Assembly: GCA_047947115.1 (NCBI GenBank)
Contig: CP170459.1
Location: 4,512,001 to 4,576,000 of the forward strand
Source of the DNA: Verrucomicrobiota bacterium
GTDB lineage: Bacteria; Verrucomicrobiota; Verrucomicrobiia; Limisphaerales; AAA164-E04
Reading direction: 5' to 3'
Length of the DNA stretch: 64,000 nt
In this document: positions 1 to 64,000 of the stretch, piece by piece
How the letters are laid out: the number at the start of each line of letters is the position of its first letter
Numbering within the stretch: position 1 is the first letter of the stretch
The notes under the pieces: model-generated
Told to the model about the DNA's origin: nothing
Databases searched by the model: none
The model's input: the letters and a program-made list of their open reading frames with translations, nothing else
Program-made: the position numbers and the translations under genes

Positions 1-2
1 TT

Positions 3-2480
3 GGCGTCCATGAATCCATCCCCATTTACCTCCGTGATGTGGCCAGCATTGAAGATACCGGAGAAGAACCAAGCCAATACGTTTTCTTCGGCCATGGAAA
101 AGCATCCGGGCAGCAGGAAGGCGAATTTCCTGCCGTCACCATCAGCATCGCAAAGCAACCGGGCGCCAACGCCATCACCGTGGCTGAGGACGTTCTCAAG
201 CGCGTGGAATCATTGAAAGGCCACATCCTTCCGTCCGATCTTGAATGGACCATCACTCGTCACTACGGAGAAACCGCTGCAGAAAAATCCAACGAATTGC
301 TGTTCCACATGGGTATTGCTGTGGTGAGTGTTTCCCTGTTGATCCTTTTCGCACTTGGCAAACGGGAATCACTGATCGTTGCCATCGCCATTCCGTCCAC
401 TCTCGCGCTGACTTTGCTGGTCTTCTACCTCTATGGCTATACTCTCAACCGCATCACTCTCTTTGCCCTGATTTTTTCCATTGGCATTTTGGTGGACGAC
501 GCGATCGTGGTGGTAGAAAACATCGTTCGCCATCGCCACCTCAAGGGAAACAATCGACGCTCCCTGATGCAGATTGCCGTGGAAGCTGTCGGCGAAGTGG
601 GTAACCCGACTATTCTGGCAACCTTTGCAGTGATCTTCGCAGGACTGCCCATGGCTTTTGTCGGAGGTTTGATGGGACCTTACATGCGCCCGATTCCGGT
701 TGGCGCAGGAGCTGCCATGTTTTTCTCCCTCCTGATCGCCTTCATCGTGACACCCTGGGCGGCGGTCAGGGTGTTGGGCAAATCCCATGCAGCCCATTCC
801 CCCTCCCCGCATGATGGGTCGCACGCGAAAGAAGATTTCCTGACTCGCATGTATCGGGCCTTCATGAACCCGCTTATTGAGAAAGCTCCTTGGAGATGGG
901 CATTTCTGGTGCTGATCACCGGGATGCTACTGGCTTCCATGGCGCTTGTCGGCATCGGCTGGGTGCAGGTCAAGATGCTGCCGTTTGACAACAAGAGCGA
1001 ATTGCAAGTGATTCTAAACATGCCGGAAGGCAGCACACTTGAGCACACGGCAAACGTCACGCTCGAAATGGCCGAAGCCATCCGTGAGGTGCCGGAAGTC
1101 AACGATTACCAAACCTACATCGGCACAGCCGCTCCCTTCAACTTCAATGGCCTCGTGCGACACTATTTTCTTCGGACAGGTTCTCACACGGCGGACATCC
1201 AGATAAACCTCGTGAACAAACACGATCGCAAGGCCCAAAGCCATGACATTGCCAAACGCATACGGAATCTGATCGCTCCCATCGCCCAGCAATACGATGT
1301 CAGTCTCACGGTGGCGGAAGTACCGCCAGGCCCACCGGTCCTTCAGACCCTTGTTGCGGAGATCTATGGTCCGGACGAAGACACTCGACGTCTCCTCGCC
1401 CGGCAAGTCAAAGACATATTCGAAAGCACGGACGGCGTTGTCGACGTTGACTGGTATGTGGAAGCCGATCAAACGAAACTAACTTTTGAAGTCGACAAAG
1501 AAAAAGCCGCACTGCACGGATTGACCGTTTCAGACATCGAACAAACCCTGCAAACAGCGATATCCGGAACTCCCGCAGGATTGCTTCACGATCCAGCTTC
1601 CAGAGAGTCTGTCAACCTGCTGCTGGAAATTCCGGATGCATACACCACCTCCATCGAAGACCTCGGAGCCATCAAAATTCGTTCCCGGTTCCATGCGTCC
1701 GTGGGCAAGGAACCAGTGCTGGTCCCCTTGGCCGAACTGGTCACCATCCGCACCACCACCGCCGATAAAAGCATCTACCACAAAAACATGATGCCCGTAA
1801 CTTATGTAACAGCGGATGTGGCCGGAGCTATTGAAAGTCCCGTCTATGCCATCTTTGAGATCAATCAGGCATTAAGAAAATTAAACGTGCAACAACCCAC
1901 CGCAGGACAAGACGCAACCCTCCGCATCCTGAATGCCTCCATGCCCGAAACCGATGTCACCCCTTCAATGAAATGGGACGGCGAATGGCACATCACTCTG
2001 GAAGTCTTCCGTGATCTGGGGCTCGCCTTTGCTGCTGTGCTGGTGTTGATCTACGTCCTGATGGTCGGCTGGTTCAAATCCTTCCTCACCCCGCTCATCG
2101 TCATGATCGCCATCCCCTTTTCCCTTGTCGGCATCATGCCCGCGCATGGCTTCATGGGTGCTTTTTTCAGCGCTACGTCCATGATCGGATTCATGGCCGG
2201 AGGCGGCATCGTTGTGCGTAACTCCATCATCCTGGTCGATTTCATCGAACAACGCATCCGGGAAGGCATGCCCATCGCCAAGGCAGTCGTGGACGCCGGA
2301 GCTGTTCGCTTCCGTCCCATGATGCTGACGGCCATGGCGGTGGTTGTGGGCGCAGGAGTGATCCTGTTCGACCCGATCTTCCAGGGATTGGCCATCACTT
2401 TAATGGCAGGAGAAATCGCCTCCCTCTTCATCAGCCGCATGGCAGTGCCGGTGCTCTATTACATGGCGAATAAATCGTAA
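3..2480 (+). CDS. RND efflux transporter permease (AcrB/CzcA family), 5'-truncated by the window edge
   Basis: Frame open from position 3. Motifs [27 protein letters not shown] and RFRPMMLT, plus many TM segments. Confidence 0.93.
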
Positions 2481-2557
2481 CCCTCCCCACTTTCAAACTG
2501 ATTTAAGATCGCCACTATACATTGCTTGTTTCACGTCTTGAGATTAGGATCTCTGGC

Positions 2558-4437
2558 ATGATCAGGATGGGTTCAATTCTACGACTGGCATGCTTGTCAG
2601 CTTGGTGCAGCACCTCAACGCTGCCACAAATCTTTTCACCTTCTGTCGTGATCAATGAGCTGCACTATGATGATGTCCCCAAGACATCACGCGGCGAATT
2701 TGTCGAGTTGTTCAACGCGGGCACGCTGACTGTGGATCTGTCCGAATGGCGTCTTGCTGGTGTCGGCAATTATTCGTTCCCAGCAGGCACGAATTTGGAA
2801 CCCGGTCAATTTTTGGTCGTGGCGGAAGATTCCCGGACCTTGAGAACCAAATACAGGATCCGCACTACGCATCAATACACTGGCGGATTGGACAATGATG
2901 GCGACAATCTCCGACTGTTTGATTCAGAAGGCAATCTGGTCGATCAAGTCGAGTATCAATCCGGCTATCCATGGCCGACAGCGGCTCGAGGCAAGGGTGT
3001 CTCTATGGAATTGCTGAACCCCTCACTCGACAACAATCTGGGAGGATCCTGGCGATCATCCGAAACACCGACTCCTGGCACCCAAAACACAGTTCTCACC
3101 CTGAATATTCCACCGCAAACCAGGCAGGTTAACCACCGACCACTGCAACCTTCGTCAGGAGAAGATGTCCATATCACAGTCAAAGTCACGGATCCAGACG
3201 GAGTCAAGCAAGTCACTTTAAGTTACCAATTGGTTGAACCCGGCCAATACATTCGCAAAAGCGACCGTTCCTATGAAAGCCAATGGACCGAAATCCCCAT
3301 GCATGACACCGGTGAGGATGGAGATGCAATGGCCGCCGACGCTGTTTATCATGTCAAACTACCTGCGTCACTGCATCGTCACCGCCTTTTGGTTCGTTAT
3401 CGCATTACCGCCGAGGATACACGGGGAAATTGGGTGACTATTCCTTATGCGGATGATGAGAGCCCCAATTTTGCCTATTTCGTGTATGACGGAGTACCTG
3501 CCTGGTCGGGTAGCTTGAGGCCGAGAGTTTCGCCAGGATTGGATTTTTCACAGGACATGATGGCTCAATCCATGCCTGTTTACCATCTCATCGCACGCCA
3601 GACCGACGTGGAAAACAGCCAATACAACCGCACGTATGACGGTCGTCGAATGTCAGGAACCCTGGTCTATGATGGAATCGTCTATGACCACATCCAGTTC
3701 TACAACCGAGGAGAAGCTTCGACCTATGTCAGCGGAAAAAACAAATGGCGATTCAAATTCAATTCCACACACGATTTTGCCAGTCGTGACAACTACGGAC
3801 AAAGATACCGAGCCAATTGGAAAACCCTCAATCTCAATGCCTGCGCATCACCCTGGGTGGCCTCCAACCGGGGCATGGCTGGATTGGACGAAGCAGTTCC
3901 ACACCGGCTCTACCAACTGGCAGGGGTAACCAGTTCAAACACGCACTGGATCCAGTTTCGCATCATCGACAATGAAGAAGAAGCACCCCCCGATCAATAC
4001 GAAGGAGACCTGTTGGGCCTATACCTGGCCATTGAACATCCGGACAGCCGTTTCCTGGAAGAGCGTCGTCTGCCGGATCGCAGCACCTACGAAATCGCCA
4101 GCAACCAAGGCAATAAGAAAAACCAGGGACCGGATCAACCTCTTGATCAATCAGACTGGGACACCTTTTGGAGCCTAAGCAATCGGCTCAACACCGTCGA
4201 ATGGTGGCAATCAAACTTTGATCTCCGCAGTTTCTACGGCTTTCGGGCCATCAATCGAGCCACCGGTAATGTCGATCTACGTGACGGAGCCAACTATTAC
4301 ATGTTTCAACACGCCAATGAACAATGGACTCCCCTACCCTGGGACCTGGACATGATGTATGCGCCGATCAAACACGTATGGAGTGGTGTTATCCGAGCCG
4401 ATCGTTGCCTGGATCACGAAGCCATCCGCATCGGTTT
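2558..4437 (+). pseudogene. N-terminal half of a lamin-tail-domain/CotH kinase-like protein, interrupted by the integrated element
   Basis: LTD motif VVINELHY..EFVELFNAG and CotH-like NYYMF..PWDLD. Coding character is lost after ..EAIRIG at attL; the ORF-track tail to 4576 is element-derived. Confidence 0.88.
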
Positions 4438-4446
4438 ACAAAACCG
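4432..4446. repeat. attL core CGGTTTACAAAACCG
   Basis: 14/15 identical to 26838-26852. Followed by GTGCTCTACC, the reverse complement of the tRNA D-arm segment GGTAGAGCAC. Confidence 0.9.
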
Positions 4447-4585
4447 GTGCTCTACCCGATGCGAGATTTTACATAAGTCATTCAAAAAGATGCAAACAAC
4501 ACAAATACAGCATTTAAAGCTCTGGATACATGTCGCAAGGTTTGCGAACATGAACGAACGCAAACGCAATTATTGACACTTTTAA

Positions 4586-4604
4586 CGTCAATACAATGTC
4601 AATG
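4586..4604. repeat. Putative integrase arm-type site (left), CGTCAATACAATGTCAATG
   Basis: 17/19 identical to 26741-26759; tandem GTCAAT motifs. Confidence 0.6.
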
Positions 4605-4687
4605 GAATAAGGCCCTTTCAGCCGGCAACCATGGCTGGTTATAGGGTTGTTTGGGCTATTTCGCTATAGGGTGGGCCAAAAACCGTA

Positions 4688-5131
4688 TCAAGTCACATCA
4701 CACCCAGAGTTTTCGTGAGAGTTCAGAATCGCGGTCACAGAGTTGACCTGAATCAACTTGTTCTGCTGTCCATGTGCCCGAGCCAAGCCTCCAATGACCC
4801 GCTCTGCTCGCTTGGAGAGCATTTCCAGTGCGCGTTCCCGCTTCAGAATGCTATCAATGCGACGCGGTATCGGCATACGACGGATCCAGTGTAGCGTCTC
4901 CATGACATCCGTGGACATGATCCGCTCGTATTCGGTAGGTAGCTGGTTGTCGTCCAGGTCATCGCCACACTGTCGATCCAGTCCCTCAGGGCCATCCCAC
5001 ATGTAGCGGCGCTTCCACTCGCGGACGGTGCCGGGCTTGATGTCCAAAAGAGCGCCTATCTCGTGCGATGATTTTCCTGCTTCAACGAGCTCCTTGGCTT
5101 GTCGTCTTATGTCCAGGGGTAGAGAAGACAT
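4688..5131 (-). CDS. HTH protein, terminase small subunit-like
   Basis: N-terminal HTH AKELVEAGKSSHEIGALLDIKPGTVREWKRRYMW resembles TerS/gpP-type HTHs. Helical C-terminus. Last gene of the element. Confidence 0.55.
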   Translation of the reverse strand: MSSLPLDIRRQAKELVEAGKSSHEIGALLDIKPGTVREWKRRYMWDGPEGLDRQCGDDLDDNQLPTEYERIMSTDVMETLHWIRRMPIPRRIDSILKRERALEMLSKRAERVIGGLARAHGQQNKLIQVNSVTAILNSHENSGCDVT

Positions 5132-5272
5132 GCTGAAAGCATATCGAATATTGGATCGAAACTCAACACTGTATCGTTATAGTTTTGAACAATGGTCTAA
5201 GCTCCACTAGCACTGGGAGCAGAAACGGCTCCCCCACACCTTGCGTTCCAGCGTCCCAGAGCTATGCCAGTC

Positions 5273-7680
5273 CTGACCATCCCCACGCGGGTGGGGAGAA
5301 CTCTGTATGCGGGGTGAACTGGCAGGCCCATGTCGGACCATCCCCACGCGGGTGGGGAGAACTATTTGCGCAATTTCGCGCTCCCCCACTTTGCCGGACC
5401 ATCCCCACGCGGGTGGGGAGAACTTTCGAGTGACAAAAGCGCGAAAGCCTAAAGCCGGACCATCCCCACGCGGGTGGGGAGAACTACCAACCAAACCCAG
5501 CGTTTGATTGGCAGCCCGGACCATCCCCACGCGGGTGGGGAGAACAAAAAATCGTTTTCCAGCTTCGCCAATAGCGCCGGACCATCCCCACGCGGGTGGG
5601 GAGAACGAATCATGCCATCGGAAATATCCGCTTTTTTCCGGACCATCCCCACGCGGGTGGGGAGAACGCGCTTTGGACGTTGTCGAATTGGTATCTCCCC
5701 GGACCATCCCCACGCGGGTGGGGAGAACCGCTTAGGAAAGCCTCTTGTGCCTTGGGATCTCGGACCATCCCCACGCGGGTGGGGAGAACGCATTGGCTGG
5801 CGCAGTCTGGCGCTTGTGGCTCGGACCATCCCCACGCGGGTGGGGAGAACTCAAGACCAAAATCCAAAACAAGCTTGACCTCCGGACCATCCCCACGCGG
5901 GTGGGGAGAACGCGCTTTGGACGTTGTCGAATTGGTATCTCCCCGGACCATCCCCACGCGGGTGGGGAGAACACAAATAACATCCGTAATCATAGCGCAA
6001 TGGCCGGACCATCCCCACGCGGGTGGGGAGAACAAAGGCGCGGCTCACCACTGCGCTCCTCAATGCGGACCATCCCCACGCGGGTGGGGAGAACTCAAGG
6101 GCATCCTTGTCTGCTTCACCCATGTTCGGACCATCCCCACGCGGGTGGGGAGAACTCAAGGGCATCCTTGTCTGCTTCACCCATGTTCGGACCATCCCCA
6201 CGCGGGTGGGGAGAACTTTTTCCGGTGGTATCAACGCGCATACGGCGGCGGACCATCCCCACGCGGGTGGGGAGAACCAATCAGTTTGCTGCCAGCGATA
6301 GCTTTTGTGCGGACCATCCCCACGCGGGTGGGGAGAACCACGGCACCTGCACTGTATTTCAATGGAACGTCGGACCATCCCCACGCGGGTGGGGAGAACT
6401 GTATGGCAGCGTAAGAGGCTGCATTCCTGAGCGGACCATCCCCACGCGGGTGGGGAGAACAAGTCCGCAGTGCGAGTTGGTGACGACATCCTCGGACCAT
6501 CCCCACGCGGGTGGGGAGAACATTGGTCCGGTTGGTGACCTCCGGGATGATAACGGACCATCCCCACGCGGGTGGGGAGAACGCGTTCGCTCGTTTAGTT
6601 TCAACCAGTTGGCTCGGACCATCCCCACGCGGGTGGGGAGAACCTTTTAGAGATTCCGGCAGCGGTGACAAAACCTGGACCATCCCCACGCGGGTGGGGA
6701 GAACAACAAGCGCAACAAGCAACGCCATAAGATTTTCGGACCATCCCCACGCGGGTGGGGAGAACTTGTGGCAATCCTGATAAGATCCTCCGATTGTCGG
6801 ACCATCCCCACGCGGGTGGGGAGAACTGTTTGTCCGGAGCGTTGCAAGGTCACATCATCGGACCATCCCCACGCGGGTGGGGAGAACCTCGTTTGTCTCT
6901 GTCTCTCGATCGGTACATGCGGACCATCCCCACGCGGGTGGGGAGAACCAGCGGGGAACACGTCACCCAAAGCTGGGTCACGGACCATCCCCACGCGGGT
7001 GGGGAGAACGCGATGCAGGGAGTAACCAAGTGCGCGTTGAACGGACCATCCCCACGCGGGTGGGGAGAACCTCGATTTTTGACCGTAGACGTGCAGGCAT
7101 ACCGGACCATCCCCACGCGGGTGGGGAGAACGGAGCATGTGACCAGACCAAATTGCTGAATGACGGACCATCCCCACGCGGGTGGGGAGAACTGCACGCT
7201 GAAGCTGGGCGCCGCGAATAATAACGGACCATCCCCACGCGGGTGGGGAGAACTTCAGCCATTGCGCGAATTCGTCACGCTACGCCGGACCATCCCCACG
7301 CGGGTGGGGAGAACACAGGCGCCAGCCGTTTGCTTTCGTTTCGCCGCGGACCATCCCCACGCGGGTGGGGAGAACAACACTGCAAACCCGCATTGAAGAA
7401 GCAAGCGCGGACCATCCCCACGCGGGTGGGGAGAACTGTTCTGTCTTGCTGATTATGCGCCAGTTGTGCGGACCATCCCCACGCGGGTGGGGAGAACACA
7501 ACCGCATCATAAATCTGCGCAGTGGGTGGCGGACCATCCCCACGCGGGTGGGGAGAACCTCGTCGGCCCATTCGGCGCTTGGTTCGTAGTCGGACCATCC
7601 CCACGCGGGTGGGGAGAACACCCAGCTATCGCCAGGAAGAAAGCCAACGTGCGGACCATCCCCACGCGGGTGGGGAGAAC
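5273..7680 (-). CRISPR. Type I-E CRISPR array: 40 repeats of 29 bp (GTTCTCCCCACCCGCGTGGGGATGGTCCG on minus strand), 39 spacers of 32 bp
   Basis: Strict 61-bp period from 5273 to 7652; palindromic I-E-type repeat. The degenerate terminal repeat at 5273 and cas2 adjacent at the other end give the orientation. Confidence 0.99.
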
Positions 7681-7729
7681 TCTGGATTATCAACAGGTTA
7701 GAGGCGAAGAAACGAGCTTTTTCTAGTTT
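7681..7729 (-). promoter_or_regulatory. Short CRISPR leader with IHF consensus site TATCAACAGGTTA (7688-7700)
   Basis: Exact match to WATCAANNNNTTR, 7 bp from the first repeat. Confidence 0.75.
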
Positions 7730-8029
7730 TCAGAAGGGGCAATTTTCCCCGTCAACCCAGTCTTCAGCGACCAGTTGAAGGCCGCTCATCAGAGTATCGC
7801 GTCGATCTGGATTACCCCAGCGCTCGATTCGAAAACCCTGAGTATTGGGTTCGGAGGTGATGATAAGAAGGCTCATGCCGGAGGCGTTGCGTTTGACATA
7901 TTCGAGGACCTTATCTCGAGTGCGACGATTCACCGTGCCAACAAACACATTTGGTCTGGGTTCAATAAACCAGCGTTTGAGCATCCCCCGAATGGCGGGT
8001 AGAGTGTCGTTGGCAATGAGAACGGTCAT
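7730..8029 (-). CDS. cas2: Type I-E Cas2
   Basis: [33 protein letters not shown]; follows cas1. Confidence 0.95.
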
Positions 8030-8038
8030 AAACAGAGA

Positions 8039-8926
8039 TCAAGAAATGGCGGACGGCGGACGAGTGTCGGCCTGTTGAGGAGCAGCCTCTTCCGTCTCAA
8101 ACAAACGTGCAAGATCCCTGGGGAGTTGTTGCAGGATGCGTTCCCTTTCGACATGTTGTTTGAGCAGTTTACGGACCAGCTCCCCATCGTCAGACGGGTC
8201 TTGTCGTGAGGCTAAAAAAGCGGCTGGAATACTCGTGCGATGTTTATATAGATCGGCAACGTCGTATATAAAAGGCAAGGTGCCAGCATCGTGAATGAAC
8301 CCAAGACTTGGCAGATAGCCAAGCGATGTCACTACTGCGGCGCATAGGGCGTAGAGGCTTGCATTTGCAGCAGAAAGAGCCCTATTGATGCCATCAGCAA
8401 GATGCCAGTTTCGGCGATCATAATTTCTACCTTTCCATGTGACACCATGTTGTCTACCAAATTCCGAGTAAAGAGCGCGAACACGGAGACCTTCCATGCC
8501 GCGTAATTCCTTGACGGTTTTTCCGGTTACATCAACATCGGGAAAACGCATTTGAAACATCGCCCGGGCAATCCGCGTGCGACGTCTTTTATCTGCCCAC
8601 GTCTCGGCGTGCAGCCGAGGCATGTCATTAGTGTGATTTGGAGCCAAACCAAAGGCGTAGAAACGCATCGACTCTCCCCCTGTCCAACACAATGGTGTGT
8701 TACTTTCCGCGCAAGCCTTAACGGCGGCATGAGTTACTGTCGTACCAGGTCCAAGTAACAATGCAGAAACAGTGGCAACAGGGATCCTACAGAGAGTACG
8801 GTCCGCACCGATCCATTTCACGCTAGAATCATCGACCTCCAAGCGTCCGTGCTCGAGATAAAGCGGCGTCCATCGATCCTTGGCTGGAGCGAGCGTTTCC
8901 AAAGGCGGACGTTCAAATAGAGGCAT
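8039..8926 (-). CDS. cas1: Type I-E Cas1
   Basis: LLGPGTTVTHAA, LRGMEGLRVR, LGFIH..FIYDVADLYK. Confidence 0.97.
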   Translation of the reverse strand: MPLFERPPLETLAPAKDRWTPLYLEHGRLEVDDSSVKWIGADRTLCRIPVATVSALLLGPGTTVTHAAVKACAESNTPLCWTGGESMRFYAFGLAPNHTNDMPRLHAETWADKRRRTRIARAMFQMRFPDVDVTGKTVKELRGMEGLRVRALYSEFGRQHGVTWKGRNYDRRNWHLADGINRALSAANASLYALCAAVVTSLGYLPSLGFIHDAGTLPFIYDVADLYKHRTSIPAAFLASRQDPSDDGELVRKLLKQHVERERILQQLPRDLARLFETEEAAPQQADTRPPSAIS

Positions 8927-8940
8927 CAGTCGGAAACGAT

Positions 8941-9651
8941 TTAAGGGTTTTTATTGATTGATTTGGATACGCGTCTGATCCAACGCGGTGTATGCCGTTC
9001 TCCAATGGGGCGACCGAAACCGATGGGATAATCCTCTATCATGTCTGCGCCATGATCGCCGGGTTCAGTTTCAACGACGTGATCAAAATCTCCCAACACA
9101 TGTTTGGTGGACAAACCAGCACGTTCCAACAAATCCTCCCAAACCTCTGAGCGCGGCCCCGGTCCGGCAGCAAGCACAGGACTGGCGGGCACACAAGATT
9201 TGCGCCCCAACCAAATGCCCCATTTGGGATCACTCAGGGCGTTTGCGATTTCAACCAACACAGCTACCGGGCCATCAAGCAACACACCGAAACGGGCGTC
9301 GAGCAAGTAGTGTCGATAAGTCAAGACGGTGGCATCAACCGCAACTTTGCCGCTGGCGCGGCGAATACCTGTAACCGTGTGGTAGTCCTCCAACCGTCGC
9401 ATGGGGAGAGATCGGTTTTGGCAGCTTGTTCGCATTAACGTCACCGTTGTTAATTGTAGTGAAGCAAAGCATTTCATGTGGTTCGCTTCCTCAGTGCCAT
9501 GTTTGTCGATCCCCATGGCTGCGGCGATAAGGCCAAGCACACCACTGCGAGTTGGGTGCAAAGCAGTTGTCCGACGGCCGAAACGCGAAGCATGTCCCCA
9601 CGATTGCATGGGACCGTCCAGTAACAACGCTAGACAGACATCAGATGACAT
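8941..9651 (-). CDS. cas5e: Type I-E Cas5 (CasD)
   Basis: GPMQSWG..PTRSGVLGLIAAAMG, DYHTV, RHYLLDA, LGRKSC. Start trimmed to MSSDV. Confidence 0.95.
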   Translation of the reverse strand: MSSDVCLALLLDGPMQSWGHASRFGRRTTALHPTRSGVLGLIAAAMGIDKHGTEEANHMKCFASLQLTTVTLMRTSCQNRSLPMRRLEDYHTVTGIRRASGKVAVDATVLTYRHYLLDARFGVLLDGPVAVLVEIANALSDPKWGIWLGRKSCVPASPVLAAGPGPRSEVWEDLLERAGLSTKHVLGDFDHVVETEPGDHGADMIEDYPIGFGRPIGERHTPRWIRRVSKSINKNP

Positions 9652-10720
9652 TCTGTGTAAGGGCCTCACAAAAGGCGTTAAGGTTGATATCTGGTAGAAT
9701 GACCTCAGCATCACAGGTAATGTCCCAGGTCTCTTTAAGTTTGGTGTGATGAGCTTTCAGTGCCTCCACCGAAGCTTCCAGCAGGCCGCTCTTAGCACGG
9801 ACCGGCGATTCGAAGGCATTGACTAATTGTAAGGGTTGACCAGTAGACTTGTAAATTCCTAGCACAAAACCGGGTCGCGTGTTGGCATTCATGGAATTTT
9901 TCCGCGCGCCGGGGACAGCTTCCAGAGTGGCACGAATGAAACCATCCACTACCTTGCGTCGCTCTTCAACTGACAACTTTGCCAAATGTGCTTCGTCAGC
10001 AAGGAGGCCGAGGTTCACTGCAGCATATCGATAATAAACAGCGGAGGAGAACTCCAGTGTACCGATCATCCCCGCACCAGCATCATCTTCCTTGGGCTTT
10101 GCATCGTCCAAGGCGGAATAGAAGTCGAGATCGCTGTCCGCCAAGTGGGTGGAAAGAGCGTGGCTGTACATGGCCGCTCCTTCCAGTGTGAGCGAGGGTA
10201 AACTGGCAACCATGCGTCCAAAAAGAGCGATGTCGGCGCCATCGACAAGCCCCGCTTTTTTGCATAGTTTGTCGAGATTCTTCTCATAGTCCTTGGCTTT
10301 TGGGTTGGACCTTACTAACTCGGCAACCTGTTGCGCGACGGAATCGATCTCTGAAGGCGCGAGAAAGATCAACGTACCTACCTGAGGAATTCGTCCGTCC
10401 TTGACGGACTTGGTGTCGATTTTGGCCAATTTGTCAGCAATATTGACAGCATGTTCGGCAGCTACTTTATCATCAGTAATACCGTGCTTCTGTAAGGCAT
10501 CCATCAGCGGCTGTACAATGAGCTTGGTGCGACTACCGTTGAATTTTGCATCCGGAAGATTGGCCTGAGCGTATTCGCGAATCGCTCGCTTTAACGACTG
10601 ACTGGAAATCCGAGCGCGGTTGACACCACCGAACACGGCGGCTTTAGGAGATCCCACGTCATCTCGATTAAGGCAAGAAACGGGGAAAGACTGGAGGATG
10701 TGCAATTCAATGAGTTTCAT
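9641..10720 (-). CDS. cas7e: Type I-E Cas7 (CasC/Cse4)
   Basis: LNRDDVGSPK..RARISSQSLKRAIR, DIALFGRM. Confidence 0.97.
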   Translation of the reverse strand: MKLIELHILQSFPVSCLNRDDVGSPKAAVFGGVNRARISSQSLKRAIREYAQANLPDAKFNGSRTKLIVQPLMDALQKHGITDDKVAAEHAVNIADKLAKIDTKSVKDGRIPQVGTLIFLAPSEIDSVAQQVAELVRSNPKAKDYEKNLDKLCKKAGLVDGADIALFGRMVASLPSLTLEGAAMYSHALSTHLADSDLDFYSALDDAKPKEDDAGAGMIGTLEFSSAVYYRYAAVNLGLLADEAHLAKLSVEERRKVVDGFIRATLEAVPGARKNSMNANTRPGFVLGIYKSTGQPLQLVNAFESPVRAKSGLLEASVEALKAHHTKLKETWDITCDAEVILPDINLNAFCEALTQNVI

Positions 10721-10753
10721 ATTCTGTTTTGTATCGATTAAATATTATCTTGA

Positions 10754-11422
10754 TCAAAGGTTGAGAGGAGCCAGAACAAGCAGTCCAAATCCAAACGCCT
10801 TGGCCGAACCGATACCGGTTGCAACTGCTTCGCGGAACTGTAACGAATCCGTAACAGTCAATTCTCCTTGAAATTCGACGGCATTGTGCGTGCCATGCGT
10901 GTGGGCGTCCTTGTGAAAGAACTCGCGACCACGCGGGATGGTGCGAAGTGAATCCCTGTTTAGGGCGAATCCGGCTACTTCAGCTTTGCGGTGAAGCCAC
11001 GCGATAAGGTCTCCACGCTTGGTAATGGCAAGACGACGACCATTTTTTGTACGTTCACCCGCTTTGTTCGATCGAACCTTGCGCGTGGGATTGGCCAATA
11101 AGCTGAAACGGTAGGAAGAATGCTCGAAAAAGGCGTCCGGAATGGGTTTCGTCCCAAAGCTATCAGTCGGGCACCAGTCAGGCTTACGCGGAATGTTCCG
11201 CGAAAGGATCAAAACCTGAAAGCACAAATCCTTCCGGTCCACCCGCGTGAGGAAATCACGGGGCTGTCTGTCTGTTCCACCAAATGCAAGCCAGATCTTC
11301 TGGTGCCAATCGTAGGTATCCCGGATGCGAAGCAAACGGATAGCATCCTCATAAGAGACTAGGATCTGAGTTAGATGCAGCGCCTCGACAGCAACAGTCG
11401 AAGGAGTTGTAGCGGTAATCAT
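10754..11422 (-). CDS. cas6e: Type I-E Cas6e (CasE/Cse3)
   Basis: YDWHQKIW, FSLLANPT, C-terminal G-loop GIGSAKAFGFGLL. Confidence 0.96.
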   Translation of the reverse strand: MITATTPSTVAVEALHLTQILVSYEDAIRLLRIRDTYDWHQKIWLAFGGTDRQPRDFLTRVDRKDLCFQVLILSRNIPRKPDWCPTDSFGTKPIPDAFFEHSSYRFSLLANPTRKVRSNKAGERTKNGRRLAITKRGDLIAWLHRKAEVAGFALNRDSLRTIPRGREFFHKDAHTHGTHNAVEFQGELTVTDSLQFREAVATGIGSAKAFGFGLLVLAPLNL

Positions 11423-11973
11423 ATGTTAGCTAGTTGGATGGGATTTTCTGGGGTAGCGGCGTCTGCGGTATCGATTCCGGAACGCCAGAAGGAACGAGCC
11501 CATTGCACGCGAATATCGTCTGCATACCAGCGCCAGTTCCAAAGGTCGGCGAAGAGCGATTCGTAATTCACGCCTATACCTTTACCTGAGGCAAGACGTA
11601 TCCATGAACGCAATTGCTCCACGAGGTCGGAGGGCTCACCAGAAACGATAAGTCGTCGGAAGCGCCGCTCGTAGCTCTCGGGTAGTGCATTATCGGGCGA
11701 GTGAGCGATCGCAATCGCGCGGCACGTATCACCAAAGTTGCGCACATTGGATCCTTCAGGATGTGTTGCAAACAGCGCAGCAATATCAACGTGCACGGAT
11801 TCACCAGGCTGTCCAATACTTCCGCCGAGGCCGACGACCACAGGCCAGGCATTGACGACGGTGGAGCGGCTGAGACCGCGACGCAATGCCGCCATCTTAC
11901 CGCGGTTGTTTTGAATGCGGCGAAGTCTTGCAACGAAGTCAGCAGCACGCTCACTAGGCTTGATTTTGCTCAT
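11419..11973 (-). CDS. cse2: Type I-E Cas11 (Cse2/CasB)
   Basis: GKMAALRR, ERRFRRL, VNYESLFADLWNW..WARSFW. Confidence 0.92.
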   Translation of the reverse strand: MSKIKPSERAADFVARLRRIQNNRGKMAALRRGLSRSTVVNAWPVVVGLGGSIGQPGESVHVDIAALFATHPEGSNVRNFGDTCRAIAIAHSPDNALPESYERRFRRLIVSGEPSDLVEQLRSWIRLASGKGIGVNYESLFADLWNWRWYADDIRVQWARSFWRSGIDTADAATPENPIQLANI

Positions 11974-13450
11974 ACAAATTTCCTTTCTTGTTTTTGGCGA
12001 TTTTGGGTTTTGGGACAGCATTCAGGCGTCTCAGTCCAAGGGCATAGGCCTGAATCTGGCGAGGCGTCTGGCGTGGACAGGATTGTTGATAGGCCTCAAG
12101 TGCGGCGGAGCGGACTGCTTTCCCCCAACCCGATTCAGGGAGTTCCTCGTCAATAGTGAATTCACGAGCAACATCAAACAGTTCAGGAAGACTTTGCTCG
12201 GTGATGGTCCAGAAGTGTTGACGAGCTTTGTTATAAGCCGGAGAAAGCACTTCGAGTTGCGAGGCGTAGACTTTCACTGCTTGAATCAGGATAGATTCTG
12301 CGATCTCGGCGTATTTAACGCCTCGTTCGTAAGCAAGGCGCCCGGGCGTGTCGAGCATTGAACGCGGTATGCGATATTGAGCTTCCACGACATCTTCGAT
12401 CTTAGCCTTGTCCGTAACCAATGCCCCCACCCAAAGGCCCACTTCCGAGAAAGTTACTTCGTGGGATAGCGCCAAAGGGCCTGATATCGAATCGCCGGAA
12501 GACCGTCGACGAATTGTTACGGGAGCCAATTGGCGCCAGAGACTTCGGTCTGTCGAGGCAGGCATCAATCCGTAATCATCCTTCTTTTGGATAATCGTGG
12601 CAGTTGCTTCGCGATAGGTAGGAAAGATCGGATAATCCAGTCCGTTGGCTAGAAGCATCTTGTTTCCGTCCTCGGCCAAACAGACGAAGCGAGTGAGAGG
12701 GACCAAGCGCCCCAGATATGAGGAAGAGGCGTTTTCTAAGGCTGATTGATCAGCGGCGTCAATAGGGGGACAATCCCATATAGGCTTTCCAAATCTCGAA
12801 TAAACATCTCCAACTATCGCCTTGGTCAACAAATTCAAATGGATGGTATCTAATAGGGAATCGCCAAGCAACAACGCATGGAGCATGCTGGAAGATACAC
12901 ATGGAGCGTGGTTACTAGATCCTTTTCCGAGAGTATCTTTACCATGCCACTTCGCAACGCCAATACGCCCCCCGGGAGAAAAACACTGAAATGTCAGTAG
13001 ATTGAGAGCAGCGCGAGAAGCGGAGACCGATCTGTTATCCCCGGCAGAATTGTCGAAAAGAGTCGAGTTGTTACCTGTAGCGAGTGAGAGATCAAGCTTG
13101 GTGGATGAGTTCCCCTCATCTGTATCCTTGCTAGGCTTGAGATTTGAAACCTGCAGAAACCTTTCACTGTCACCGAACAAGTCGAATTTAGTTTTCCTAT
13201 TCTCCAAATACTCCTTCACTAGAGGTTGGATACTTTGCAAGCAATCCTCCCAATCCTCTTCATCCTGAGGACCATCTAATGCGGCCTGTGATATACAAAT
13301 TAACAGACGCATGAGAGCAATGCGTTCGTGTGGTTTCACGGCAAGGTCCCGGAGCTCGTGGGCTTGCGCGAACATCTCTTGCAAGCTGTAAAGCATGCTC
13401 TTGCCGTTATGGCAAACGGCTGGGATCCACGGATCACTGGTCAAATTCAT
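11954..13450 (-). CDS. cse1: Type I-E Cas8e (Cse1/CasA)
   Basis: MNLTSDPWIP start, FDLFG..RFLQ; position between cas3 and cse2. Confidence 0.93.
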   Translation of the reverse strand: MNLTSDPWIPAVCHNGKSMLYSLQEMFAQAHELRDLAVKPHERIALMRLLICISQAALDGPQDEEDWEDCLQSIQPLVKEYLENRKTKFDLFGDSERFLQVSNLKPSKDTDEGNSSTKLDLSLATGNNSTLFDNSAGDNRSVSASRAALNLLTFQCFSPGGRIGVAKWHGKDTLGKGSSNHAPCVSSSMLHALLLGDSLLDTIHLNLLTKAIVGDVYSRFGKPIWDCPPIDAADQSALENASSSYLGRLVPLTRFVCLAEDGNKMLLANGLDYPIFPTYREATATIIQKKDDYGLMPASTDRSLWRQLAPVTIRRRSSGDSISGPLALSHEVTFSEVGLWVGALVTDKAKIEDVVEAQYRIPRSMLDTPGRLAYERGVKYAEIAESILIQAVKVYASQLEVLSPAYNKARQHFWTITEQSLPELFDVAREFTIDEELPESGWGKAVRSAALEAYQQSCPRQTPRQIQAYALGLRRLNAVPKPKIAKNKKGNLYEQNQA

Positions 13451-16067
13451 CGTCGTCTTCACTCCAGGGTTCAGGTTCAGTATGTGGGCGGGTCTTGGCG
13501 GAATGATCGACGAAAACGCCGAAGTCCGGGTGATAGGATGTTGAAGATTTTTCCTCGCCAAAAATGAGATAACCATCGTCAGCCATGCATGCGACTACAG
13601 CATCGTGAGAAACGTGCTCCGTCAACCAGTGTGGACATTGCGCGTCTGACGGCACCAACCACTTGGGTACACGTACGAACCATCTGTGAAGGAACCGGGC
13701 AGCATGGATGCTCCACTCGAAATCGGAAATATTCAAGGTGGATTGTTTGGTGTCCAATGCAGTGAGTCTCCACTGATTAGACGGAAGTTGTTCGATGGAT
13801 TGAAGGATTACCAGAGGGACAGTAGGAGGCCCTTTACGTCGAGTTAGCACTCCATCGTCGTCCGCATTGAGCATGGGAAGGCCTAAAACACGCATGGCAG
13901 ATTCCGCATTGAGGGCGAGCTTTCTTTTCTCAGTCTCCATCATTTCGTACAGTTCAGACCAGCCACATGGTTCATCGTCGGCAGGAAGGGCGTAAGTAGC
14001 TTCAAGGACTTCACGGATTTGAACAGGCACAATAATCTTCGAACGACCTTGCCAGACCTGAGCGCTACGAAGGAGCACATAGGGGGCGTAAACTCTGCCG
14101 CTTCGACCGAGGGCGATTCTCAGCATCTTTGAATTCGCGTCCTCGTCAAGTTGGGGGAGCCGAATCCAAAATTCTGGCTCTTCGGCAGTGCGCTGCCCAA
14201 GCGGACGTTCGTGACGCCAAAGCCGCCCCATACGCTGAACTATCATGTCAGTGGGAGCCAGATCGGACACAATAAAATCGAGATCAATGTCGACACTTTG
14301 TTCGACAACCTGCGTAGCGATCAAGATGGACCCCGGGCCGTCTGATGAACGGTTTTTACCCAGGTGATTCAACCAGTCCTTTTCCAACTCCTGTCTTCGT
14401 TCGAAAGGAAAGCGAGCATGCAGCAAACCTAATTTCACATCCCCCTCTCGCATCTCATCTTTCAGTGCACGAAAGCCCTGTTGTGCTTCTATGACCGTGT
14501 TGCGGATCCAAAGGACATGCTGACCAGCTTCGGCACGGTCGATGAGTTCTTCAAGGACAGTTTCCGTTGAAATTTCCCCAACATGAATTTTAATGGGATA
14601 TGACTTGATCCATTCCGGCTCATGATATTTCACCCCCCCACCCGGAACCGCCTCGGTGACGAGAGGATAAGCGTCAGGGCTTCCAGATTCTGAGCAGCCA
14701 GCGGATGCCAATAGCTCTCGCCTCCTTTGGGTGGTGAGTGTGGCACTGAGAATGATGACAGAGCAGCCGAGATGCAAAAGTTCACGAACCAAGGCACACA
14801 CTAGTGTGCCAGTATAAACGTCGTAGGAATGAATCTCGTCGAGAATCACCACTTTACCTGCAAGACCGAACCTGCGGACAAAGAAATGCTTGACTGTCAC
14901 CATGCTTTGTAAAGCTTGATCGATCGTTCCAACACCGTAAGGCGCAAGAAGTGCTTGCTTACCAGACGCAAACCATGATCGAGCTTCACGAAGTTCATCT
15001 GCAGGATCTTCACCGTCTTTAGGGTTACTAAAACTATAATGAGCTTGTCTAAGCTTTATAACTGGAGTTACTTCTAGCCAAGCATGACTATGAGCAAGGC
15101 GAAGGTGTGCGGTGTCCTCGATTACGTTTTCAAGAAAATCTGCAACACGCAAGTGAATGCGATTACTGGTTACCTGAGTAGGTAAGGCAAAGTAAAATCC
15201 ATGGTGGTGGCCGGCATTAATCCACTTTTGAGCAACATGAAGGGCGGCCTCGGTTTTACCGCACCCCATCGGGGCTTCAACAATGACGATGCCTGGCTTG
15301 GTGACAGCAACACATTGCTGAACCGAATTCGGCTCGAATCCGGGCGAAATCTTTGATGAAAATGCTTTATCGAATGCAGTAAGCCGCAATTTTCCTCCAG
15401 GCCAGCCTATGACTGCCAGCGCTCTCTTTGCCTGCTTTCGAGCCTGCGACAAAGACACACCACGTTCAGATGAAAAAAATTCTTCATTTGAACCAATCCA
15501 GTCAGCAACCGTAATCAATCCGGCCAACAACCAAAGATCGGAATGGTATCGACTGAATCGTTTACTAGGTGCTTCGGCTGGAAGCGGCCCGAATATCTGA
15601 ATCAATTCTGCAGCAACAGCTTGACGGTGAACCGACGCCCAATCGCCGGCAGCTTCGAATTCGAACCTGGCGTTTCGTCCCTTAGGCCGGCCATGGTGCG
15701 CTCCGACGGCAGCGGCCCAAAGATGGGCCTTGGAAGGCTTGAGCAGAGTTTGAAGAAAAACCTGGCTGACAAGCGCGTGATCCGAAACTGATGCGGTGGC
15801 CATTCTCCTGATGGACTCGTCGAGCTCGACTGGAAACCGCCACTTAGCACATTTCATTTGAAACCCAAGCGTGATTTTCCCAATGTCATGCAGTGCCGCC
15901 AAAATTGAAGCCCCCTCAGAAAATTCCCTTTTCACGTTCTCTGGTAATAAGGAAAGGAAAGCTTCCGCCACGAACCCAACATTTACGCAATGGTCAAAGA
16001 CAGACAAACCCGGTTCTCCAGAGGGAGTTGTCTTTGCCCAGAACTGATTATAATTAAGCTGGTTCAT
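13434..16067 (-). CDS. cas3: Cas3 HD nuclease-helicase
   Basis: HDIGK, HHG, ADWIGS, APMGCGKTEAA, DEIH, SAT, TQVVEQSVDID, QRMGRLWRH. Confidence 0.97.
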   Translation of the reverse strand: MNQLNYNQFWAKTTPSGEPGLSVFDHCVNVGFVAEAFLSLLPENVKREFSEGASILAALHDIGKITLGFQMKCAKWRFPVELDESIRRMATASVSDHALVSQVFLQTLLKPSKAHLWAAAVGAHHGRPKGRNARFEFEAAGDWASVHRQAVAAELIQIFGPLPAEAPSKRFSRYHSDLWLLAGLITVADWIGSNEEFFSSERGVSLSQARKQAKRALAVIGWPGGKLRLTAFDKAFSSKISPGFEPNSVQQCVAVTKPGIVIVEAPMGCGKTEAALHVAQKWINAGHHHGFYFALPTQVTSNRIHLRVADFLENVIEDTAHLRLAHSHAWLEVTPVIKLRQAHYSFSNPKDGEDPADELREARSWFASGKQALLAPYGVGTIDQALQSMVTVKHFFVRRFGLAGKVVILDEIHSYDVYTGTLVCALVRELLHLGCSVIILSATLTTQRRRELLASAGCSESGSPDAYPLVTEAVPGGGVKYHEPEWIKSYPIKIHVGEISTETVLEELIDRAEAGQHVLWIRNTVIEAQQGFRALKDEMREGDVKLGLLHARFPFERRQELEKDWLNHLGKNRSSDGPGSILIATQVVEQSVDIDLDFIVSDLAPTDMIVQRMGRLWRHERPLGQRTAEEPEFWIRLPQLDEDANSKMLRIALGRSGRVYAPYVLLRSAQVWQGRSKIIVPVQIREVLEATYALPADDEPCGWSELYEMMETEKRKLALNAESAMRVLGLPMLNADDDGVLTRRKGPPTVPLVILQSIEQLPSNQWRLTALDTKQSTLNISDFEWSIHAARFLHRWFVRVPKWLVPSDAQCPHWLTEHVSHDAVVACMADDGYLIFGEEKSSTSYHPDFGVFVDHSAKTRPHTEPEPWSEDDDEFDQ

Positions 16068-16288
16068 TAGCTCGAAAGGTCGTTAGATTTTCTTTTTCCA
16101 ACAAGATTTTTTTGTTAATTAATTCGGGCTAAGTTTTAAACAAACATAGAGCTCGTTTGTCGTCAACACAAACAAACAGACCGATCAGATATTCACGATC
16201 ATTTCTAGGCTTCATACAAGTCTATCTCGGAAATCGAGCTTGCACCAAAAATCTTTAAACAGATTCAAAAAAAAAATTCTTCGTCCGG

Positions 16289-17413
16289 TTAGCGGATCCA
16301 ACAAACCTCCCCAAATCCGCAAGGAGATCTTACCATAGACCCAGATTCCAACACCCAAAGTAACTCCTGCTCAGGAGCGCGATCGGGTATTGAGCCATAA
16401 CCATCTGTAAAATACACCAGCAAGGCATCATCATGGTCGGGATGTTCCATCTCCTTGAAAAATGGTCTGAAATCAGTTCCTCCGCCCCCTTTGGGCAGCA
16501 AGGCCTCTTGATCCTCCAGATCATACGGGCCATGCAGTTCGGTGTCAGCGTAGTAAATTAACAGGTCCAAGTGGGGGTATGAAGCAACAATGCCACGTAG
16601 TTCTGCCATGAATTTTCCCAGGTCTTGGGGGCTTATCGACCCACTGGTGTCGATGCAAACCCGGACCTTGAGGCTCTCTCCCTGCAGGTCCTCGAGGTAG
16701 AGACCGGAACCGATGAAACGACGATCGAATCCATCAAAATCGACTTGGCTACTGGCAAGAAACCGCCAGAGGAGGGTGCGCCAGTCGAGCGACGGTTCCA
16801 GAGCTTCATCCACCGCCCGAAGAAGACCTGCGGGCAGTTGTCCAAAAGCGTCTTCCCCTGTGAGCATGCGGGCCCGTGAAAAAGCCGATGCCCAGAATGT
16901 TCTTTGTTCGCGTTCTTCTGAGGCGTCATCGATTCCTGCACCGTCATGGTTTGAACGGGTCCGAACCAGGTCGTGCCATTCAGCACTGAGGGTGTAGGGC
17001 TTGCTGTATGTGCTGAGTCGATCATAGGCTTCCTCAACTTCAAGATCTTTGAGCCTGAAATCTTCTATAGGGCTGAAGGGCAACTCCAGATCCTTTATCT
17101 CACGGACCATTCCGTTGATGACAATGTCAGCGGCGATATTCCATTGTTCGGGATCCCTTTGTCCGCACCTTGAGGAGTGGCGGAGGGCAGCGTGAAGTAT
17201 CTCATGCACCATGACGCCATCGAGTTCTCGGGCATTGATGGAACAGACAAATTGAGGATTGAACCTGATCCATTTACCATTGGTGCACGCCGTGGGTATT
17301 GCCTCATCCAAATGGTGATCGATGAACAGTGCCAGAGCTCCAAAGAATGGTTGACGGGCTCGTAGTCTCACGAGAGATCCTTCCAGCCGCAGGGTTGCTT
17401 CTTCAGTGCTCAT
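16289..17413 (-). CDS. Predicted HEXXH metallopeptidase + vWA-like domain protein (DUF2201-like)
   Basis: HEILH zincin motif, WNIAADIVIN, MIDAS DTSGS, GGGGTDFRP, YFTDG. Confidence 0.85.
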   Translation of the reverse strand: MSTEEATLRLEGSLVRLRARQPFFGALALFIDHHLDEAIPTACTNGKWIRFNPQFVCSINARELDGVMVHEILHAALRHSSRCGQRDPEQWNIAADIVINGMVREIKDLELPFSPIEDFRLKDLEVEEAYDRLSTYSKPYTLSAEWHDLVRTRSNHDGAGIDDASEEREQRTFWASAFSRARMLTGEDAFGQLPAGLLRAVDEALEPSLDWRTLLWRFLASSQVDFDGFDRRFIGSGLYLEDLQGESLKVRVCIDTSGSISPQDLGKFMAELRGIVASYPHLDLLIYYADTELHGPYDLEDQEALLPKGGGGTDFRPFFKEMEHPDHDDALLVYFTDGYGSIPDRAPEQELLWVLESGSMVRSPCGFGEVCWIR

Positions 17414-18405
17414 GCGGCTTGCAACAGGTGTTTGAGAAACGGTTTAAGTTTGGGTTCATTGGCCAGTATGGTGGCCAGTTCTCCAAGTTGCCCGTTGCTT
17501 TTTGCTCTCGAATAAACGACGTGGATAAAAAGTTGACACCACTCAGGTTTTGCCTGACTGACCAGCCACGAGAAAGCAAAACGGATGGCCTCTGACTCAG
17601 TCGCGCGATGCCCTAGTCCAAGAGTCAGCGCATACCGCTGTGAAGGCTCATTCGGAAAGTCGATTTTTGCGCCACAACCGTTCAGGATGTGCTCAAGATT
17701 AGGCAAGTCCTGATAGACCTTTAGAAAGGATTCAAACTCTAGAGCGGTTCCATCACCCACGGCTGCCGTTATTGGGCTGCCTATAGTGTGCAACTCTGAA
17801 GCCATTTGCCATGTGCGCGGGGACGGCCATGCGGAGTTTTTAGTATCCAACTGGTGCAGGAGTTCAGGTCGATAATTGATGAATGCAAGAACTTGTTCAT
17901 GAATGCCATTGTCAATTGCCCAATGTCTGAAACTTGTCAGATCGGGCTCCACTTCAAAGTGCAGGAATCGGTTGGCCAAAGGAGCTGGCATCTGGTGAAC
18001 CGAAGCACGATCTTCTCTTCGATTGCCAGCAGCCCAGATCACCCAGCCATCGGGCACGCTGTAGCTGCCGACTTTACGATCCAAAATCAATTGCTGTGCG
18101 ATGCCCTGAATGGCCGGAGGAGCCAAGTTGATTTCATCCAGAAATAATATCCCTTTACCCTCTTGTGGCAGGAATTCCGGTGGGAGCCAACGCGCCGTCT
18201 CACCGGAAGCCACAGGCAATCCCCGCAGATCAGTAGGCGCTAGTTGGCTGAGACGCAGGTCGATGATCTCGAGATCTTGTTGCCTTGCTAAATCTGCGAC
18301 AATGGAAGATTTACCAATGCCAGGAGGTCCCCAGATCATCACCGAACGATGGATCTTGTGTTCAAGTAGTTTAGTAAGTTGTTGATGAAGTTGGGTGGGT
18401 GTCAT
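17410..18405 (-). CDS. MoxR-like AAA+ ATPase
   Basis: Walker A GPPGIGKS, Walker B LFLDE, AAGN, LANRF. Overlaps both neighbours by 4 bp. Confidence 0.9.
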   Translation of the reverse strand: MTPTQLHQQLTKLLEHKIHRSVMIWGPPGIGKSSIVADLARQQDLEIIDLRLSQLAPTDLRGLPVASGETARWLPPEFLPQEGKGILFLDEINLAPPAIQGIAQQLILDRKVGSYSVPDGWVIWAAGNRREDRASVHQMPAPLANRFLHFEVEPDLTSFRHWAIDNGIHEQVLAFINYRPELLHQLDTKNSAWPSPRTWQMASELHTIGSPITAAVGDGTALEFESFLKVYQDLPNLEHILNGCGAKIDFPNEPSQRYALTLGLGHRATESEAIRFAFSWLVSQAKPEWCQLFIHVVYSRAKSNGQLGELATILANEPKLKPFLKHLLQAA

Positions 18406-20555
18406 GCCTTGGTTGGGTAAGGGTTTTCGGTCTCAAACTGAAGATTATCTCTAACAGCCGCACGAACAAGCGGGTGGCGATCCCGGGAAAGCCCATCACG
18501 CAGGTAGGGGTGTAGGCTCGGCTCCAAAGCGGTAACCGCCCTGACAAACCAGTGTTTGTCCCGGGTCAGGATCCGGTGTCGGATTCGGTCCTTGCGGTCC
18601 CAAAGGGCTAGGCAGGATCTATACCAGGGGTTGCGGCTGTAGAGCAGATCATCGGCTCCCTTGTTTGCCTGCTCCAGAAAATGGTCGCGTGCCGGGCATT
18701 CTGCTGACTGTAGGAAGCCGCTGATGGTGGCCTTCTGGATCAGAGGCTCGGGGTCCTTCATCAATCGGTTTAAGGCCTGGGGGCTAGTCCAAGGATCATT
18801 AGCAAGCAACCACCGCAAGGCGGGGTGTTCATCTTTCAACAATGCAGACTCGAACTTTTTGAAAAACGTAGGATACCGTTTGAGTTCGCTGGCCCGCTCC
18901 CAAAGCACCAATTTGGCAGCTTGCTCACGAATGGCAACCTCCTTAACCGCAAAAAGCGGCAACGAGTCTTGAAAACATTGCCAGGTCCGTTTGCTGAGGA
19001 CCTCCAGTGCGACCTCAGGCACTGGGTCCTTGACCAGCTGGCTGAGGTCCTCCCCGCTGATCCTCCAGTCCCGACAGATCTTCTTACGAATCTCAGGATC
19101 AGGATCACGGGTTAATTCGGAAAGGGTGTGGGCATAATGCTCTCCGCGATAGCGTGTGTGACTATGTGCCAGATAGTAATCGGCCACGGCATGACGGACC
19201 GAGCTGTCAGGGTCTTTGACAAGCTGAGGCCTCAGTGAGGAAGCCGGTCGCCCTGGCAGCCTGGCAGCAGCGGCCCTGAGCCTGGGGTCTTCGTGTCGGG
19301 CTGCCTTACCAACCAGGAAGGAATGGGCTGATGGATGAACCAGTGGGATCAGCTCATCAGCGGTTTTGGTCTTGATCAGCTCTTTGGCAACCTCCCTGCT
19401 AGGCTTTGGATTATCGAAAAGCGCCTGACGGATGGTGCCACCAAGGCCCCATAAGCGCTTCTCGGTTGTCCTGGAAAGGCCTTCCTTTCGCGCCAAAGCC
19501 TCGAACCAAGAGGACCGGAACCCTTTACCTATCAATTCCTCCACAGTCTCCTCAACAGCCTGATCGTCGATAGGCCATTCTAGTTTTATCTGCTCCCAAG
19601 CGGCTTGGCTGACGGACGGCTGGGAGTGGCGCGTCATCCGCCATAAAAAACGTGAATCAGTTCGCCAGTTTTGGGCCACGATTAAGGCGACTTGTGGCGC
19701 CTCTTCAAATGCCTGGTCGATCATTCGATACAAAAGGTCACGGGAACGTCCTTCCAGGCCACTGCGTCGCCAATCACGACACAGGGCAAAACTCACAAAA
19801 AACTCGGGCTTTTCGTGCTCAAGGGCATATTCAAACATGTCATCCTGTGCATAATCCTGAGCTAAATTGAGCGCTCGAATGCATAAATGTGGGTTGTGTT
19901 GAAGTTTGCGAGCAATTGCCAATACATCACCAACGACCTCGTTGGGTTTCTTGATGAAACGTTCTGCATACGGATGATCGGAGTCAGGATTTTGCCAAAG
20001 CGAACCGAGAGTGATCCGATGGTTACTGAGGTTTTTTATTACCCCCTTACCGACATCGAAGGAGGAATCCTTCAGGAATGGGACCAGGTGCGATGCTGGA
20101 AGCTTCTCTGCCGCTTTTTTGCGTACATTTTTGGACGGGTCACTAGCCAGTGCCGCCACATAATCTTCAACCAAGGCCGGCTTTCTGCTCAATAATCTGC
20201 CTAGTAAGCTCCATTTACCCATGCTTTGCCACTCAAGAAAATCCTCACAATCTTCGAGCCGCTGCGCTTCGGTGATGTAACTTTCAAGCACTTTCGTATC
20301 TTTTCTGTGGATCAGGTAAGTGTACAAACTCAGACGACAAACGTCCGGTAAAAGTCCATGTAAGGATTTTCCCTCGTTCAAAGACTTCAATGCCAAGATA
20401 GGATTATCCAACATGGCCTGGGGTTGGTCTATCCAAAGATTGATCAGCTCTTCCCATGGAGTTGATGGATTCAGAGCACGTCCCCCGGCTGCTTCGCAGG
20501 TATACGAGGACGTTTTTGGTTCTGACGCTCGGTTGTTTTGACCAACATCATTCAT
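18402..20555 (-). CDS. HEAT / leucine-rich-variant repeat protein
   Basis: NPSTP..L..P..LDNP N-terminus; repeated L..DP...VR..vA units. Confidence 0.8.
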   Translation of the reverse strand: MNDVGQNNRASEPKTSSYTCEAAGGRALNPSTPWEELINLWIDQPQAMLDNPILALKSLNEGKSLHGLLPDVCRLSLYTYLIHRKDTKVLESYITEAQRLEDCEDFLEWQSMGKWSLLGRLLSRKPALVEDYVAALASDPSKNVRKKAAEKLPASHLVPFLKDSSFDVGKGVIKNLSNHRITLGSLWQNPDSDHPYAERFIKKPNEVVGDVLAIARKLQHNPHLCIRALNLAQDYAQDDMFEYALEHEKPEFFVSFALCRDWRRSGLEGRSRDLLYRMIDQAFEEAPQVALIVAQNWRTDSRFLWRMTRHSQPSVSQAAWEQIKLEWPIDDQAVEETVEELIGKGFRSSWFEALARKEGLSRTTEKRLWGLGGTIRQALFDNPKPSREVAKELIKTKTADELIPLVHPSAHSFLVGKAARHEDPRLRAAAARLPGRPASSLRPQLVKDPDSSVRHAVADYYLAHSHTRYRGEHYAHTLSELTRDPDPEIRKKICRDWRISGEDLSQLVKDPVPEVALEVLSKRTWQCFQDSLPLFAVKEVAIREQAAKLVLWERASELKRYPTFFKKFESALLKDEHPALRWLLANDPWTSPQALNRLMKDPEPLIQKATISGFLQSAECPARDHFLEQANKGADDLLYSRNPWYRSCLALWDRKDRIRHRILTRDKHWFVRAVTALEPSLHPYLRDGLSRDRHPLVRAAVRDNLQFETENPYPTKA

Positions 20556-20579
20556 ACGATGGTAATTTAGTGGATGGGG

Positions 20580-20598
20580 TAGGACAAAAACTGTCCTA
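20580..20598. promoter_or_regulatory. Inverted repeat TAGGACA-N5-TGTCCTA, operator-like
   Basis: Perfect 7-bp arms, 25 bp upstream of the HEAT gene start. Confidence 0.5.
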
Positions 20599-20606
20599 GG
20601 CTTGTA

Positions 20607-20774
20607 TTAAATGGATTTATTGTCTTCATCTAAAGTCTCTGGGGGTTTGTTGTTGTTGTCGTCTTCGCTGGTTTTTTCATGATAGGCTTTCCAAACCTCA
20701 TCAGGAATTAGGGTCAGTGCGCTTCCTGCTTCCAGGTAAAGCTCACGCAAAGAGTCGTCTTTAGAATCAGGCAT
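20607..20774 (-). CDS. Small acidic hypothetical protein (55 aa)
   Basis: ATG overlaps the upstream stop (ATGCCTGA). Confidence 0.45.
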   Translation of the reverse strand: MPDSKDDSLRELYLEAGSALTLIPDEVWKAYHEKTSEDDNNNKPPETLDEDNKSI

Positions 20775-21009
20775 TTTGGACCCCTTCTTTTGAATTCGAA
20801 ACAACATTTTTCCAACCGTCACGAAGCAATGAATTCCGTTTCTGGTGGGCCTTGGTGCGGGATTTTGTGTGGAGATTCACTCGGAACCGTTCCTGTCGGA
20901 ATCCATCCTTAATCGCCCAGAAGTGGCACCACCAGGTGCCGTGATTTTGGAATAGGTGATGGTCGGGATTATTTTTCCGAACCCGCACCGAAAGACTCCA
21001 GCTACTCAT
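20767..21009 (-). CDS. Small basic protein resembling a three-stranded DNA-binding (integrase arm-like) domain
   Basis: NPDHHLFQNHGTWW..ERFRVNLHTK..KAHQKRN pattern; coupled to both neighbours. Confidence 0.65.
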   Translation of the reverse strand: MSSWSLSVRVRKNNPDHHLFQNHGTWWCHFWAIKDGFRQERFRVNLHTKSRTKAHQKRNSLLRDGWKNVVSNSKEGVQNA

Positions 21010-21190
21010 TGTTCGCCTCCTTCGGTTGATGATTGCATGTCTGGCCTGTCTCGACTACCCGAGGAATCCTGCGGATGGGGATCACGATGAGTTGCTCACC
21101 GTCTTTCAAGAAGGAGCTTTTGCCCTCTATGTTGATTTGATCAGGCTGACGCGATGACGCGTTACCTGTCGTTTGTTTTTTGTCTGTCAT
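21002..21190 (-). CDS. Small hypothetical protein (62 aa), first ORF after the riboswitch
   Basis: Starts ~45 nt after the terminator; stop overlaps the next ATG. Confidence 0.45.
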   Translation of the reverse strand: MTDKKQTTGNASSRQPDQINIEGKSSFLKDGEQLIVIPIRRIPRVVETGQTCNHQPKEANNE

Positions 21191-21233
21191 GGCTCAATGT
21201 TTTTTCTGGTTTCATTGGCCACCAGGATCTGGA

Positions 21234-21272
21234 AATACAAAAGACCCGCACTCCAATCAGGAACGCGGGTCT
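21234..21272 (-). terminator. Intrinsic terminator (riboswitch expression platform)
   Basis: Minus strand AGACCCGCGTTCC-TGATT-GGAGTGCGGGTCT followed by TTTGTATT. Confidence 0.85.
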
Positions 21273-21282
21273 AAAATCCGGA

Positions 21283-21400
21283 GGAGACTTACTTTCCACT
21301 CAATTGAGTGGCTCATCCGATACTTTTCAGTATCGAAGGCACCTTGGCTCTCCCAGCCAGGTTGCCAGGTCTTGCAACTTGCAGGACCGTTCCTGATGAC
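21283..21400 (-). ncRNA. SAM riboswitch aptamer, SAM-I/IV variant
   Basis: P1 TCATC/GATGA; P2 GGTC..GACC; P3 GGCAACC..GGTGCC core; P4 CGATACT-GAAA-AGTATCG; P5 CCACTC-AATT-GAGTGG; L3 GGAGA complementary to 3' TCTCC (PK-2). Confidence 0.88.
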
Positions 21401-21406
21401 GACTTC

Positions 21407-21435
21407 AACCTACATCATGCAGATGTGTTCGACAA
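21407..21435 (-). promoter_or_regulatory. Putative sigma70 promoter for the riboswitch, TTGTCG-N17-TAGGTT
   Basis: 17-bp spacing; predicted +1 falls at the first aptamer base (~21400). Confidence 0.55.
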
Positions 21436-21456
21436 TACTGTTTTGTGTCATAAAAC

Positions 21457-21774
21457 TTAGTCGGACGAGTCTGGTTCGCCAATCAAACACCAGATCCCTT
21501 CTTCCCGTATGGTTTTAAGAACTTCGTCCAGAGCCTCCTGATCGGTATCAAAGGGATCATCCCAGACGGTCGAATTATCGTATTCGTCTTCAACCTCAAG
21601 TATCCATTTGCCTTCTCCGTCTCCGTAAATTTTAACGGAAACAGAGTCGTCGCCAATGCTGATGACTTGGCACAATGGAGAATACACGAGCTCAAAATCG
21701 TCGTCGCCTCCCTCGATTTCAAAAGTTGGTCTGATCATTTTCAATGAATCTAACCAACGGGGCGTTCCAGTCAA
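21457..21774 (-). CDS. Small acidic hypothetical protein
   Basis: 105-aa D/E-rich ORF, WILEVEDE..STVWDDPFDTDQEAL. Start uncertain. Confidence 0.65.
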   Translation of the reverse strand: MTGTPRWLDSLKMIRPTFEIEGGDDDFELVYSPLCQVISIGDDSVSVKIYGDGEGKWILEVEDEYDNSTVWDDPFDTDQEALDEVLKTIREEGIWCLIGEPDSSD

Positions 21775-21844
21775 CTCCGCTCAGAGTTGATCGGATGGCT
21801 GTCGCTGGGTGTATTCCGGCGTCTACTTTTTACCTGTGCGTTTT

Positions 21845-21970
21845 ACTGCAACTGGTTTCCTGCACTGCAGAACAGTAATAAACCTGCCAGTTACTGCAAC
21901 TGCAAACCCTAAAGGGTTTTTGCAGTATGCAGTTAACCTGGCTTTAGCTTTTTCACTGCAACGCTGCAGT
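21845..21970. repeat. Putative replication origin: clustered ACTGCA/TGCAGT iterons around a central palindrome
   Basis: About nine (A)CTGCA/TGCAGT copies in both orientations at the 3' end of the helicase gene, centred on AAACCCT-AA-AGGGTTT. Confidence 0.65.
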
Positions 21971-23005
21971 AGTCCAGATACGAGTCTTAGGTTCCTTGGT
22001 CACTGAACCATCATGCTCAAGCTGCTTGAGCAAATTGTGAAAAGTACGTTCGCTCATTCCTGTCTCTTCTCTGGCAAGCTTGAGCCAGTCCTTTGTTTTG
22101 CAACCTGAAACCGGCAACAACTCAAGCAATTGCTCTGATGAATACTTCTTGCTTGCTCCTGCCTTGGTCTTCAGATCAGAAGGATCGAAGTCAACTCTTG
22201 TACAAACAGGATGACTCCAGCTTATCACGAAGCTTTCAACACTCGGATGATTACGCAGGACCAAGTCCACAGTGAAACAATCCTCTTCCTTGTGCTTGGT
22301 CATTGTCACCAGTGCATCCGGATCTCGAGCAAATACACCACTGCCTGAGAATCGATCCATTTGTTCCTTGCCGGCTTGGTTGCCCTTGGAAAAATGGTGA
22401 GCACTGATGACGGCGGCACCGGTCTGGTTGGCTATGTCATCAATTATGTTCAAAAACTCCGCTATTTCCCCGGCGGCGTTTTCATTCCTACCGGCCATGA
22501 TCTTGTAAAGCGGATCAAGGATAATGGCCCCATACTTCATCGGAGCTGCCCGGCTGCATATGGCTTCTCTGATGGTCGTAATATCGGGATTGTGACCGCG
22601 CAAGCCCCAGTAGTCGATGTTCTCCATTCCACCATCGGGATATTTTGCGACAACACCTTTGATCGATTGATCAATATTGTCCATGCGCTCCATGAAAAAC
22701 GAAGTGAGCAGTTCCATATTGACATACAAAACGCGGCACTTGTTAGTTTTAAAATCCAACCAGCTTCCGCCTGAAGCCAGTGCATGTGCAAGTTGCATCA
22801 GGATCCAAGTCTTGTTGGATTTGGATCCACCGCCAATGATCATTTTGCAACCGGCGTGTAACACCCCATCAATCAATTCCGCGGGCTTCTCGCGATCCTG
22901 CGGATTCAATTGACTGAGGGGTGTTATTTCCGGCAGATCATTGCCTTGCGCCAAGGCAAGATCCAGTGGATCCAGAATTAATTGTTCGGCATCCATCGTT
23001 CGCAT
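21953..23005 (-). CDS. RepA/AAA_25-type replicative helicase with probable C-terminal wHTH
   Basis: GGGSKSNKT, VLYVNME, IILDPLYK, HHFSKG, SGSGVFARDPD. Confidence 0.88.
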   Translation of the reverse strand: MRTMDAEQLILDPLDLALAQGNDLPEITPLSQLNPQDREKPAELIDGVLHAGCKMIIGGGSKSNKTWILMQLAHALASGGSWLDFKTNKCRVLYVNMELLTSFFMERMDNIDQSIKGVVAKYPDGGMENIDYWGLRGHNPDITTIREAICSRAAPMKYGAIILDPLYKIMAGRNENAAGEIAEFLNIIDDIANQTGAAVISAHHFSKGNQAGKEQMDRFSGSGVFARDPDALVTMTKHKEEDCFTVDLVLRNHPSVESFVISWSHPVCTRVDFDPSDLKTKAGASKKYSSEQLLELLPVSGCKTKDWLKLAREETGMSERTFHNLLKQLEHDGSVTKEPKTRIWTTAALQ

Positions 23006-23997
23006 AGGTCTCCATGTTGGCTCCAGTAATCATAAAGGTCGTTCACCCCTTTAAATGGCGACAATTCGTATACCTCCACTGAAGAGCACCCTGCATCAAG
23101 TAACTGTTTTTTCCAGCGGGATGCCGCTCGCCTTCCAGCTTCGTCATCATGTCCGAAGATCCTAATCACTTTGCCCTTGAAAAAAGGAAGCACGGCCTCA
23201 TGTATGAGTGAAGAGCTGCCAAGCATGCCCACGGGTGCACAATTAGGTTCTGGCTGTTCGGTCTGGATGATGTGATGTGCAATCAGGAAATCCGGAATTC
23301 CCTCAACCAAGGCTATGTTCCTGAACTTTGATGCCTCCACAATACCAACGGGCCAGCTTTTCCGACTACCGGGCTCGGCCTTGCTTTTAATTCCTGCTGG
23401 AAATGGCTTGTTGTCCAGCCGCCGTGCCTCAATGACGTTCCCTGTTTTGTCGCATACGTAGTAGCATTCGTTCTTGCACTTAAGAACGCCGCGCTCCGAA
23501 GCCCAGAGCAGTCCCTGCAGACCGTAAGGCCTCTCATGAGCCATTTGCTGCAGAATCTGCCTAGAGGGCTTCAGAAGGCCGCGACCTTGCTCGTATGCCT
23601 CTGCATCCAGAAACATTTTGGGATCCAAGTTAACCGGTTGATCCTTGGTCCTGCGCAAAGGGCGGATCCGCTTTGGTGGGGCAACCTTAGCCAGGGTTCT
23701 GTATATGTCCAACACCTTGGCAAAATCTTTGTGCCGATCGAAACCGTGAACAGTGGCAATGAATTGAAGTTCATCTCCAACAAGTCCTGTTCCGTGGTCT
23801 TTGAACAACCAATTGGTCTCAACTTGATAAATCCCAAAACTTGGATTCTTATCGTCCCTGAAGGGTGAAGAACATGATTTTTTGGCATAATCGCCGAAAT
23901 CCATTGCTTCCATCAGATCTGGGAGTGGAAGCGCTTGTTTGAGTTGTTTAATTTGACTCTGCACCTTGGCAGGAGTTTGAACTTTTAATTGTTTCAT
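22978..23997 (-). CDS. DnaG-like primase (degenerate CHC2 zinc finger + Toprim)
   Basis: SCSSPFRDDKNPSF..FKDHGTG..GD; Toprim LVEGIPD and GHDDEAG. Start trimmed to the ATGA overlap. Confidence 0.82.
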   Translation of the reverse strand: MKQLKVQTPAKVQSQIKQLKQALPLPDLMEAMDFGDYAKKSCSSPFRDDKNPSFGIYQVETNWLFKDHGTGLVGDELQFIATVHGFDRHKDFAKVLDIYRTLAKVAPPKRIRPLRRTKDQPVNLDPKMFLDAEAYEQGRGLLKPSRQILQQMAHERPYGLQGLLWASERGVLKCKNECYYVCDKTGNVIEARRLDNKPFPAGIKSKAEPGSRKSWPVGIVEASKFRNIALVEGIPDFLIAHHIIQTEQPEPNCAPVGMLGSSSLIHEAVLPFFKGKVIRIFGHDDEAGRRAASRWKKQLLDAGCSSVEVYELSPFKGVNDLYDYWSQHGDLCERWMPNN

Positions 23998-24404
23998 AAA
24001 TTTGAGTTGGGAGAGTACACACCCTCCCCAATTGATAAGTTTTCTGTTAATGGTTTGATTTCCACTACCTTGGCCATGGTTTGACCTTCGGCCTCGAAAT
24101 GCGCTACTTTCAGTTGGCATTTCTTTCCCTTGAGCTTCATTAGATCGAACTCGTTGTGAAGTTCCTCTGGACCTACCCATGCAGATAGATCCTTTAGCAG
24201 ATTGCTTTTGGGATGCAGGGTTGCGTTATAGGATTTCCTGATCTGAAGCGTCTCTGATGAGTCTTCAGGGACGATCAACCATGTGAAACGGACGAGGTGC
24301 TTGTTGCCATATTCAGTAGGCACAAAGCCTCTGTCCACGATCTCGGAGCAAATTGCCCGATGCCATCCCTCTTGGGGCAGTTGTCTAAGTAATTTTAACT
24401 TCAT
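23994..24404 (-). CDS. Phage-type ssDNA-binding / replication protein (OB-fold-like)
   Basis: PQEGWHRAIC..VDRG..KSNLLKDLSAW..LKGKKCQLKV; directly upstream of the primase. Confidence 0.6.
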   Translation of the reverse strand: MKLKLLRQLPQEGWHRAICSEIVDRGFVPTEYGNKHLVRFTWLIVPEDSSETLQIRKSYNATLHPKSNLLKDLSAWVGPEELHNEFDLMKLKGKKCQLKVAHFEAEGQTMAKVVEIKPLTENLSIGEGVYSPNSNL

Positions 24405-24506
24405 GATTTTATGGGTGTTCGTGTGCCTAAATGCACAGGAAATTGGTTTGTGACGGAAAATCTCAAGGCACAGATATCCATCCAGACACCCCGAAAAGGG
24501 GGTGCC

Positions 24507-24824
24507 CTACTTGCTAATCTGTTGTGTTGGATTTTTTGTTGGGGGGTGGGGGGTGTTCCTCCTGACGGCTTTGATTTCGAGCAAATTCAAGGCTTGCTTG
24601 ACACTATCTGGGTCGAAGCGAACGCACCTTTTGCCGAGGCGGGTCACCGGAATCTTTTTGGCATCTACCAACTTTTCGAGTTGGCGAATTGAGATTTGAA
24701 GCTGGGCGGCTAGCTGCCGCTTGTTGAGATAGGAATTACCATACCAGGTTGAATTGACAAAGTCGCTGCAATTTGCGCTATTGTTTCCCAATTGTGTGTC
24801 TCGTGCAGGAGTGTTCGTATCCAT
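24507..24824 (-). CDS. Excisionase/AlpA-like HTH protein
   Basis: YLNKRQLAAQLQISIRQLEKLVDAKKIPVTRLGKRCVRF. Confidence 0.8.
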   Translation of the reverse strand: MDTNTPARDTQLGNNSANCSDFVNSTWYGNSYLNKRQLAAQLQISIRQLEKLVDAKKIPVTRLGKRCVRFDPDSVKQALNLLEIKAVRRNTPHPPTKNPTQQISK

Positions 24825-24855
24825 GTGGACAACCTGTCCGACGTTTGAGGAAATG

Positions 24856-25518
24856 TCATCTGGACAATTTTGGATCCAAGTTTGTCCAACTCGCATCTAG
24901 TATAAATTGAAAACCTTTACGGCGAAACCCTCTTATTATTGGCCCTCTAGTTACGTGGTTGTATCGAATTAGCCCCAGTCTCTGAACTGCTTTCCGGTAG
25001 TTTTGCTCATCACACGTATGTCCGCTTATTTTTGAAAGGTGATAGGCTCCATCATCGTCTGTCATCATCCATAAAAACCCATTCACCCAAAACTGTAGAA
25101 TTCCAAACTCGATTTTGAACGTTTTTTTACTAATGCGTCTGGTGTATCTTCGGTGAGCAGTATGGATTTTTTGAAAAAACTCAGAATCCCCATTGAGTGC
25201 CTTCTCTAGGATATGATAAGCGAAGAACTTCAATGCAGCGTCAAGCTGGCCGAGTGAAATTAAACCAAAAAACGCTTCATCTTTTTTCGTGTCACTCTTT
25301 GTTATATCCTTTTGGCTCTTTGAGAGCCCAAAAGCTTTCCGTTGATATGCATGGACCTTTTCTTTCCAATTTTTGTGAACTTTGTCAAAGCCTTCGATTT
25401 TCGTTGTTTTCCTAAAAAAATCTTCTAGCCCGTTATCCAACTGCCATTTTTTACCTAGCTGTTGTCCAACACCTGCCAGTAACTCATCCCACTCGTCTAG
25501 TTGGTATGATTTTTCCAT
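24856..25518 (-). CDS. Hypothetical protein, possible element regulator
   Basis: ATG overlaps the integrase stop (TAATG); lies between integrase and xis-like gene. Confidence 0.6.
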   Translation of the reverse strand: MEKSYQLDEWDELLAGVGQQLGKKWQLDNGLEDFFRKTTKIEGFDKVHKNWKEKVHAYQRKAFGLSKSQKDITKSDTKKDEAFFGLISLGQLDAALKFFAYHILEKALNGDSEFFQKIHTAHRRYTRRISKKTFKIEFGILQFWVNGFLWMMTDDDGAYHLSKISGHTCDEQNYRKAVQRLGLIRYNHVTRGPIIRGFRRKGFQFILDASWTNLDPKLSR

Positions 25519-26711
25519 TAACTTCCTTTTAAGTGACTCAGTTCTCTTCGTAGGTCTAGGACCGAGTTTTGTGGATCTGGTAAACATTCCTTTAATTGAG
25601 GAAAGGCAACTTCTGATCGGATACTCCAGTAGGCTTCGGATTTATCCTTAGTTACCAGTTCCCGGTAATGCTGGTAAAGCATCGCCGTATCAGAGTGCCC
25701 CAGTTCCATGGCGGTTCGTTTTGGGTCATTGAACATCGCATAGTGGTATGAAGCAAAGGAATGGCGGAAGTCGTTCTTCCTTGCCCGTCCGATCCCAAGT
25801 TCTTGCCACGCTGCATTTAATAGTCGTCTCAAGTTTGGAGGCTTCACTTTCCCACTCCGATTGCCTTGGGCAAATAGCCATGATTGGAGGTTCGGTTGGA
25901 TCTCAACCAAGCGTCTTCTTGAGGTTTTGGCATTGGCTGCTTTGATTTCAATGTAGCCGGATTCCAGGTCAACCTCATCCCAGTTTAGCTTATCCAGTTC
26001 GGCGATCCTTAGGCCAGCGAATGCTGCGATAGCCAGGTAGGAATGGATCTTGGGATCCGCAACTGACAACAACTTTCTTAGTTGCTCTGGCGTCAGTATC
26101 TTGATGGGATCTGGTTTGGCTTTGACTTTCTCGATTCTGGAGACTGGGTTCTCAGCAACAAAGCCGTGCTTCAAGGCATGGGTGAAAAGTCCGTTCAGGA
26201 CTGTCCTGAAGTTGTTCATGCTCTGTGCGCTCAGTCCAAGGCTATGAATCCAATGGTCGATCTCCGAAGCTTTGATGGTTGCAGCAATTTTCTTTTGGAA
26301 AGCCTCATTAAATCGGCCTAATCTGTAGCTCAAATCTTTGAGGTATCGTTCACTGTTTTGTTTTCGAGATTTGGTGCCCAGATAATCTGCAATCAGATCG
26401 GAAACAGTGCAGCTGTTCTTGGAGCTTTCCAGGTGGGATAGGTAAAAGTTGACGGCTTCAGAAAGTGTGGCTTTGAAGGGCTTGAGGCGATCATCACATT
26501 GGACTGCTTCAAGACGTAACTGGTCGCTGATTGCGAAGGCTTTGTTGCCGAGGTTTTCAAGTTCGATTAAGATTTGATCCCTGCGAGTATTCGCCTCTTT
26601 TTTGGTTTTGAAGAATTCGCGGGTGCGCTTGCCATCCTTTGGGTAGCCGACGACCCATTTTGAAGTAGGAGAATGCTTGTAAGGTTTGACAGAAACTTTC
26701 GGCGAGCCCAT
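25518..26711 (-). CDS. int: Tyrosine recombinase/integrase
   Basis: AGLRIAEL, AKT, NDFRHSFASY, LGHSD..HY catalytic motifs; adjacent to attR. Confidence 0.95.
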   Translation of the reverse strand: MGSPKVSVKPYKHSPTSKWVVGYPKDGKRTREFFKTKKEANTRRDQILIELENLGNKAFAISDQLRLEAVQCDDRLKPFKATLSEAVNFYLSHLESSKNSCTVSDLIADYLGTKSRKQNSERYLKDLSYRLGRFNEAFQKKIAATIKASEIDHWIHSLGLSAQSMNNFRTVLNGLFTHALKHGFVAENPVSRIEKVKAKPDPIKILTPEQLRKLLSVADPKIHSYLAIAAFAGLRIAELDKLNWDEVDLESGYIEIKAANAKTSRRRLVEIQPNLQSWLFAQGNRSGKVKPPNLRRLLNAAWQELGIGRARKNDFRHSFASYHYAMFNDPKRTAMELGHSDTAMLYQHYRELVTKDKSEAYWSIRSEVAFPQLKECLPDPQNSVLDLRRELSHLKGS

Positions 26712-26740
26712 GCGTTTAAGTTCGCATATGAGCGTTTTTG

Positions 26741-26759
26741 CGTCAATAAAAAGTCAATG
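26741..26759. repeat. Putative integrase arm-type site (right), CGTCAATAAAAAGTCAATG
   Basis: Direct repeat of 4586-4604. Confidence 0.6.
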
Positions 26760-26803
26760 TTTCGGCACTAAGCTTGAGCATTGTGTGTAAGTCGTTGAAG
26801 GAG

Positions 26804-26852
26804 TGGAGCCAGCTGTCGGGGTCGAACCGACGACCGACGGTTTTCAAAACCG
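26804..26852 (-). other. tRNA-Thr-like 3' fragment and attR core (CGGTTTTCAAAACCG, 26838-26852); not a complete tRNA
   Basis: Minus strand ACCGT-CGGTC-GTCGG-TTCGACC-CCGAC-AGCTGGC-T-CCA = variable loop, T-arm, 3' acceptor strand and CCA. Confidence 0.88.
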
Positions 26853-28440
26853 ATGCCGCGAATTGCTCGATCTTTTGTTTTCTGACATCAAGCGTCATGG
26901 AGGCCAGGCCGCACAATTGGTTCAAGAACTTTCACAGATTGTGAACCCGGACCAATGGCCACTGACCATGGTTGATGTGGATGAAACCATGTGGAGTTCC
27001 CATCCGAAAACAAGTGGTTCCCACCGTGGCCCCTGGTATCGACTGTCCGTCAATGAAACCAGACTTGCCAGCAGCTACCGCAGAAATATTCCGACCCCCG
27101 ATCATGAAGGATTTCAGCAACGTATCATCGAGTATATGTTCAACACGCGGCCAGACGGAAGTTTTCGAGTCAACGATGCGATCGAGGATGGTTATGGTTA
27201 CGGATATCTATCTCAAGAAGCTTCGGCATCGGGCATTCCGAACCGTCCCGACATATCCTATGCAGGAGAACCCGGCTTTCCGGTTGACGGTTTGGCTTTT
27301 AACAGCAGCACCTTCGTCAACCCGAGAGATCCTAGCGGATTTGCCCGGATGGAATGGAGAATAGGAGAAGTGTCCAATCCGGAAACCGAAAACTACGTCC
27401 CCGGCACACCCTGGATTTATGAGATCGAACCTCTCTGGCACAGCGATCCCATGACAACTTTTTCAGAGACTATGGCCATCCCGCCGGACCAGCTCAAACC
27501 GGGACACACTTACCGCGCGAGAGTGCGACACGTCAACACAGAGGGGCATGCCAGTCATTGGTCACTACCATTGGAATTTGTCGCCTCGGCACCGGATTTG
27601 ACCTTGTTTCGGAACGGATTGGTCATCAGTGAAATCATGTATCACCCAGCTGGGGATTCCACGGCCGAATACATTGAACTTCACAATATCGGCGAAGCCA
27701 CTCTCTCCCTGAGTGGCTTCCGTTTCACGAAGGGAATCGATTTCGATTTCCCCGATGACACTGAAATAGAGCCAGGAGGATACCTGTTGATCACAGGCGA
27801 CCGGCAAGCCTTTGAAAGAGTGTATGGGCCAAACCTACCCATAGTCGGGGAATGGGAACAAGGGGACCGGTTGAGCAACGCCGGAGAAAACATCAAGCTC
27901 TCCTACGGGGCAGGCATCCCCATCATCGACTTCACGTATGAAACAGAAGCCCCCTGGCCAACCGCTCCCGACGGAAAGGGTTCATCTCTGCAACTTGCCA
28001 ACCTCCGTTCTGGCTTGGATCACACCAATCCCGCGCAATGGAAAGCAAGCATTCAACCAGGAGGCACGCCGGGCAAAAGCAATGGTAACTCTCTTGAAGA
28101 TTGGCTGACGTCTTATGGGATTATCGAATCCAATCTCGAAGAAGATCCGGACAATGACGGTCTGCCTTCGTTACTGGAATATAGTCTGGGAAGCAACCCA
28201 AACGTTGCCGATGTTTCATCCATCATGACCATCACATACACCGAGGCAAATGTCACGCTAGCCACCCGAGTTGATCTCGGAGCCACCGATGTGGAGGTGT
28301 CTGCACAATTTTCCACCAACCTGAAAGCCTGGGAAACAATCAATAGCCCGGCCATCAATCCCACCAGTCCGACCGAACTGAAATGGACCGCCCCAACCCA
28401 CCCGAAGGGATTCTTCCGCCTTCAAGCCACTCGACGTTAA
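26844..28440 (+). pseudogene. C-terminal half of the interrupted CotH/lamin-tail protein
   Basis: FQNRCRELLDLLF continues in frame from IRIG; second LTD (LVISEIMYHP..EYIELHN); DPDNDG..LEY..GSNP tail. Confidence 0.88.
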
Positions 28441-28731
28441 CGGTCCGAATGATCAGGAAATCATCACATTTCTTTTCACTTCCGCCAACACCCGGTTGTT
28501 CTTTGGCCAGATCAAACGGATGGCAACAATCATTGCGCTTACACGATGGAAACACCTGGCACTTCCCCCTTGCATTTTTAAGTCTGGAAATCTTTTCTGG
28601 GAAGTTCAGAAAGGTCTTGAGCCCCAAGGTCTGACCTAAATATTGATTGAATCCTGTCTTCCATGCTCAAACCTAAGCGGGGTGTAACCGAGTTGATGAC
28701 TCGGTCGTCTACTTCAGGAAAATCAGACACC

Positions 28732-30090
28732 ATGAAAACATTTCAACACTTTACCAAAACGTCGCTGAGCGCCTGCTTGTTGACCTTTTTATTTGTATCC
28801 CTGCATGCGCAACGAGCATCTCAGGAAGATACTACCCGAGAAGGGATGGTGGGAAATTTCAATCGATCAGCTCCTGCCATCGGTGAGAAAATCCCTTTCC
28901 TCGAAGGCGTTGACGCGAATGGAAACCCTTGGAACACTGATCAATTAAAAGGCCGGCATACTGTGCTGGTGTTCGGTTGTCTCACGTGACCACCTTTTCT
29001 ACGTAACGTCCCCAGTTTGGAGACTGTCCATCACGACTATACCCCAAAAGGTGTTCAATTTTTCTACATTTACAAAGCATTGGCGCATCCGGAACACAAC
29101 GGATACGTCACGCCATTGAACTTGGAAGAACGATTGATGCACGTCCGTGAGGCTGAGCGGACGCTGGGTTCCAAAATCCCGTGGATCTGCGATTCCATGG
29201 AGAACACACTCAAGCATAACCTGGGGAACGCCCCCAATTCGGAATTTCTGATGGATCCGGATGGCGTGATCCTCAAACGCAGGGCCTGGAGTGATCCGGA
29301 TACGTTGCGAAACGATCTGGCGGAAATCTTCGGCCCCGCAAATCCACCCACCCTGGTTTCCGACTTGAACATGCCGACCGAACCTCCTCCCAGAACTGTC
29401 GCTAAGGGCATTGTACCACGAATTGAACGTCCATTCGATCCGATGCAACCAGTGAAAGTGACCGCCAAAGCCAACGCCGGAAACCAACAGTTTTACGTCA
29501 AACTGAGAGCCGAAGCGACCCAGGACCTGTTGCGACGGGGAACCGGACAGCTCTATATCGGATTTTTCATGGACCCGCTCCATCATGTCCATTGGAATAA
29601 CCTGACCGAACCTTTGCGATATCAATTGACTCTGCCTCAAGGAGTCCAGGCGACCCCTTCAGCGGGTTCCGCACCATCAGTTGAATATCCAGCCGACGCT
29701 GACCCTCGGGAATTCCTGATCGAAATCATCAGCCCATCGGACCGGCGGCAAACAACCTTCGATATCACCATTGACTACTTTGCCTGCGATGATCAGGACA
29801 CTTTTTGTGTCCCTGTTCGACAGACCTTTGAAGTCACCCTCGAAGCCGACAGAGACGCAGGACGCATCATGCAACGATCCGGTGCCTCACAAGGGACACG
29901 ATTCAGCCGAGACAGGAATCAAGGTTTCTATCCACCCTGGTTCGGTCAACTGGACATCAACCAGGATCGATCCATTGATTTCGAAGAACTGGAACAAGTT
30001 CCCTCGATTCTTGGGGCTTTGGACACCAATCAAGATGGCGTGGTCAGCCGTCAGGAATTCCGCAGGTGGATGATGACACAACCAGACTGA
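28732..30090 (+). CDS. Probable selenoprotein: signal peptide, deiodinase/thioredoxin-like CxxU, DsbD-N-like domain, EF-hands (UGA at 28987-28989)
   Basis: Two same-frame ORFs joined across TGA read VLVFGCLT(U)PPF..YIYKALAHP; a hairpin follows the UGA. Confidence 0.8.
29006..29027 (+). promoter_or_regulatory. Candidate bacterial SECIS hairpin
   Basis: ACGTCCCCA-GTT-TGGAGACTGT; apical G lies 25 nt after the UGA. Confidence 0.5.
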
Positions 30091-30992
30091 ATTGTCGGCT
30101 TTCAATGCTTTTAAGAGTGGAGCATGTTGAGTGCATGAATCAGATGAGAGCCATGATTGAGACCATCCGGTTGAATCGCCAGTGCTGGGGTCTGACCATG
30201 GTTTCGATGGCATCCATCATCTTGAGCGGAGCGATGGTTGGAGAATCCGGCAAGCAGGTTGAACCAAAAGCAATGTATGTCCAGGCTTCGGACAGCAATG
30301 CCATCCTACTGAGCTTCCGAAAACCGGAAAAAACCATTCAGAAACCCGCACCCGTTACCTTCACTCCCCTCTTTTATGCCATTCAATCATCCAAATGGCC
30401 CAATGGGTTTATCCCCATCTATCAAACACAGGATAAGAAGACCAAGGAATGGAAACTCAGTGGCCGACTGAGTCACGGAAAAGAAAACTTCACCGATCCA
30501 CTCTTCTTTGCGCTTCCCCCCAATTTAAAGGAAGGCATGGTATCCGGCAGATGGTCATGCGAAGCCAAACACCGGGATGGAAGCGTTGATTTCCTGCATT
30601 GGGAGATGGGACAGGACGGCGAAACGATCTTCGGACGCTTTGACCAGGATACCGATTATCGATTTGCTTGGTTCATCGGAGGCACAATCCTCGATAACAA
30701 ACTACGCTTTAAAGCCGAATACATTGATGCCACATACGAGCTGGAAGGTTCCCTGTCAACGCACATGATCAGAATGGAGGGAACCTGGAAACATACCGAA
30801 GACTCGGACGGAGGGACTTGGACCGCGGAGCCGGCCTTTGCAATCGAATTGGCGCATTCGCACTGGAAGCGCGTCAATTTATATCAAGAAATCTCCCCCA
30901 CAACGGGAAAACAAATCCTCAGCATTGATTCACCGTTTTCAGATATGTCCCGGATACTTTGCCAGGTCTGGCTCCCCAAAAAGGAGCTTTGA
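30066..30992 (+). CDS. Hypothetical, probably exported protein (true start likely near 30198)
   Basis: 308-aa ORF with a hydrophobic segment near the N-terminus; no recognised motif. Confidence 0.6.
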   Translation: MDDDTTRLNCRLSMLLRVEHVECMNQMRAMIETIRLNRQCWGLTMVSMASIILSGAMVGESGKQVEPKAMYVQASDSNAILLSFRKPEKTIQKPAPVTFTPLFYAIQSSKWPNGFIPIYQTQDKKTKEWKLSGRLSHGKENFTDPLFFALPPNLKEGMVSGRWSCEAKHRDGSVDFLHWEMGQDGETIFGRFDQDTDYRFAWFIGGTILDNKLRFKAEYIDATYELEGSLSTHMIRMEGTWKHTEDSDGGTWTAEPAFAIELAHSHWKRVNLYQEISPTTGKQILSIDSPFSDMSRILCQVWLPKKEL

Positions 30993-31014
30993 CCTGACCA
31001 GAGCATCGACTTGC

Positions 31015-32703
31015 TTAAGCAGTCTTATCTTCCTTTTCCTTGAAGAAAAAGCCAACGATCACCAGCACGATGAAAGCGATCAGGGCCATCTTGCCGAAAG
31101 CATAACTGTTGTCACCAATCTTAAGACTGGTTGTCCAGGCTTTCCAGGCCGCAGCAGGAGCCATGATCAGAAAGGCAAGTCCCATGAGACCGTTCCAGAT
31201 CAGACGATTGATGCCGGTGGGCACGTGATTTCCAAGCACTTTGCGGGAATTCATCATGAGAAGAAATGTCAGATAAGCGATCGGAATCAGAACAAATCCA
31301 AAAACAGAAGTTGGCACCGCCAGATAAGCGCTGGATTCGCTGGTCCATAACAATGGCCATAAAATACCAGTGATTGGAATCAAGGTACCGAGGCGATGAG
31401 TGATGCCTCCGTGCTCCTTGCCCAGAGCTTCACATACGCAAAACCCGGAAATCAACATGAGGATGGAGATGGTCGAGATGGCCATCGCCAGCACACCAAA
31501 TCCAAAGACGTAGTTGGCAACCACATCACTCCCGTTAAACAGCGATTTCAAGGAGCCGGCCAAATCGCCAGTTCCACGTTTGATCAGCATGGCCGCAATT
31601 TGCTTTTCCGCATCGGCCACAGCCACATCCTGGAGGCCTTCGCTTTGCGCTCGCTTATCGATCATTTTGCTGTAATCACCGTATTTGCCACTTTGTTCGT
31701 TGACTACGACAGTGGCTCCGGTCTCATCCAGGAGTCCGGTGAAAGGTTTACCGTGAAACTGAGATGCGGCGGCGATCACAATACAGGAAGTCGCCAACAC
31801 AAACGGAATGACCATGCCCGTTGCCAGATCAAAAATGGCGAGCCCACGAAACTTCCGGTTCCATTTCTTGGCCAACAGGGAAAAGGGCAACAGAAAGGTC
31901 ATGTTGATCCCTACCGCAGTTGCGGCCGCGGCAATCATGATGTCACGTTGCAAGGTCAGGATTTCGGCCTGCCAAAAGCTCCTGGCGGCATCCGAGGGTA
32001 TGGCATCCAGAAATGTCCTGTACTGGGAGGAAGGTTCACTTAACAAAGACAATTTCGGCACAAACCCGCTAATGATTGCTCCCCAATCCACGTTGCCGGA
32101 AATCGCAATGGTTACCCCCATGAAGGAAAGTACAATCAAGGCGACCATGACCTTGAGGATCATTTCATAAACTTTGATGCCTTTTCCCTTCCCCCCGTAA
32201 CTCAAGGTGATGGGAATCACGATGAACATGAGCAGGATGGTGATCATGAACTTGGTGCCGTCTTCCCCTTTGGAGTCGGCGAAAGCACCGGCAAAAAGAT
32301 TGTTGGTGATGGCGCCATAAGCCAGGGAATACTGGGGCAACACCCAGACAATATTCGCCAGCAGCGAAGCAGCCAGCCAACCCCAGGCCAAGACAGGATT
32401 GATGTGCCGACGGATGTTGGTGAAAGGAGACGTTTCTGTGGACAAGGTCACGTAGCTGATAGCGCAAAGCATGGTGACCCCGAAAAACATGGCCAGCCAC
32501 TGGACCCATAACATTTCGTAGCCGCCGATGACACCCAGAAACAGACCACTGGCCAGTGAACCGCCGCCCAGAGTGATGGCGCTTTGAAGCCATCCGGGAC
32601 CGGACAGACGAACAAACACCCTTGCCTTGTCAACGGCACCTTTGCCCTGCACTGAATCCAGCAGATCCTTCTCCAATTCAAATCGATCCTTATTTGCGCT
32701 CAT
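31015..32703 (-). CDS. NRAMP-family divalent metal transporter-like protein
   Basis: GPGWLQSAITLGGGS, AVGINMTFL, ~11 TM segments. Confidence 0.8.
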   Translation of the reverse strand: MSANKDRFELEKDLLDSVQGKGAVDKARVFVRLSGPGWLQSAITLGGGSLASGLFLGVIGGYEMLWVQWLAMFFGVTMLCAISYVTLSTETSPFTNIRRHINPVLAWGWLAASLLANIVWVLPQYSLAYGAITNNLFAGAFADSKGEDGTKFMITILLMFIVIPITLSYGGKGKGIKVYEMILKVMVALIVLSFMGVTIAISGNVDWGAIISGFVPKLSLLSEPSSQYRTFLDAIPSDAARSFWQAEILTLQRDIMIAAAATAVGINMTFLLPFSLLAKKWNRKFRGLAIFDLATGMVIPFVLATSCIVIAAASQFHGKPFTGLLDETGATVVVNEQSGKYGDYSKMIDKRAQSEGLQDVAVADAEKQIAAMLIKRGTGDLAGSLKSLFNGSDVVANYVFGFGVLAMAISTISILMLISGFCVCEALGKEHGGITHRLGTLIPITGILWPLLWTSESSAYLAVPTSVFGFVLIPIAYLTFLLMMNSRKVLGNHVPTGINRLIWNGLMGLAFLIMAPAAAWKAWTTSLKIGDNSYAFGKMALIAFIVLVIVGFFFKEKEDKTA

Positions 32704-32865
32704 GATAGTTCATGCGTATTGACTCCCTGACGACCGCATACAGCGGCCGGCAACACTGGGTTGACTAGGAAATTCGGGGGTCATGATGATGAATTCCGCA
32801 TGAAATGCAAAAGAAAATGCATCGATACATTGCATTTCACTTGGGTAGCTCGATAGATTGGCGCC

Positions 32866-34413
32866 ATGACGATGAATAAAGGCAGAGTTTACCTGGTGGG
32901 AGCCGGACCGGGAGACAAAGGGTTGATCACGGTTAAAGGCGCCCGATTGATATCGGAGGCCGATTGCATCATTTATGATGCATTGGCAAACCCCGAATTG
33001 CTTCAATACGCCAAAGCGGATGCAGAAATCATTTTTGGCGGCAAGAAGCCGAATTCCCATTCCATGTCTCAGGAAATCCTGAATGAGTTGTTGGTCTCCA
33101 AGGCCAAAGAAGGGAAAACCGTGGTGCGGCTCAAAGGTGGTGATCCCTACGTTTTTGGCCGAGGTGGCGAGGAGGGACTTGCTTTGCGCGAGGCGGATAT
33201 TCATTTTGAAATGGTTCCCGGGATCAGTTCCGTATCGGCTGTTCCTGCCTATGCAGGTATTCCTCTGACACATCGCAAACTTTCATCCAGTTTCAGCGTG
33301 TTCACCGGAAGATCAAATCCCGATCAAAAAATGCCCGATTACCCATGGGAAACCATCGCCCGCACCCCTGGGACCAAGGTGTTACTGATGTGTGTGGAGC
33401 GGTTTCAGGACATTGCCCAGGCATTGATGGATCACGGGCTCAGCAAGGAAACACCCGCAGCCATGATCAGCTGGGGCACTTATGGACGCCAGAAATCCGT
33501 ATCAGGAAACCTCGCATCATTGGGGGAACTCGCTCAGAAATCCGGCATCGTGTCTCCATCCATCGCCATCATCGGCGAGGTTGTCAGGCTGCGCGAACAT
33601 TTAAACTGGTTTGAACGCAAACCCTTGTTTGGCCGCCGTATTGTAGTGACACGACCTGTCTCGGCTTCGGATGCACTCTACAATCGATTGAGCGAGCTGG
33701 GGGCGGAAATCATGTCCGTCCCGACCATTCGCAGCAATACCCCCACCCGATCACGTGAACTGGTCGAATGCATCCTGGGAATTGGGGAATATGACTGGAT
33801 CGTATTTACCAGTGCACGCGGTGTGGAAGCGTTCTTCGCGGCGTTCTTTAAGGCGTTTAACGATATCCGGTCCCTTGGCAATCTCAGAATAGCCGCTGTC
33901 GGACCGGCAACTGCCAAAAAACTGCAGGACCTGCACCTGGTAGTCGATGCTGTTCCCGCCAGTTTCAAAGCAGATCAGATCACGAACGCCATTCAGGAAC
34001 ACGAAAGCATCGATAACATCCGCATCCTGCTGGCTCGCGCCGAAGTGGCCAACATGGATTTGCCAAAGGAATTGGAATCCAAGGGAGCCATCGTGGATGA
34101 TGTCGCCTGTTACCGCACCATCGCCGAAACAGAAGATCAATTTGGAATGGGTGAAAAGCTCCAAAACGACGGAGCAGACTGGTTGACATTCGCCAGCGGG
34201 TCAGCTGTCGAATCGTTCCACGATCGATTCGATCTTCCTGACCTGCTGGAAACCTATCCGGACATGAAAGTGGCCAGCATCGGCCCGGAAACCACCAAAG
34301 TGCTGAAGGATCTTGGAGTGCCTCCCACCCTGGAAGCAGGCCAGCATACGGGAGTGGGACTGGCGCATACCATTGCAGAATACGAATTACGATCAACCGC
34401 TGAAGATCATTAG
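32866..34413 (+). CDS. cobA: Uroporphyrinogen-III C-methyltransferase/synthase fusion (CobA-HemD)
   Basis: VYLVGAGPGD, RLKGGDPYVFGRGGEE, then WIVFTS, AVGPATA, SIGPET. Confidence 0.95.
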   Translation: MTMNKGRVYLVGAGPGDKGLITVKGARLISEADCIIYDALANPELLQYAKADAEIIFGGKKPNSHSMSQEILNELLVSKAKEGKTVVRLKGGDPYVFGRGGEEGLALREADIHFEMVPGISSVSAVPAYAGIPLTHRKLSSSFSVFTGRSNPDQKMPDYPWETIARTPGTKVLLMCVERFQDIAQALMDHGLSKETPAAMISWGTYGRQKSVSGNLASLGELAQKSGIVSPSIAIIGEVVRLREHLNWFERKPLFGRRIVVTRPVSASDALYNRLSELGAEIMSVPTIRSNTPTRSRELVECILGIGEYDWIVFTSARGVEAFFAAFFKAFNDIRSLGNLRIAAVGPATAKKLQDLHLVVDAVPASFKADQITNAIQEHESIDNIRILLARAEVANMDLPKELESKGAIVDDVACYRTIAETEDQFGMGEKLQNDGADWLTFASGSAVESFHDRFDLPDLLETYPDMKVASIGPETTKVLKDLGVPPTLEAGQHTGVGLAHTIAEYELRSTAEDH

Positions 34414-35564
34414 CGTGGCACAGGGCGTTGCTGATGCATCCAATGGGCGTAGTATTGGATTTCCTTCTGAAGCATTTCTTTCAATGGATAGGCATTCGGC
34501 AAAGGACGGGGAGCCTCATGGGACAGCAGGTCGTTGCAACGTGAGGCCCAATTTTCAGTGGATGCGCCCAGTGACAATTTCCCCTGAGGAAACATGGTGC
34601 TCAGGATTTCCCCCACCCCACCGTGATCAAGCCCAACACAGCGTTTCCCCATGCAAAGCGGCTCCAGTATGGTTCGGCCAAAAGATTCGGGTTTGTTGGA
34701 GAGGGAAAAAACAAGATCAGACAGAGCATAGATCTCTTTCATGTCAGAACGGTGTCCGGTCCAAACGATGGCGTCTTCAAGCCCCATCGATTGAATCCGC
34801 CCTTTCATTTCATCGACATACCCTTGCTGTTTCGATTCCCAACCACCCACGATCATACCCAGGATATCGGGATGTTGCTTCCGCAATTGCGCGATTAATT
34901 CAACAAAATCAATATGTCCTTTTCGACGTGTGATACGCCCCGGCAAGGTCAGCAGACGTGCATTGCGGGTTTGAGGAAAGGATGTGTACCATTCCTGCAA
35001 CCAATCCGATCCGGGCTTGAATCCTGATGGAAAAGCATTGTTATCCACGCCCCGATAAATGACGGCAACTTTGTCCGGATCAAGTTTCGGATAATGTTGA
35101 AGCACATAAGACCTGGCGGTGTCCGACACGGCAATGACTTGTTCACCTCGTGTCATGATACGGCTGTAGGCATTGACGGAATTAAGGCCATGCACAGTGG
35201 TGACAAAAACGGGACGAGAGGATTTCGGCATGCAGCGCCACGCCCAAAAAGCAATCCAAGCCGGCATCCTGGAACGCGCATGGAGGATGTCCACTTTCTG
35301 CTCACGACAGAGCCGAATCAAGGCAGGAACAAAACGAAGCGTGAGCGGGGTTTTCTTTCCGATGGGCCATTGGATATGACTGGCCCCGCCTGATTCCAGT
35401 TCATCAACCAGACGCCCCCCCTGGGAAATCACCAGTGATTTCCACCCCGTGTCCACCAAAGCGTTGGAAATCTCCAACGTGCCCCTTTCCACACCACCCG
35501 ATTGCAAATCGGGAAGTAATTGAAGCACCGTTCCGGAAGTTGTGGCTGCTTTATCCGTCATCAT
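34410..35564 (-). CDS. Glycosyltransferase family 4
   Basis: GGVERGT, HARSRMPAW, PGRITRRKG, PESFGRT. Confidence 0.9.
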   Translation of the reverse strand: MMTDKAATTSGTVLQLLPDLQSGGVERGTLEISNALVDTGWKSLVISQGGRLVDELESGGASHIQWPIGKKTPLTLRFVPALIRLCREQKVDILHARSRMPAWIAFWAWRCMPKSSRPVFVTTVHGLNSVNAYSRIMTRGEQVIAVSDTARSYVLQHYPKLDPDKVAVIYRGVDNNAFPSGFKPGSDWLQEWYTSFPQTRNARLLTLPGRITRRKGHIDFVELIAQLRKQHPDILGMIVGGWESKQQGYVDEMKGRIQSMGLEDAIVWTGHRSDMKEIYALSDLVFSLSNKPESFGRTILEPLCMGKRCVGLDHGGVGEILSTMFPQGKLSLGASTENWASRCNDLLSHEAPRPLPNAYPLKEMLQKEIQYYAHWMHQQRPVPR

Positions 35565-36523
35565 TCGGGGAATCCTTCGTTCAAAGGCGACGAAGGAAGT
35601 CCGCCGACATTTGGAAACCAATGATCCAGCACCCAGTCGGCAACGCGTTGTGATTCTGCCAAGGGACTTGAGGGTGGAGCCAAAGGTTCTCCCAGCTTCC
35701 AATTGGCAAAGGAAGTGATCATGCCGGACTGGATCAGGGATTTCACACCCTGCCGCAACTTGCCCTCTCCAGCCCAATCCACCTCCAGCATCCCGGTGGC
35801 GGCTCCGGATGTGAGCGATTCATAGAGCATCGAAACACTGTCGCCACTTGCCCAAACCTGTCCACACCGGGCCAATTGTGCGGCCACCCATCCGGAAGGC
35901 GTTTCGGCGGCCGGAATGACACTCAAGTTGTCTGCGGGCCTCAATAAATCGAGAAAAGTGTCCGGGGTGCGACGGGATGTGGTCAAGGTCCACTGTGTGT
36001 TTCGGGTCGATTGGAGGATCCCGTTTATTTGTTCCACTATGGCTGGATCATTCCAGTGGACATGTCTGCAAGGCCCGCCGACGAGGATCAGACCTTGCGA
36101 CGCAGATTGGTTTGCGGATCGTTCGACAGGGTTCAGGACACCGCGAACCTGCATAATCCCTTTCCTATCCCGAACTCCGTCATGTTCGGGAACCACACAC
36201 AGATCAAACCATGCAGCTGGCAGACTGGGTTGCATCATGAGGATCGATCTTCCCCCGAATTTCCGGCGGGCGCGCAACAGCATGGTGTGGGTTAAATGAC
36301 CGGCACCGAGTATCAAATCAGGACGATTTGCAATGACCACTTCCCTGGACCAGGCACGTCGCCACCGGAGACGAGGAAGCCAGCCATTGGGCACTTTCCA
36401 CTCTTTGATAGAGCATGGGACACGCTTTTCCAAAGCCCGAATGAGTCCCAATGTTTGATTTTCATGACCGGGTTTTCCGTCCATGAAGCGCCAAATATGG
36501 ATCTCTGTTCGGGGATCTGGCAT
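35561..36523 (-). CDS. ELM1-family (GT-associated) protein
   Basis: DGKPGHENQ, PEHD, TTSRRTP, DSVSMLYE. Confidence 0.85.
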   Translation of the reverse strand: MPDPRTEIHIWRFMDGKPGHENQTLGLIRALEKRVPCSIKEWKVPNGWLPRLRWRRAWSREVVIANRPDLILGAGHLTHTMLLRARRKFGGRSILMMQPSLPAAWFDLCVVPEHDGVRDRKGIMQVRGVLNPVERSANQSASQGLILVGGPCRHVHWNDPAIVEQINGILQSTRNTQWTLTTSRRTPDTFLDLLRPADNLSVIPAAETPSGWVAAQLARCGQVWASGDSVSMLYESLTSGAATGMLEVDWAGEGKLRQGVKSLIQSGMITSFANWKLGEPLAPPSSPLAESQRVADWVLDHWFPNVGGLPSSPLNEGFPE

Positions 36524-36556
36524 GGCTGACAGGGAAATCGGATCACTTGGAAACCA

Positions 36557-37597
36557 TTACCCCTGAGCAAGGGATTCCAGCTGCGCGGCAGCTTTGCCGG
36601 AACTGATAATATCCTGCGCAAGTTCCCAGCCATCGGACATGGATTCACATTTTCCGGCCACAAACAAAGCAGCAGCGGCATTCAACAACACCGCATCCAG
36701 TTTGGGACCGGTCAATTTTCCGGAAAGCACCTGTCTGACCAGCTCGGCATTTTCCTGAGCATCTCCACCTGCCAAATCAGTGATGCTTGCCCTGCCGATC
36801 GGGAATGAGTCCGGGTTCCAGGTGGATTCATGAAAAGCACGATCCTGATAAAACTCAGCCACGTGATTGGCTCCCACTGTGGACAATTCATCGAGAAAAC
36901 CTCCGTTCCCGACTTCCCCATTCACTACCATTCCCCTGGCAACACCAAGGGACTGCAACACTTTGCCCAGTTTTCCGCAGATTTCAGGTTTAGGCACACC
37001 GATGAGTTGTGCAGTGGGCTTCAAAGGGTTCAGGAGAGGGCCGAGGAAATTGAAAATGGTTCGTTGTCCATTGGCAGCGCACAGTTTTCGAGCTGGAACG
37101 ATGTGCTTGAAAGCGGGGTGATAGTGAGGAGCGAACAAAAAAACAAATCCGTGGTCCTTCAGACATTGAGCGGCCCTTTCAGGACTCAGATCAACCGGAA
37201 TCCCCAAAGCCTCCAGAACATCCGCGCTTCCGGATTTCGAAGTGACCGCGCGGTTGCCATGCTTGGCAACGAACACCCCCGCGGCAGAGGCAAGAATCGC
37301 CACAGTCGTGGAAATGTTGAAGGTGTTCTGGTGGTCCCCCCCCGTTCCGCACACATCCAGAATCACTGAATGACGCACATCGGGATCGAGTTCAGGCGTC
37401 ACGGCCATGTTTCTTAATGAAGAAGCGAACTGGGCAATTTCCTCCACTGTTTCCCCTTTTCCAGCCAGGGCGGTTAAAAAGGCCGCCTTGATCTCCACGG
37501 AGATATCCTCCGAAATCATGGCATCCACCGCTGATTGGATCTCTTCTTGCTGAAGATGGGTCCCTTGTTTCAAAGATTCTGTCAATGCCTGCAACAT
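36557..37597 (-). CDS. trpD: Anthranilate phosphoribosyltransferase
   Basis: DVCGTGGD..TFNIST, AKHGNR, SGSADVLEALG, FNFLGPLLNP. Confidence 0.97.
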   Translation of the reverse strand: MLQALTESLKQGTHLQQEEIQSAVDAMISEDISVEIKAAFLTALAGKGETVEEIAQFASSLRNMAVTPELDPDVRHSVILDVCGTGGDHQNTFNISTTVAILASAAGVFVAKHGNRAVTSKSGSADVLEALGIPVDLSPERAAQCLKDHGFVFLFAPHYHPAFKHIVPARKLCAANGQRTIFNFLGPLLNPLKPTAQLIGVPKPEICGKLGKVLQSLGVARGMVVNGEVGNGGFLDELSTVGANHVAEFYQDRAFHESTWNPDSFPIGRASITDLAGGDAQENAELVRQVLSGKLTGPKLDAVLLNAAAALFVAGKCESMSDGWELAQDIISSGKAAAQLESLAQG

Positions 37598-37715
37598 AAG
37601 AGGACTATATGCAAAAGCGACCGATACCGAAAGCCGAAAGCTATCGCCCGTTCAGACCATTGTTTTCAGAGTACGGACATTGCGAAACCTCATTCGAACC
37701 TTTAGGATAACGGCC

Positions 37716-40700
37716 ATGAAACACGGGATGTTTATGACAGTCATCAAGCTGATGGTCGGGGTGTTCACCCTGATAGCTTTCCACCCTTTTCCAAGTCAAG
37801 CCGCCTCACCCGATCCACAGGAACTGGCCTACATCGAAAATGCCAGGCAACTGACTCTGGCTGGCAGGAGAAGTGGCGAGGGATATTTTTCCAAGGACGG
37901 CACCCAATTGGTATTCCAGTCAGAAAGAGATACAAGCAACCCTTTCTTTCAAATCTTTAACCTGGACCTGACAACGGGAGATATTCACCGGGTCTCCCCT
38001 GGAACCGGCAAGACGACCTGCTCGTATTATCATCCTGACGGAAAACGCATCCTGTTCGCGTCCACTCACCACGACCCCAAAGCCATTGAAAAGCAAAAGG
38101 AAGAACTGGAGATGCGGGCCAGTGGTCAGGAGCGCCGATATGCCTGGGATTACGACGATACCATGGACATATTCTTGGCAAACAAGGATGGTTCCGATGT
38201 GCAACCATTGACTCGCGAGAGAGGTTACGATGCGGAAGGTTCCTTTTCGCCAGATGGTAAATGGATTGCGTTTTGTTCGTTCCGGCATGCCTTTCCGCTG
38301 AATCAACTGAGCCAGGAAGATCAGAAACGCTACGAAATCGATCCCTCTTACTTTGGAGACATTTACATCATGAAATCGGATGGATCGGATGTCAAACGAC
38401 TGACGAACCACCCCGGCTACGATGGAGGTCCATTTTTTTCACCGGATGGAAAACGCATTGTCTGGCGTCGATTCGACAAGGAAGGCGTCAATGCAGACAT
38501 CATGACCATGAATCTGGATGGTGGCGATGTGCGACAAATCACAAAAGATTTCGGCATGGCCTGGGCTCCTTATTTCTATCCGTCAAATGAATACATCATC
38601 TTCACCACCAATAAGGAAGGTTTTTCGAATTTCGAGCTGTATGTGGTGGACCGGTTGGGTTACCGAGAGCCTGTGCGAGTGTCGTTCACAGACGGATTCG
38701 ATGGTTTGCCGGTTTTTTCTCCTGATGGGAACCATCTGGTCTGGACCTCCAACCGATATGCGCAAAACCCTGGCAGCAAAGATAAAGGACAACTTTTCAT
38801 GGCAAATTGGAACCATGAAGCGGTAAGAGCAGCATTGAGACGTTCTCCGGTCCGACAGGCAGAAACCCAAAAAGCAACCCAGAAATCGGTAAAGCGCGCA
38901 AGCGATTATGGGGATATACCAGTACTTGAAGGAGGACCTGGAAGAGATCCGGGAAGGGCAATTGAAAGGAAAGAATCAACGCTCTCTCCTCAGATCACCG
39001 AAAAAGATCTTCAGCAACACGTGCGTTATCTTGCTTCTGATGAACTGGAAGGTCGACTCACCGGAGAAAAAGGAGCGCGCATGGCTGCGGAGTACATCGC
39101 CAAATCACTCAAAGAGATCGGAATCCAACCCTATGACAACCAGGAAGGCTTCTACCAGTCATTTGAATTCTCGGCAGGTGTCGAGGTCGATGAGAGCGGC
39201 ACCTTCTTCCGGTTTGAAACATCGAATTCTGCTGCGGAATCCAATCAGGCTGCACAAGTTTTGTCTGTGCAGGACCATTTCAGCCCTTTGGCATTCTCGG
39301 AAAACGGTCAGTTTAAGGGAGACATTGTCTTTGCCGGTTACGGATTAAAAGTCCCTGGAGAAGGTGCGGAAGGCTACAATTCCTATGCAGGATTGAACGT
39401 ATCGAACAAAGTGGCCATGGTCCTGCGCTATGTACCTGAAGGTGTTGACAACGAACGAAGAGCCTTATTGAACCGGTATTCGTCCCTTCGCTACAAAGCT
39501 CTGATTGCACGCGAATTGGGAGCAAGTGGTTTATTGGTGGTCACCGGCCCGAACTCACCGAATTCAGGGAAACTCATCCCACTTCAATCCGATCAAAGCC
39601 TCGGAAATTCCGGCATACTCGCAGGCAGTATCACGGAAGCATTGGCCGATCAATTGCTGGCCGGCACCGGCAAAACCCTGAAAGTGCTTCAAGATGGTCT
39701 CGATCAGGAGAACCCGCATGCTGTGGGGACCTTGGAAATTCCCGAGACAATGGTTGAATTCGCAGTAAAACTCAATCGCATACGAAAGGCGGACCGTAAT
39801 GTGATCGGCTTGTTGCATCCACCCCACTCTTCCTCCTCCGCCAAGGAGTATATCGTGCTGGGGGCGCATTATGATCATCTAGGTTATGGGGAGCATGGTG
39901 GTTTTCAGGTCAAGGGTGAAGAAAATCAAATCCACAACGGAGCCGACGATAACGCGTCGGGTGTGGCCGCCGTGCTTGAGCTGGCAGGAGCGGTGAAGCA
40001 ATTCTTCACCCAATCGCCTGAGAAAGTGGAACGCGGAGTGATTTTCGCCTTTTGGTCGGGTGAGGAACTTGGATTGATCGGCTCTTCACATTTTGCCAAC
40101 CATCCTCCACTTCCATTGAACTCGATGAAGGCTTATCTCAATTTCGACATGGTTGGCCGATTGCGAGACAACAAATTGACGCTGCAGGGATTAGGTTCAT
40201 CTGCCGATTGGAAGATGTTGATTGAAAAACGCAACATTTTGGCGGGATTTCAACTATCCCTTCAGGAAGATCCGTATCTACCAACGGACACGACTGCTTT
40301 TTACCCCAAGGAGATCCCAGTGTTGTCCTTTTTCACCGGAAGTCACGACGAATATCATCGTCCGGGAGATGATTTTGTAACGCTGAACTGGAATGGTTTA
40401 CAACGAATCAGTTCCTTTGCAAAAAGCATGGTTCTGGATCTGGTCAACCGCGACAATGCCCCCCTGCAATACAGCAAAGTGGCACCCAGCAAACAGCAAA
40501 GCAACCGGGACACCTTGCGAGTATACCTGGGCACCATTCCCGACTACACCACAGAAGTTGTTGGTGTTAAACTGACTGGAGTTCGATCCGGGGGACCTGC
40601 GGACAAGGCGGGCTTGAAGCCGGATGATGTCATTACTTCACTGGCGGGACAACCCATCAAGAACATTTACGATTACACATATGCTTTGGACGCGATCAAG

Positions 40701-40781
40701 ATTGGCGAATCCACAGAGATAAGCGTCCTTCGTTCCGGCAAGCCGTTGACACTGAAAATTATCCCCACAGCGCGACCTTGA
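37716..40781 (+). CDS. M28 peptidase with TolB/PD40 repeats, PA and PDZ domains
   Basis: FSPDG repeats; GAHYDHLG, GADDNASG, SGEELGLIGS, NFDMVGR; C-terminal PDZ. Start approximate. Confidence 0.92.
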   Translation: MKHGMFMTVIKLMVGVFTLIAFHPFPSQAASPDPQELAYIENARQLTLAGRRSGEGYFSKDGTQLVFQSERDTSNPFFQIFNLDLTTGDIHRVSPGTGKTTCSYYHPDGKRILFASTHHDPKAIEKQKEELEMRASGQERRYAWDYDDTMDIFLANKDGSDVQPLTRERGYDAEGSFSPDGKWIAFCSFRHAFPLNQLSQEDQKRYEIDPSYFGDIYIMKSDGSDVKRLTNHPGYDGGPFFSPDGKRIVWRRFDKEGVNADIMTMNLDGGDVRQITKDFGMAWAPYFYPSNEYIIFTTNKEGFSNFELYVVDRLGYREPVRVSFTDGFDGLPVFSPDGNHLVWTSNRYAQNPGSKDKGQLFMANWNHEAVRAALRRSPVRQAETQKATQKSVKRASDYGDIPVLEGGPGRDPGRAIERKESTLSPQITEKDLQQHVRYLASDELEGRLTGEKGARMAAEYIAKSLKEIGIQPYDNQEGFYQSFEFSAGVEVDESGTFFRFETSNSAAESNQAAQVLSVQDHFSPLAFSENGQFKGDIVFAGYGLKVPGEGAEGYNSYAGLNVSNKVAMVLRYVPEGVDNERRALLNRYSSLRYKALIARELGASGLLVVTGPNSPNSGKLIPLQSDQSLGNSGILAGSITEALADQLLAGTGKTLKVLQDGLDQENPHAVGTLEIPETMVEFAVKLNRIRKADRNVIGLLHPPHSSSSAKEYIVLGAHYDHLGYGEHGGFQVKGEENQIHNGADDNASGVAAVLELAGAVKQFFTQSPEKVERGVIFAFWSGEELGLIGSSHFANHPPLPLNSMKAYLNFDMVGRLRDNKLTLQGLGSSADWKMLIEKRNILAGFQLSLQEDPYLPTDTTAFYPKEIPVLSFFTGSHDEYHRPGDDFVTLNWNGLQRISSFAKSMVLDLVNRDNAPLQYSKVAPSKQQSNRDTLRVYLGTIPDYTTEVVGVKLTGVRSGGPADKAGLKPDDVITSLAGQPIKNIYDYTYALDAIKIGESTEISVLRSGKPLTLKIIPTARP

Positions 40782-41008
40782 CAAAATGGAAGGCATGCAT
40801 CCTGCATGCATCCTTCGGGAGGAGGAATAAAGCCCAAAATGAATTGCACTCAACTGCATTCGCAATTCATTTGATTCCCTCCTATGGGTGAAGTAATTTG
40901 AACGGCATCTTCGAGCCTGTAATTCGCCTTCAAACAAATGGGTTGGACTGTGTATAAGTCGATTCTTTTACGAATTGACGGGGGCGAAGCCTGCCCTTGT
41001 ATTTTGAA

Positions 41009-42058
41009 ATGAATGCTCAACGAATAATGGTCACGGGAGGATCCGGGTTTATTGGCTCGAATTTAATCCGTCATCTTCTCAAACAATCCGATGTCGAGAG
41101 GGTGGTGAATCTGGACGCCCTCACCTATGCCGGTAACCCTGAAAACCTTTCCGATCTGAGTGAAAAGGATCGCTACTTTTTCCAGGAAGGCCGCATCCAG
41201 GATCGAGCTCTGGTGAAACGATTGCTCAAGGAACATCGCATTACCCACGTCATGAATCTGGCGGCAGAGTCCCATGTCGACCGATCCATTGAGGGGCCCG
41301 ATGCCTTCATCCAAACAAACATCGTCGGAACCTTTGAATGCCTGGAAGCTTGTCGAGAAATCAAAAAGGAAGACAACACAGAAATTCGATTCATTCATAT
41401 CTCAACGGATGAGGTTTATGGAAGCCTGGGGCACGAAGGCAAGTTCACGGAACAAACACCTTATGCCCCAAACTCGCCCTACGCCGCCAGCAAGGCTTCT
41501 TCGGACATGATCGTGCGCGCATATCACAAAACCTACGGGATGCCTTGCCTGATCACCAACTGTTCGAACAATTACGGACCTTATCAATTCCCTGAAAAAC
41601 TGATCCCACTGGTCACCCTTCGTGCCACCAGAAATGCATCCCTGCCTGTTTATGGAAAGGGAGAAAACGTCCGGGACTGGTTGTATGTTTCGGATCACGC
41701 CGAGGCACTGCACCTCGTTGCAAGAAACGGCAAAACGGGAGAAACCTATAACATCGGCGGCGATCAGGAGGTTCAAAACATCGAATTGGTTCATCGAATT
41801 TGCGAAATCCTTGACCACCTCAAACCACGAACCGACGGAGCACCGCATTCGGATCTCATCGAATTTGTAAAGGACCGTCCGGGCCACGATTTCAGATACG
41901 CCATCGACGCTTCAAAGCTGAAATCGGAACTCGGATGGAAACCAAAGCACGATGTGCAGAGCGGATTGGAATCAACGGTCAAATGGTATCTCAATCACTC
42001 AGGCTGGTGTGATTCCGTTTTGAAGCGAGGATACGAACTCCAAAGGCTGGGTTTGTAG
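41009..42058 (+). CDS. rfbB: dTDP-glucose 4,6-dehydratase
   Basis: [36 protein letters not shown]. Confidence 0.97.
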
Positions 42059-42077
42059 TAGAGCAACATTTTTAATC

Positions 42078-42965
42078 ATGGAACCAAGCAAACAACGAAA
42101 AGGCATCATTTTGGCGGGAGGGGCTGGAACTCGACTGCACCCGGCGACCTTGTCCATCTCCAAGCAACTTCTGCCCATTTACGACAAACCCATGATTTAT
42201 TACCCGCTCAGCACGCTGATGCTTGCCGGGATCAGGGACATACTGGTCATTTCAACTCCGAGGGACCTGCCGCATTTCAAACAACTGCTGGGTGACGGAA
42301 ATCAATGGGGTTTAAGTTTTGAATATGCCGAGCAACCTTCCCCTGATGGAATTGCGCAAGCATTCCTAATTGGTGAGTCATTCCTGAACGGCGCTCCCTG
42401 CTCCCTCGTGCTGGGTGACAACATCTTCTACGGACATCAACTCACAAAGGATTTGCTGGAGGCAAACAGTCAACAGGAAGGAGCCACCGTTTTTGCCTAT
42501 CGCGTCAACGATCCCGAAAGATACGGAGTGGTCGAATTTGGGCCAGACAATAAAGCACACAAACTCATTGAAAAACCGAAATCCTACATATCCTCCTACG
42601 CGGTCACCGGCCTTTATTTTTATGACCAAACAGTAGTGGAAAGAACACGTCAATTGAAGCCATCCGCCCGGGGGGAACTCGAAATCACAGATCTCAACAA
42701 CTCCTATCTGGATTCCGGAATCCTGAACGTGCTGGCATTCGGTCGTGGCGCGGCCTGGTTGGATACGGGCACGCACGATTCCTTGCTGGAAGCCGGGCAA
42801 TTTGTCGCCACCATCGAAAAACGTCAGGGCCTCAAAGTAGGGTGCCCCGAGGAAATTGCATGGCGCAAAGGGTGGATCGATGACCAGGCTTTGTTTGCGC
42901 TGACACGACATTATAAAAACAACGCTTACGGCAAGTACCTCCAGACCTTGATGGAGCACAGATAG
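42078..42965 (+). CDS. rfbA: Glucose-1-phosphate thymidylyltransferase
   Basis: [37 protein letters not shown]. Confidence 0.98.
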
Positions 42966-43024
42966 CAACCGCCGCATCCTCTGCTCCTACGATCCAAGAT
43001 CACCCAACCAGGCTCCCACAGATC

Positions 43025-43600
43025 ATGCCATTTGAATTTGTAAAATCCGCCTTGGACGGAGTCGTTTTGATACAACCCAAACGGTTCGGCGATGCTCGAG
43101 GTTCATTCGAGGAATGCTACCATCGAAGGGACTTTGAGGCACAAGGGATCCATGTTGACTTTGTACAGGACAACACTTCCTTTTCGATCAAGGGTACGAT
43201 CCGGGGATTGCATTTCCAAAAGGCGCCGCATGGTCAGGCTAAACTGCTCAAAGTTTTGAACGGTCGCGTTCTGGATGTCGCGGTGGATATTCGTGAGCAT
43301 TCGGCAACTTTCGGTAAGCATATTGCCATTGAGTTAAGTGCCGAATCCGGCAACATGGTTTATATCCCGGAAGGATTTGCACACGGGTTTTCGGTTTTGT
43401 CAGAAACCGCCATCGTACATTACAAGACGAGCAATTATTATCATCCCCAGGCGGAGGGCGGTATTTTTTATCGAGATCCCGAACTGGCCATTGATTGGAA
43501 AACCGATGCACCACTCGTTTCCCCCAAAGACGAGGCATTGCCGTTGCTCAATACGATCAGGATCCAACCCATACAAAAGGATATTCCCACCCAGGCATGA
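43025..43600 (+). CDS. rfbC: dTDP-4-dehydrorhamnose 3,5-epimerase
   Basis: DARGSF, FVQDN, RGLHFQ, GFAHGF. Confidence 0.97.
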   Translation: MPFEFVKSALDGVVLIQPKRFGDARGSFEECYHRRDFEAQGIHVDFVQDNTSFSIKGTIRGLHFQKAPHGQAKLLKVLNGRVLDVAVDIREHSATFGKHIAIELSAESGNMVYIPEGFAHGFSVLSETAIVHYKTSNYYHPQAEGGIFYRDPELAIDWKTDAPLVSPKDEALPLLNTIRIQPIQKDIPTQA

Positions 43601-44454
43601 AGATTGCAGTAACAGGAGCAGGAGGACAGCTTGGCGGGGCTTTTCACGATTATCTGAGCAGGAAAAACTTCAAATTCAGATCCTTTTCACGGGCCGAGTG
43701 GGACATCTGTTCATCACAACAAACAGAGAAATGGCTGAAAAACGACGCGTTTGACCTGCTCATCAATTGCGCTGCCTACACGGACGTCGAGAAAGCTGAA
43801 TCAGACGCTGCGGCCTGTTTCGCTATCAATGCGGAAGGCCCCGGCACATTGGCGCAAGCATGCGCACAAACCAATACCACCCTCGTGCATTTCAGCACGG
43901 ACTATGTCTTTGATGGCAACCAGGGATCAGCTTACCGGGAAGATGATCCCACAAATCCCATCAATGTATACGGGGAAAGCAAACTTCAGGGAGAAACAAT
44001 CATCAGAAAAATCAAGTGCCCCTATTTTATTTTCAGGGTCAGCTGGCTGTTCGGAGGAAAGGGCGCAGGTTTTTTGTCCAAGGTTCGTCAGTGGATGAGA
44101 CAAACAACCTCTCTCCGAATTACCGACGGTGAAATTTCAAGCCCCACGTATTGTCATCACGTTCCGGATGCGGTTTTTCCGGTGATTCAGGGCGCAAAGA
44201 AGGGCTCCACTTTCCACCTGGCCAACCAGGGCTGTTGTTCTCGTTTTGAGTGGGTCAAACATTATCTTGAATCGCTGCCGGACCAAAGCATCCATATTGA
44301 ACGCGCATCCGGTGATGCATTTCAGACGCAGGCAAAAAGACCCAACAACTCTTCTTTGAACATTGAGAAGGTATCGTCATTCCTTCCAAAGCCCATGCCA
44401 AACTGGATGGAAGCCACCACCGAGTATGCATCCTTGGAGCTCTCTCCAGGCTGA
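43597..44454 (+). CDS. rfbD: dTDP-4-dehydrorhamnose reductase
   Basis: TGAGGQLG, AAYTDV, STDYVFDG, YGESK. Confidence 0.96.
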   Translation: MKIAVTGAGGQLGGAFHDYLSRKNFKFRSFSRAEWDICSSQQTEKWLKNDAFDLLINCAAYTDVEKAESDAAACFAINAEGPGTLAQACAQTNTTLVHFSTDYVFDGNQGSAYREDDPTNPINVYGESKLQGETIIRKIKCPYFIFRVSWLFGGKGAGFLSKVRQWMRQTTSLRITDGEISSPTYCHHVPDAVFPVIQGAKKGSTFHLANQGCCSRFEWVKHYLESLPDQSIHIERASGDAFQTQAKRPNNSSLNIEKVSSFLPKPMPNWMEATTEYASLELSPG

Positions 44455-44486
44455 ACCATAGCTTGCAAAAGGAACACCCTCTCAGC

Positions 44487-45515
44487 ATGAAGTTTCACAT
44501 TCTGGAAACATTAAGAAGTGAGATATGTCATTACGCTTCGCCGGAATTGATGATCACTTCCAGGGGGAATCAAGTTTGCGTTCACCGTTCAAATGATTCC
44601 TTTCGTGTTTCACTCCCCTTGCCCGTAAAGCAAAGGTTTCTGGGGACGGCCCGTTTGACTCGCAGATTGTTCAGACTGGACAAATGCAATGTCGTTCCAA
44701 CCCGGAACGGAATGGTCATCATTTATCAAGGCAAAGTTTATCATTATGATTTCTCCAGTCATGCACTGAAGCAGACATTGACGCTGAAAAACTGCCGCAA
44801 TGTGCTCCACCAATCCATCACCGTCATGGATGAGCAGACGGTCCTGTTCGGGGAATACGGCAACATTGCCACCCGAAATGAAGTCCCCGTCTATAAAAGT
44901 CAGGACGGCGGCAGGACTTGGTCAGTTGTTTTCATGTTTCCGGCAGGAAAAATCAGGCACGTGCATGGATGTTACTATGATTCGTTTGAAGAAAAAATCT
45001 GGACGTTAACGGGTGATTTCAAAGGTGAATGTTATGCATTGTGTTCGGATCTGGATTTCAAACAGGTAGAATGGATCGTCAACGGATCACAGGAATACCG
45101 GGCATGCAACTTGTTTTTCAATGAAGATGCCGTGCATTGGGTTATGGATTCCGAATTAGAACGCAGTCATCACAATCGACTTGATCGCAAGACGCGTGTG
45201 ATCAGCCGCAAGCATCCCTTCCCGGGCCCCGTCTGGTATATCAAAGCACTGGAGGATGGTTACCACCTGGCGGCCACTACACAGGAAACCGGGCCGGGCG
45301 TGATCGATGACAAGGCTCATTTGATGGTTTCCCGGAACCTCCAGGATTGGGAAGACGTCTATCACTTTGAAAAGGATTTGTTTCCCAAAAGATACTTCAA
45401 GGCGGGGGTGATTGGTTTTGCAGACAGTCCACAAAGCAGTGATTCGTTTTATCTTTTTGGAGAGGCTCTGCGGGGTCTTGATGGAAAAACGCTCCGGTGC
45501 TTCATATCGAGCTGA
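44487..45515 (+). CDS. Hypothetical beta-propeller/BNR-like protein
   Basis: Asp-box SQDGGRTW, FGEY, RHVH, TGD. Confidence 0.65.
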   Translation: MKFHILETLRSEICHYASPELMITSRGNQVCVHRSNDSFRVSLPLPVKQRFLGTARLTRRLFRLDKCNVVPTRNGMVIIYQGKVYHYDFSSHALKQTLTLKNCRNVLHQSITVMDEQTVLFGEYGNIATRNEVPVYKSQDGGRTWSVVFMFPAGKIRHVHGCYYDSFEEKIWTLTGDFKGECYALCSDLDFKQVEWIVNGSQEYRACNLFFNEDAVHWVMDSELERSHHNRLDRKTRVISRKHPFPGPVWYIKALEDGYHLAATTQETGPGVIDDKAHLMVSRNLQDWEDVYHFEKDLFPKRYFKAGVIGFADSPQSSDSFYLFGEALRGLDGKTLRCFISS

Positions 45516-45516
45516 C

Positions 45517-46125
45517 ATGGTTTCTCAAGTGAATCAAACATTGATCCATTCTTTGTGGAAAGATCTTTCTGAAAAGGAATTCGACCACGCAAGCGATTCA
45601 TTCAAATGCCTGGCCCAACTGGAAGAGAGCTTCGCCTTTTACAATCTCGGAGATCCGCCCGGATATTCCATCGATACCAAAAGGACCCACGCGAATTTTT
45701 TGAACACGGTGACACCCAGTTTCAAAAACCTGACGGAAGACATCCTTTTGGAACTTCGACTGAATATTTCTCAGAAACAGGATGCCCCGAAGACTGGCGT
45801 GTGGACTGAGAAATTATTGCGGTTTTCTGAGCTTAACATGTCACGTTTGAAGACTCGATTGAATGAAAAAATCAAGGACCACCTGCGCATTCGGGTTTTC
45901 GGTTTGCAATGGGTATGCCTCTTTCTGGATGAACATTTTCGAACGGGCGATTACCGCTTTCTGAACACCGCCTTGAAGATGCAGGATCTGGGATGGCTTT
46001 ATAGTGATAAAATGTTACCAAACGAAATAAGAAGACATCCCACCCATCACCCTGTCCCCCTGCTGCAGTTCCGCATCTTGCTCAACACGGCATTCGCTTT
46101 GTCCAGAATCAATCAACGTGGCTAA
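45517..46125 (+). CDS. Hypothetical protein
   Basis: Operonic spacing; DYRFLNTALK motif. Confidence 0.6.
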   Translation: MVSQVNQTLIHSLWKDLSEKEFDHASDSFKCLAQLEESFAFYNLGDPPGYSIDTKRTHANFLNTVTPSFKNLTEDILLELRLNISQKQDAPKTGVWTEKLLRFSELNMSRLKTRLNEKIKDHLRIRVFGLQWVCLFLDEHFRTGDYRFLNTALKMQDLGWLYSDKMLPNEIRRHPTHHPVPLLQFRILLNTAFALSRINQRG

Positions 46126-46918
46126 ACCTTTCAACATCGTCCTGCTTGCCCCCAGTCGTTACAGTCTGATCACGATATGTGTCACCGAACTGCTCAGACG
46201 ATCCGGGGCCAATATCGGCGGAATTTTTGTGCGTCGCCTGTTCAACTCCAATCGATTTGTCTCGGAATTCAGAAGAGACGGCACTCGGTTGTTGCGAAAA
46301 ATCTGGAAGAAACTGATCCTGAGAAAAACGGCCTACACCCGGCAACATCATGAAACCATCAAGGGTTTCATGGAAAAGGAACAGATTGACTATTCGCATC
46401 TGGGTGAATTCAAGCAACGTTTTGACATCCCGGTTCACTACTGCAAAACTTTGAATGATACGGAAGTGGTGCAAGGGCTCAAAGACACTCAACCGGACAT
46501 CGTTGTTTTCACTGGAGGAGGATTGATCCGGGAGGCAACCCTCAACGCATCAGGACACGGGATATTGAATTGTCACATGGGCATCCTGCCGAGATTTCGA
46601 GGCATGGATGTGGTCGAATGGCCCATCCTGGAGAACCGCTTGAATGAAATCGGAGTCACAGTGCATTTCATGGACAAGGGGATCGACACAGGCGACATCC
46701 TTTCCATTCACAAGATCCCCCCCACCGCGAATGAGAGTGTTGCCCAATTGAGAGAGCGGTTTGAACCGATCATGTGCCGTCAACTTGTCCGGACTTGTTT
46801 GGATTTTCTGAATGGCAATCTGGAAAGAAAACCGCAAGCACCGGAAGAAGGGAAACAATATTTCATGATGCACCCCCGATTGCTGGAGGTGGCGAAACGT
46901 TCCCTCTTATCAAGATGA
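46118..46918 (+). CDS. Formyltransferase-family protein
   Basis: LNCHMGILPRFRG, GVTVHFMDKGIDTGDI. Confidence 0.88.
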   Translation: MAKPFNIVLLAPSRYSLITICVTELLRRSGANIGGIFVRRLFNSNRFVSEFRRDGTRLLRKIWKKLILRKTAYTRQHHETIKGFMEKEQIDYSHLGEFKQRFDIPVHYCKTLNDTEVVQGLKDTQPDIVVFTGGGLIREATLNASGHGILNCHMGILPRFRGMDVVEWPILENRLNEIGVTVHFMDKGIDTGDILSIHKIPPTANESVAQLRERFEPIMCRQLVRTCLDFLNGNLERKPQAPEEGKQYFMMHPRLLEVAKRSLLSR

Positions 46919-46934
46919 CGAGATCGGCGTCTGA

Positions 46935-47972
46935 ATGGCCTCCACTGATTACCTCAAAACTCGTTTGAACACCGGCAAAGAACACAAACCCATGGCAAGA
47001 CATGTCATCATCATTGTTGCTTACAAAGGAGATGAATGGCTTCCGGACTGCATTCAAAGCCTGGTGGAATCTACAAACCAAAAGCTGGATGTCTTGTTGG
47101 TAGACAATGCCTTCAATGAAACCCTCTATCAGGGCAAGCTCGGTCACCACACTCTTCAAGTCGTCAAGACTCCGAAGCCCATGGGGTTTGCCGAAGCCAA
47201 CAATTTTGCGCTACGATACGTTCCTGAAGAGACAAAAACTGTCTGTTTTCTAAATCAGGACACCATCAGCACTTCGGGATGGTTGGATCGTTGCCTTGAA
47301 GTATTGGATCAGAACGACACCATTGGGGCTGTATCCCCCATGTTGCGATCCTATGACGGAAAAGGCTGGGACATGACATTCGTCGATATTCTGAAACAGC
47401 AGCCAGATTTCAGCGATGAATGGCTGAACGTGGATAAGGATTGTCCAGCTTCTCAACAGACAGTCCTGGAACTTCCCGCCACAGCCATGATCGTCAAGTG
47501 GCCTTTGTTGTTGAAATCGGGTCCGTTTGACCCCTTGTTTGGCAGCTATTATGAGGACTTTGATCTGTGCCTGCGCCTGCGTCAATGCGGTGCATCACTG
47601 GCCATCTGTCCCGACGCGTTTGTACAACATTTCTCCGGGTCGGTCTCCCAATCAAAGGATGCCCAACTCCGCAGGGCACGCTGGGTATTGCGCAACAGGG
47701 TGATTTACCGGCTTCGCCAGGGCGGCTCATCCCGTCTGGAACCGTTTATGAAACACTTTGTTCTGGCATTTCCAAGACACTTTCTCCGTGCCTGCATCGG
47801 CAGGAAAGGTTCCAACCCGGTGAGTGCTGTCTCAAAGGCTTTTTTGGATTTAATTCAAATCCTGCCGCGACTCATTTCGGATCAAACGGACAAACAGAAA
47901 TGGCAGGCCTTTCTGGATGAATTCCAGTGGAATCAAACCAAAACAAAACAGGCACCTTCTAAACCATCGTGA
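46935..47972 (+). CDS. Glycosyltransferase family 2
   Basis: VDNA, GFAEANN, FLNQD, YYEDFDLCLR. Confidence 0.9.
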   Translation: MASTDYLKTRLNTGKEHKPMARHVIIIVAYKGDEWLPDCIQSLVESTNQKLDVLLVDNAFNETLYQGKLGHHTLQVVKTPKPMGFAEANNFALRYVPEETKTVCFLNQDTISTSGWLDRCLEVLDQNDTIGAVSPMLRSYDGKGWDMTFVDILKQQPDFSDEWLNVDKDCPASQQTVLELPATAMIVKWPLLLKSGPFDPLFGSYYEDFDLCLRLRQCGASLAICPDAFVQHFSGSVSQSKDAQLRRARWVLRNRVIYRLRQGGSSRLEPFMKHFVLAFPRHFLRACIGRKGSNPVSAVSKAFLDLIQILPRLISDQTDKQKWQAFLDEFQWNQTKTKQAPSKPS

Positions 47973-49147
47973 ACATCCTGCACATCAACACTCATTCGAC
48001 CCGTAAAGGTGGAGCGGAAGTTTACCTGTTGGATGTTATCCAACGTTTGACCGCACGCGGGCATGCCTGTCACCTGGCGTATGCGCAAGATCGCCCTGAA
48101 GAACTCTTCTCATCCATTCGTCTGCCTTCCATTGGCAGAACCGGAGACTTTTCACCTGCCGACGACGCGCATCGTTTAAGCGAATTCATCAAAACAAGAG
48201 ATCCGGATTTGATTCATCTGCATGGGCTGTGGAATCTGGAAGTCATCAAACTGTGCCTCTCCATGAAACCCTGCCTGATGACGACACATGACTACAGGTG
48301 GTTGTGTCCGGATTCGAAGTTCTACTGGAAACGTTCCCAAACGGAATGTCCCAGAATCGCGGGATGGAGCTGTGCGGCCATGACATTGACCAAGAAATGC
48401 CTTACCCCGAGACCACTCCAAGCGCTGCGTCATTTGCGTCGAATCAATGGATTCAAAAAGCTACTTCCCCAACTTAAGGCGGTGATCTCCCCAAGCCGGG
48501 CTGCCGCTGCCAGAGTCAAGGCAGAAGGATATCCTGAATCAAACCTGCATGTGCTCCCCTACTACTGCGGCATGCCGAGCGCCAAATCTCCAAGACCTGT
48601 CCCAAAGTCAAAACGGATTTGTTTCATCGGCAGAATTGCCCCTTACAAGGGACTAGAATACTTTCTCAAAGCGCTTGCAGCGTTACCACAGGACGTAGAA
48701 GGTTGGATCATGGGAGATGTCACCGGAGCCAAAGGAAACCAGATCACTCAGGATGCGCAATCCTTGGGATGCGAACAAAAAATCAAATTGATTCCATGGG
48801 GTGACCAGAAAGGCGTCGAAGACGTGTTGAAACAGGTTTCAATATTGGTGTTCCCGTCCATCTGGCCGGAAACACTCGGAATCATCGGTCTGGAAGCCAT
48901 GGCCCAGGGCGTGCCTGTCATCGGCTGTGATATTGGAGGAGTCAGGGATTGGTTGAAACATGAAGAGACCGGTTTCCTGTGTTCTCCCAAATCAGATCGC
49001 CAAATAGCTGAATATGCAACCCGACTTTTTTCGAATGAGTCATTGATGATGAGCATGGGGCAACAATCCATCCATCACATCAGTCAACATTTCCAACCTG
49101 AAACACACCTGGGCAAATTGGTGGAAATATACACTAGCATCCCATAA
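47969..49147 (+). CDS. Glycosyltransferase family 4
   Basis: GGAEVY, GRIAPYKG, PETLGIIGLEAMA. Confidence 0.9.
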   Translation: MNILHINTHSTRKGGAEVYLLDVIQRLTARGHACHLAYAQDRPEELFSSIRLPSIGRTGDFSPADDAHRLSEFIKTRDPDLIHLHGLWNLEVIKLCLSMKPCLMTTHDYRWLCPDSKFYWKRSQTECPRIAGWSCAAMTLTKKCLTPRPLQALRHLRRINGFKKLLPQLKAVISPSRAAAARVKAEGYPESNLHVLPYYCGMPSAKSPRPVPKSKRICFIGRIAPYKGLEYFLKALAALPQDVEGWIMGDVTGAKGNQITQDAQSLGCEQKIKLIPWGDQKGVEDVLKQVSILVFPSIWPETLGIIGLEAMAQGVPVIGCDIGGVRDWLKHEETGFLCSPKSDRQIAEYATRLFSNESLMMSMGQQSIHHISQHFQPETHLGKLVEIYTSIP

Positions 49148-49272
49148 GGGAAGATAAAATGGCAAAAAGCACCATATTCCTAAGGTATTTGCCCCTTGCT
49201 ACAATTTTGACATTCTGATTTTTTGACCGGGTTTACTCTTTCCTGGGGATTTTTCTTCCTCTTTGGCTGGTG

Positions 49273-50579
49273 TGCTGTCCCATAGGATTTCATTCAATCC
49301 CTCAAAATCCTGGGAAATACGCCTGCTCTGGGCGCGCAAGGTTTCTAAAACTTCCGCCTGCTGTCCCACAGAGCATTTTCAAAAATCCGAACAGATCTAT
49401 GCGCGTCCATAACGACGCCCTCACCACTGCAAAGATCCGAGTGAAACTGTGTGTCCAAGCGCTCATCCAGCTCAGAAATCTCAGCAACACGTAAACCAGC
49501 AGCGCCGTCCATACTTGCCACTTGACTGCGTTTGCGGAGTGCCCCAGAAAGTCGGCTAGCTTGAGCGTCTGTTTGATTTGTTTGAAAAACACTTCAATCT
49601 GCCAACGGGCTTTGTAGAGATCACAGACGGTTTGCGCGCTCCACTCTCGGTTGTTGGTTACAAATATCATTTCACGCCATTTGCCATCAACCTCCACCCA
49701 TGCGGTGATTCTTCTGACAACCATTTCATTGTTGAGAACCACCAGTTCGTCTTTGATGATATCCCCGCTGGTTTCCTTTGTGTCGATCACTTCGCACACG
49801 GTTCTTTTCTTCCACCTACCCACCCACTGGACACCGCGTTTATCCAGATCCATCAGATGGTCGAAATCGTTATAAGCCCTGTCAAATATGATGATTTCGC
49901 CATCTTTCAACCCGGCACACAGCTCACGTGCGCGAAGGTTGTCGTTGTGTTTGGCTGTGTCCACAATGGCAAAACGTGGAAGCAAGCTTTCCATATCCAA
50001 ACGCATATGGGTTTTGGCGGCTGCTTTGCGACGCCGATGCTTGGCCCAATCCATACAGTTGGCGACCAGCTCAATGGTGGTGGAATCAATGATATGAATG
50101 TTTCGTTTGAACCGGAAAAGTCCCATGGGAAGTTTACCGCGAGAGAACTGAGGAAAACTGTTTTCCAAATGTTCGAGCACCCGCCAAAAAAGTTTTTCCG
50201 CCATATCAGCCGTGCGGCATTTATTGGCGTGAGAAAGCCCGTTTCGGCTTGGCGGCTTGGCGCCCCTGATTTGTGAAAGCTCACCGGAGTGGATCTGTAG
50301 ACTATCGCAAACGTCATTGAGTCCGATGCTGCGTGAGATTTGAGCAAAGATCATGGAGACGACGTGGCTCCAGGAAGAAAAACTGCGTGCTTTTCCTTCA
50401 GCTCCTGTTTCTCGGGAAATTTTTTTGACCAAATGGCCCGGAATAAGGTTGCAGATTGGCTTGAGAACGGTGAATTTGCTACGGGTTGGTTTTCTTTTTT
50501 TTGATTTCATCCCTGCTGAGTGGCAGGTTTCAAAACAGATTACCAGCCCTTTTTGCTTTCAACCTATGGGATGGCTGTG
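49273..50579 (-). mobile_element. IS4-family insertion sequence (ends approximate)
   Basis: Imperfect IRs GCTGTCCCATAGG (49274-49286) and CCTATGGGATGGC (50563-50575), 11/13 match; no clear target duplication. Confidence 0.8.
49302..50510 (-). CDS. IS4-family DDE transposase
   Basis: IDSTTI, FDRAY, YKARWQIEVFFK (YREK motif). Confidence 0.95.
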   Translation of the reverse strand: MKSKKRKPTRSKFTVLKPICNLIPGHLVKKISRETGAEGKARSFSSWSHVVSMIFAQISRSIGLNDVCDSLQIHSGELSQIRGAKPPSRNGLSHANKCRTADMAEKLFWRVLEHLENSFPQFSRGKLPMGLFRFKRNIHIIDSTTIELVANCMDWAKHRRRKAAAKTHMRLDMESLLPRFAIVDTAKHNDNLRARELCAGLKDGEIIIFDRAYNDFDHLMDLDKRGVQWVGRWKKRTVCEVIDTKETSGDIIKDELVVLNNEMVVRRITAWVEVDGKWREMIFVTNNREWSAQTVCDLYKARWQIEVFFKQIKQTLKLADFLGHSANAVKWQVWTALLVYVLLRFLSWMSAWTHSFTRIFAVVRASLWTRIDLFGFLKMLCGTAGGSFRNLARPEQAYFPGF

Positions 50580-50612
50580 GGAAATATACGAAAGCTGCCT
50601 CCCGACAAAATC

Positions 50613-51578
50613 ATGAAATATCTTATTACAGGTGGAGCGGGTTTTATAGGATCGCACCTTGCGGAATCGCTACTGAAACAAAATCACGAAGTCACCGTTC
50701 TGGATGACTTTTCAACCGGTTCGCATGACAACATCGCCAACCTGGAAGGTCACCCGCATTTTCAGTTGGTCGTGGGTGATGTGCGGGACCGAAACGGAAC
50801 GAAAGAACTGGTTAAAAACGCGGACAAGGTATTTCACCTCGCCTCTGCGGTGGGGGTGAAACTCATCATCGATCACCCTATAAAAACCATCGAGAACATC
50901 CTGGAAGGAGCATCCTCGATTTTTTCGGCCTGTGCGCGTTACCGTAAACCGGTGCTGACGTCTTCCACTTCCGAAGCCTATGGAAAATCAACCCAACTAC
51001 CATTTTCAGAGGATCAGGATCTGTTGATCGGCGCGCCCAACAAAAAGCGGTGGGCCTATGCCTGCTCCAAGGTCATGGACGAATTCCTCGCATTTGCCTA
51101 TTGGCACGAACAGCGACTCCCGATCATCAACGTCCGACTCTTCAATACCGTGGGACCAAGACAAACGGGCCAGTATGGAATGGTCATCCCAACCCTTGTG
51201 CGACAGGCGCTGAAACAAAATGACCTGACCGTGTTTGGTGATGGTAGTCAAAAACGCTGTTTCTGCCATGTCAAAGACGTTTGCGCCACACTCATCCAAC
51301 TCATTGAAAAACCTTCCGCATTCGGTCAGTTGTTCAACATAGGAAGCGATGAGGAAACAACCATCCTGGGCCTTGCAAAGAAAATCATTGCACTTGCCAA
51401 GAGTCCTTCCACAGTGCGGTTCGTTCCTTATGAGGAAGTTTATGGGGAGGGATTTGATGACATGCAACGACGGGTTCCGGATCTGACAAAGATCAAGGAA
51501 GAGATTGGATTTAAGCCTTCATACAATCTGGACCAAATACTGACAGACGTCATCGGGCACGAAAAGAAGAACGTGTAA
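50613..51578 (+). CDS. NAD-dependent nucleotide-sugar epimerase/dehydratase
   Basis: TGGAGFIGSHL, STSE, YACSK, RLFNTVGPRQ. Confidence 0.92.
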   Translation: MKYLITGGAGFIGSHLAESLLKQNHEVTVLDDFSTGSHDNIANLEGHPHFQLVVGDVRDRNGTKELVKNADKVFHLASAVGVKLIIDHPIKTIENILEGASSIFSACARYRKPVLTSSTSEAYGKSTQLPFSEDQDLLIGAPNKKRWAYACSKVMDEFLAFAYWHEQRLPIINVRLFNTVGPRQTGQYGMVIPTLVRQALKQNDLTVFGDGSQKRCFCHVKDVCATLIQLIEKPSAFGQLFNIGSDEETTILGLAKKIIALAKSPSTVRFVPYEEVYGEGFDDMQRRVPDLTKIKEEIGFKPSYNLDQILTDVIGHEKKNV

Positions 51579-51634
51579 CTTGAATCGACGGAGTATCATC
51601 AATACAACCGCCGTCTCAAACAGTCCTTCGCCAA

Positions 51635-52804
51635 ATGCAAGCACCCATTCCCAGAAAAACCAAAGTCGCGTTTTTCAATTTCTTCCATGGTGGCGGAATT
51701 GGACAATACACCCATGAACTGCTGAAACGCCTGCATGAGCGACCAGAACTGAGCGTCCAACTGTATTGTCCTCCCAACTTTCAGTGGCTCAAAGAAGCAA
51801 ATTATCCGGTGCGCCCGGTCCTTTTCCAATTGTCATCGCCGTATCCTTTGATACGGCGACTCAGGTTCTTGTTGGCACAATACCTGAGTCCGACCCGATT
51901 TTTACGAGCAGCCAGTCGCGAAGGCACGAGCATTCTTCATTTCTGCAATATCAATCACTTGAGTTATCCCTTTTGGGCTGGAAAATTTGAGAATGCAGGA
52001 TTTCGCACCGTATGCACGGCCCATGATGTAAAGCGAGGCAAAGCCATCTTGTGTCGCTCGTTCGAAACGGGACAATTGAAGTCATTTTATAGGGACTGCC
52101 AACTCATTTTTATTCACAGCAAATCCCAAGCGAAAACCCTGAAACAATTCGCCAACGTTCCGGAAAGGGTGATTCGCAACGTACCTCTGGGCCCCTTCCG
52201 GTTCGGTCTGGAAGACAGTGGATCACTTCCATCAGCCTACGACGGCACAAAAAGCACCGGGCTGTTTTTTGGAAACATACGAGATGAAAAGAATCTGGAC
52301 GGATTGTTGGAAGCGCTTGCCCTCGCTCATCCGGACACACGCCTGGTGGTCGCGGGCAGACCGGCGGGAGCAGGTCACCGCCCCATTGAATATTACCAAC
52401 AACTTGCTGAAAAACTGAACATCAGTCACCGCATCGAATGGCACATACGCTTTGTGCCGGACGGTGAGGTGGCTGGCTTTTTCCGATCATGCGACTGGGT
52501 GGCCTTGCCCTATCTGCCTGAGTTCAGTTCGCAAAGTGCGGTTTTCAATTCCGCCACCCATTATCACAAACCCATCCTGGCGACTCCTGCGCCCTCATTT
52601 GACGAGTTGATGCACGAGTATCATATTGGAGCTTTGACAAAGGGTTTTTCTCCATCGCATATCGCTGAGGGCATGAATCGAATCGGCGAACAATGTAAAA
52701 ATTCAGATCAATTCGGATTTGGAGCCTACTTGAAAGAACATACATGGGAAAGAAACGCTGAACTCACGACAAAGGCATACCTCGATCTACCGGGAATTCG
52801 TTAG
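51635..52804 (+). CDS. Glycosyltransferase family 4
   Basis: FFGNIRDEKN, LPY..SQSAV. Confidence 0.85.
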   Translation: MQAPIPRKTKVAFFNFFHGGGIGQYTHELLKRLHERPELSVQLYCPPNFQWLKEANYPVRPVLFQLSSPYPLIRRLRFLLAQYLSPTRFLRAASREGTSILHFCNINHLSYPFWAGKFENAGFRTVCTAHDVKRGKAILCRSFETGQLKSFYRDCQLIFIHSKSQAKTLKQFANVPERVIRNVPLGPFRFGLEDSGSLPSAYDGTKSTGLFFGNIRDEKNLDGLLEALALAHPDTRLVVAGRPAGAGHRPIEYYQQLAEKLNISHRIEWHIRFVPDGEVAGFFRSCDWVALPYLPEFSSQSAVFNSATHYHKPILATPAPSFDELMHEYHIGALTKGFSPSHIAEGMNRIGEQCKNSDQFGFGAYLKEHTWERNAELTTKAYLDLPGIR

Positions 52805-52808
52805 CACC

Positions 52809-53963
52809 ATGAAAGTTGCCGTCATCACCCCCATCCCTACGCCTTATCGAGACGCATTCTGGAATCATTTTTGCCAGCAGCCCGATCTCTCTCTTCACGT
52901 CATCTATTGCGCAAAAGGCAAGGCTGATCGCCCATGGAAAAGTGATTGGACCAAGCATTATACTTATTGCTTCCCGAAAGGTTTCAATCTCCTTTCATGG
53001 AAATCCAAGGATTCATCACTGTTTTTCAACCCGGGTACATTGACGCATCTGAATCAATCAAAACCCGACGTGATTTTGGTGAATGGCTACAATCATCTCA
53101 CCATGTGGATGACCATGATATGGGCTTTCATCAGGAAAACCCCCTTTCTGCTCATGTCGGAGACCAGAGGGCTACGTCCGGGCAGGAAAAAGGATCCCTT
53201 ACTCAAGGCTCTCCTTCTAAAATGGCTCGCAAAGCACTCATCAGGAGCTTTACCGACGGGCCAACAGGCTGAAAGCTATTTGTTGGATCACGGATGGAAC
53301 AAAGCATCACTGTTTCGCTTTCCAAATGTACCGGACATTGATTTTTTGATTTCGAAGGTGCATGAATTGAAACACCAAACCATGGAATTGCGGAGTAAGT
53401 GGAACATCAAAGAAGAGAAATTGGTTTTATGCGTAGGCCGTCTGATCAGGAAAAAACATGTGAACACAATCATTCAGGCTTTTTCGGAAATGGAGGTGCC
53501 CTTTCCTGTCAAGCTGATCGTTGCGGGAGATGGAGATCAACAACAATCATTAAAGGATCAATGCCAACGACTTGGAATAACGGATCGGGTCAGGTTTGTT
53601 GGTTTCCTGGAACCGGAAGAGATCCTGGAATGGCTGGCACTATCCGATCTGTTTGCCCTGGCTTCCAATGAAACATGGGGAGTGGCTCCTATTGAAGCCG
53701 CCGCCGCAGGAGCGCCCTTGCTGCTTTCCTGCGAGATAGGATCAGCCAACGAGCTGGCAGACATCTATCCCCAAACAAAGGTCATTGCAAGCAGGGATGC
53801 TAAAACCTGGAGTCAAGCCATCAAGGATTGCTTAATCAATCATGTTAAAAAGCATCCTAAAACTGCCGATAATAGCAGGATGTATCATTGGCATTTTGAT
53901 TCGTTGTCTCAAGGACTTTACAGGCACCTGAAACCGTTGATCGAGGTGTCATCATCGTGTTGA
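52809..53963 (+). CDS. Glycosyltransferase family 4
   Basis: PTPYR, VGRLIRKK, ETWGVAPIEA. Confidence 0.88.
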   Translation: MKVAVITPIPTPYRDAFWNHFCQQPDLSLHVIYCAKGKADRPWKSDWTKHYTYCFPKGFNLLSWKSKDSSLFFNPGTLTHLNQSKPDVILVNGYNHLTMWMTMIWAFIRKTPFLLMSETRGLRPGRKKDPLLKALLLKWLAKHSSGALPTGQQAESYLLDHGWNKASLFRFPNVPDIDFLISKVHELKHQTMELRSKWNIKEEKLVLCVGRLIRKKHVNTIIQAFSEMEVPFPVKLIVAGDGDQQQSLKDQCQRLGITDRVRFVGFLEPEEILEWLALSDLFALASNETWGVAPIEAAAAGAPLLLSCEIGSANELADIYPQTKVIASRDAKTWSQAIKDCLINHVKKHPKTADNSRMYHWHFDSLSQGLYRHLKPLIEVSSSC

Positions 53964-53980
53964 CTCGAGTATTTTAAGAT

Positions 53981-55252
53981 TTGAAACAGACAAATAAAAT
54001 TTGGTATCTGCTGGCTAGCTTCATCGTCATTGCGCCACTTTCCACGAGTTCCGATGCTTCAACGGCGATGAAAATGGCGCGAGCGGGCATTTCGCTTCTG
54101 GGATTCATTTTTTGTTATCAGACCAATCTGATTCAGCGGCTGAATCCCATAGCTAAATCCCTGTGGTCGTTCGCACTCCTTTTTGCGATATCGGCGCTTT
54201 GGAGTGATAAAATCGCCTGGGGATTGTTTAACAAAGGCCTGTTTTTACTAACGGCTACTCTGGGATTTGGTTCGGTCTATTCAGTCACATCAACGGAAGA
54301 TTTGCTGAAAAGACTGCGTCTTCTGGGTTTTGTTGCGGCATTTTCATCTCTCGGGCTTTTATATATGGTGGCAACGGCCCCTGCTGAAGAATTGGGAGGA
54401 AAACGACTCACAATTGGCGGCATGAACGCGAACATCATCGGAGCTTCTGCGGCTCCTCTTTTTTTGTTGTGCCTGTTCTTACTTTTGCGGCATCAAAAAA
54501 TGTTACACAGAGGCATCCATTTCTCAACTGCGATTGTCCTGCTGAGCATTATCATGGCCACAGGCAGCAGAGGGTCGTTCATGATGGTTGCTCTGGGATC
54601 CATTTTTATCATGCGTCCTGTCCTGAAGAAAAACATGTTCATGGCAACCTTCATCATTCTGATTCCAGTTGTTGTGTATTATCTATTCACCAAGACTTTA
54701 TCGGGCTCTCAAGCCCCTACAACGAGCGGGTTTGAACGCATCACTTCGACAGAGGATGGAACTCGATCAGCAGACACTCGAGCCCCTATTTGGGATTGGG
54801 CCATGAAACGATTCAAAAAATCCCCTGTTATTGGAGTGGGCTGGATACACTTTGGAAACAATTCAGCAAATGTACATAGTGTTTATATTCTCATTCTGGC
54901 AGAGTGTGGTTTGATAGGAGCCTTGCTCTTCTTCCTTGTCCTGATCAAACTTCCCAGCACTTTTTTAAGTCATTTGCAGATAACCGAAGATCACAGTGAT
55001 TCCTATGACCTGACCTTTTTTGCTGGGGGAGTGTTGGCGGCTCATCTGCTTCATGGAATGGTTGAGTCTTCAACGTTGTTTGGTTCTACGGTCAACTGCC
55101 TCTTTTTCGGTCTTGGGATAGGCATTCTTGATCGAGTTCTGGAACTTGATTCCTCACAGCCGGTTCTCGAAGAAAAACAAGAAAACCTGCACCCCTGGGC
55201 CTTCCAAAGGCAATTCCGCAATCGTCCTTCCAACACAAACGCTTCCACATGA
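53981..55252 (+). CDS. O-antigen ligase/polymerase (Wzy_C-like) membrane protein
   Basis: Many TM segments; TGSRG, R..IW, P..GVG, HSVY..LAE.G. Confidence 0.85.
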   Translation: MKQTNKIWYLLASFIVIAPLSTSSDASTAMKMARAGISLLGFIFCYQTNLIQRLNPIAKSLWSFALLFAISALWSDKIAWGLFNKGLFLLTATLGFGSVYSVTSTEDLLKRLRLLGFVAAFSSLGLLYMVATAPAEELGGKRLTIGGMNANIIGASAAPLFLLCLFLLLRHQKMLHRGIHFSTAIVLLSIIMATGSRGSFMMVALGSIFIMRPVLKKNMFMATFIILIPVVVYYLFTKTLSGSQAPTTSGFERITSTEDGTRSADTRAPIWDWAMKRFKKSPVIGVGWIHFGNNSANVHSVYILILAECGLIGALLFFLVLIKLPSTFLSHLQITEDHSDSYDLTFFAGGVLAAHLLHGMVESSTLFGSTVNCLFFGLGIGILDRVLELDSSQPVLEEKQENLHPWAFQRQFRNRPSNTNAST

Positions 55253-56454
55253 GAGTGCTTCACATCATCCACAGCGTTGACTTAAAGTCGGGGGGGCCTA
55301 GTCACGCATTGTTTTCATTGGTCAAATCCCAGGTGAAACTTGGTCTGGAAACTCATATATTCTGCACCGATCGTCAGGCCAGCGCGCACTGGGAACCAAG
55401 AGATTCTTTTTTAAATCAGGTTCAGTCCCTTTTGCCGGATGAAATCGGATCCTTGACCATGCTTCCAGCCATTGGCAAAAAGCGTCCATGGCTCCGTTAT
55501 GGATTCTCTTTTCAATGCAACAGTTCCTTACGTTCCTTTATGGAAGCACCTGCGACCCGACCTGATTTTGTGCATATTCATGGGCTTTTCAGCCAGATCA
55601 CTTCGGTTGCTGCTAAGTTGAGTCTTGAAAACAACATCCCACATGCCATTCGACTGACCGGGGCCCTGGATGATGTTCCATTATCTTTGGGGAACAGTTT
55701 CCTGAAGAAGTGTCATGTCCGCCTTAGCACCGTACCTGCGCTAAAACAAGCCTCGTTCGTACACACAACTTCCGAATCGGAAGCGGAGACGGCTTCAAAA
55801 TATGTGTCAAGAAGTCAGGTCAGGATCATTCCACTGGGGATCGAAATCCCAACCATCGATATCAACGAAGCAACGAGTGCCTTTCAAGAATCCTTTCCAC
55901 AGTTAAAGAACAAACCCTTTCTGTTGTGCTTGTCCCGCATTCATCCCAAAAAAAATCTGGAACTCACCATCAAAGCTTTCCACTGTTTTGCGGAGACCCA
56001 TCCGGACACTCACTTGGTCATTGCGGGTGAACACAACAGCTATCAGGAAAAACTTGCCCGATTAGCCAAGGATCTTGGTGTTGAGGAAAAGGTGCATTTT
56101 GTGGGTTTTCTAAAACAATCACTCAAATCGGGCGCCCTTTTTTCCGCATCGTCTTTCCTGCAGACTTCGATTCATGAAAATTTCGGGATTTCCATTTTGG
56201 AATCCATGGCCCATGGGCTGAAAGCCGTGGCCACACCGGGTGTGGCATCTGCCAAGTATTTAAAACCTGCGGATGCGGGATTGATCTCTGAGGAAAGACC
56301 TGAAGCTCTGGCTGAGGCCATACAGCAGGTGATGGCCCGAGGCGATTCCTCACGCAATGAATCGGTGCAATCATGGGTTCAGAAGAATATGTCCTGGGAT
56401 TCCATCGCAAAAATTCTTGAAGGCGTCTACAGCGAATATAGCAATGCCAGTTAG
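55249..56454 (+). CDS. Glycosyltransferase family 4
   Basis: GGPS, LSRIHPKKN, ENFGISILESMA. Confidence 0.9.
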   Translation: MRVLHIIHSVDLKSGGPSHALFSLVKSQVKLGLETHIFCTDRQASAHWEPRDSFLNQVQSLLPDEIGSLTMLPAIGKKRPWLRYGFSFQCNSSLRSFMEAPATRPDFVHIHGLFSQITSVAAKLSLENNIPHAIRLTGALDDVPLSLGNSFLKKCHVRLSTVPALKQASFVHTTSESEAETASKYVSRSQVRIIPLGIEIPTIDINEATSAFQESFPQLKNKPFLLCLSRIHPKKNLELTIKAFHCFAETHPDTHLVIAGEHNSYQEKLARLAKDLGVEEKVHFVGFLKQSLKSGALFSASSFLQTSIHENFGISILESMAHGLKAVATPGVASAKYLKPADAGLISEERPEALAEAIQQVMARGDSSRNESVQSWVQKNMSWDSIAKILEGVYSEYSNAS

Positions 56455-56495
56455 ACAAGAGCCCTTCACAAGCTCCATCCCCACTAATTCTTAGC

Positions 56496-57338
56496 ATGGA
56501 TATCACGGTCATCATCGCCGCCAAAAACGAGGAAGAAAACCTTCCAGAATGTCTGGATAGTGTGCGCTGGGCAAAACAGGTGTTGGTAGTTGATTCCGGA
56601 AGTACGGACGGAACCGAACGCATCACAAGGGAATACGGTGCCGAATACCATTTATTCCAATATGATGGCAAGTGGCCCAAAAAACGGAATTGGGCACTCA
56701 CGTCTGGTCTCGTGACTCAACCCTGGGTGTTGATATTGGATGCGGATGAACGTGTTTCGGACGCCCTAAAATCAGCCATGGAACTCGCCATCACCCGTAA
56801 GGACATCGACGGCTATTATCTGAAATGGAAATTCATGTTTCTCGGGCAGTGGATGAAACATTCCTGGAGTCATGGATGGATGCTGCGCCTATTCCGTCAT
56901 GGCAAGGGGGAGTATGAAAATCTGAACATGACCAACGAAGGCGGCTGGGATGCCGAAGTTCACGAGAATGTGGTGGTGGTGGGACCTTGTGCCAGGTTGG
57001 AACCGCTGCTCGATCATGATTCAAACAGTAGTCTTACCTACTGGATCAAGAAGCAAAACGAGTTTTCCACCTGGAATGCCGAACGAAGACGTCAACAATT
57101 GCGCCAGCCTGTCCCATCACTCGGTCATTTATTCTCAGGAGATCCCGTGAAGATTCGCAAATGGATGAAAAGCGTTTTCATCAGACTACCCGGCAAACCC
57201 TTATTGATGTTTCTTTGGCTCTACGTGATCAAAATGGGATTTATGGACGGACAGGCTGGATTTTATTTCTGTTGCCTGCGAGCCAGCCACGAACTGAACA
57301 TATGTGCCAAGTTGTTTGAAATGAAAAACGAGCATTGA
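56496..57338 (+). CDS. Glycosyltransferase family 2
   Basis: KNEEENL, VDSGSTD, LDADE, VHE. Confidence 0.92.
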   Translation: MDITVIIAAKNEEENLPECLDSVRWAKQVLVVDSGSTDGTERITREYGAEYHLFQYDGKWPKKRNWALTSGLVTQPWVLILDADERVSDALKSAMELAITRKDIDGYYLKWKFMFLGQWMKHSWSHGWMLRLFRHGKGEYENLNMTNEGGWDAEVHENVVVVGPCARLEPLLDHDSNSSLTYWIKKQNEFSTWNAERRRQQLRQPVPSLGHLFSGDPVKIRKWMKSVFIRLPGKPLLMFLWLYVIKMGFMDGQAGFYFCCLRASHELNICAKLFEMKNEH

Positions 57339-57360
57339 TGGAACCTGTAAGAGAGAACCA

Positions 57361-59010
57361 ATGAATCGTTATTTCCATACTCTAAAAAGATTGAAGTGGG
57401 AACAGGTTCTTTACCGGCTCAAATACAGGTTCCAACGCTGGACCCAACCTAAATCGCACGTGTCCGGCAAGATCAAACCACCTCCCCCCGGAACCTTTCA
57501 GGCGCTTCAAGCATACCAGGACTCGCTCGAGTGCGCTTTTGATGCTTCCAAACTGAAGCAAGGATGGTTCGAATTCATTCAAATTACAGAATCAACAAGT
57601 TTTCCACCTCGATGGGATTTCCCGTCGAAATACAAGCTATGGAGATATCAACTTCATTATTTCGACTGGATATGGGCTCTGGATTTTGAGGCGGCAAGGT
57701 GTTGTGTTCAGGATTGGATCCAACACTACCATTACAAATCGACCCGGGATGGATGGGAAGCCTACCCGACATCGTTGCGGCTCATCAATTGGAGCATGTT
57801 CTTTTTCGTGAAACACGCAGACCAGGTGCATCAGATGCCGTCATTTCAATCCGAACTATTGACCAGCATTCAAGTCCAGACAAACTGGCTCGAAACACGT
57901 TTGGAATATCATTTGATGGCAAACCATCTGTTTGAGAATGCGGCTGCATTGACACTGCTTGGCTGCCTGCTCGATGGCGACGATCCAGAACGATGGCAAA
58001 CCGGAGGACTCAAACTGCTGTTGCGTGAAATCAGGGAACAGGTACTTCCCGATGGCGGACATTACGAACGCTCTCCCATGTACCACCTGAGAATCCTGCA
58101 CATCCTGAAGTATATCGAATTAGCTCACGAAGGGATACCTGTTCCAATGATCGTCACTCAATCTGTCTCATCGACCAATGATGCATTCGGACTGATGTGC
58201 CATCCCGACCATAACATCGCCTTGTTCAACGATGCCGCTTTCGGCGTCTATCCCCTGCCCTTGGTCGACGAATCATTGAATGAACAATGTAACGGTGGTT
58301 GGCAATTGAAGCACTCCGGTTATTACGGATACAAGAATTGCCAGGGGGATTATGTCATTGTCGATGCAGGCGAGCTGGGGCCGGGTTATAATCCCGGCCA
58401 TGCCCATGCGGATATTTTTTCCTACGAACTCAGCTACGGTCATGAGCGACTCATCGTGGATTCAGGAAATTTTGATTATGAACCTGGCAGCATGCGCTCT
58501 TACTGCCGGTCTACGAAGGCGCATAACACCGTAGAAATTGACGATCAGGATCAGTGCCACCTATGGGGAACGTTTCGCGTTGCCGAAAGCGCATCGCCGC
58601 AGGATGTGAAGTTTCAAAAGTCGGACAACGGATTTGAACTCAGTGCCTGGCATGACGGCTACCAACGTTTCAAAGCCCGTGCCATTCACCAACGGAATAT
58701 TCAATTTACGGAATCGAACGGTTTGGTCGTAAAGGACCGCATCAGCGGGCGACTGCCAGTCAAAGCGGTATCACGCATTCACTTTCATCCAGACTGCAAA
58801 ATCAAATGGCTGACGGACAACTCCATTGAGATTTCAAAAGGAGCGGTCGCCTGCCAGATTCATTGGAAAACCAAAGCGAGGGCGTCGTTGGTAGATAGTT
58901 ATTATTGTCCGCGATTTAATGAATCGTTCCGCAATCAATGCCTCGCGTTGGAAAATTCCGGAAAGGCGATCAACATTGACTACACCATCGGGCCAAGGAT
59001 GAAGCGGTGA
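57361..59010 (+). CDS. Heparinase II/III-family protein
   Basis: ANHLFEN, DGGHYERSPMYH, GHAHAD, RSTKAHNT. Confidence 0.88.
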   Translation: MNRYFHTLKRLKWEQVLYRLKYRFQRWTQPKSHVSGKIKPPPPGTFQALQAYQDSLECAFDASKLKQGWFEFIQITESTSFPPRWDFPSKYKLWRYQLHYFDWIWALDFEAARCCVQDWIQHYHYKSTRDGWEAYPTSLRLINWSMFFFVKHADQVHQMPSFQSELLTSIQVQTNWLETRLEYHLMANHLFENAAALTLLGCLLDGDDPERWQTGGLKLLLREIREQVLPDGGHYERSPMYHLRILHILKYIELAHEGIPVPMIVTQSVSSTNDAFGLMCHPDHNIALFNDAAFGVYPLPLVDESLNEQCNGGWQLKHSGYYGYKNCQGDYVIVDAGELGPGYNPGHAHADIFSYELSYGHERLIVDSGNFDYEPGSMRSYCRSTKAHNTVEIDDQDQCHLWGTFRVAESASPQDVKFQKSDNGFELSAWHDGYQRFKARAIHQRNIQFTESNGLVVKDRISGRLPVKAVSRIHFHPDCKIKWLTDNSIEISKGAVACQIHWKTKARASLVDSYYCPRFNESFRNQCLALENSGKAINIDYTIGPRMKR

Positions 59011-60218
59011 ATATTCTTTTCCTATCTCACTACTATCCCCCTGAAGGAAACGCACCCGCGACTCGCACTTTCGAGCATACCCGTCGTTGGGCGGCTCAAG
59101 GGCATCAGGTCACCGTATTGACCTGCGCCCCCAATGTCCCACATGGAGACATCTATGAAGGTTATCGGAATGCCCTGTACCAGTGGGAAACCATTTCAAA
59201 GGTGAAAGTTTTGCGGGTCTGGACCTATCTGGCGGCCAACAAGGGAACCGGCAGGCGGTCATTCAACTACCTTTCCTATTGTATTTCAGCATTCTTGGCC
59301 GGCCTTTTATTACCGAAACCCGACGTGATCATTGCAACCACACCTCAGTTTTTCTGCGCCTGTGCCGGGGCGATGCTTTCCAAGGCAAGGAACATTCCCT
59401 TCTTGCTAGAGGTCAGGGACATCTGGCCGGATTCCATCATTGCGGTCAATGCGATCCGAAACAAAAGCATTTTAAAACTGATGTTTTGGATGGAACAACG
59501 GCTCTACCGATCGGCAGCCCACCTTGTAACGGTGGGCAGGGGTTACTTTGATGTGCTCAGAAGCAAAGGTGTGGCGGCGGACAGAATGAGCGTCATTCCG
59601 AACGGAGCAAACTTGGAACAGTTCCAGGTTTCTGAAACAAAAATTCACTCAATGCCCTACAAATGTTCGTTCATTGGCACGATCGGGATGGCAGCCAAGC
59701 TGGACGTCGTCATTGAGGCCGCCCAACGTCTCGATGAAATGGGGGAAAGGGATATCCAATTTGAACTGGTGGGCGATGGTGCAGACCTTGAGCGACTCAG
59801 GCAAAAGGCGAAAGAAGCGGGCGTGACCAGAATCTCGTTCACCGGTTTGGTCACCAAGCAGGAAGTATTGAGCCATTTGAACCGCACGAATGTTTGCCTC
59901 GTTCATCTGAAGCGGTCGGATTTGTTCAAAACCGTGCTCCCTTCAAAAATGTTCGAAGCCATGGCTTCCGGAACACCCATTCTCCTGGGTGTGCAAGGTG
60001 TCTCCGCGGACTTGATACAATCCGTGGGATGCGGGCTGACATTTCACCCAGAAGATCCGGTTGATCTCTGCGACAAGTTGATCCAGCTGAAAAACGACCC
60101 CCAGTCCACCCAAAACATGGGAAAAGCTGGGCGGGCTCATGTCGAACGTTTCTATGACAGGGATCAACTTGCTCAAGACTATCTGGAACTGATATCTGAT
60201 CTGATGATTCGAAATTGA
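59007..60218 (+). CDS. Glycosyltransferase family 4 (WbuB-like)
   Basis: YYPPE, EVRDIWP, PSKMFEAMASG. Confidence 0.9.
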   Translation: MNILFLSHYYPPEGNAPATRTFEHTRRWAAQGHQVTVLTCAPNVPHGDIYEGYRNALYQWETISKVKVLRVWTYLAANKGTGRRSFNYLSYCISAFLAGLLLPKPDVIIATTPQFFCACAGAMLSKARNIPFLLEVRDIWPDSIIAVNAIRNKSILKLMFWMEQRLYRSAAHLVTVGRGYFDVLRSKGVAADRMSVIPNGANLEQFQVSETKIHSMPYKCSFIGTIGMAAKLDVVIEAAQRLDEMGERDIQFELVGDGADLERLRQKAKEAGVTRISFTGLVTKQEVLSHLNRTNVCLVHLKRSDLFKTVLPSKMFEAMASGTPILLGVQGVSADLIQSVGCGLTFHPEDPVDLCDKLIQLKNDPQSTQNMGKAGRAHVERFYDRDQLAQDYLELISDLMIRN

Positions 60219-60271
60219 TAGTGATCCATTCTCATTTCCACACAGATCCGTCCCCGAACCAATAAAGCTTA

Positions 60272-61729
60272 ATGAGATTTAGCTCCTTCATCCTGTTCGT
60301 CGAAGCTATGGTGTTGTGCCTGTTTCTGACACCTTTGGTCAGAGCCATCGGTATTCGATTCGGGGTCATTGACCAACCGGACCAGTATCGCAAACTCCAC
60401 AAGAAACCTGTGGCACGGTGTGGAGGCATCAGCGTATTCCTCAGTTTTCTCATTCCCATTTGCCTGTTTATCTTTTTCGTTCAAAAAGACAGCATCCTCA
60501 ATCCAGATGACTACTATCGTGTATGGATCATCGTCATCGGGGGGGCCACTTCTGTATTGATGGGATTGGCGGACGACATCTGGGATTTACGCGCACGATG
60601 GAAACTTGTTTTTCAGTTCCTGATCGCCACCATGGCGTACTCGGGGGATTTGAGGATTGATAGTTTGTCAAATCCATTTGGAGGCACAATCTTCCTCGGG
60701 CCCTTCGGTTTTCCTGTCACGGTTTTCTGGTTCATGCTCTGTATGAATGCGATCAACCTCTTCGACGGTCTGGATGGCCTTGCTGCAGGGATTTCATTGT
60801 TCGTGAGTCTGACTCTGCTGGCTGTCAGCATGATTTTGAGGAATGATATTGGAATATTCGTCAGTTTATGCCTCTCAGGGGCTGTTTTGGGATTCCTTGT
60901 TTTCAATTTCAATCCGGCTTCAATTTTCCTGGGCGACTCGGGAAGCATGTTTCTGGGTTTTTCCATTGCAGCACTTAGTGTGATTTCAAGCGCCAAAACA
61001 GAAACAGTCACAGCCTTGTTCGTCCCGGCCATAACTCTGTTACTTCCTTTCTTTGACCTGGCAAGCGCTGCCCTGCGACGCTGGTCCAAATACCTCCCCA
61101 TCACAATGCCGGATGGAAAGCACCTTCACCACCGAATCATGTCATATGGATTCAGTGCGCGCAGAACGGTGGTCATTCTATACGGTGCCTGTATCCTACT
61201 CTGTGCTGGAGCCATTTTGTTACTGATATCATCACGCAGTACCACAAACTCCCTTATCCTGATAGGCATCGCTCTGATGTTTATCTTTGGGAATCAGGTT
61301 TTCAAAGTATTCGATGTCACTGAGGTCAAAGAAAGGATTTCACACGATCACAAACTGCACAGTTGGAGCAAACAAATGGCCATCAAGACAGCAACCGCCA
61401 CCACAAGCGCAAGGATGCAAAAAGATTTTGACGCCGCTTGGGACCACATTTCCACACTTTTTCCGGAATTTGAACTAAACCAAGTTTCCATTATTGACCA
61501 GAAGGCCCCCCCCATAGTCATTAAAGCTTGGAAGTCGGAGGAAATATCTCACAAGATTCATCAAAACGGAAAATCGAACCCTTCATGGTCGGTCAAATTT
61601 CCAGTGAAAACCAAGGATCCGAATCTTAAGTATGTCATGAAAGTCGCCGGTAGTGGCTCCATCCTGAGGATGAAAGCAGCCTTGTCGTTGTTGGAAACTC
61701 TCAAATCGAGCTTGGATGACCTGAAATAG
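60272..61729 (+). CDS. MraY/WecA-family polyprenyl-phosphate HexNAc-1-P transferase
   Basis: GLADD, NAINLFDGLDGLA, FLGDSGS, HLHH. Confidence 0.92.
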   Translation: MRFSSFILFVEAMVLCLFLTPLVRAIGIRFGVIDQPDQYRKLHKKPVARCGGISVFLSFLIPICLFIFFVQKDSILNPDDYYRVWIIVIGGATSVLMGLADDIWDLRARWKLVFQFLIATMAYSGDLRIDSLSNPFGGTIFLGPFGFPVTVFWFMLCMNAINLFDGLDGLAAGISLFVSLTLLAVSMILRNDIGIFVSLCLSGAVLGFLVFNFNPASIFLGDSGSMFLGFSIAALSVISSAKTETVTALFVPAITLLLPFFDLASAALRRWSKYLPITMPDGKHLHHRIMSYGFSARRTVVILYGACILLCAGAILLLISSRSTTNSLILIGIALMFIFGNQVFKVFDVTEVKERISHDHKLHSWSKQMAIKTATATTSARMQKDFDAAWDHISTLFPEFELNQVSIIDQKAPPIVIKAWKSEEISHKIHQNGKSNPSWSVKFPVKTKDPNLKYVMKVAGSGSILRMKAALSLLETLKSSLDDLK

Positions 61730-61762
61730 AACTATCTGTAACGCCTGTTATAACAGCTACTT

Positions 61763-63352
61763 TTGACAGCCCTACCCGCATTCAAATCAAACCGTTTGCC
61801 TCCCCAGGGAAACCATGAAGCATTTCCGACTGTTCTCACAAATCTGAATCGACTGTGGGTATTAGCGCTTCTACTGATTTCCTGCATCATCAGAAATCCT
61901 TTAGTCTGGAGTCAGGAGCAAAATACAGAAGGTAATATCACCCGATTGTCTGCAGGCACGAGCACTGGGGCAGCCGACGGTGATGCTCTCCATAGAGATA
62001 TGTTGCCACTGGTCATGACTGCGTCCACCGGCAGCGGTTTGGATGTAGGCCAACAGCCTTACCAAGTCGGAGTTATTTCGGTACGCCCATCGTATATACA
62101 AATTCTTTCTAAACAACTCTCTCCTTTATATCTCCGCCCATCCGATATGATCGGAGCCACGTTTAATCCTACAAAAGCCTTCCGGTATGGTCCGGCTGCC
62201 TTGTCACAACCATTGACGGTTGATCCGGATGACATGGAAATCAGCACTTTGACATTGTTTACGTTCAGAGGATTTAATTTCAACAAACCTAGTATCGAGA
62301 TTGGACTTGATTACGACACCAACAGTAACAATACATTGGGCCAAAACTCCGCCTCAAGCATTGCCCAGCTGTCAACAATCCGAATCCCTTTTACTTACGG
62401 GACAGTTCCTGGAGATTCAGCTTTCCTCATGCGACTGGATTACAAGCCAACCTACCGATTGCTGTTGTCTGGACCTGGTGGCAATGAAATAAACCATGAC
62501 TTGATCTTTCAAGCTGGAAAAGATTTGGGGCGTTTTGCGTTTTCTTTAAACAACCAAGGCACACTTTCATCCATTCCAATTCGTGAGCTTGCCGGTCGCA
62601 ACCGTGTTTTTGCCAACCGGACAAATTTGAGATCAGCTTATGATATGACAGGAAAATCGTTCATTGTATCCGAACTTGGCCATTCATTTTCGACTCGCAC
62701 TGTAGAAGGTGCTGGTAACATTTCAAACTTATCAAAATCACCAACCATTGTAGTCGATGATTTTGAAATATTGTATAATTATCAATTACAACCTAAAATT
62801 CTCCTCATTCCGGAATTTGAGATATCGCGGACGCAAATAGCTAATTCGATTGTTTGGACAAAAGCTGTTGCCCTCAGATCGGGGTATTTTCCAACGCGAA
62901 AACTGGCTTTCACCCCTTTGGCGGGTATCCAATTCCGTGACGCAAAGGGATCTAGCACTGAAATATCAACTTATTATGGCATTGAAATGGATTATTTGGT
63001 GCGTCCGAGAACGGTACTTGAGTTGGACCTTAGATCCGAAGTTCGGCCAAGCTTTGTGGATGAAGGGATATTCCTACGGGAGAACTCGATTGAATTTGGA
63101 ATACAAGAAGCATTGCTTCTAAGGTGGCTTCTCGAACTCAGATTCAATTATACACTCAGGACCCAGGATAGCTCGATCGCGACATCCGTGATAGACCAAA
63201 CAGATATCGGGATGGAATTTACAGTAGGCTATATGTTAACAAGGTTGTCATATATTGATCTTTCCGTGAATCGCTATCAGTTGAAAGACAACATTACAGG
63301 TTTTCTCAGTACCCGCCTAAATGTGCAATTTTCATATAATCGTGCATTTTAA
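61763..63352 (+). CDS. Outer-membrane beta-barrel protein of the polysaccharide locus (start uncertain)
   Basis: Signal-like N-terminus, amphipathic strands, C-terminal YNRAF. Confidence 0.65.
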   Translation: MTALPAFKSNRLPPQGNHEAFPTVLTNLNRLWVLALLLISCIIRNPLVWSQEQNTEGNITRLSAGTSTGAADGDALHRDMLPLVMTASTGSGLDVGQQPYQVGVISVRPSYIQILSKQLSPLYLRPSDMIGATFNPTKAFRYGPAALSQPLTVDPDDMEISTLTLFTFRGFNFNKPSIEIGLDYDTNSNNTLGQNSASSIAQLSTIRIPFTYGTVPGDSAFLMRLDYKPTYRLLLSGPGGNEINHDLIFQAGKDLGRFAFSLNNQGTLSSIPIRELAGRNRVFANRTNLRSAYDMTGKSFIVSELGHSFSTRTVEGAGNISNLSKSPTIVVDDFEILYNYQLQPKILLIPEFEISRTQIANSIVWTKAVALRSGYFPTRKLAFTPLAGIQFRDAKGSSTEISTYYGIEMDYLVRPRTVLELDLRSEVRPSFVDEGIFLRENSIEFGIQEALLLRWLLELRFNYTLRTQDSSIATSVIDQTDIGMEFTVGYMLTRLSYIDLSVNRYQLKDNITGFLSTRLNVQFSYNRAF

Positions 63353-63591
63353 TGCGCATGCACCCAGGCGCAACATTGCTTTTGCAATGCATCTCTATCA
63401 AGAATATTCTGTTTTTGAGTTGTTTGAAAACGATTCTCACAAGCAAGAATTCAAAAGAAGTCGTATCTTAATAATTCATTTCCAGCCTATTACCAAGTTT
63501 CCAGGGCCAACACATAATTACAGAATTCGTAATGGCAAGCTAATTGCTCTAGGATCAGTTAAAGGTAGCAACAGATTTAACCGATCAAAGT

Positions 63592-64000
63592 ATGAGTCAT
63601 TGGAAACAAACTATTAACAATAAAGCGTCAATGGAAACAACATGCACATTTGGAAAAGTGGCTGTGGCTCTTTGCGCCGCATTATTTTTAACGTCTGGAG
63701 CCCATGCCGGTGAAGCACAACTCCCAACTCGAAAATTTGACTACACCCCAGTATCCCTGCTCTCCGAAGGGCAAGCCAATGAGTCCAACACCATTGAATC
63801 AAACGATAACGACGCAACTAAGCGCGAGCCCTATTACCTGCGCACCGGGGATCAATTACTCTTGGAACTGACTAATCCTGGCTATGCTTTTAAGAATGAG
63901 GTCGTTGTAGACAATCAAGGAACGGTCAATCTCAATTTGCTGGGTTGGGTGAATTTAGAACAAAATACGGTTGAACAGGCCGAAAAGAAGCTGAGAGAGG
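63592..64000 (+). CDS. Polysaccharide export (Wza/Poly_export) protein, truncated at the window end
   Basis: My translation (absent from the ORF track): YYLRTGDQL..VVVDNQGTVNLNLLGWV..TVEQAEKKL. Confidence 0.8.
   Translation, partial: MSHWKQTINNKASMETTCTFGKVAVALCAALFLTSGAHAGEAQLPTRKFDYTPVSLLSEGQANESNTIESNDNDATKREPYYLRTGDQLLLELTNPGYAFKNEVVVDNQGTVNLNLLGWVNLEQNTVEQAEKKLRE

Follow-up and report, generated by a model that had tools for sequence, protein, structure and literature searches.

By textbook accounts, SAM riboswitches control how the cell is supplied with methionine, cysteine and SAM, and the question raised by this locus is what such a switch controls when it lies on a mobile element with no recognizable gene of that kind behind it. 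The stretch of DNA that was analyzed (64 kb, hereafter the window) contains no sulfur-metabolism gene downstream of the switch according to Pfam, PADLOC and NCBIfam profile searches, as had also been noted in the initial annotation. The reading that we prefer, with a probability of about 0.7, is that of a functional SAM-I/IV transcription-termination OFF switch with its own promoter, which drives a set of small non-sulfur ORFs, and probably a HEAT/MoxR/VWA cassette as well, as cargo of an integrative element.

When the whole 64-kb window was searched by cmscan against Rfam, the sole match was RF01725 (SAM-I-IV), at 21404-21280 of the minus strand and over model positions 1-99 of 99, with 48.0 bits (gathering threshold 41.1; E 9.8e-5). 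This agrees with the complete SAM-I/IV aptamer that had been proposed, and the helices P1-P5 and the SAM-clan core were all found in the sequence where the initial annotation had put them on that strand:

21280-21404, minus strand: SAM-I/IV aptamer (RF01725 covariance model)
21399-21395 with 21317-21313, minus strand: P1 (covariance model and fold)
21390-21367, minus strand: P2 (covariance model and fold)
21366-21338, minus strand: P3 (covariance model and fold)
21335-21318, minus strand: P4 (7-pair hairpin in the fold)
21311-21296, minus strand: P5 (covariance model and fold)
21353-21349 (GGAGA) with 21287-21283 (UCUCC), minus strand: PK-2 (sequence pairing)

The core segments AUC, GGCAACC, AAGGUGC and GAUG aligned to the Rfam consensus and were invariant in 23 relatives. 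For these relatives, RNAalifold predicted 26 pairs, 13 of them with compensatory change, and P5 was found to covary. The proposed PK-2 pairing of the L3 segment GGAGA with 21287-21283 was also found and is kept by compensatory change, with at least 5 Watson-Crick pairs in 22 of the 23 relatives and with GGAGA:TCTCC, AAGAAT:ATTCTT, GGAAAA:TTTTCC, TGAGAG:CTCTCA and CGGAG:CTCCG among its versions. P2 is a single hairpin with one C-A mismatch and with no P2a/P2b split, internal loop or PK-1; it is a simple hairpin in 27 relatives too, and a hairpin is present at the place of P4 in most relatives. The class was first reported as SAM-I/SAM-IV variants (passages of PMC2864571), and an undivided P2, the lack of PK-1, a P4 helix, and P5 with PK-2 are given as its architecture in parts of a later report (PMC6890682). 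The window RNA has the same architecture and SAM-clan core as this class (Rfam RF01725, clan CL00012), although its P4 is longer than the RF01725 consensus allows and was scored as an insertion. Judging from its sequence, the window RNA is a SAM-I/IV riboswitch, which as an RNA adds a member to a known class and does not make a new one; it differs from the class in that it rides an integrative element and has an 80-aa gene and a HEAT/MoxR/VWA cassette behind it instead of Met/SAM/sulfur genes.

The aptamer is followed by an expression platform, with a putative promoter and a conserved box upstream:

21233-21272, minus strand: intrinsic terminator (13-pair stem 21272-21242 and U-rich tail; includes the antiterminator 3' arm 21265-21256)
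21388-21397, minus strand: antiterminator 5' arm ATCAGGAACG (P1 5' strand, J1/2 and the start of P2)
21407-21435, minus strand: putative sigma-70-type promoter (-35 TTGTCG at 21435-21430, 17-nt spacer, -10 TAGGTT at 21412-21407)
21443-21452, minus strand: box TATGACACAA, conserved in related leaders (7 nt from the -35 hexamer and about 53 nt from P1, on the 5' side of both)

The intrinsic terminator that had been described after the aptamer was recovered as a 13-pair stem, of which 8 pairs are G-C, with the T-run (TTTGTATTT) directly after it. The antiterminator likewise held, given that ATCAGGAACG (21397-21388) is the exact 10-nt complement of CGTTCCTGAT (21265-21256), a length of complementarity that none of 500 shuffled versions of the downstream region reached. 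The 181-nt leader folded with -75.3 kcal/mol (z = -4.88), and none of 200 shuffles folded equally well. The alternative pairings were computed by constrained folding, which gave -75.3 for the terminator form, -72.5 with P1 closed and -67.6 for the antiterminator, and for the nascent RNA up to 21256 the minimum free energy fold was the antiterminator helix (-62.6 kcal/mol). Of 26 related leaders, 25 have, 3' of the aptamer, a complement of at least 7 nt to the P1 5' strand; a terminator with a T-run contains the anti-P1 element in 18 of the 26, and in 8 the element occurs without a terminator and is apparently directed against the start-codon region. The mutually exclusive terminator and antiterminator folds, together with the anti-P1 element of the relatives, support the earlier prediction that the switch would be OFF at high SAM. 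In classical S-box (SAM-I) leaders of Gram-positive met genes, a ligand-stabilized P1 blocks the antiterminator, so that the terminator forms. The window platform would follow the same OFF logic, although its aptamer class, phylum and controlled genes are different. With SAM bound, P1 and PK-2 would keep the aptamer closed, the 13-pair terminator would form and transcription would stop at about 21233; at low SAM, the freed P1 5' strand would pair over 10 nt with the terminator 5' arm, and as this pairing precludes the terminator, RNA polymerase would read on.

The promoter of the initial annotation stood in part. TTGTCG and TAGGTT, with a 17-nt spacer, lie at conserved positions, and phylogenetic footprinting revealed that related leaders keep TTGnnn and TAnnnT at the putative -35 and -10 positions, but a consensus promoter scan called no promoter there because the -10 matches the consensus at 3 of 6 positions. 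A sigma-70-type promoter upstream of the switch is what we infer from this. Among 30 verrucomicrobial leaders, a strict pattern located the upstream box in 15, between -52 and -55, and a TATGACA box was read by eye in the sequences of 20 of the 30; the box occurred in none of 36 other SAM-clan leaders and once in the 64-kb window, both strands considered. Genome-wide, the TATGACA box with TTG gave 21 matches, which is about chance level, and no regulon was apparent. Metatranscriptome contigs from four runs, in which RNA libraries may contain DNA, matched parts of the stretch with at least 99% identity, including 309 nt over 21337-21645 and 126 nt over 21243-21368. Because the contig end shared at 21243 falls on a breakpoint between sequence variants and DNA may be present, these contigs do not give a level of termination or expression.

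The switch had been placed inside a mobile element, and an integrase element of about 22.4 kb was indeed delimited around it, with borders computed from a split gene and a tRNA match:

4433-26856 (approximate), minus strand: integrative element, about 22.4 kb (integrase, att core repeat, split host gene)
26711-25518: integrase (PF00589), near the right end of the element
16067-8039: type I-E cas genes, element cargo
about 5271-7680: CRISPR array, element cargo

From the right end, the order is a tRNA-Thr(UGU)-like att, the integrase, HTH_17, a primase-like gene, an AAA_25 helicase, a 105-aa ORF and the riboswitch cassette, beyond which the type I-E cas genes and then the CRISPR array are located. 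The element splits an LTD/CotH gene into the flanking ORFs 2522-4576 and 26803-28440, and this gene is uninterrupted, as one frame of 1184-1212 aa, in three relatives (G001, G007 and G021). An 18-nt att core, GGTTT(A/T)CAAAACCG(G/A)TGC, is present at 4433-4450 and 26839-26856; it is imperfect and was found via the split gene, not by the direct-repeat search for att sites, which returned the CRISPR array and chance pairs only. The segment 26856-26807 matches the host tRNA-Thr(tgt) gene at 48 of 50 nt, and an assignment of the att fragment to tRNA-Gln was rejected, as the fragment has no match among the tRNA-Gln genes of the host. By these features, the element is of the tyrosine-integrase type and targets tRNA-Thr, with predicted mobility and a present location at a secondary site inside the LTD/CotH gene. 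The host genome contains a second copy of the element, which has the core and the switch in common with the first (3325 nt at 97.3% identity; aptamer RF01725, 48.6 bits). The match ends just past the terminator T-run, and a further 210 nt, in the 80-aa gene, are again alike (96.7%). The host has its own SAM-I switch (73.9 bits) before a thrC-like gene. A SAM-IV search of the host genome gave no match, and a SAM-II search was uninformative, with 0 matches in the host genome and equally 0 in 14 control genomes.

Behind the switch, three small ORFs and a larger cassette follow on the same strand:

21002-21190, minus strand: small ORF 1, 62 aa (ORF call; no function match)
20767-21009, minus strand: small ORF 2 (P0001), 80 aa (HHLWNNxGTWW family; AGGAGG 7 nt before the ATG)
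20607-20774, minus strand: small ORF 3, 55 aa from the ATG at 20774, or 71 aa from a GTG at 20822
20575-20598, minus strand: GC-rich hairpin (…GGACAGTTTTTGTCC…ACCCC), immediately preceding HEAT and not followed by a U-run on the minus strand
18402-20555, minus strand: HEAT-repeat protein, 717 aa (PF02985 and PF13646)
17410-18405, minus strand: MoxR-type AAA+ ATPase, 331 aa (PF07728 AAA_5; Walker A GPPGIGKS at residue 26)
16289-17413, minus strand: DUF2201 protein, 374 aa (PF13203 and PF09967; HEILH at 70, MIDAS DTSGS at 255)

Small ORF 1 had no match in Pfam, PADLOC or NCBIfam, and its protein-level conservation (LFKDGEQ-IVIP--R-PR) was seen in two loci (L004 and L007) despite divergent DNA. 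The ATG of small ORF 3 overlaps the stop of ORF 2 (ATGCCTGA), and a similar ORF stands behind the 80-aa gene in L016 and L184. Of 24 verrucomicrobial leaders, 16 have the 80-aa gene directly behind the switch, and the gene was also present there in 7 of the 10 Rfam-positive matches of the genome searches. Among 121 pattern loci, it was found 124-273 nt behind the aptamer core in 10, 9 of which belong to the 14 flank-bearing loci labelled Verrucomicrobia, and in none of the remaining (non-verrucomicrobial) loci. Met/Cys/SAM genes near the switch in relatives were a MetK paralogue downstream or a divergent metH neighbor. Genes of this kind usually accompany the class, but they do not belong to its structural definition. 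Judged by this synteny, the conserved target of the switch is the family of about 80 aa with the HHLWNNxGTWW motif, and not a sulfur gene. The family, which occurs throughout the Verrucomicrobiota, comprised 1006 cluster representatives (E at most 0.001; clusters at 50% identity), a separate word-index-based homologue search gave 19 close relatives only, and its members are annotated only as hypothetical, those of Akkermansia included. Another 29 loci of this family (L141-L169), most of them from a single genus whose genomes carry the 80-aa gene in 28 of 28 cases, gave no riboswitch match at the Rfam gathering score; 2 of these loci showed sub-threshold aptamer look-alikes.

The HEAT gene begins 725 nt downstream of the riboswitch, the MoxR ORF overlaps each of its neighbors by 4 nt, and the DUF2201 protein combines a zincin-like HExxH domain with a VWA domain. 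No function-giving family was found for these three proteins in PADLOC or NCBIfam. The set HEAT-MoxR-DUF2201 follows the switch in the window and in two other loci (L014 and L016), and HEAT orthologues are also present in metagenome contigs (L181-L184). A metagenome scan with the HEAT protein gave 5 short contigs only; three of the four metagenome contigs with upstream DNA carry the complete 80-aa motif before HEAT, the fourth starts inside the gene, and one of the four reaches the aptamer. Moreover, a riboswitch is followed by MoxR, HExxH-VWA and MetK-like genes in five loci (L012, L017, L023, L041 and L073). BLASTP against the L017 operon gave E 2.8e-6 for MoxR and E 6.6e-7 for DUF2201 versus the HExxH-VWA protein. 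Like the window, these operons have a SAM-clan switch in front of a pair of MoxR AAA+ and HExxH/MIDAS VWA proteins. In contrast to them, the window has no MetK paralogue (no MetK-like gene was found in the 64 kb), a 717-aa HEAT protein precedes the pair, MoxR and VWA are of 331 and 374 aa as compared with 472-537 and 479-500 aa, the 80-aa gene and two more small ORFs come first, and the location is a mobile element. On these sequence comparisons, the window cassette is a distant, compact relative of the riboswitch-led MoxR-VWA-MetK-paralogue operons, and riboswitches before MoxR/VWA modules recur in several phyla. CbbQ-CbbO and NorQ-NorD are client-specific MoxR-VWA pairs. As in the window, an AAA+ MoxR and a VWA/MIDAS partner stand there beside a possible client, but the window VWA protein has a zincin-like HExxH domain, and riboswitch control is a further difference.

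Whether the read-through reaches the cassette is the point at which the preferred reading meets its strongest competitor, which we regard as possible but on the unlikely side: the switch would control the three small ORFs only, and HEAT-MoxR-VWA would be a separate transcription unit that travels alongside. The conserved GC-rich hairpin, which was seen between ORF 3 and HEAT in the window, L014, L016 and L184, and the 50-nt gap that separates the small ORFs from HEAT are the reason why the cassette may have its own promoter, and many Verrucomicrobiales loci consist of the switch with one or two small ORFs and then a convergent gene. However, the hairpin lacks a U-run on the minus strand and could be a processing/stability element or a weak attenuator, the link between switch and HEAT persists in L014 despite the loss of the 80-aa gene, and the related MoxR-VWA operons are directly led by SAM riboswitches. 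According to the preferred reading, low SAM would switch on three small ORFs with coupled translation, of which the conserved 80-aa member may be a DNA-binding protein, and read-through would probably extend into the HEAT-repeat, MoxR AAA+ and HExxH-VWA genes, with the HEAT protein in the place that the MetK paralogue takes in the MoxR-VWA-MetK operons. Together, the small ORFs and the cassette look like a low-SAM response module, and since the target of the SAM switch is non-sulfur, the response at low SAM would be of an undescribed kind.

The surroundings of the switch could also suggest a conflict or anti-phage module, in which low SAM, caused for example by a SAM-degrading phage enzyme, would open the switch for a MoxR-VWA effector on a defence island. 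Type I-E CRISPR-Cas lies on the same element, and the switch adjoins TIR and nSTAND1 genes in one locus (L011), stands upstream of McrBC-like genes in another (L016), directly precedes a ZorD/DpdE-like SNF2 helicase gene in a third (L015; E 5.5e-46) and is found beside NERD/helicase genes and a Tn3 transposase in a fourth (L013). The class is also sporadic (6 of 101 and 4 of 151 genomes among relatives) and in the host genome is confined to the two mobile-element copies. Nevertheless, such a role appears unlikely to us, as it is argued solely from guilt by neighborhood. PADLOC-DB 2.0 gave 0 families for the small ORFs, HEAT and DUF2201 and only a marginal IetA match for MoxR (E 2.5e-4), the aptamer pattern had 0 matches in viral contigs, the switch and the 80-aa gene are also found as neighbors of metH and of a TonB receptor gene in unremarkable chromosomal surroundings, and the MetK-paralogue operons point to SAM supply.

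A role in the life cycle of the element was weighed from the predicted nature of the 80-aa protein. In this scenario, a small protein resembling arm-type domains would be made at low SAM and would act on the integrase, the arm sites or the replication module, and excision or copy number would change. The switch lies directly behind the integrase-primase-helicase module in both genomic copies, and an arm-like repeat, CGTCAATAnAAnGTCAATG, occurs at both element ends (4586-4604 and 26741-26759). In atlas language-model features, the nearest named clusters of the 80-aa protein were integrase arm DNA-binding domains (0.93-0.94), and its profile aligned weakly by hhalign to the N-termini of both integrases, with E 0.054 and 0.013, which are not significant. 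The AF2 model (mean pLDDT 83.8) has four strands and a helix, as compared with the three-stranded sheet on a helix of solved arm domains, and its VIA Z scores were 3.9 to 3jtz, 3.6 to 1z1b and 4.2 to an AP2 domain, with a higher value, 5.8, for the unrelated DUF1488. The protein matched 0 Pfam families at E of at most 0.01 and no NCBIfam family, and the best PDB matches were E 0.44 by sequence and E 0.23 by Foldseek. In these comparisons, the 80-aa protein showed a weak likeness to the arm-type fold of integrases, and it may bind DNA in that manner. Control of the element by it is nonetheless improbable, given that whole genera carry the family in their core chromosomal gene set, away from any mobile element, that the arm-domain scores are not significant and that the arm-like repeats do not look like the conserved TATGACA box.

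A change of ligand, as in the spermidine-sensing SAM-I variants, in which case the odd genes would reflect another metabolite, is very improbable. Unusual gene association is the signal through which variant riboswitch classes were found (passages of PMC10853860), and the 23 aligned relatives all have G at J1/2 position 2 (invariant CATCAGGA), where the Rfam consensus has A; A was found there in two leaders outside that alignment (L065 and L127). However, this position varies freely (A, C, G or T) among ordinary SAM-clan matches, the strongly conserved clan core is intact throughout, and some members lead MetK-like genes. As far as they are described in parts of PMC10853860, the spermidine variants share with the window a SAM-clan aptamer, non-standard genes and a terminator OFF platform, but they have altered SAM-contacting positions and stand before polyamine genes, whereas the window core is unchanged. 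That the switch is a decaying relic, captured with host DNA and no longer regulating anything on the element, is hardly credible: the cargo past the 80-aa gene does differ between the two genomic copies, with IS elements in the second, but the aptamer, PK-2, terminator and antiterminator are intact and identical in both except for 3 nt 5' of P1, and compensatory changes in relatives preserve the pairings.

A broader scenario, to which we give little credence, would be a two-step SAM circuit in which the switch frees a small arm-type DNA-binding regulator that reprograms other genes; in Verrucomicrobiota, mobile elements and defence islands would have acquired the circuit as a trigger of the HEAT/MoxR/VWA effector, or of element functions, at SAM collapse, for example under phage SAM-degrading enzymes. 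In a limited full-text literature search, no SAM riboswitch linked to MoxR, DUF2201 or such a mobile element was found, nor a report of DUF2201 function, and within that search the regulon of the window switch is undescribed. The locus presents a canonical SAM switch on a CRISPR-carrying integrative element, with a target family that is annotated as hypothetical. As MoxR/VWA modules of several phyla have this switch in front of them, it offers an experimental handle on both the role of the family of about 80 aa and that of SAM-controlled MoxR-VWA machines. It could further serve to ask, in a natural setting, whether the cellular SAM level is a cue for mobile elements.

A cmscan search of the whole 64-kb window returned a single Rfam 15 match, RF01725 (SAM-I/IV), at 21404-21280 of the minus strand, scoring 48.0 bits (gathering score 41.1; E 9.8e-5) and covering model positions 1-99 of 99. 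The class proposed in the initial annotation was thus confirmed, and its helices P1-P5 and PK-2, the pseudoknot between L3 and the 3' tail, were all recovered in place.

Features of the leader and of the genes behind it
21452-21443, minus strand: TATGACA(C/A)AA box, 52-55 nt before P1
21435-21430 and 21412-21407, minus strand: putative promoter, TTGTCG at the -35 position, 17-nt spacer, TAGGTT (conservation in related leaders)
21399-21395 with 21317-21313, minus strand: P1 (this and the helices below from sequence, cmscan alignment and fold)
21390-21367, minus strand: P2, one hairpin with a single C-A mismatch
21366-21338, minus strand: P3
21335-21318, minus strand: P4
21311-21296, minus strand: P5
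21353-21349 with 21287-21283, minus strand: PK-2, GGAGA with UCUCC
21272-21242, minus strand: intrinsic terminator, 13-pair stem, then a T-run (terminator call)
21190-21002, minus strand: small ORF 1, 62 aa
21009-20767, minus strand: small ORF 2, 80 aa, AGGAGG 7 nt before ATG
to 20607, minus strand: small ORF 3, 55-71 aa, its ATG overlapping the stop of ORF 2
cassette gene 1: HEAT-repeat protein, 717 aa
cassette gene 2: MoxR-type AAA+ protein, 331 aa, Walker A at residue 26
cassette gene 3: DUF2201 protein, 374 aa, HEILH at 70, MIDAS DTSGS at 255

The architecture agrees with the passages on SAM-I/IV in PMC6890682, in which P2 is undivided, PK-1 is absent, a P4 helix is present, and P5 and PK-2 are common to SAM-IV; in those of PMC2864571, P2 lacks an internal loop and the class is known mostly from metagenomes. 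The folding energy of the 181-nt leader (-75.3 kcal/mol, z = -4.88) was equalled by none of 200 shuffles. Relatives were collected by genome searches with the Rfam model and by scanning a single genome from each species for an aptamer pattern, which gave at least 121 loci (80 with 9-kb flanks), those listed being a mixture of SAM-I, SAM-IV and SAM-I/IV with a few chance matches. When 23 verrucomicrobial-type leaders were aligned with MAFFT, which is not structure-aware, RNAalifold predicted P1, P2, P3 and P5 with 26 pairs, 13 of which had changed on both sides with pairing kept in at least one sequence. PK-2 was found at five or more Watson-Crick pairs in 22 of these 23 leaders, in versions that include GGAGA:TCTCC, TGGAGA:TCTCCA, AAGAAT:ATTCTT, GGAAAA:TTTTCC, TGAGAG:CTCTCA, CGGAG:CTCCG and GGAGAG:CTCTCC, and folding gave P2, P4 and P5 as hairpins of differing sequence across 27 leaders. 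In these comparisons, the predicted aptamer structure is backed by covariation among the relatives.

The claimed intrinsic terminator was called 3' of the aptamer, and the exact antiterminator pairing proposed with it is present: ATCAGGAACG (21397-21388), which spans the P1 5' strand, J1/2 and the start of P2, is the 10-nt complement of CGTTCCTGAT (21265-21256) in the terminator 5' arm, a complementarity that none of 500 shuffles of the region downstream attained. In constrained folds, the terminator form was the minimum-energy structure (-75.3 kcal/mol), followed by closed P1 with the terminator (-72.5 kcal/mol) and the antiterminator conformer (-67.6 kcal/mol); the nascent RNA up to 21256 folded into the antiterminator (-62.6 kcal/mol). 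As modelled, these energies and the nascent fold are those of the usual kinetic OFF design. A downstream complement of at least 7 nt to the P1 5' strand was present in 25 of 26 related leaders, and a terminator with a T-run in 18. The other eight keep the CCTGATGC element without a terminator; they include the leaders adjacent to metH (L085, L086, L089 and L098), in which the start-codon region repeats GCATCA, suggesting translational control. Metatranscriptome contigs from four runs in four studies, whose RNA libraries possibly contain DNA, match parts of the riboswitch stretch at ≥99% identity (e.g., 21243-21368 and 21337-21645); the shared contig end at 21243 is a sequence-variant breakpoint and is therefore uninformative on termination.

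The promoter claimed upstream of the switch was partly borne out: a consensus scan called none directly upstream, whereas TTGnnn and TAnnnT stand at fixed positions in related leaders. The TATGACA(C/A)AA box occurs once in the window. Of 30 verrucomicrobial leaders, 15 have it by the strict pattern and 20 when only TATGACA is required, against none of the 36 other SAM-clan leaders. A transcription-factor site is one possibility; a genome-wide search for the box revealed no regulon. Its distance upstream of the riboswitch promoter is fixed in the window, L001, L004-L008, L018, L030, L066, L085, L086, L089, L098 and L159. Since the 105-aa ORF upstream ends only 53 nt before the aptamer, transcription might also enter the switch by read-through from the replication module of the element.

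The mobile-element location stated in the initial annotation was substantiated by an integrase, a split gene, an att repeat and tRNA-Thr-like ends. The switch is preceded on its own strand by a tyrosine integrase gene (26711-25518) and a 243-aa ORF, then by genes for an HTH_17 protein, a primase-like protein (weakly matching both CHC2 zinc finger and Toprim) and an AAA_25 helicase, and last by the 105-aa ORF; type I-E cas3, cas8e, cas11, cas6e, cas7, cas5 and cas1 follow the cassette, and a CRISPR array of 39 repeats with a 61-nt period starts at ∼5271. Two spacers are repeated in the array, one four units apart (5637-5728 and 5881-5972, 100% identity over repeat-spacer-repeat) and one in adjacent units (6064-6155 and 6125-6216). 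The flanking ORFs 2522-4576 (LTD and CotH) and 26803-28440 (LTD and fn3) are two pieces of one gene, mapping head to tail onto an intact orthologue that is a single open frame in three genomes (G001, 1193 aa; G007, 1212 aa; G021, 1184 aa). The junction repeat GGTTT(A/T)CAAAACCG(G/A)TGC is found at 4433-4450 and 26839-26856. Of the 50 nt at 26856-26807, just within the right end, 48 agree with the host tRNA-Thr(tgt) gene, and of the 25 nt at 4456-4432, on the left, 24 agree with the D and anticodon arms of that gene, so that the element carries a tRNA-Thr-like attP. By these matches, the 22.4-kb element (4433-26856), with its integrase, primase, helicase and complete type I-E CRISPR-Cas, is placed in a look-alike 18-nt site inside the LTD/CotH gene and not in the cognate tRNA-Thr(UGU) gene. 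The sequence CGTCAATAnAAnGTCAATG, present once near each end (4586-4604 and 26741-26759), may represent arm sites. The host genome has the core module and its switch a second time, at 1.687 Mb (L003, G000:C1:1678000-1697000), with 97.3% identity over 3325 nt; identity ends just past the terminator T-run and returns for only 210 nt, in the 80-aa gene. This copy has an integrase different from that of the window, and in place of the cargo it has two IS elements (DDE_Tnp_1_4; DUF772/DDE_Tnp_1) beside a very large adhesin-like gene.

The three small ORFs after the terminator overlap, and none matched Pfam, PADLOC or NCBIfam. The 80-aa protein of ORF 2 bears the motif NP-HHL(W/F)NN-GTWW-H…R-R-sL-T…A…R. 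Its gene stands directly behind 7 of the 10 Rfam-positive switches of the genome searches, being absent at L006/L014, L009/L013 and L010/L015. It is also present, 124-273 nt past the aptamer core, at 10 pattern loci among the 121 listed (L030, L042, L065, L066, L085, L086, L089, L090, L098 and L127); among the matches listed, nine of these fall within the 14 flank-bearing Verrucomicrobia-labelled loci, and none of the remaining pattern loci has the gene. With both sources combined (pattern loci as listed), 16 of 24 verrucomicrobial leaders have switch and gene together, and by gene order the 80-aa protein is a conserved partner of the switch. The link from family to switch is, by the same kind of comparison, not universal. 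Clustered at 50% identity, the family has 1006 representatives at E≤0.001 (765 at E≤1e-10; 73-141 aa in the best 150 of the 1006), and it is annotated as ‘hypothetical’ or ‘uncharacterized’ in the sources examined, including Akkermansia (B2URC8_AKKM8). Of 401 genomes sampled in the phylum, 68 have its gene, among them all 28 of one genus. At 29 further family loci (L141-L169), no Rfam match reached the gathering score in a run that recovered 10 of 11 known leaders; L146 and L159 have aptamer-like cores below threshold. In the genus with 28 of 28 genomes (L142, L144-L145, L147-L158, L160-L169), a short gene ending …NGAYNTLKK-G-L and a T-run come immediately before the 80-aa gene, and no riboswitch could be recognised there.

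The small ORFs are separated from the cassette, whose three genes overlap by 4 nt, by 50 nt and a GC-rich hairpin (20598-20575); with such a gap and hairpin, the cassette may be transcribed on its own. The hairpin, GGGG-GGAC…GTCC-ACCCC without a U-run, is kept right before the HEAT gene in the window, L014, L016 and L184. In two genomes of one genus, L014 and L016, the switch likewise precedes HEAT, MoxR and DUF2201 genes; L014 lacks the 80-aa gene and keeps the order switch, hairpin, HEAT. Of five metagenome contigs with a HEAT relative, four include upstream DNA, three with the complete small-protein motif and the fourth beginning within that gene; one contig extends to the aptamer core. Compared by gene order and motifs, a SAM-clan switch precedes MoxR, an HExxH and MIDAS VWA protein and a MetK-like gene at L012 and L017, where the order is that of the window and the 80-aa gene comes first, and at L023, L041 and L073 (records labelled Rokubacteria, Acidobacteriales and Chloroflexi). 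Similarity to L017 is distant, with BLASTP E 2.8e-6 for MoxR and 6.6e-7 between the DUF2201 HExxH region and the HExxH-VWA protein. In four Verrucomicrobiales (L085, L086, L089 and L098), the switch and small-protein unit is divergent from genes for a TonB-dependent receptor and B12-dependent methionine synthase (metH). At L060 (9001-10287), the gene behind a SAM-I/IV-like leader encodes a 227-aa methyltransferase of the PEMT/ICMT family, an enzyme that consumes SAM.

The AlphaFold2 model of the 80-aa protein (21-sequence alignment; mean pLDDT 83.8) has four strands and then a long helix. No significant match emerged: E values went no lower than 0.44 against PDB sequences and 0.23 with Foldseek. 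Among 48,161 chains compared by VIA-align, Z was 5.8 for DUF1488 (2gpi), 4.2 for an AP2 domain, 3.9 for the HPI integrase arm-type domain (3jtz) and 3.6 for lambda integrase residues 8-58, all within the range the tool terms common. In an ESM-Atlas feature search, integrase arm domains ranked next after its own cluster (0.93-0.94; Arm-DNA-bind_4, Tn916 Integrase_DNA with 19 of 30 matches, and Arm-DNA-bind_1), and the family profile aligned, only weakly, with the two host integrases at residues 27-51 (E 0.054) and 13-45 (E 0.013). A stand-alone arm-type DNA-binding domain is a lead, not a finding. In a rival reading, the small protein may serve the recombination of the element itself.

The module may also be a conflict system set off by SAM loss: TIR/nSTAND1 and McrBC-like genes neighbour the switch in relatives, a ZorD/DpdE-like SNF2 helicase lies directly behind it in L015, and CRISPR-Cas is present on the element of the window; however, the cassette fits no PADLOC model, and the aptamer pattern had no occurrence in viral contigs. 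In L015 (G068:C137, 2083-4354), the SAM-I/IV switch and terminator directly precede the 684-aa helicase, which matches the ZorD and DpdE defence-system models at E 5.5e-46 and is followed by a type I specificity subunit fragment.

SAM-I/IV is sporadic among relatives (6 of 101 and 4 of 151 genomes, each count including that of the window). The host has one SAM-I riboswitch (L170, G000:C1:3965544-3965668, 73.9 bits), before a thrC-like gene of the threonine-synthase family, and a model search found no SAM-IV in its genome. One Eisenbacteria contig (L092/L093) has three SAM-clan aptamer matches within ∼2.4 kb on one strand, among the matches listed. A changed ligand, which may be conceived by analogy with the spermidine variants of SAM-I described in PMC10853860, is opposed by the intact conserved core and by the sole deviating J1/2 position, which also varies among ordinary members.

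Taken as an RNA, the switch is unremarkable, a complete representative of a known class whose expression platform is classical; what appears new is where it sits, on an integrative element that also carries CRISPR-Cas, together with its conserved association with an uncharacterised 80-aa family and its link to the HEAT/MoxR/VWA cassette. Full-text searches found no paper tying SAM riboswitches to MoxR, nothing on DUF2201 function, and nothing specific on SAM riboswitches in mobile elements, anti-phage contexts or Verrucomicrobia. The tie to SAM biology is drawn from the MetK paralogues of the sister operons and from the divergent metH and TonB-receptor neighbours at the four Verrucomicrobiales loci. 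Most likely, the leader acts as a SAM-responsive OFF switch and would turn on the genes behind it at low SAM, when the small regulator-like protein and probably also a MoxR-VWA remodelling or proteolytic module with its HEAT-repeat partner would be made.
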